Positions 1-14,199 of a stretch of 14,199 nt of DNA are shown here, piece after piece. The notes under the pieces are model-generated. The model was given only the letters and a program-made list of their open reading frames with translations, had not been told where the DNA came from and made no database searches. Location: positions 1 to 14,199 of the forward strand of contig JAYVCD010000127.1 in the NCBI GenBank assembly GCA_043750125.1, in the 5' to 3' direction. Made by a program: the position numbers and the translations under genes. Numbering within the stretch: position 1 is the stretch's first letter; every line of letters begins with the position of its first letter. Source of the DNA: Archangiaceae bacterium. Lineage in GTDB: Bacteria > Myxococcota > Myxococcia > Myxococcales > Myxococcaceae.

Positions 1-2
1 AG

Positions 3-1313
3 AGTGCAGAAGTTGCGCCGATCGTGGATGCCGGGACCTCTTCGATGCCGAAGGTTTCGGACAAAGAGCTCGCGACCGCGTGGGAACCGCCGAAGCCCGC
101 GGCGCCGGCAGCCCGCCCGGCCGAAGCGGCTCCGGACGAAGAGACGGTCGAGCGCACCCTGAGCGCGCAGGCCGAAGCCGAGGCGCGGGTGAAGCTCAAA
201 GACCTTCTGGTCGGGGGTCGGCGCGCCCTGGCGACCCAGCAGCTCGATGACGCGAAGACGATCGCGGTGGGAGCCCTGGAAGTCGGCGTGGATTTGTCAC
301 CGTCCGACTTCACCCAGGCCCTCGAGCTGTCGTTCAAAGTCGCTTATGCCCAGAGCGACATCGCCGCCGCCGTGAAGGCCGCCGAACGTTGGCTCAAGAG
401 CTGCGGGCCAGATCGGGTGGACAGCTGTCGCGCCCGGGCGGTCACCGCGCTCAAGTCGGTGGGAAAAATCAAGGGCGCGGTGGTGGCGACGATCACCGAG
501 AAGGTCAAAGCGGTGCGCGAGGCCGACACCTGTGTTCAGCAGGCCGAAGCCAAAAAGACCGCCGGCCCCTGCGTCGAAGGGGCGCTCGCCTTCTACCGCC
601 ATCAGAAAGACAGGTTGATGATCGCGCGGGTGGGGTGGGCGAAGCTCATCGCAGCGCTCGCAGACCCGAGGCGAACGGGGGAAGTCGACGGGCTGCTCAA
701 GAGGTTGGAAAACGATTGCTCCGAAGCCCGGTGCGCGACCATTCGGCGCAAGGTGCTGAAGAAGGTCTCGACGCTGGCGCTCGCCGCCGGCGATCCGGAA
801 GCCGCCGCGGCCGCCAGCCTGAAGGAAATGCGGTTGGCCGCCGCAGCCTTGCCCGCAGACAAGCGGCCTTGGGCCCGGTCTTCGGAGGTCGACAAGATCT
901 GCACCGCGTATGACGCGAAAGCAGGCGCGGGCGCATGCCGGAAGCTCGAGAAGAAGCTCAACGGTGAATGGTCGTTTCGCGATTTTTCTTCCGGCCGGGG
1001 CAGCAGCAGCTTCGCAGCCGAAAAGGTCAAAACCGTCAACGACCACTTCGGCTGCCTGCTTCAGGAATGCCTGACCCTCGAGGCAGACCGGCTGACTCCT
1101 CCGGACTCGGTCAACTACGACGTGCAGTGGTCCGTGACCAATGACGGCAGGGTCGGTGATGTGAGCCTGGGCAGAAAAGATCAGGAAGAGGGCCCGATGC
1201 TTGTCTGTCTGCGCAAGCAATTCGTCTACTGGCGCTACCCAAAGTATTTCGGCGAGCTGCAGCACGTCACCCAGCGCTTCACCGTCAGCGCGCGCGAGCG
1301 ACGCACCCGCTGA
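3..1313 (+). CDS. 5'-truncated helical, Cys-rich protein with probable AgmX/PglI-type (TonB-C-like) C-terminal domain
   Basis: The frame is open back to the window edge (SAEVAPIVDAG...), so GTG 24 is probably not the true start. Codon usage is GC3-rich. The C-terminus 'LQECL...YDVQWSVTNDGRV...MLVCL...WRYPKYFG...VTQRF' matches the pattern of myxobacterial AgmX/PglI C-terminal domains. Confidence 0.75.
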   Translation, partial: SAEVAPIVDAGTSSMPKVSDKELATAWEPPKPAAPAARPAEAAPDEETVERTLSAQAEAEARVKLKDLLVGGRRALATQQLDDAKTIAVGALEVGVDLSPSDFTQALELSFKVAYAQSDIAAAVKAAERWLKSCGPDRVDSCRARAVTALKSVGKIKGAVVATITEKVKAVREADTCVQQAEAKKTAGPCVEGALAFYRHQKDRLMIARVGWAKLIAALADPRRTGEVDGLLKRLENDCSEARCATIRRKVLKKVSTLALAAGDPEAAAAASLKEMRLAAAALPADKRPWARSSEVDKICTAYDAKAGAGACRKLEKKLNGEWSFRDFSSGRGSSSFAAEKVKTVNDHFGCLLQECLTLEADRLTPPDSVNYDVQWSVTNDGRVGDVSLGRKDQEEGPMLVCLRKQFVYWRYPKYFGELQHVTQRFTVSARERRTR

Positions 1314-1320
1314 AGTCTTT

Positions 1321-1491
1321 TCAGTTCGGCTGGCGTTCGATCCGCGCCTTCACCAGCAGGTCGTGGAGCCGCGCGTCGATCTTCGCTTGAACCTGGGCGT
1401 CTTCTTCCTGCTGCGACTGAACCGACATTCCCATCGCAACTCCGCTGAGAACCACGCCTGCCACTGCCAACAGCCCGATCAACTTCTTCAT
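1321..1491 (-). CDS. Small (56 aa) exported or membrane-anchored protein
   Basis: ATG at 1491 with GGAGG 6 nt upstream. N-terminus MKKLIGLLAVAGVVLSGVAMG is signal-peptide-like and is followed by a short charged helix. Confidence 0.75.
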   Translation of the reverse strand: MKKLIGLLAVAGVVLSGVAMGMSVQSQQEEDAQVQAKIDARLHDLLVKARIERQPN

Positions 1492-1521
1492 GTGAAGCCT
1501 CCATGTGACACAGATGCGCAC

Positions 1522-1549
1522 AGGGTAGGACTCCGCGGGCATTGATCAA
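1522..1549 (-). promoter_or_regulatory. Candidate sigma70-type promoter of the small protein gene
   Basis: Minus strand reads TTGATC-N16-TACCCT, about 30 nt upstream of ATG 1491. The -35 hexamer and spacing are the same as in the candidate mraZ promoter. Confidence 0.45.
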
Positions 1550-1609
1550 CTTTTCGACTACAAGCCTCTACCGGCCGAAACATCTTCATTCATCCAGGAG
1601 CATCACCTC

Positions 1610-2338
1610 GTGAGCCCACTTTTCCGTTCAGTCGTCGTCGCGCTTTCTGTTCTCACCGCGGTCGGTTGTGGGTCCGTTGATCCGGGCGTCGATGGAGGCC
1701 ATGGCGGTGGCTCCGGCGGCGGCGCCGGCGTTGGGGGTGGAAGTGGAGGCGGCGCGGGCACCGGAGGCGGCGCGGGCGTCGGAGGCGGCGCGGGCGTCGG
1801 AGGCGGCGCTGGCGTCGGGGGCGGCGCGGGCGGCTCGGGCGGTGGTGGCGGCTCGGGCGGCGGCGCCGGCGGTGGAACCGGTGGAGCGGGAGGCGGAAGC
1901 GGTGGCGCGGGCGGGGGAAGCGGCGGCGGCGCGGGCGGAGGAACCGGTGGGGCGGGAGGCGGCAGCGGAGGCGGCTCAGGCGGTGGGGCGGGTGGCGCGG
2001 GCGGCGGAGCGGGTGTCAGCTTCTCAGCCACCATTGCGCCGATCTTGAAAGCGAGCTGCTCAGGCTCGACCTGCCACATGAACCAGTACAACCAGACCGC
2101 GAGCGCCTACACCCGGCTCAAGGGCATCGCCGTCGTGGGTCCCTGCACCGGAACTGCGCGGCTGATCGTCGGCGATGGCGCTAACAGCCTGGTGGTGAAG
2201 AAGGTCCTCGGTACTCAGCCTTGCGGGGCGCGGATGCCAGAAGTGGCAGGCGCGGGCTGCACCGGAGGCGCCTGCCTTTCTGCCGCCGACATCGCCAAAC
2301 TCTCGACCTGGATCACCCAGGGCGCACTGAACAACTGA
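1610..2338 (+). CDS. Lipoprotein with Gly-rich linker and C-terminal c-type cytochrome-like domain (CX4CH)
   Basis: AGGAG upstream of the GTG. Lipobox LTAVG-C, then about 105 aa of Gly-rich linker, then CSGSTCH, a distal 'RMP' and the terminal 'LS..DI..L..WI.QGA' helix typical of class I / planctomycete-type cytochrome c domains. Confidence 0.8.
   Translation: MSPLFRSVVVALSVLTAVGCGSVDPGVDGGHGGGSGGGAGVGGGSGGGAGTGGGAGVGGGAGVGGGAGVGGGAGGSGGGGGSGGGAGGGTGGAGGGSGGAGGGSGGGAGGGTGGAGGGSGGGSGGGAGGAGGGAGVSFSATIAPILKASCSGSTCHMNQYNQTASAYTRLKGIAVVGPCTGTARLIVGDGANSLVVKKVLGTQPCGARMPEVAGAGCTGGACLSAADIAKLSTWITQGALNN
1745..1834 (+). repeat. Coding 18-bp tandem repeat (5 imperfect units of GGAGGCGGCGCGGGCGTC, encoding GGGAG[T/V/G])
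   Basis: Units start at 1745, 1763, 1781, 1799 and 1817; the units at 1763 and 1781 are identical. Confidence 0.85.
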
Positions 2339-4597
2339 CTACTTGTGGTTGTTGAGCGGACCCCCAACGCCGGGCATCGAGCTCACTTCGACCTCGAGTG
2401 TCCCGGCGTTGTCGTCGAGCCCGTCGTCGGGAAGGGTCACCCAGAACGAGCTCGCTCCGGTCATTCGAATCGTCTTTCCCACTTCCAGAATGCGCTGAAG
2501 CTCGTTGGCAGATTTTTTGGCCTGGGCCCCCGAGCTCGGGCCGGGCTCGATCTTCAGCAGCAGCTTACGCACCAGGCCCCCTTTGTCTCCCAGGGTGCGC
2601 GCGCCCGGCAGACCGTCCTTCAACTTCACCTCGTAGGTCTTCAGCGGCTCGAGCCGGTGCACGGTGAAGCGGCGGGTCGGCTCGGGCGCGAACGAGTTGC
2701 TCTTCCCGTCGACCAGCACCGTCGAGGTCGCGTGGCTCGCTACATCCATCACCCGCACCTTGATCGACCCGGCGTTGTCATTGGAAAGCTCGTCGGTCAC
2801 GAAGGCGTAGAGGGCCGTCGCGTTCTTCACCACCGTGCCCTTCGCGCCCACCAGACCAAACGAGTCTCTCGAGGCCAGAGCGGGTGCTCCCTCGAGGAAA
2901 TAGATGCACTCCCCGACCGACAGGTTGTCGGAAGTTCCTCCAAACGACAGCTTTCCTTCCGTCCACACCCGGTAGGTCCTTTTGGGGTCGAGCCGCAGTC
3001 GCGCGGCCTTCGACGGCGGCACCAGAAAAGCGTGCTTGCTGGCCGTCACGGTGAAACCCGCAACCGGGTAGTCCGCCTCGATCGGCAGCGAGGGCAGCAA
3101 GGAAATCACCCCCGCGTCGAACGGCTCTTCCTCGAGCAGAGTGTTGGGCAGCCGATCGGGCTCGAGCTCGGCGTGCATCGCCAACATTCCCCCGCGCTCG
3201 GGAGCCACGTTCTGAATCCACCGCTTCATTCCCGGAGCCGAGACCTCGACCTCGTGGGCCTGGTCCGCCGCCAGGTCCGTCAACAGCAGCGGAGTCGTCT
3301 GAACATGGGCCCGCCCGTCGACCCGGACCCACGCACCGGTCGGTGACGAGGACAGCTGAATCGAAAACGTGGACCAGCGCCCCCACGCCAGCACCCCGAT
3401 GCCCGTCAACAGCGCCGCCACGATGGGAATCGCGGTGAACAACAGGGGCCGCAACCACCCCGGATGATCCGCGCGGAAGTGGGCCCCGGTCGAAGGGTGC
3501 TCGCGTTCTTCGTCTTCCACCCCGATCAGCGGCTTCGATTTCCGCGCCCCCGATCGGACGAACCGGGTCTCCTCGGCCGCGGCCGGGGGTTCAATCGCCG
3601 GCATCGCGCCCTTCCACACCGAGACCTGGTCCAGAAACTCGCGCGGCAGCTGCACCGGCTTGCCCTCGGCCACCAGCTCTTCCTCGAACAGCAGGCCCAT
3701 GAACATCCCCAGGCCGCTGGGCGCGAACGTCGGAACGTTCTGGTTCAAGTACGCCGAGAGCGCCTGCTGAAAGTCTTCCGCCGTCTGGTACCGGTCGGCC
3801 TTCTCGTGGGCCATCGCCGTCAAGATGATTCGCTCGAGCACGGGGCTCAAGCCGGGGTTCAACTCTCGAGGCGGGGGAAATTCTCCGCGGACGATCTTCG
3901 AGAGGACCTCGATCATCTTTCCCTGGAAGGGCAGCTGCCCGCAGAGCATTTCGTACATCACGATTCCCGCCGCGAAGACGTCGGTGCGCGCGTCCAGCTC
4001 TTTGCCTCGGGCCTGCTCGGGCGCGAAGTAGGTGTACTTGCCCTTCACGGCGCCGGCTTCGGTTTCTTCCCGCCCCGCGGTTCGGGCCTTGGAAATTCCG
4101 AAGTCGACGATCTTTATCTGCCCCTCGTAGGCGATGAGGATGTTCTGGGGCGACACGTCCCGGTGCACGATCTTCAGCGGCCGCCCGTCCTCATCGAGCC
4201 GGGTGTGGGCGTAGTGAAAGCCCTTCAGCATCTCGATTCCGATCAGCACCGCGAACGGGGTCGGCATCACAGCGATTTCGAGCGTTCGCGCGCGCTTCAA
4301 CACTTTCGAAAGCGGTTGCCCGTCGACGAACTCCATCGCGAGGAACCAGTCGCCATCGATCTCTCCGAAGTCGAAGACCTGGGCGATGTTTCCATGCGAC
4401 AGGCCCATCGCGATCTTCGCTTCATTGGTGAACATCGCGATGAACGCTTTGTTCGCTGCGTAGTGCGGAAGGATCCGTTTGATCACGACCTGCTTGGTGA
4501 CGCCCGGTGCTGGAGAGAAGCGGGCCTTGAAGATCTCGGCCATGCCCCCGGCAGCGATCCGCGCCTGAAGCTCATACTTGCCGAACGGTTCTGCCAA
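2339..4597 (-). CDS. Membrane-spanning Hanks-type Ser/Thr protein kinase with PEGA domain and duplicated extracellular C-terminal domain
   Basis: Intact kinase motifs AGGMAEIF, VIKRI, HRDVSPQN, DFG, APE and DVFAAG. TM helix LLFTAIPIVAALLTGIGVLAW. PEGA-like 'SSSPTGAWVRVDG...TTPL'. TTG start. Confidence 0.95.
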   Translation of the reverse strand: MAEPFGKYELQARIAAGGMAEIFKARFSPAPGVTKQVVIKRILPHYAANKAFIAMFTNEAKIAMGLSHGNIAQVFDFGEIDGDWFLAMEFVDGQPLSKVLKRARTLEIAVMPTPFAVLIGIEMLKGFHYAHTRLDEDGRPLKIVHRDVSPQNILIAYEGQIKIVDFGISKARTAGREETEAGAVKGKYTYFAPEQARGKELDARTDVFAAGIVMYEMLCGQLPFQGKMIEVLSKIVRGEFPPPRELNPGLSPVLERIILTAMAHEKADRYQTAEDFQQALSAYLNQNVPTFAPSGLGMFMGLLFEEELVAEGKPVQLPREFLDQVSVWKGAMPAIEPPAAAEETRFVRSGARKSKPLIGVEDEEREHPSTGAHFRADHPGWLRPLLFTAIPIVAALLTGIGVLAWGRWSTFSIQLSSSPTGAWVRVDGRAHVQTTPLLLTDLAADQAHEVEVSAPGMKRWIQNVAPERGGMLAMHAELEPDRLPNTLLEEEPFDAGVISLLPSLPIEADYPVAGFTVTASKHAFLVPPSKAARLRLDPKRTYRVWTEGKLSFGGTSDNLSVGECIYFLEGAPALASRDSFGLVGAKGTVVKNATALYAFVTDELSNDNAGSIKVRVMDVASHATSTVLVDGKSNSFAPEPTRRFTVHRLEPLKTYEVKLKDGLPGARTLGDKGGLVRKLLLKIEPGPSSGAQAKKSANELQRILEVGKTIRMTGASSFWVTLPDDGLDDNAGTLEVEVSSMPGVGGPLNNHK

Positions 4598-4637
4598 GGC
4601 GCGGGCACGCTACCCGAGGGAAGGCGAAGTCGAGCGT

Positions 4638-5261
4638 CTAGATTTTGATTTCGCCCGTACCGAGCACCAACGTCGGCTGCGCGTCGTACTCGATTCGCAT
4701 TTTCTTCGGCGGGGGAGGGCTGTCGGGCAGCACCACCACGCTGCTGGCCCGCACCGTCGCCGGTTGGCGCTGATCGATCTTCGCCTTCAGCGGAGTCAAC
4801 GCCGCGCCCTGCAGGGTCACCGTCTTCGGCAGGGCATTGAGCGTGGTCTTGTCGCCGACCAGCTGCCCATTGACCGAGAACGCCGCCGACTTCATCTGCG
4901 TCGCAGGGTCCAACGGGAGGTTGGTGGTGGCGTCAATGAAGGCCAGTTGGGTGATCTTCAGCTCGACGCTCTGCAGCAGCGACGTGGCCGAACCCAACTC
5001 GGGAATCCGTTGGTAATCGGCCGCCTTGACGACCTCCACGTCCTTGTCGAACGAGAACTCGCACCCCCCTGAGACCACCCGGGTCGTCACCGTGTAGGTT
5101 CCGGCGGGAATCGGGTTTCCACAGACGAATGCATCCAGCGCGAAGTCGGCGGTGCCGGCCACGGAAGGAATGCCCTGGCTTGCTCCGATTCGGATTTCGG
5201 GCTGAACGATGTTGCAGGAGGTCAGTGCAAGTACGGCAGACAAAGCGGAAAAACGGAGCAT
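4638..5261 (-). CDS. Hypothetical lipoprotein (207 aa, beta-rich)
   Basis: Start trimmed to ATG 5261 (GAGG upstream), which gives MLRFSALSAVLALTS-C with a lipobox. Codon usage is coding-like. Confidence 0.75.
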   Translation of the reverse strand: MLRFSALSAVLALTSCNIVQPEIRIGASQGIPSVAGTADFALDAFVCGNPIPAGTYTVTTRVVSGGCEFSFDKDVEVVKAADYQRIPELGSATSLLQSVELKITQLAFIDATTNLPLDPATQMKSAAFSVNGQLVGDKTTLNALPKTVTLQGAALTPLKAKIDQRQPATVRASSVVVLPDSPPPPKKMRIEYDAQPTLVLGTGEIKI

Positions 5262-5270
5262 GGAGACCCT

Positions 5271-5314
5271 CGAGCACCGGCCAATGGCGCTCCACACCCT
5301 ATCACCGGTGCTCG
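5271..5314. repeat. Perfect 10-bp inverted repeat in a divergent intergenic region
   Basis: CGAGCACCGG (5271-5280), a 24-nt spacer, then CCGGTGCTCG (5305-5314). Confidence 0.7.
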
Positions 5315-5335
5315 CAGCAAGCTTAGAAGGGCCCG

Positions 5336-6283
5336 ATGCGACATCTGCTCACCGCGCTTCTCGCATTTCCCGCGCTCGCCGCGGCCTCGGGCGCAGTCGT
5401 CCTCTTTCCTGCGATTGGCAGCCTCGAGAAGGTGACGCTCACCGGCCGGGTCTTCAAGGAAGAGGCGACCTCCGGCAGCTCGACTCTCAGCATGAACCTG
5501 CGGCGGTTGATGGCCAGCAACTGGGAAGCCGCTCCGGTCGAGGTGCGCTACGCCGGAATGTCGAAAAACGTCGTGTCCGGCCACGACGGAAACTTCGAAG
5601 CCGTGTTCGAAGCGATTGCCCCCAGGGTCTTCGCGGTCGGAAGTCAGCGCGCTGAAGCCCGAGTCGGCGAAGCAAAGAGCGGGCTCGCAGTGATCGAAAT
5701 TCTCGCGCCCGCTGCTCCGTTTTTCGTCGTCTCTGATTTCGACGACACCGTCGCGGTGAGCGAAGTCCTCAGCCGCCACAAGCTGCTCGCCAATTCTCTG
5801 CTCAAAGACGAGGCGACCCAGGCGGCCGTTCCCGGAATGGCTGCGTTCTATGGCTGTCTGCGCGAGAACCCGGGCAAGCCTTCCTTCGCCCTGGTCAGCG
5901 GCTCGCCCCAGCAGTTCGCCGGCCGCATCGGCACCTTTCTGCTCAACAACCGGTTTCCCCCGATGGGGCTGTACCTGCGCGATCTGGGGCCCGGCACCCT
6001 CAGCGGCTACAAGCAGCCGATGATTCGCGGGCTGTTGCGGGGGCTGCCGAACAAGGCGGTGTTCATTGGAGACTCAGGCGAGCACGACCCCGAGGTCTAT
6101 CGTCAGATGACGGAAGAGTTTCCCGCCCGGGTCCTGCGCACCTACATTCGCAACGCCGGGCATGCCGAAGATCCGACCCGCTTCATCGGGCAGATGTTGT
6201 TCGAAGAGCCGAAGCAGGCCGCGCTCGACGCGGTCGGACAGGGGCTGGCGAGCACGGCGTGCGTCGCCCGGGCGTTCCCATGA
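5336..6283 (+). CDS. App1-family (DUF2183) HAD-like phosphatidate phosphatase with signal peptide
   Basis: VVSDFDDTV (DxDxT), 'VPGMAAFY', 'LVSGSP', 'FPPMGLYLRD' and 'FIGDSGEHDPEVY' match the App1 catalytic domain motifs. N-terminus MRHLLTALLAFPALAAA is signal-like. Confidence 0.88.
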   Translation: MRHLLTALLAFPALAAASGAVVLFPAIGSLEKVTLTGRVFKEEATSGSSTLSMNLRRLMASNWEAAPVEVRYAGMSKNVVSGHDGNFEAVFEAIAPRVFAVGSQRAEARVGEAKSGLAVIEILAPAAPFFVVSDFDDTVAVSEVLSRHKLLANSLLKDEATQAAVPGMAAFYGCLRENPGKPSFALVSGSPQQFAGRIGTFLLNNRFPPMGLYLRDLGPGTLSGYKQPMIRGLLRGLPNKAVFIGDSGEHDPEVYRQMTEEFPARVLRTYIRNAGHAEDPTRFIGQMLFEEPKQAALDAVGQGLASTACVARAFP

Positions 6284-7056
6284 AGTGGGCCGCCCTGATG
6301 ATCTTGCTCACCTCGTGCGCCGACAAGCCGAAAAGTCCCCCGCTGCAGAAGCCGGCCCCGCTCGAGCCCCTGGTTGCCGATCGGGTCGCCGATGCCAGCT
6401 CGGACGAAGACCCCAGCTACACCGTCAAGCTTTTCACGTTCGCCTCGAGTCCACCCCCGGCCGGCGCGCTGAAGATTGCGGTCAACGGCACTTCGCTCAA
6501 GCTCGGAACAGAAGCCCTCTCACTCGAGCAGCTCAAAGCGAAGCTCGCGCCGCAGAGCGCGGTCTTGCTGTCGTTTGATTCCGAGACCTACCTGGCCCAG
6601 GTGACGCGGCTGTTGGCGTTGCTCGACGATGCGGACGCAGAGGTCTGGCTTGCCTCGCCCGACGTGCCGAAGCTCGCCTGGCCGGTGAAGCTGCGCGACG
6701 AACCTCACTTCAAAGACTGGCTGGATGAACCGGTCGCAGGAAAGCTGCGCATCGTCCACCGTGCAGATGGCTTCGAGCTGCAGACCAACATGGGCAAGCT
6801 CGCAGGCGGAGATCCCAAAGGGCCGACCGTGCCCACCCGCGGCGGCGCACTCGACCTGGTCACCCTCCAAAAGGGCCTCGACCGAATCAAGCAGCGCTTC
6901 ACCCAGGCCCCCGACGTCTGCTTCATGCCCAGCTACGGAACCACCCTGAACAATGCGACCCGTGCAGTCGCCACCAACTGGATCACCGAAGACAAGGTCG
7001 TCTACGCCAGCGCGTGCCTCGTCTACCCGCGGCCCCCGGCCGATTCAGGCCGCTAG
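6280..7056 (+). CDS. Lipoprotein with possible tandem ExbD/TolR-like periplasmic domains
   Basis: ATGA overlap with the App1 stop. MKWAALMILLTS-C lipobox. ExbD resemblance is by eye only. Confidence 0.7.
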   Translation: MKWAALMILLTSCADKPKSPPLQKPAPLEPLVADRVADASSDEDPSYTVKLFTFASSPPPAGALKIAVNGTSLKLGTEALSLEQLKAKLAPQSAVLLSFDSETYLAQVTRLLALLDDADAEVWLASPDVPKLAWPVKLRDEPHFKDWLDEPVAGKLRIVHRADGFELQTNMGKLAGGDPKGPTVPTRGGALDLVTLQKGLDRIKQRFTQAPDVCFMPSYGTTLNNATRAVATNWITEDKVVYASACLVYPRPPADSGR

Positions 7057-7391
7057 AAGCCGACGGCGCCGACGCAGATGCTGACCGAGCCGTTGACCGA
7101 CCGACACGCGTAGCCGTTGCGGCAGTCAGTCTGGTGATTGCAGGCGCGAAAGCAGGCCGGAGTATTTCTCGACAACGCATCCCGCACGCACGTCGACCCG
7201 GTGGGGCAGGTGGTGTTCGGATCTTCGACCTTGCAGGCAATGGTGCAGTAGCCACCCGGGGCGAAGTCGCGGTTGACGCACAGCACTCCTGGGCCACACT
7301 CGCCGTCCGTCGTGCACGCGTCTCCGATGGTCGGACCACAGGCCGTCAACAGCAACCCCACAACCCCGATGATGCCCCGCGACGTACGCAT
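7053..7391 (-). CDS. Cys-rich lipoprotein (112 aa; 12 Cys besides the lipidated Cys)
   Basis: Start trimmed to ATG 7391. Lipobox LLLTA-C. Patterns 'IGDACTTDGEC', 'PGGYCT..C', 'CP.GS.C' and 'C.R.C....DCR.GY.C' are typical of myxobacterial Cys-rich repeats. Confidence 0.85.
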   Translation of the reverse strand: MRTSRGIIGVVGLLLTACGPTIGDACTTDGECGPGVLCVNRDFAPGGYCTIACKVEDPNTTCPTGSTCVRDALSRNTPACFRACNHQTDCRNGYACRSVNGSVSICVGAVGF

Positions 7392-7463
7392 GTCGGGCAA
7401 GTATCTTGTCCGGCCGGTCGCCCGCAACTTTTCAGACAACGGAGTTCGAAGATGGGCGCGGGG

Positions 7464-8189
7464 TCAGGGCATCCGTGAGACGGCGTCCATTCCGAAGCTG
7501 ATCTTCGCCTTCCAGGGCGGCGGGGGCAGGCCCCGAAACATCAAGATCCGCTCGAGTCGTTCGATGGTGTCGGCACGCAGCTTTCCAAACGCGACGCCGA
7601 ACCCGGGGTTCATCAAGCGCGCCCGATCTTTGGGCGGGGTCATCACCCAGACGATCTCTCCGTGCAGGGCGAGCACCCCGAGCGACAGCGTCAGCTCGAG
7701 GAATACGGGCTCGCTGACCTTCACGCAGCGAGGCACGTCGGTCGCTTCGATTTCGATTCCCAGCCCGCCGAACGAAACGTCTCGCACCAGGTAGGCGATC
7801 GAGTTCGCCTTGTCTTCGGTCGCCCTCAGCTGCAGCGGAATCCGCGCGTGCTTTCGGACCTTCTCGAACTGCTGGGCTTCGAAGATGCGCCGCAGCAGCG
7901 CGTCCAACCCTTCGCGGTTGTCCGGCTGGTGGTAGCGGATGTTGAGCAGGAACATGCTTCCCGACTGCGGCGAAACGCTCACCACTTCCCCATGCACCTC
8001 GACGACATCGGGGACTCCCTTCGCCTGCAGCTCGAAGATGAAGCGCGTCCCGACTGGAGCCATCTTCCGACTGGCGATCGCGACTCCGCCCTTGCCGACG
8101 CTTCGGGTGAATTCGGAAATCAGCGCGACTGGCGTTTTGTAGGTGACCTTCAACCGAACCGGCTCACCTTTGGCAACTTTCCCGCTCAC
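7464..8189 (-). CDS. Tandem PilZ-domain protein (TIGR02266-like N-terminal domain plus canonical PilZ)
   Basis: The C-terminal domain has RKHAR (RxxxR), DVSFGG (DxSxxG), GEIVW and GFGVAF. The N-terminal domain has a PilZ-like layout with degenerate motifs. Confidence 0.88.
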   Translation of the reverse strand: MSGKVAKGEPVRLKVTYKTPVALISEFTRSVGKGGVAIASRKMAPVGTRFIFELQAKGVPDVVEVHGEVVSVSPQSGSMFLLNIRYHQPDNREGLDALLRRIFEAQQFEKVRKHARIPLQLRATEDKANSIAYLVRDVSFGGLGIEIEATDVPRCVKVSEPVFLELTLSLGVLALHGEIVWVMTPPKDRARLMNPGFGVAFGKLRADTIERLERILMFRGLPPPPWKAKISFGMDAVSRMP

Positions 8190-8210
8190 CGAACCAACCT
8201 ATCGCTCAAA

Positions 8211-8251
8211 TGCGAAGCGCGGAACACTCGACCGAGCATTCCGCGCTTGCA
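8211..8251 (-). terminator. Long stem-loop downstream of the 8285-8893 gene (terminator or stabiliser)
   Basis: Minus strand reads UGC-AAGCGCGGAA-UGCUCG-GU-CGAGUG-UUCCGCGCUU-C-GCA, followed by only UUU. Confidence 0.55.
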
Positions 8252-8284
8252 CCGACTTCAAGTTGTAGTGGCTTTTTTTGAAAC

Positions 8285-8893
8285 TTACTTTTTCTCGTTC
8301 GCGACCACGACGCTGACCTTTCCCGCGGTGACGTCGACCTTCTCATCGAAGGTGAAGGTCCCCTCGGTGTCGATGACCTTGCCCTTGAGCACCATCGACA
8401 CCCCGCCCGAGGTCGCCGTCAGCGCGCTGACCGCCACCTTCTGGGTGATGTCGATGTCGAGGAAGTCGTCGCACGCGCCCGCCCACAGCAGCTTTCCCTT
8501 GATCGACTGGTCCACGTCGGCCGAGCCCGACGCAACTTTGATCGACTGCACCACCGCCAGAGAGCCGTTCATCGTCGCCACGCCCAGGTCCGTCTTCACC
8601 CCACAATTGTTGTAGTCCGCGGTGAAGCTCTGACCCACGTCGGTCAGGCCGCCCGTCCCGAGCACCACTCCAAAGCCGCTCAAAGTGGCCGAGCCACCCT
8701 CGGCGCACTGAACGTTGACCGAGCCGGTGACGTCGATTTTCGAGCCGAACTTGTCGGTGCCGCCCTTCATCGGGCCCGACGCCGCCTGGAGCGCCTGCGC
8801 CGCGCCTTGCTTCCCGCCGCTGATCTGCGCCTTCGGCCCACACGCACAAAAGGCCAGAATCGCTACGGAAATGCCCGTCAGTGAAGTCTTCAT
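8285..8893 (-). CDS. Hypothetical beta-rich lipoprotein (202 aa)
   Basis: Start trimmed to ATG 8893 (GGAGG upstream). N-terminus MKTSLTGISVAILAFCA-C. Motifs 'VQCAEGGSATLSG' and 'ADYNNC' suggest a disulfide-bonded beta-sheet surface protein. Confidence 0.8.
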   Translation of the reverse strand: MKTSLTGISVAILAFCACGPKAQISGGKQGAAQALQAASGPMKGGTDKFGSKIDVTGSVNVQCAEGGSATLSGFGVVLGTGGLTDVGQSFTADYNNCGVKTDLGVATMNGSLAVVQSIKVASGSADVDQSIKGKLLWAGACDDFLDIDITQKVAVSALTATSGGVSMVLKGKVIDTEGTFTFDEKVDVTAGKVSVVVANEKK

Positions 8894-8940
8894 CGGTTGA
8901 GCGCCTCCCAGCGCTGGGCCCCAGAAATGAGGCCGCGGGG

Positions 8941-8956
8941 TGCCACTTGGGTGCCG
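8941..8956 (-). promoter_or_regulatory. Weak candidate sigma54 -24/-12 element
   Basis: Minus strand CGGCACCCAAGTGGCA keeps the GG-N10-GC spacing and matches 8 of 11 conserved positions of TGGCACG-N4-TTGC. It lies about 48 nt upstream of ATG 8893. Confidence 0.3.
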
Positions 8957-9005
8957 GCCGGCCACGGTTTGATCAGCCGATCGGCAAAGGAACCTCTCAC
9001 GAATC

Positions 9006-9033
9006 TTGATCTCCTCGCAAATCGGGCTAGTTT
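9006..9033 (+). promoter_or_regulatory. Candidate sigma70-type dcw (Pmra) promoter
   Basis: TTGATC (9006-9011), N16, TAGTTT (9028-9033). The predicted start site near 9040 coincides with the first MraZ box. Confidence 0.55.
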
Positions 9034-9039
9034 TCGTCC

Positions 9040-9083
9040 GTGGTAAGAAGTGGTATTTTGCGGATCAGAGTGCTGCGCAGGGG
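9040..9083 (+). promoter_or_regulatory. MraZ operator: GTGG-like boxes with 10-bp periodicity
   Basis: GTGG 9040, GTGG 9050, GCGG 9060, GTGC 9070, GGGG 9080. MraZ is known to bind 10-bp-spaced GTGG/TGGG-type repeats upstream of its own gene. Confidence 0.85.
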
Positions 9084-9100
9084 CATGGCCGAGGCAAAGA

Positions 9101-9553
9101 GTGTTCAGGGGAGTATTCGAGCACCAGATCGACGGGAAAGGACGCACCAGCTTCCCGGCGAAGCTGCGCGAGACGCTCGTCGGCACCTACGACGAGCGGC
9201 TGATCGTCACCACCGCGCTCGATTCCTGTCTCCACGCGTACCCGGTTCGGGAATGGGAACAGCTCGAGCTGGCGCTCTCTCGCCGCAATCCGATGGAACC
9301 GGGCGTCAAGCAGTTGATGCGGCTCTACGTGGCGAGCGCTCAAGAGTGCCCGCTGGACAAGCTGGGGCGAATCTTGATTCCGCCGACGCTGCGCAACCAC
9401 GCCGCGCTGGAGAAAGACGTGATCTGGGCAGGGATGGTGAAGGTCGTCGAGCTCTGGTCGAAGGAAGGCTGGGCCAGAGCGCAGGAAGAGGCCCGGACCG
9501 AAGCGGGATCCGCCGATGTGATGCGCGTTCTGACCGAGCTCAAGCAGTCCTGA
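9101..9553 (+). CDS. mraZ: dcw cluster transcriptional repressor MraZ
   Basis: GTG 9101 (GAGG upstream) gives [15 protein letters not shown]. The second repeat reads [10 protein letters not shown]...GM...VELW. First gene of the dcw cluster. Confidence 0.97.
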
Positions 9554-9597
9554 TCTTGCAATTTCGCTTTGCACTTCGTTGTTGAGAGGAAAATTCC

Positions 9598-9984
9598 ATG
9601 ACCGAGCTGGCTGCACTCGAGCTGTCGCAAATCGAAGTTGTCCACCCCCGCGCGGCGCAGATGACGATCGCGCTCGAAGGTGAGATCGGCATTCGGGAAT
9701 ACGACGAGATCGCCGGCCAGCTGTTTCGCTTCAGCAGCCGCGGAGTGCGCCGGGTGGTGATCGACTTCAGCGACGTGAGCCACGTCGATTACCGGGTGGT
9801 GCGGCCGCTGATGCTGCGCGCCTCGGGCCTTCGCCACCTCGGTGGAGACGTGAAGCTGTGCGGAATGTCGCCCTACATTCACGCGATCTTCCGGTCGGCC
9901 GGCGCCAACGAGGCGTTCGACTACTACGCGGAAGCGGTCGATGCCGTCGCCGCGTTCGAGCGCCCCGTCCTTACTGTCGGCTGA
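9598..9984 (+). CDS. STAS-domain (anti-sigma-factor antagonist-like) protein
   Basis: RBS GAGAGGA. Motifs 'IALEGEI', 'VVIDFSDVSHVD', 'GGDVKLCGMSPYIHAIF' and 'EAVDAV' follow the SpoIIAA/RsbV fold pattern. Confidence 0.9.
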   Translation: MTELAALELSQIEVVHPRAAQMTIALEGEIGIREYDEIAGQLFRFSSRGVRRVVIDFSDVSHVDYRVVRPLMLRASGLRHLGGDVKLCGMSPYIHAIFRSAGANEAFDYYAEAVDAVAAFERPVLTVG

Positions 9985-9988
9985 CGTT

Positions 9989-10933
9989 TTGGCCTTTTCC
10001 CACCAGACCGTTCTTCTCACCCAGACGGTGCGGCTACTCAAACCCGGAGCAGGCAGGTTGATCGTCGATGGAACTCTTGGAGCCGGAGGCCACAGCCAGG
10101 CGCTGCTGGAAGCGGGCGCGTCTGTGCTCGGCATCGATCGCGACCCTCGCGCGCTGGCGGCCGCCCGCGAACGGCTCGCCCCCTTCGGCGAACGATTTCG
10201 CGCAGTGCAGGGAGACTTCGGGGCGGTGGCTCAGATGATCGACGCCCCGGTCGATGGGCTGTTGCTGGACCTGGGCGTCAGCTCGCCCCAGTTCGACGAG
10301 CCGTCGCGCGGCTTCTCTTTTCAGGCCGACGGCCCGCTGGACATGCGCATGGGCGATGAAGGGCTCACCGCCGCCGAGCTGATCGAGTCGCTCGAAGAGC
10401 AAGAGCTCGCGGCGGTGATTTTCGAGTTCGGCGAAGAACGCTTCTCGCGGCAGATCGCGCGGGCGCTGAAGTTCACCTTGCCGCAGACCACGCTCGCCGC
10501 GGTGAAGGCGATCGAAGGCGCGGTGCCCCGCCGCTCGTGGCCCGAGAAGATTCACGTCGCCACCCGCACGTTTCAGGCGCTGCGCATCAAGGTGAACGAA
10601 GAGCTGGGTCAGCTGGACGACGCCCTGAAGGCACTGCCCCAGGTGCTCGAGCCGGGCGGGGTGGCAGCGATCATCTCGTTTCACTCGCTCGAAGATCGCA
10701 AGGTCAAGCAGGCCTTCAAGGCGCTCTGCGGCGATGTTCCCGATGATCTTCCCCGGGGGCTGCCGATGATCCCGGTGAAGGTCGACGCGGCATTCGAGGC
10801 GCTGACGAAGAAGCCGATCATCGCCGACGACGAAGAGGTCGTTTCGAACCCCCGCGCGCGCTCGGCCAAGCTGCGCGCGATTCAGAAGGTCGGGGGCTCC
10901 CCTGCGCCCTCGGAAGAAGAGCGCGAATCATGA
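9989..10933 (+). CDS. rsmH: 16S rRNA m4C1402 methyltransferase RsmH
   Basis: Motifs HQTVLL, DGTLGAGGHS, DLGVSSPQFD, RGFSF, PLDMRM, TFQALRI.VN.EL, ISFHSLEDR and NPRARSAKLR. Start placed at TTG 9989, 4 nt after the STAS stop; the exact start is uncertain. Confidence 0.97.
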   Translation: MAFSHQTVLLTQTVRLLKPGAGRLIVDGTLGAGGHSQALLEAGASVLGIDRDPRALAAARERLAPFGERFRAVQGDFGAVAQMIDAPVDGLLLDLGVSSPQFDEPSRGFSFQADGPLDMRMGDEGLTAAELIESLEEQELAAVIFEFGEERFSRQIARALKFTLPQTTLAAVKAIEGAVPRRSWPEKIHVATRTFQALRIKVNEELGQLDDALKALPQVLEPGGVAAIISFHSLEDRKVKQAFKALCGDVPDDLPRGLPMIPVKVDAAFEALTKKPIIADDEEVVSNPRARSAKLRAIQKVGGSPAPSEEERES

Positions 10934-11247
10934 GCATCGCAATCGAAGGCCGCCGTGGCGTTTCGTTCGGAGTCATCTTCTTCGAGCTGCTGCCCGCCGC
11001 GCTGCTGGTGGTGATGTTTGCCACCGTCGGCATCGTGCACGTCACCGGCCGGGTGCTGGTGGTGAAGGTCGGCTACGAGCTGTCCCGCCTCGATCAGTCG
11101 GGCTCAGAATTGATGCGCGAACACGATCGCCTCAAGCTCGAGCTGGCCACGCTGCGGTCGCCGGCACGGCTCGAGTCGATCGCGCGCCAGAAGCTGCAGA
11201 TGGGGCCCCCGGCTCCGTCGGCCATTCTTCACGTCAAGGAAATCTAA
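10930..11247 (+). CDS. ftsL: Cell division protein FtsL
   Basis: Lies between rsmH and ftsI with an ATGA overlap. Single TM helix, coiled coil and 'L.LE.ATL.SP.RLE..AR.KL.M' signature. Confidence 0.92.
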   Translation: MSIAIEGRRGVSFGVIFFELLPAALLVVMFATVGIVHVTGRVLVVKVGYELSRLDQSGSELMREHDRLKLELATLRSPARLESIARQKLQMGPPAPSAILHVKEI

Positions 11248-11254
11248 GGAAGCC

Positions 11255-13258
11255 GTGCGCGACCTCAAGCACACCGCGTCGATGGAAGCCCCCACCCGGT
11301 GGATGCGGCTGCGCGTCTTCGTGATGGGCGCGGTGTTCATCGTTCTGCTGGTGGCGGTCGTGGCCCGCGCTTTTCAGCTGCAAGTTCACCAGCAGGCGAT
11401 GCTCAAGGGAATGGCGCAGGATCAATACGTGCGCCAGGTCGAGATTCCCGCTCGCCGCGGTGACATCTTCGATCGCCGGGGTGTTCCTCTGGCGCAGAGC
11501 GTCGACGTCGATTCGATCTGGGTCGACCCTTCGCTGTTGCTCGACCAGAAGTTTGCTTCCAAAGCACTGGCCCGGGCGCTCGAGCTCGAGCCGTCCGAGT
11601 TGCTGGCCCGTCTGGCCAAGGCGCGCCGGTTTGCCTGGATCAAACGGCAGGTGACCCCCACCGAGGTCGCGAAGGTCACTGCGCTCGCCTTGCCCGGCAT
11701 CGGCTTCACCAAGGAGCCCCGCCGCTTCTACCCCCAGCGCGAATTGGGCGCCCACGTGCTCGGCCTGGTCGGCACCGACGGTCATGGCCTCGATGGCCTC
11801 GAGCTGGCGTTCGAATCCGAGCTGTCCGGCGACGCGTCGACCCAGCGGGGCTTTCGCGACGCGCGCGGCCGAAAGCTGCTGACCCACGGGGTCGAAGAAC
11901 CCACCGGTCGCCAGGGCGCGGCAGTGACTCTCACCCTCGATCGCCACCTGCAGTACATCGCCGAGAAGGCGCTGACCCGCGCAGTCGAAGACGCCAAGGC
12001 CCCTGCGGGCACCGTGGTGGTCCTCGACCCGAAGAGCGGCGAAATCCTCGCGCTCGCCAACTACCCCCGCTTCAACCCCAACTCTCCGGCCACTGCATCG
12101 AAGAACGCGCTTCGAAACCGCGCCGCGACCGACGCCTTCGAGCCGGGCTCGACCTTCAAGGCGTTCGTCGTCGCCGCCGCCCTTGAGGAAAAGCTCGTCA
12201 ACGAGTCGACGACCTTCAATTGCGAGAAGGGCGCCTGGAAGGTCGGGAAGCACGTCATCAACGACACCCACCCGCACGAGTCGCTCGACGTGCAGCACAT
12301 TCTGCAGGTCAGCTCGAACATCGGAGCGGCGAAGATCGGCGCCGCGCTGGGTCGAGATCGGCTGGTCGACTACTACGCGAAGTTCGGGTTCGGCGAACGG
12401 GTCGGCCTGGGGCTTCCGGGGGAAGGCAAAGGGGTGGTGCCCTTTCCGCGCGCCGAAGTCTCGCTCGCGACCGAGTCGTTCGGTCAGGGGCTCACCGCCA
12501 CCGCGATTCAGATCGCCGCGGGCTATGGGGCCATCGCCAACGGGGGGGTGCTGATGAAACCGTACCTGGTGCAGAAAGTCGTCGATCCGGACGGGGTCGT
12601 CTTGATCGACAATCAGGCCACCGAGGTTCGCCGTGTCATCTCTGCTGCGAATGCGCGGCGGGTGGTTTCGATGCTCGAAAGCGTGGTCGAAAAAGAAGGC
12701 ACGGCGCCCAGGGCGCGCATGGACGAGTACCGCGTTGCGGGCAAGACCGGCACGGCTCAGAAGGTCGACCCCGTCGCACGCGGCTACTCAGACAAGCGCA
12801 TCGCGTCGTTCGTGGGCATGGTCCCGGCCGAAAATCCGCGGCTGGTCGTCCTGGTGGTAATCGACGAACCGAAGACCGATGTCTACGGAGGAATCATCGC
12901 CGCACCCGCATTTAAAGAGATCGCCACCGCCGCGATGCCGTATCTGTCGGTCAAGGCGTCTCGTCCGCCGACTCCGGAAAAACCGGGAAAGGTTGCAGTT
13001 CAAAAAGTGGTGCTCAATCCGCCTGTCGTTGCGGCGATTGAAGAGCTCGATGTCCCTGACGGTGCGGTCCGGGTGCCCAATCTCACCGGGCGAGCAGGGC
13101 GGGAAGCAGTTGCACAGCTGTTGGCCGTTGCCCTCGAACCGCGGCTTGCTGGCAGCGGTCGGGTGTCGTCGCAACAACCGGCGGCTGGAAGTCTCGTTGA
13201 AAGAGGAACTCGCGTGACACTGGAACTGGCAGGACCCTTGCCAACTACACCTCAATAA
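11255..13258 (+). CDS. ftsI: Class B penicillin-binding protein FtsI (PBP3) with C-terminal PASTA domain
   Basis: N-terminal TM helix, RGDIFDRRG, RRFYP, G..GLE. Catalytic motifs EPGSTFK (SxxK), SSN and KTGTAQ. PASTA-like 'VPNLTG...G.V..Q.P.AG..V'. Confidence 0.96.
   Translation: MRDLKHTASMEAPTRWMRLRVFVMGAVFIVLLVAVVARAFQLQVHQQAMLKGMAQDQYVRQVEIPARRGDIFDRRGVPLAQSVDVDSIWVDPSLLLDQKFASKALARALELEPSELLARLAKARRFAWIKRQVTPTEVAKVTALALPGIGFTKEPRRFYPQRELGAHVLGLVGTDGHGLDGLELAFESELSGDASTQRGFRDARGRKLLTHGVEEPTGRQGAAVTLTLDRHLQYIAEKALTRAVEDAKAPAGTVVVLDPKSGEILALANYPRFNPNSPATASKNALRNRAATDAFEPGSTFKAFVVAAALEEKLVNESTTFNCEKGAWKVGKHVINDTHPHESLDVQHILQVSSNIGAAKIGAALGRDRLVDYYAKFGFGERVGLGLPGEGKGVVPFPRAEVSLATESFGQGLTATAIQIAAGYGAIANGGVLMKPYLVQKVVDPDGVVLIDNQATEVRRVISAANARRVVSMLESVVEKEGTAPRARMDEYRVAGKTGTAQKVDPVARGYSDKRIASFVGMVPAENPRLVVLVVIDEPKTDVYGGIIAAPAFKEIATAAMPYLSVKASRPPTPEKPGKVAVQKVVLNPPVVAAIEELDVPDGAVRVPNLTGRAGREAVAQLLAVALEPRLAGSGRVSSQQPAAGSLVERGTRVTLELAGPLPTTPQ
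13227..13241 (+). promoter_or_regulatory. Candidate internal sigma54 promoter upstream of murE
   Basis: TGGCAGGACCCTTGC matches TGGCACG-N4-TTGC at 10 of 11 positions with exact spacing. It ends 50 nt before the murE ATG. Confidence 0.55.
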
Positions 13259-13290
13259 ACGCCGCCACCGCGCGGCTGGGAAGACACATC

Positions 13291-14199
13291 ATGAAGCTCA
13301 ACGAGCTCCTCGCAGGCGTCGGTACCGAGCCTCCCGCAGCACCGAAGCACAAGGGTGAGATTACCGGGCTGTGCAACGACTCGCGCCAGGTGAAAGCCGG
13401 CGACCTGTTCATTGCATTGCCGGGCGCCAAATCAGACGGTTCTCTGTTCGCAGCCGAGGCGGTCAGCCGCGGCGCACTGGCAGTGGTCTCCGAGCGCGAA
13501 GTCCCCGAGGTGAAGGTCCCCGTCTTTCGGGTCACTTCGGCCCGAAAGGCGCTCGCGCTGATCGCCGCCAACTTCTACAAGAAGCCCGCCGACGAGCTGA
13601 CCTTGCTGGGAATCACCGGCACCAACGGGAAGACAACCACCGCCTGGTTGCTCGAATCGATCTGCGCCGCAGGTGGAGCGTCGACGGCGCTGCTGGGGAC
13701 CATCGTCAATCGCTGGGGCGGGCACATCGAGCCAGTCACCCACACCACTCCGGATCCAATCGTGCTCCACCGGATGTTCCGCGAAATGCTCGACTCGGGC
13801 GTCGACACGGTGGTGATGGAAGTCTCGAGCCACGCGCTGGCTCAGTACCGGGTTCACGGGCTGACCTTCAAGGGAGCCGCGTTCACCAACCTCTCGCGCG
13901 ATCACCTCGACTACCACAAGGACATGGAAGAGTACTTCCAGGCCAAGCGCCGCCTGTTCACCGACAACCTCTCGGCCAGCGGCGTGGGCGTCGTCAACGG
14001 CGATGACACCTACGCGGTGCGGTTGTCGAATGAGCTGCGCGGCGCCAAGCGCCTGGCGTGGAAGTTTTCGCGGCTGGGCAACGGGGAGATCTCGTCGGCG
14101 AACATCGAGATGACGAGCAGTGGAATCAAAGGCACGCTGAAGACTCCGGCCGGCGACATTCCGCTCAAGTCCTCGTTGGTCGGAACCCACAACCTGGAC
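13291..14199 (+). CDS. murE: UDP-N-acetylmuramoyl-tripeptide synthetase MurE (3'-truncated by the window; absent from the ORF track)
   Basis: Manual translation from ATG 13291 gives MKLNELL...NDSRQV..GDLFIAL.G, GITGTNGKTT, HTTPDP, MEVSSHAL, FTNLSRDHLDYH and YFQAKRRLF. Confidence 0.96.
   Translation, partial: MKLNELLAGVGTEPPAAPKHKGEITGLCNDSRQVKAGDLFIALPGAKSDGSLFAAEAVSRGALAVVSEREVPEVKVPVFRVTSARKALALIAANFYKKPADELTLLGITGTNGKTTTAWLLESICAAGGASTALLGTIVNRWGGHIEPVTHTTPDPIVLHRMFREMLDSGVDTVVMEVSSHALAQYRVHGLTFKGAAFTNLSRDHLDYHKDMEEYFQAKRRLFTDNLSASGVGVVNGDDTYAVRLSNELRGAKRLAWKFSRLGNGEISSANIEMTSSGIKGTLKTPAGDIPLKSSLVGTHNLD

Follow-up and report, generated by a model that had tools for sequence, protein, structure and literature searches.

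Gene Layout at the ftsI-murE Junction

The window, that is, the whole stretch of DNA analyzed, comprises 14,199 nt of contig JAYVCD010000127.1 (GCA_043750125.1) from an Archangiaceae bacterium and contains a dcw cluster from its head to the 5' part of murE (Table 1). The ftsI product shows a C-terminal PASTA domain (residues 605 to 659), and the gene ends with a TAA stop at 13256-13258. In a genus-mate, murE is followed by murF-mraY-murD-ftsW-murG-murC-murB-ddl-ftsQ-ftsA-ftsZ. The Shine-Dalgarno-like region before murE includes a GGAAGACAC block kept in relatives. The inverted repeat directly behind the ftsI stop contains a GCGG block that is invariant among relatives and is not followed by a T-run.

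Table 1. Features of the window around the ftsI-murE junction
Feature	Position	Strand	Basis
mraZ, head of the dcw cluster	9050..9553	+	Pfam MraZ, 6.2e-28
rsmH	9941-10933	+	within the 9941..11247 feature
ftsL	10930-11247	+	within the 9941..11247 feature
ftsI, class B PBP	11255..13258	+	Pfam PBP_dimer, Transpeptidase, PASTA
Sigma54-like -24/-12 element, TGGCAGG-ACCC-TTGC (TGGCAGGACCCTTGC)	13227..13241	+	consensus scan
Inverted repeat GGCAGG/CTTGCC, 3-nt loop, overlapping the sigma54-like element	13228..13242	+	RNAalifold
Predicted transcription start under the sigma54 promoter reading	13252..13254	+	inferred from geometry
Inverted repeat GCCGC-cacgc-GCGGC	13261..13276	+	directly 3' of the ftsI stop
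Shine-Dalgarno-like GGGAAG	13278..13283	+	7 nt 5' of the murE ATG
murE, 5' part, 303 codons, cut by the contig end	13291..14199	+	Mur_ligase, Mur_ligase_M

A search of the + strand at 12900-13500 for an intrinsic terminator (GC-rich stem plus T-run) between ftsI and murE gave no result, and no sigma70-like promoter was found among the other signal types looked for at the junction. The RNA evidence consists of assembled contigs of one RNA run (0.06 share; 14 runs in total). One metatranscriptome contig of 182 nt spans the junction (13135-13316, 6 differences) and extends across the predicted start; it fits read-through and is uninformative on an internal start. As mraZ heads the cluster, transcription from its promoter should run on into murE. 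The sequence-only reading had suggested that the cluster may be divided into two transcription units at this point. With a bridging contig and no terminator, this split is unsupported, and at most an additional internal promoter is to be considered.

A Sigma54-Like Element in the Last ftsI Codons

The element TGGCAGGACCCTTGC covers the ftsI codons L658-A-G-P-L-P663 of 667. Its GG at 13228-13229 and GC at 13240-13241 show the exact GG-N10-GC spacing, with 49 nt between the C of the GC and the murE ATG. It agrees with TGGCACG-N4-TTGC in 10 of 11 letters, the sole mismatch being G for C at position 6, and is the only site in the window within one mismatch of this consensus; both the location and the single mismatch had been given in the sequence-only reading and are confirmed. 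Transcription from sigma54 promoters usually starts about 12 nt past the GC. A start calculated from this geometry would lie near 13253 and give murE a 38-nt leader, the same position as proposed in the sequence-only reading. The letter after the GC is C (13242, in a Pro codon) instead of the T or A of TTGCW; in this genome, T follows the GC in 17 of 23 intergenic one-mismatch sites. Read on the reverse strand, 13229-13243 likewise fits the sigma54 consensus, with 2 mismatches.

Single-genome statistics, comprising shuffles, two-mismatch scans, and genome counts, cannot call the element. The expectation for a one-mismatch motif in the window is 0.40, and 75 of 200 shuffles contain at least one match, which is not significant. 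Two-mismatch scans yield 7 sites against 6.03 expected in the window and 8 against 8.45 in the dcw cluster of the genus-mate. With GG and GC kept, the genome contains no exact site (4.4 expected under an iid model) and 50 one-mismatch sites (111 expected). A sigma54 model of this genome, an FDR-controlled position weight matrix self-trained from consensus seeds, is built on 52 confident intergenic sites. TGGCAGGACCCTTGC scores 4.2 bits compared to at least 15 bits for these, and 5,415 of the 118,417 GG-N10-GC sites in the genome score at least as well. Because the model is self-trained from consensus seeds, its score is a weak test.

Conservation within ftsI

The comparison covers 76 distinct ftsI-murE junctions of Myxococcaceae, picked by similarity and genus and not at random, from a pool of 204 family genomes with a murE match. 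The pattern TGGC[A/C][A/G]G-N4-[T/C]TGC is kept in the ftsI tail in 37 of these junctions. Among 35 distinct sequences from relatives, T1, G2, G3, C4, G7, T13, G14, and C15 are fixed, and A5 and T12 are each found in 34. Position 6 is never the consensus C, even though Arg (CGN) would permit it. Position 11 is C or T in 30 of 35 and G once, compared to a preference for G in the confident sigma54 sites of the genome (30 of 52). At position 16, all sequences but one of the 35 have C, and position 17 varies (A in 18, C in 15, G in 2).

Codon choice within the motif follows the same letters. The Ala codon is the rare GCA and the second Leu codon the rare TTG in 34 of 35 sequences, each with 1 Fitch change, and CTG and TTG are the sole codons used for the first Leu. 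Over the last ~135 ftsI codons, the remaining 34 columns with a conserved residue show 2 to 20 synonymous changes, and other 4- to 6-fold codons show 4 to 20 (tree length, 11 substitutions/site). Sites within the motif that the consensus leaves unspecified vary, with 9 changes at the Gly third position and 7 at the Pro third position, and free neighboring sites inside the motif change 7 to 10 times on the tree. Judged from these alignments, synonymous sites are frozen only where the sigma54-like motif specifies a letter. The 37 testable columns of the last ~135 ftsI codons showed no further frozen synonymous block, and no conserved upstream activator site was seen.

This pattern bears on the reading of TGGCAGGACCCTTGC as a functionless chance match, in which the seeming conservation would stem from common ancestry, constraint on the C-terminal peptide L-A-G-x-L-P, and a codon usage that is unusual in this region. 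Such a reading agrees with the insignificant window statistics, with a genome count of one-mismatch sites below the iid expectation, with an ftsI tail generally rich in A/T-ending codons, and with the relatedness and nonrandom choice of the sequences. Against it stand the single synonymous change at each of the two motif codons, the mobility of the free sites beside them, and the absence at the frozen codons of GCT, TTA, CTT, and CTA, which rarity alone would equally allow. A further objection is the analogous element that sister clades carry at a nonhomologous place. Most of the evidence needed to refute a chance origin is at hand, and such an origin is considered highly improbable. The earlier caution that the match could be accidental holds for the unremarkable match statistics; conservation in relatives raises TGGCAGGACCCTTGC above chance. 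The proposed comparison of ftsI 3' ends proved positive: GG-N10-GC is conserved at the nucleotide level, beyond coding demands, in ~11 genera. Letter-for-letter retention in related myxobacteria indicates that TGGCAGGACCCTTGC is probably a working control element, either a promoter or an RNA hairpin.

A Spacer Element in Sister Genera

Among the 39 junctions whose ftsI tail lacks the motif, 21 show a GG-N10-GC element with TGC[A/G] in the spacer, 19 to 28 nt (~21 nt) before the murE ATG. Myxococcus xanthus (AM003) belongs to this group: it is devoid of the ftsI motif and has the spacer element with TTGCA. Across 26 sequences from ~22 genera, the two G's are kept in 24 and 25 of 26 and the letters of TTGCA in 23 to 26, while the flanks vary. 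The -24 half is weak (nGG[C/T][C/T]), and the predicted leader is only ~10 nt long, both of which count against a promoter. The spacer elements are nonpalindromic and not hairpin-like, and RNAalifold gives no consensus structure (-0.37 kcal/mol). Some of these genera have a C-run after the GG that is able to pair with the Shine-Dalgarno sequence; a hairpin occluding that sequence appears in some single folds and is absent from the consensus fold.

Within 450-nt junction regions, 55 of 68 sense-strand occurrences of the core GG-N8-TTGC lie 0 to 59 nt upstream of murE, compared to 14 antisense occurrences in the same regions. Of 10 junctions from other families of this order, taken as outgroups, just one contains a good match (CGGCAGGGCGGTTGCA, intergenic, 53 nt before the ATG).

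Sigma54 Machinery and Comparison with Known Systems

A profile search of the genome identifies rpoN (Sigma54_DBD, 2e-63, contig C457). Among the 50 Sigma54_activat matches listed, ~41 have an E value of <1e-40, in line with the earlier expectation of many enhancer-binding proteins.

In the dcw cluster of Bacillus subtilis, the sigma-E promoters of spoVD and spoVE provide a developmental sigma input to cell-wall genes. These differ from TGGCAGGACCCTTGC in sigma family and promoter type and serve sporulation paralogues rather than murE itself. The cluster described here resembles the Escherichia coli type of Pmra/MraZ control in being headed by mraZ. Pmra belongs to the sigma70 type and lies with its MraZ repeats at the cluster head, in contrast to the internal position and different type of TGGCAGGACCCTTGC.

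Internal sigma54 promoters are a kind already documented in M. xanthus. Intragenic sigma54 sites are widespread in E. coli and Salmonella, with some conserved and some driving downstream genes, and many are reported to be nonproductive or antisense. Unlike these, TGGCAGGACCCTTGC fits the next gene in orientation and distance and shows codon-level conservation. The E. coli and Salmonella sites are cited in PMC7910581 (refs 64 and 65 therein). For M. xanthus, PMC7910581 and PMC9765219 describe sigma54 promoters within the coding sequence of the upstream gene as common; intragenic positions are given for 74 of 83 putative PK/NRP promoters and for 9 of 12 Nla28 targets. Like TGGCAGGACCCTTGC, these internal promoters have their -24/-12 regions in the 3' part of the preceding gene or within the operon (PMC9765219, PMC7910581). 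TGGCAGGACCCTTGC fits the consensus more closely than do 9 of the 12 sites listed in PMC9765219 (Table 1) and as closely as the other three (actB, MXAN5040, and MXAN7147, one mismatch each). The 12 promoters of that table have T, A, or G after the GC, never C, and none lies in the dcw cluster, which distinguishes them from TGGCAGGACCCTTGC with its C and its dcw location. The M. xanthus promoters have been assayed by -24/-12 mutation and binding of enhancer-binding proteins (PMC9765219, PMC7910581), in contrast to TGGCAGGACCCTTGC, a predicted site. A literature search on murE, ftsI, and the dcw cluster in connection with sigma54 or Myxococcus found no account of this element. The supplements of PMC12316311 do not contain COG0769, COG0768, or COG0472, and those of PMC9765219 contain no dcw gene and no murE, ftsI, mraY, or PBP entry.

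Hairpin, Operator, or Promoter

The inverted repeat that overlaps TGGCAGGACCCTTGC could form a hairpin in read-through RNA. The RNAalifold consensus of 31 sequences is a hairpin, GGCARG-N3-YTTGCC, which is present in both the MFE and centroid folds of 13200-13310; 20-nt hairpin segments fold at -5.0 to -10.7 kcal/mol. Of 186 alignment cells, 97.8% pair, compared to 31 to 57% when the partner is slid by 1 to 3 columns, and all six pairs are formed by 29 of 35 relatives versus 7 of 53 confident sigma54 sites of this genome. At pair 6-12, 28 sequences have G-U and 3 have A-U; at pair 7-11, 21 have G-C, 7 have G-U, and 3 are unpaired. Three pairs are invariant, two vary on one side, and none of the six shows a compensatory (two-sided) change; invariance of the pairs is evidence neither for nor against a structure.

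The retained letters might accordingly belong to an RNA stem-loop, 5'-GGCARG-NNN-YUUGCC-3', of 6 bp (sometimes 7 to 8 bp) in the polycistronic dcw transcript, acting on mRNA processing or stability or on murE-ftsI translation coupling. The likeness to sigma54 would then be a by-product, since the sigma54 consensus is itself a near-palindrome. A stem-loop accounts for R6, Y11, and C16, the three letters that the sigma54 consensus either leaves free or does not predict, and positions 6, 11, and 16 all carry letters a hairpin requires. This counts against a promoter, as do the 4.2-bit score, the C after the GC, the nonconsensus position 6, and the C/T at position 11. One relative retains the motif just 15 nt from the murE ATG, which leaves no space for a leader with a Shine-Dalgarno sequence; the RNA-library contig crossing the site and the second conserved inverted repeat after the ftsI stop also agree with a structured transcript. 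The missing compensatory changes, in contrast, deny the stem-loop covariation support, the outer pair 1-17 is not retained, the 111-nt region (13200-13310) folds no better than shuffles (z, -0.98), and no Rfam match was found in 12900-13600 at E values up to 1. Sister genera keep a GG-plus-TTGCA element at the same junction without the hairpin. T12 is kept in 34 of 35 sequences even though a C would pair better with G6, and the synonymous, commoner CTG would thereby strengthen the hairpin, which favors a TTGC -12 box over a plain stem. On balance, the stem-loop is the chief alternative to a promoter, possible though rather unlikely.

The symmetry also suits an operator, with a dimeric DNA-binding regulator other than sigma54 occupying the imperfect palindrome GGCARG-N3-CYTGCC and modulating transcription across the junction. 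The half-sites GGCAGG and GGCAAR lie on opposite strands, and the two-mismatch sigma54 match on the reverse strand expresses the same symmetry. The half-sites are unequally conserved (position 17 varies), and the sister-clade element lacks the palindrome. The genome contains just two copies of the pattern shared by hairpin and operator, compared to an expectation of 6.3, so that there is no regulon. No myxobacterial regulator motif is known to match this palindrome. Direct control of dcw genes by an NtrC-family protein has a precedent in NtrX of Rhodobacter sphaeroides, which according to PMC7240162 acts directly on dcw operons, murE among them, and alters the levels of peptidoglycan precursors. 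Its binding sites lie upstream of mraZ and ddlA instead of at the ftsI-murE boundary, and the passages on NtrX describe no -24/-12 promoter (PMC7240162). An operator is quite unlikely.

TGGCAGGACCCTTGC is best explained as an internal promoter of the sigma54 type that would serve murE and the dcw genes behind it, an assignment for and against which the case is about evenly balanced. It draws on the element's sequence and spacing, its nucleotide conservation, the analogue found in sister genera, and a genome that encodes rpoN and enhancer-binding proteins. The original proposal of a sigma54 promoter driving murE stands to this extent; the consensus deviations at positions 6 and 16 and a hairpin that explains the same conservation weigh against it. 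In the proposed mechanism, the last ftsI codons would contain a binding site for sigma54-RNA polymerase, from which an active enhancer-binding protein would trigger transcription near 13253. The predicted mRNA, with its leader of ~38 nt, would cover murE and probably the downstream dcw genes, and the internal start would add to read-through from the mraZ promoter.

Significance for Myxococcaceae

A broader, family-wide version assumes an old, enhancer-dependent sigma54 promoter at the ftsI-murE boundary of Myxococcaceae, located in ftsI codons in one large clade, whereas Myxococcus, Archangium, and related genera would have it in the spacer, ~21 nt before murE. Such a promoter would provide a signal-controlled input to the peptidoglycan-precursor and division genes from murE to ftsZ and would help to explain why M. 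xanthus does not tolerate deletion of rpoN. As a whole, this extended version is unlikely, and links of the element to development and to rpoN essentiality are speculation. Why rpoN is essential in M. xanthus is a question standing since 1997 (cited in PMC12316311). If true, the placement of a conserved element of the sigma54 type immediately before essential cell-wall genes would offer a concrete candidate for the answer. The idea is testable in the model species, as M. xanthus has the spacer version and Cappable-seq data for it exist (E-MTAB-11042, PMC8844925). If the hairpin reading is true instead, the junction would contain a conserved posttranscriptional control point between ftsI and murE. 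TGGCAGGACCCTTGC also illustrates cleanly how a regulatory signal can constrain the choice of codons at a gene end over long evolutionary time.

Genomic Context of the Motif

The window is the entire 14,199-bp contig of a 6.17-Mb assembly (460 contigs, 65% GC, 89% complete) and carries the head of the dcw cluster on its plus strand. Named relatives assign the genome to the Myxococcaceae, the closest records being MAGs labeled Archangiaceae, Myxococcaceae, or Myxococcales. In a genus-mate whose MurE is 94% identical, the cluster continues after murE, in the same orientation, with murF, mraY, murD, ftsW, murG, murC, murB, ddl, ftsQ, ftsA, and ftsZ. A STAS-domain gene between mraZ and rsmH, overlapping the rsmH start by 44 nt, is an unusual insertion for the head of a dcw cluster. 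The sigma54-like motif begins within the last two codons of the PASTA domain of FtsI (Pfam, 1.2e-10); such C-terminal PASTA domains are better known from Gram-positive PBP2x-type proteins. Directly 3' of the ftsI stop lies the inverted repeat GCCGC-N6-GCGGC; in 31 relatives its GCGG block, together with the GGAAGACAC that comes next, shows little or no variation. The sister genera, family members without the ftsI motif, show a CGCGGC/GCCGCG stem with the ftsI stop codon in the loop.

Features of the window, with coordinates and strands
Feature	Coordinates	Strand	Remarks
Ser/Thr kinase with PEGA domain	2339-4597	-	upstream of dcw cluster
APP1-type phosphatidate phosphatase	5336-6283	+	upstream of dcw cluster
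PilZ-domain protein	7464-8189	-	upstream of dcw cluster
mraZ	9050-9553	+	
STAS-domain gene	9598-9984	+	128 codons, anti-sigma-antagonist-like
rsmH	9941-10933	+	
ftsL	10930-11247	+	
ftsI	11255-13258	+	667 codons, C-terminal PASTA domain
PASTA domain of FtsI	13069-13231		residues 605-659
RNA contig	13135-13316		182 nt
Sigma54-like motif	13227-13241		end of ftsI
Possible antisense sigma54 site	13229-13243	-	TGGCAAGGGTCCTGC
Inverted repeat	13261-13276	+	
murE, 5' part	from 13291	+	first 303 codons

Conservation in the ftsI Tail

The motif TGGCAGGACCCTTGC lies exactly where the sequence-only reading had placed it, spans codons L658-A-G-P-L-P663, and leaves 49 nt between the C of its GC and the murE ATG. 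Constraint on synonymous sites across many genera indicates that it is almost certainly functional. Junctions were gathered from 30 relatives, named records, and 60 further family genomes, yielding 97 loci and 76 distinct ftsI-murE junctions; the 60 genomes, a nonrandom sample of the 40 most similar and 20 spread across other genera, were drawn from the 204 family genomes, out of 208, in which murE was matched. None of the conclusions depends on the unpublished genome G143. The ftsI tail keeps TGGC[A/C][A/G]G-N4-[T/C]TGC in 37 of the 76 junctions. With positions counted along TGGCACG-N4-TTGC and the letters that follow, T1, G2, G3, C4, G7, T13, G14, and C15 are fixed in all 35 sequences analyzed in detail, A5 and T12 are each kept in 34, position 6 is G in 32 and A in 3, and position 16, directly after the GC, is C in 34 and A in 1. 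The unspecified positions vary freely, and the motif codes for L-A-[G/S]-x-L-P, where x is P, A, Q, N, T, G, H, or R. The distance from GC to ATG is 47 to 52 nt in 31 sequences, 59 to 60 nt in two, and 25 and 15 nt in one each. These two short distances belong to two lineages (15 nt in junction loci L117/L039 of genome G154; 25 nt in L115 of genome G141), and the G141 motif, TGGCAGGTCAGCTGCA, has the consensus A after GC, plus CTGC. The motif is absent from one genus, in which ftsI ends in LAGNAP and overlaps murE through ATGA, and is also gone from a few single genomes.

The last ∼135 ftsI codons of the 35 sequences were aligned, and synonymous changes were counted by parsimony in the 37 columns with a residue common to at least 30 sequences, on a tree built with the motif codons left out (11 substitutions per site in total). 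Every column shows 2 to 20 synonymous changes except Ala128 (GCA in 34, GCC in 1) and Leu131 (TTG in 34, CTG in 1), with one change each. Leu127 changes 10 times, always between CTG and TTG, so that the TG of the motif is never altered. Other alanine and leucine columns freely mix GCC/GCG/GCT/GCA and CTC/CTG/CTT/TTG, and the third positions of the glycine in the motif spacer and the proline past the motif change 9 and 7 times, respectively. Since synonymous sites are frozen at Ala128 and Leu131 while neighboring free sites change, the motif letters are selected as nucleotides. Conservation independent of the encoded residues, which the sequence-only reading had named as its check, is therefore borne out across the relatives.

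Frequency of Similar Sites in the Genome

Judged by this genome alone, the motif is not beyond chance. No other site in the window comes as close as one mismatch to TGGCACG-N4-TTGC; shuffles of the window give an expectation of 0.40 one-mismatch matches, with at least one in 75 of 200. Genome-wide, with GG and GC kept, there are no exact and 50 one-mismatch matches, against iid expectations of 4.4 and 111. The one-mismatch class carries signal, because 23 of the 50 are intergenic, in 17% of the genome by crude gene calls, and 17 of these 23 have T after GC. A weight matrix self-trained on the 52 confident intergenic sites of this genome (consensus TGGCACG-nnnG-TTGCTC) scores the ftsI site at 4.2 bits and confident sites at ≥15 bits. 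At least the ftsI score is reached by 5,415 of 118,417 GG-N10-GC sites, with no intergenic enrichment at that score (ratio, 1.16), a weak negative, as the self-trained matrix would reject TTGCA too. The genome contains rpoN and about 41 strong matches to enhancer-binding proteins; no enhancer-binding protein gene was found within the window.

A Spacer Element in Sister Genera

Of the 39 junctions lacking the ftsI motif, 21 contain GG-N10-GC with TGC[A/G] 19 to 28 nt before the murE ATG, and their ftsI tail ends in LELA[T/A]RQ. Carriers include Pyxidicoccus fallax, MAGs of Archangium, and a large genus with the same spacer as Myxococcus xanthus AM003. In an alignment of 26 sequences from about 22 genera, anchored solely on the TGCA-like box, the two G's occur in 24 and 25 sequences, the letters of TTGCA in 23 to 26, and C or T at position 11 in 21, while the columns flanking GG vary. 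The M. xanthus AM003 element aGGccccgctcTTGCA (positions 154-168 of junction locus L179) sits 21 nt upstream of the murE start codon and offers a sigma54 promoter candidate in the model species itself. In the 450-nt regions of the 76 junctions taken together, the sense strand has 68 copies of the core GG-N8-TTGC, 55 of them 0 to 59 nt before the ATG, and the antisense strand has 14. Weak points of the spacer element are its weak -24 half and an implied leader of only ∼10 nt; in single-sequence folds from some sister genera, the run of C's that follows GG is able to pair with the SD. Outside the family, 10 junctions from the same order include a single good match, the intergenic CGGCAGGGCGGTTGCA 53 nt before murE (locus L021, genome G020). 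A record titled Comamonas sp. KCTC 72670 (L176) carries an ftsI-murE spacer and a murE start identical to the Myxococcus type and is probably mislabeled or contaminated.

Promoter, Hairpin, or Other Element

There is an even chance that the motif is an internal promoter of the sigma54 type, serving murE and the dcw genes that follow it. The main, though less likely, competitor is an RNA hairpin, GGCARG-NNN-YUUGCC, predicted as the RNAalifold consensus of 31 of the 35 sequences (two short-distance sequences and two near-duplicates left out), with 97.8% of cells paired. At pair 6-12, 28 sequences have G-U and 3 have A-U; at pair 7-11, 21 have G-C, 7 have G-U, and 3 are unpaired. All six pairs form in 29 of 35 relatives, compared to 7 of the 53 confident sigma54 sites of this genome, and the hairpin, unlike the promoter, explains the lack of C at position 6, the C or T at position 11 (30 of 35), and the C at position 16. 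However, no pair shows two-sided changes, the 111-nt region folds no better than shuffles (z, -0.98), and Rfam gives no match. T12 is kept although a C there would strengthen the pair and CTG is the more frequent codon, which the promoter model explains; the unconserved outer pair and the sister-clade element fit that model as well. The sister-clade elements cannot form the hairpin, and RNAalifold on 16 of them yields no consensus structure (-0.37 kcal/mol, no compensatory pair). Since position 11 is mostly C or T there without a pairing partner, this preference may belong to the element rather than to a stem. The sigma54 consensus is itself a near-palindrome, and the palindrome in the ftsI-motif clade is more complete than a promoter requires; promoter and hairpin could both be real.

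Binding of another protein to this DNA is improbable, and absence of function, set against the frozen synonymous sites, is very improbable indeed. Neither a plus-strand terminator nor a sigma70-like promoter was found at the ftsI-murE junction, and a repeated element was rejected for the hairpin pattern by a genome search. Because the motif is nearly palindromic, its reverse strand is two mismatches from the sigma54 consensus, a possible antisense site.

Transcription and Relation to Known Systems

Only one RNA run was found, at a low share, and it gives a single contig on the window; its six differences indicate that it derives from a relative. The contig crosses the predicted start and fits transcription through the ftsI-murE junction, with DNA in the library possible, and contigs cannot show starts.

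Intragenic sigma54 promoters in myxobacteria are a known kind. According to PMC7910581 and PMC9765219, M. xanthus sigma54 promoters often lie inside the upstream gene's coding sequence or inside operons, as do 74 of 83 putative PK/NRP promoters, three of four characterized ones, and 9 of 12 Nla28 targets. Most of the 12 M. xanthus -24/-12 sequences listed in PMC9765219 match the consensus less well than the ftsI site does, but the C after its GC is found in none of them. Other reports describe direct control of dcw operons by NtrX in Rhodobacter sphaeroides (PMC7240162) and genome-wide TSS data for M. xanthus (PMC8844925). A search of open-access papers, bioRxiv, and the supplements of PMC12316311 and PMC9765219 turned up no description of a sigma54 element at the ftsI-murE junction.

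The division of the dcw cluster into two separately controlled units, suggested by the sequence-only reading, is not supported. As stated in PMC12316311, rpoN deletion is lethal only in M. xanthus. The interest of the motif lies in its possible bearing on this essentiality, in its place in the dcw cluster, and in the depth of its conservation.
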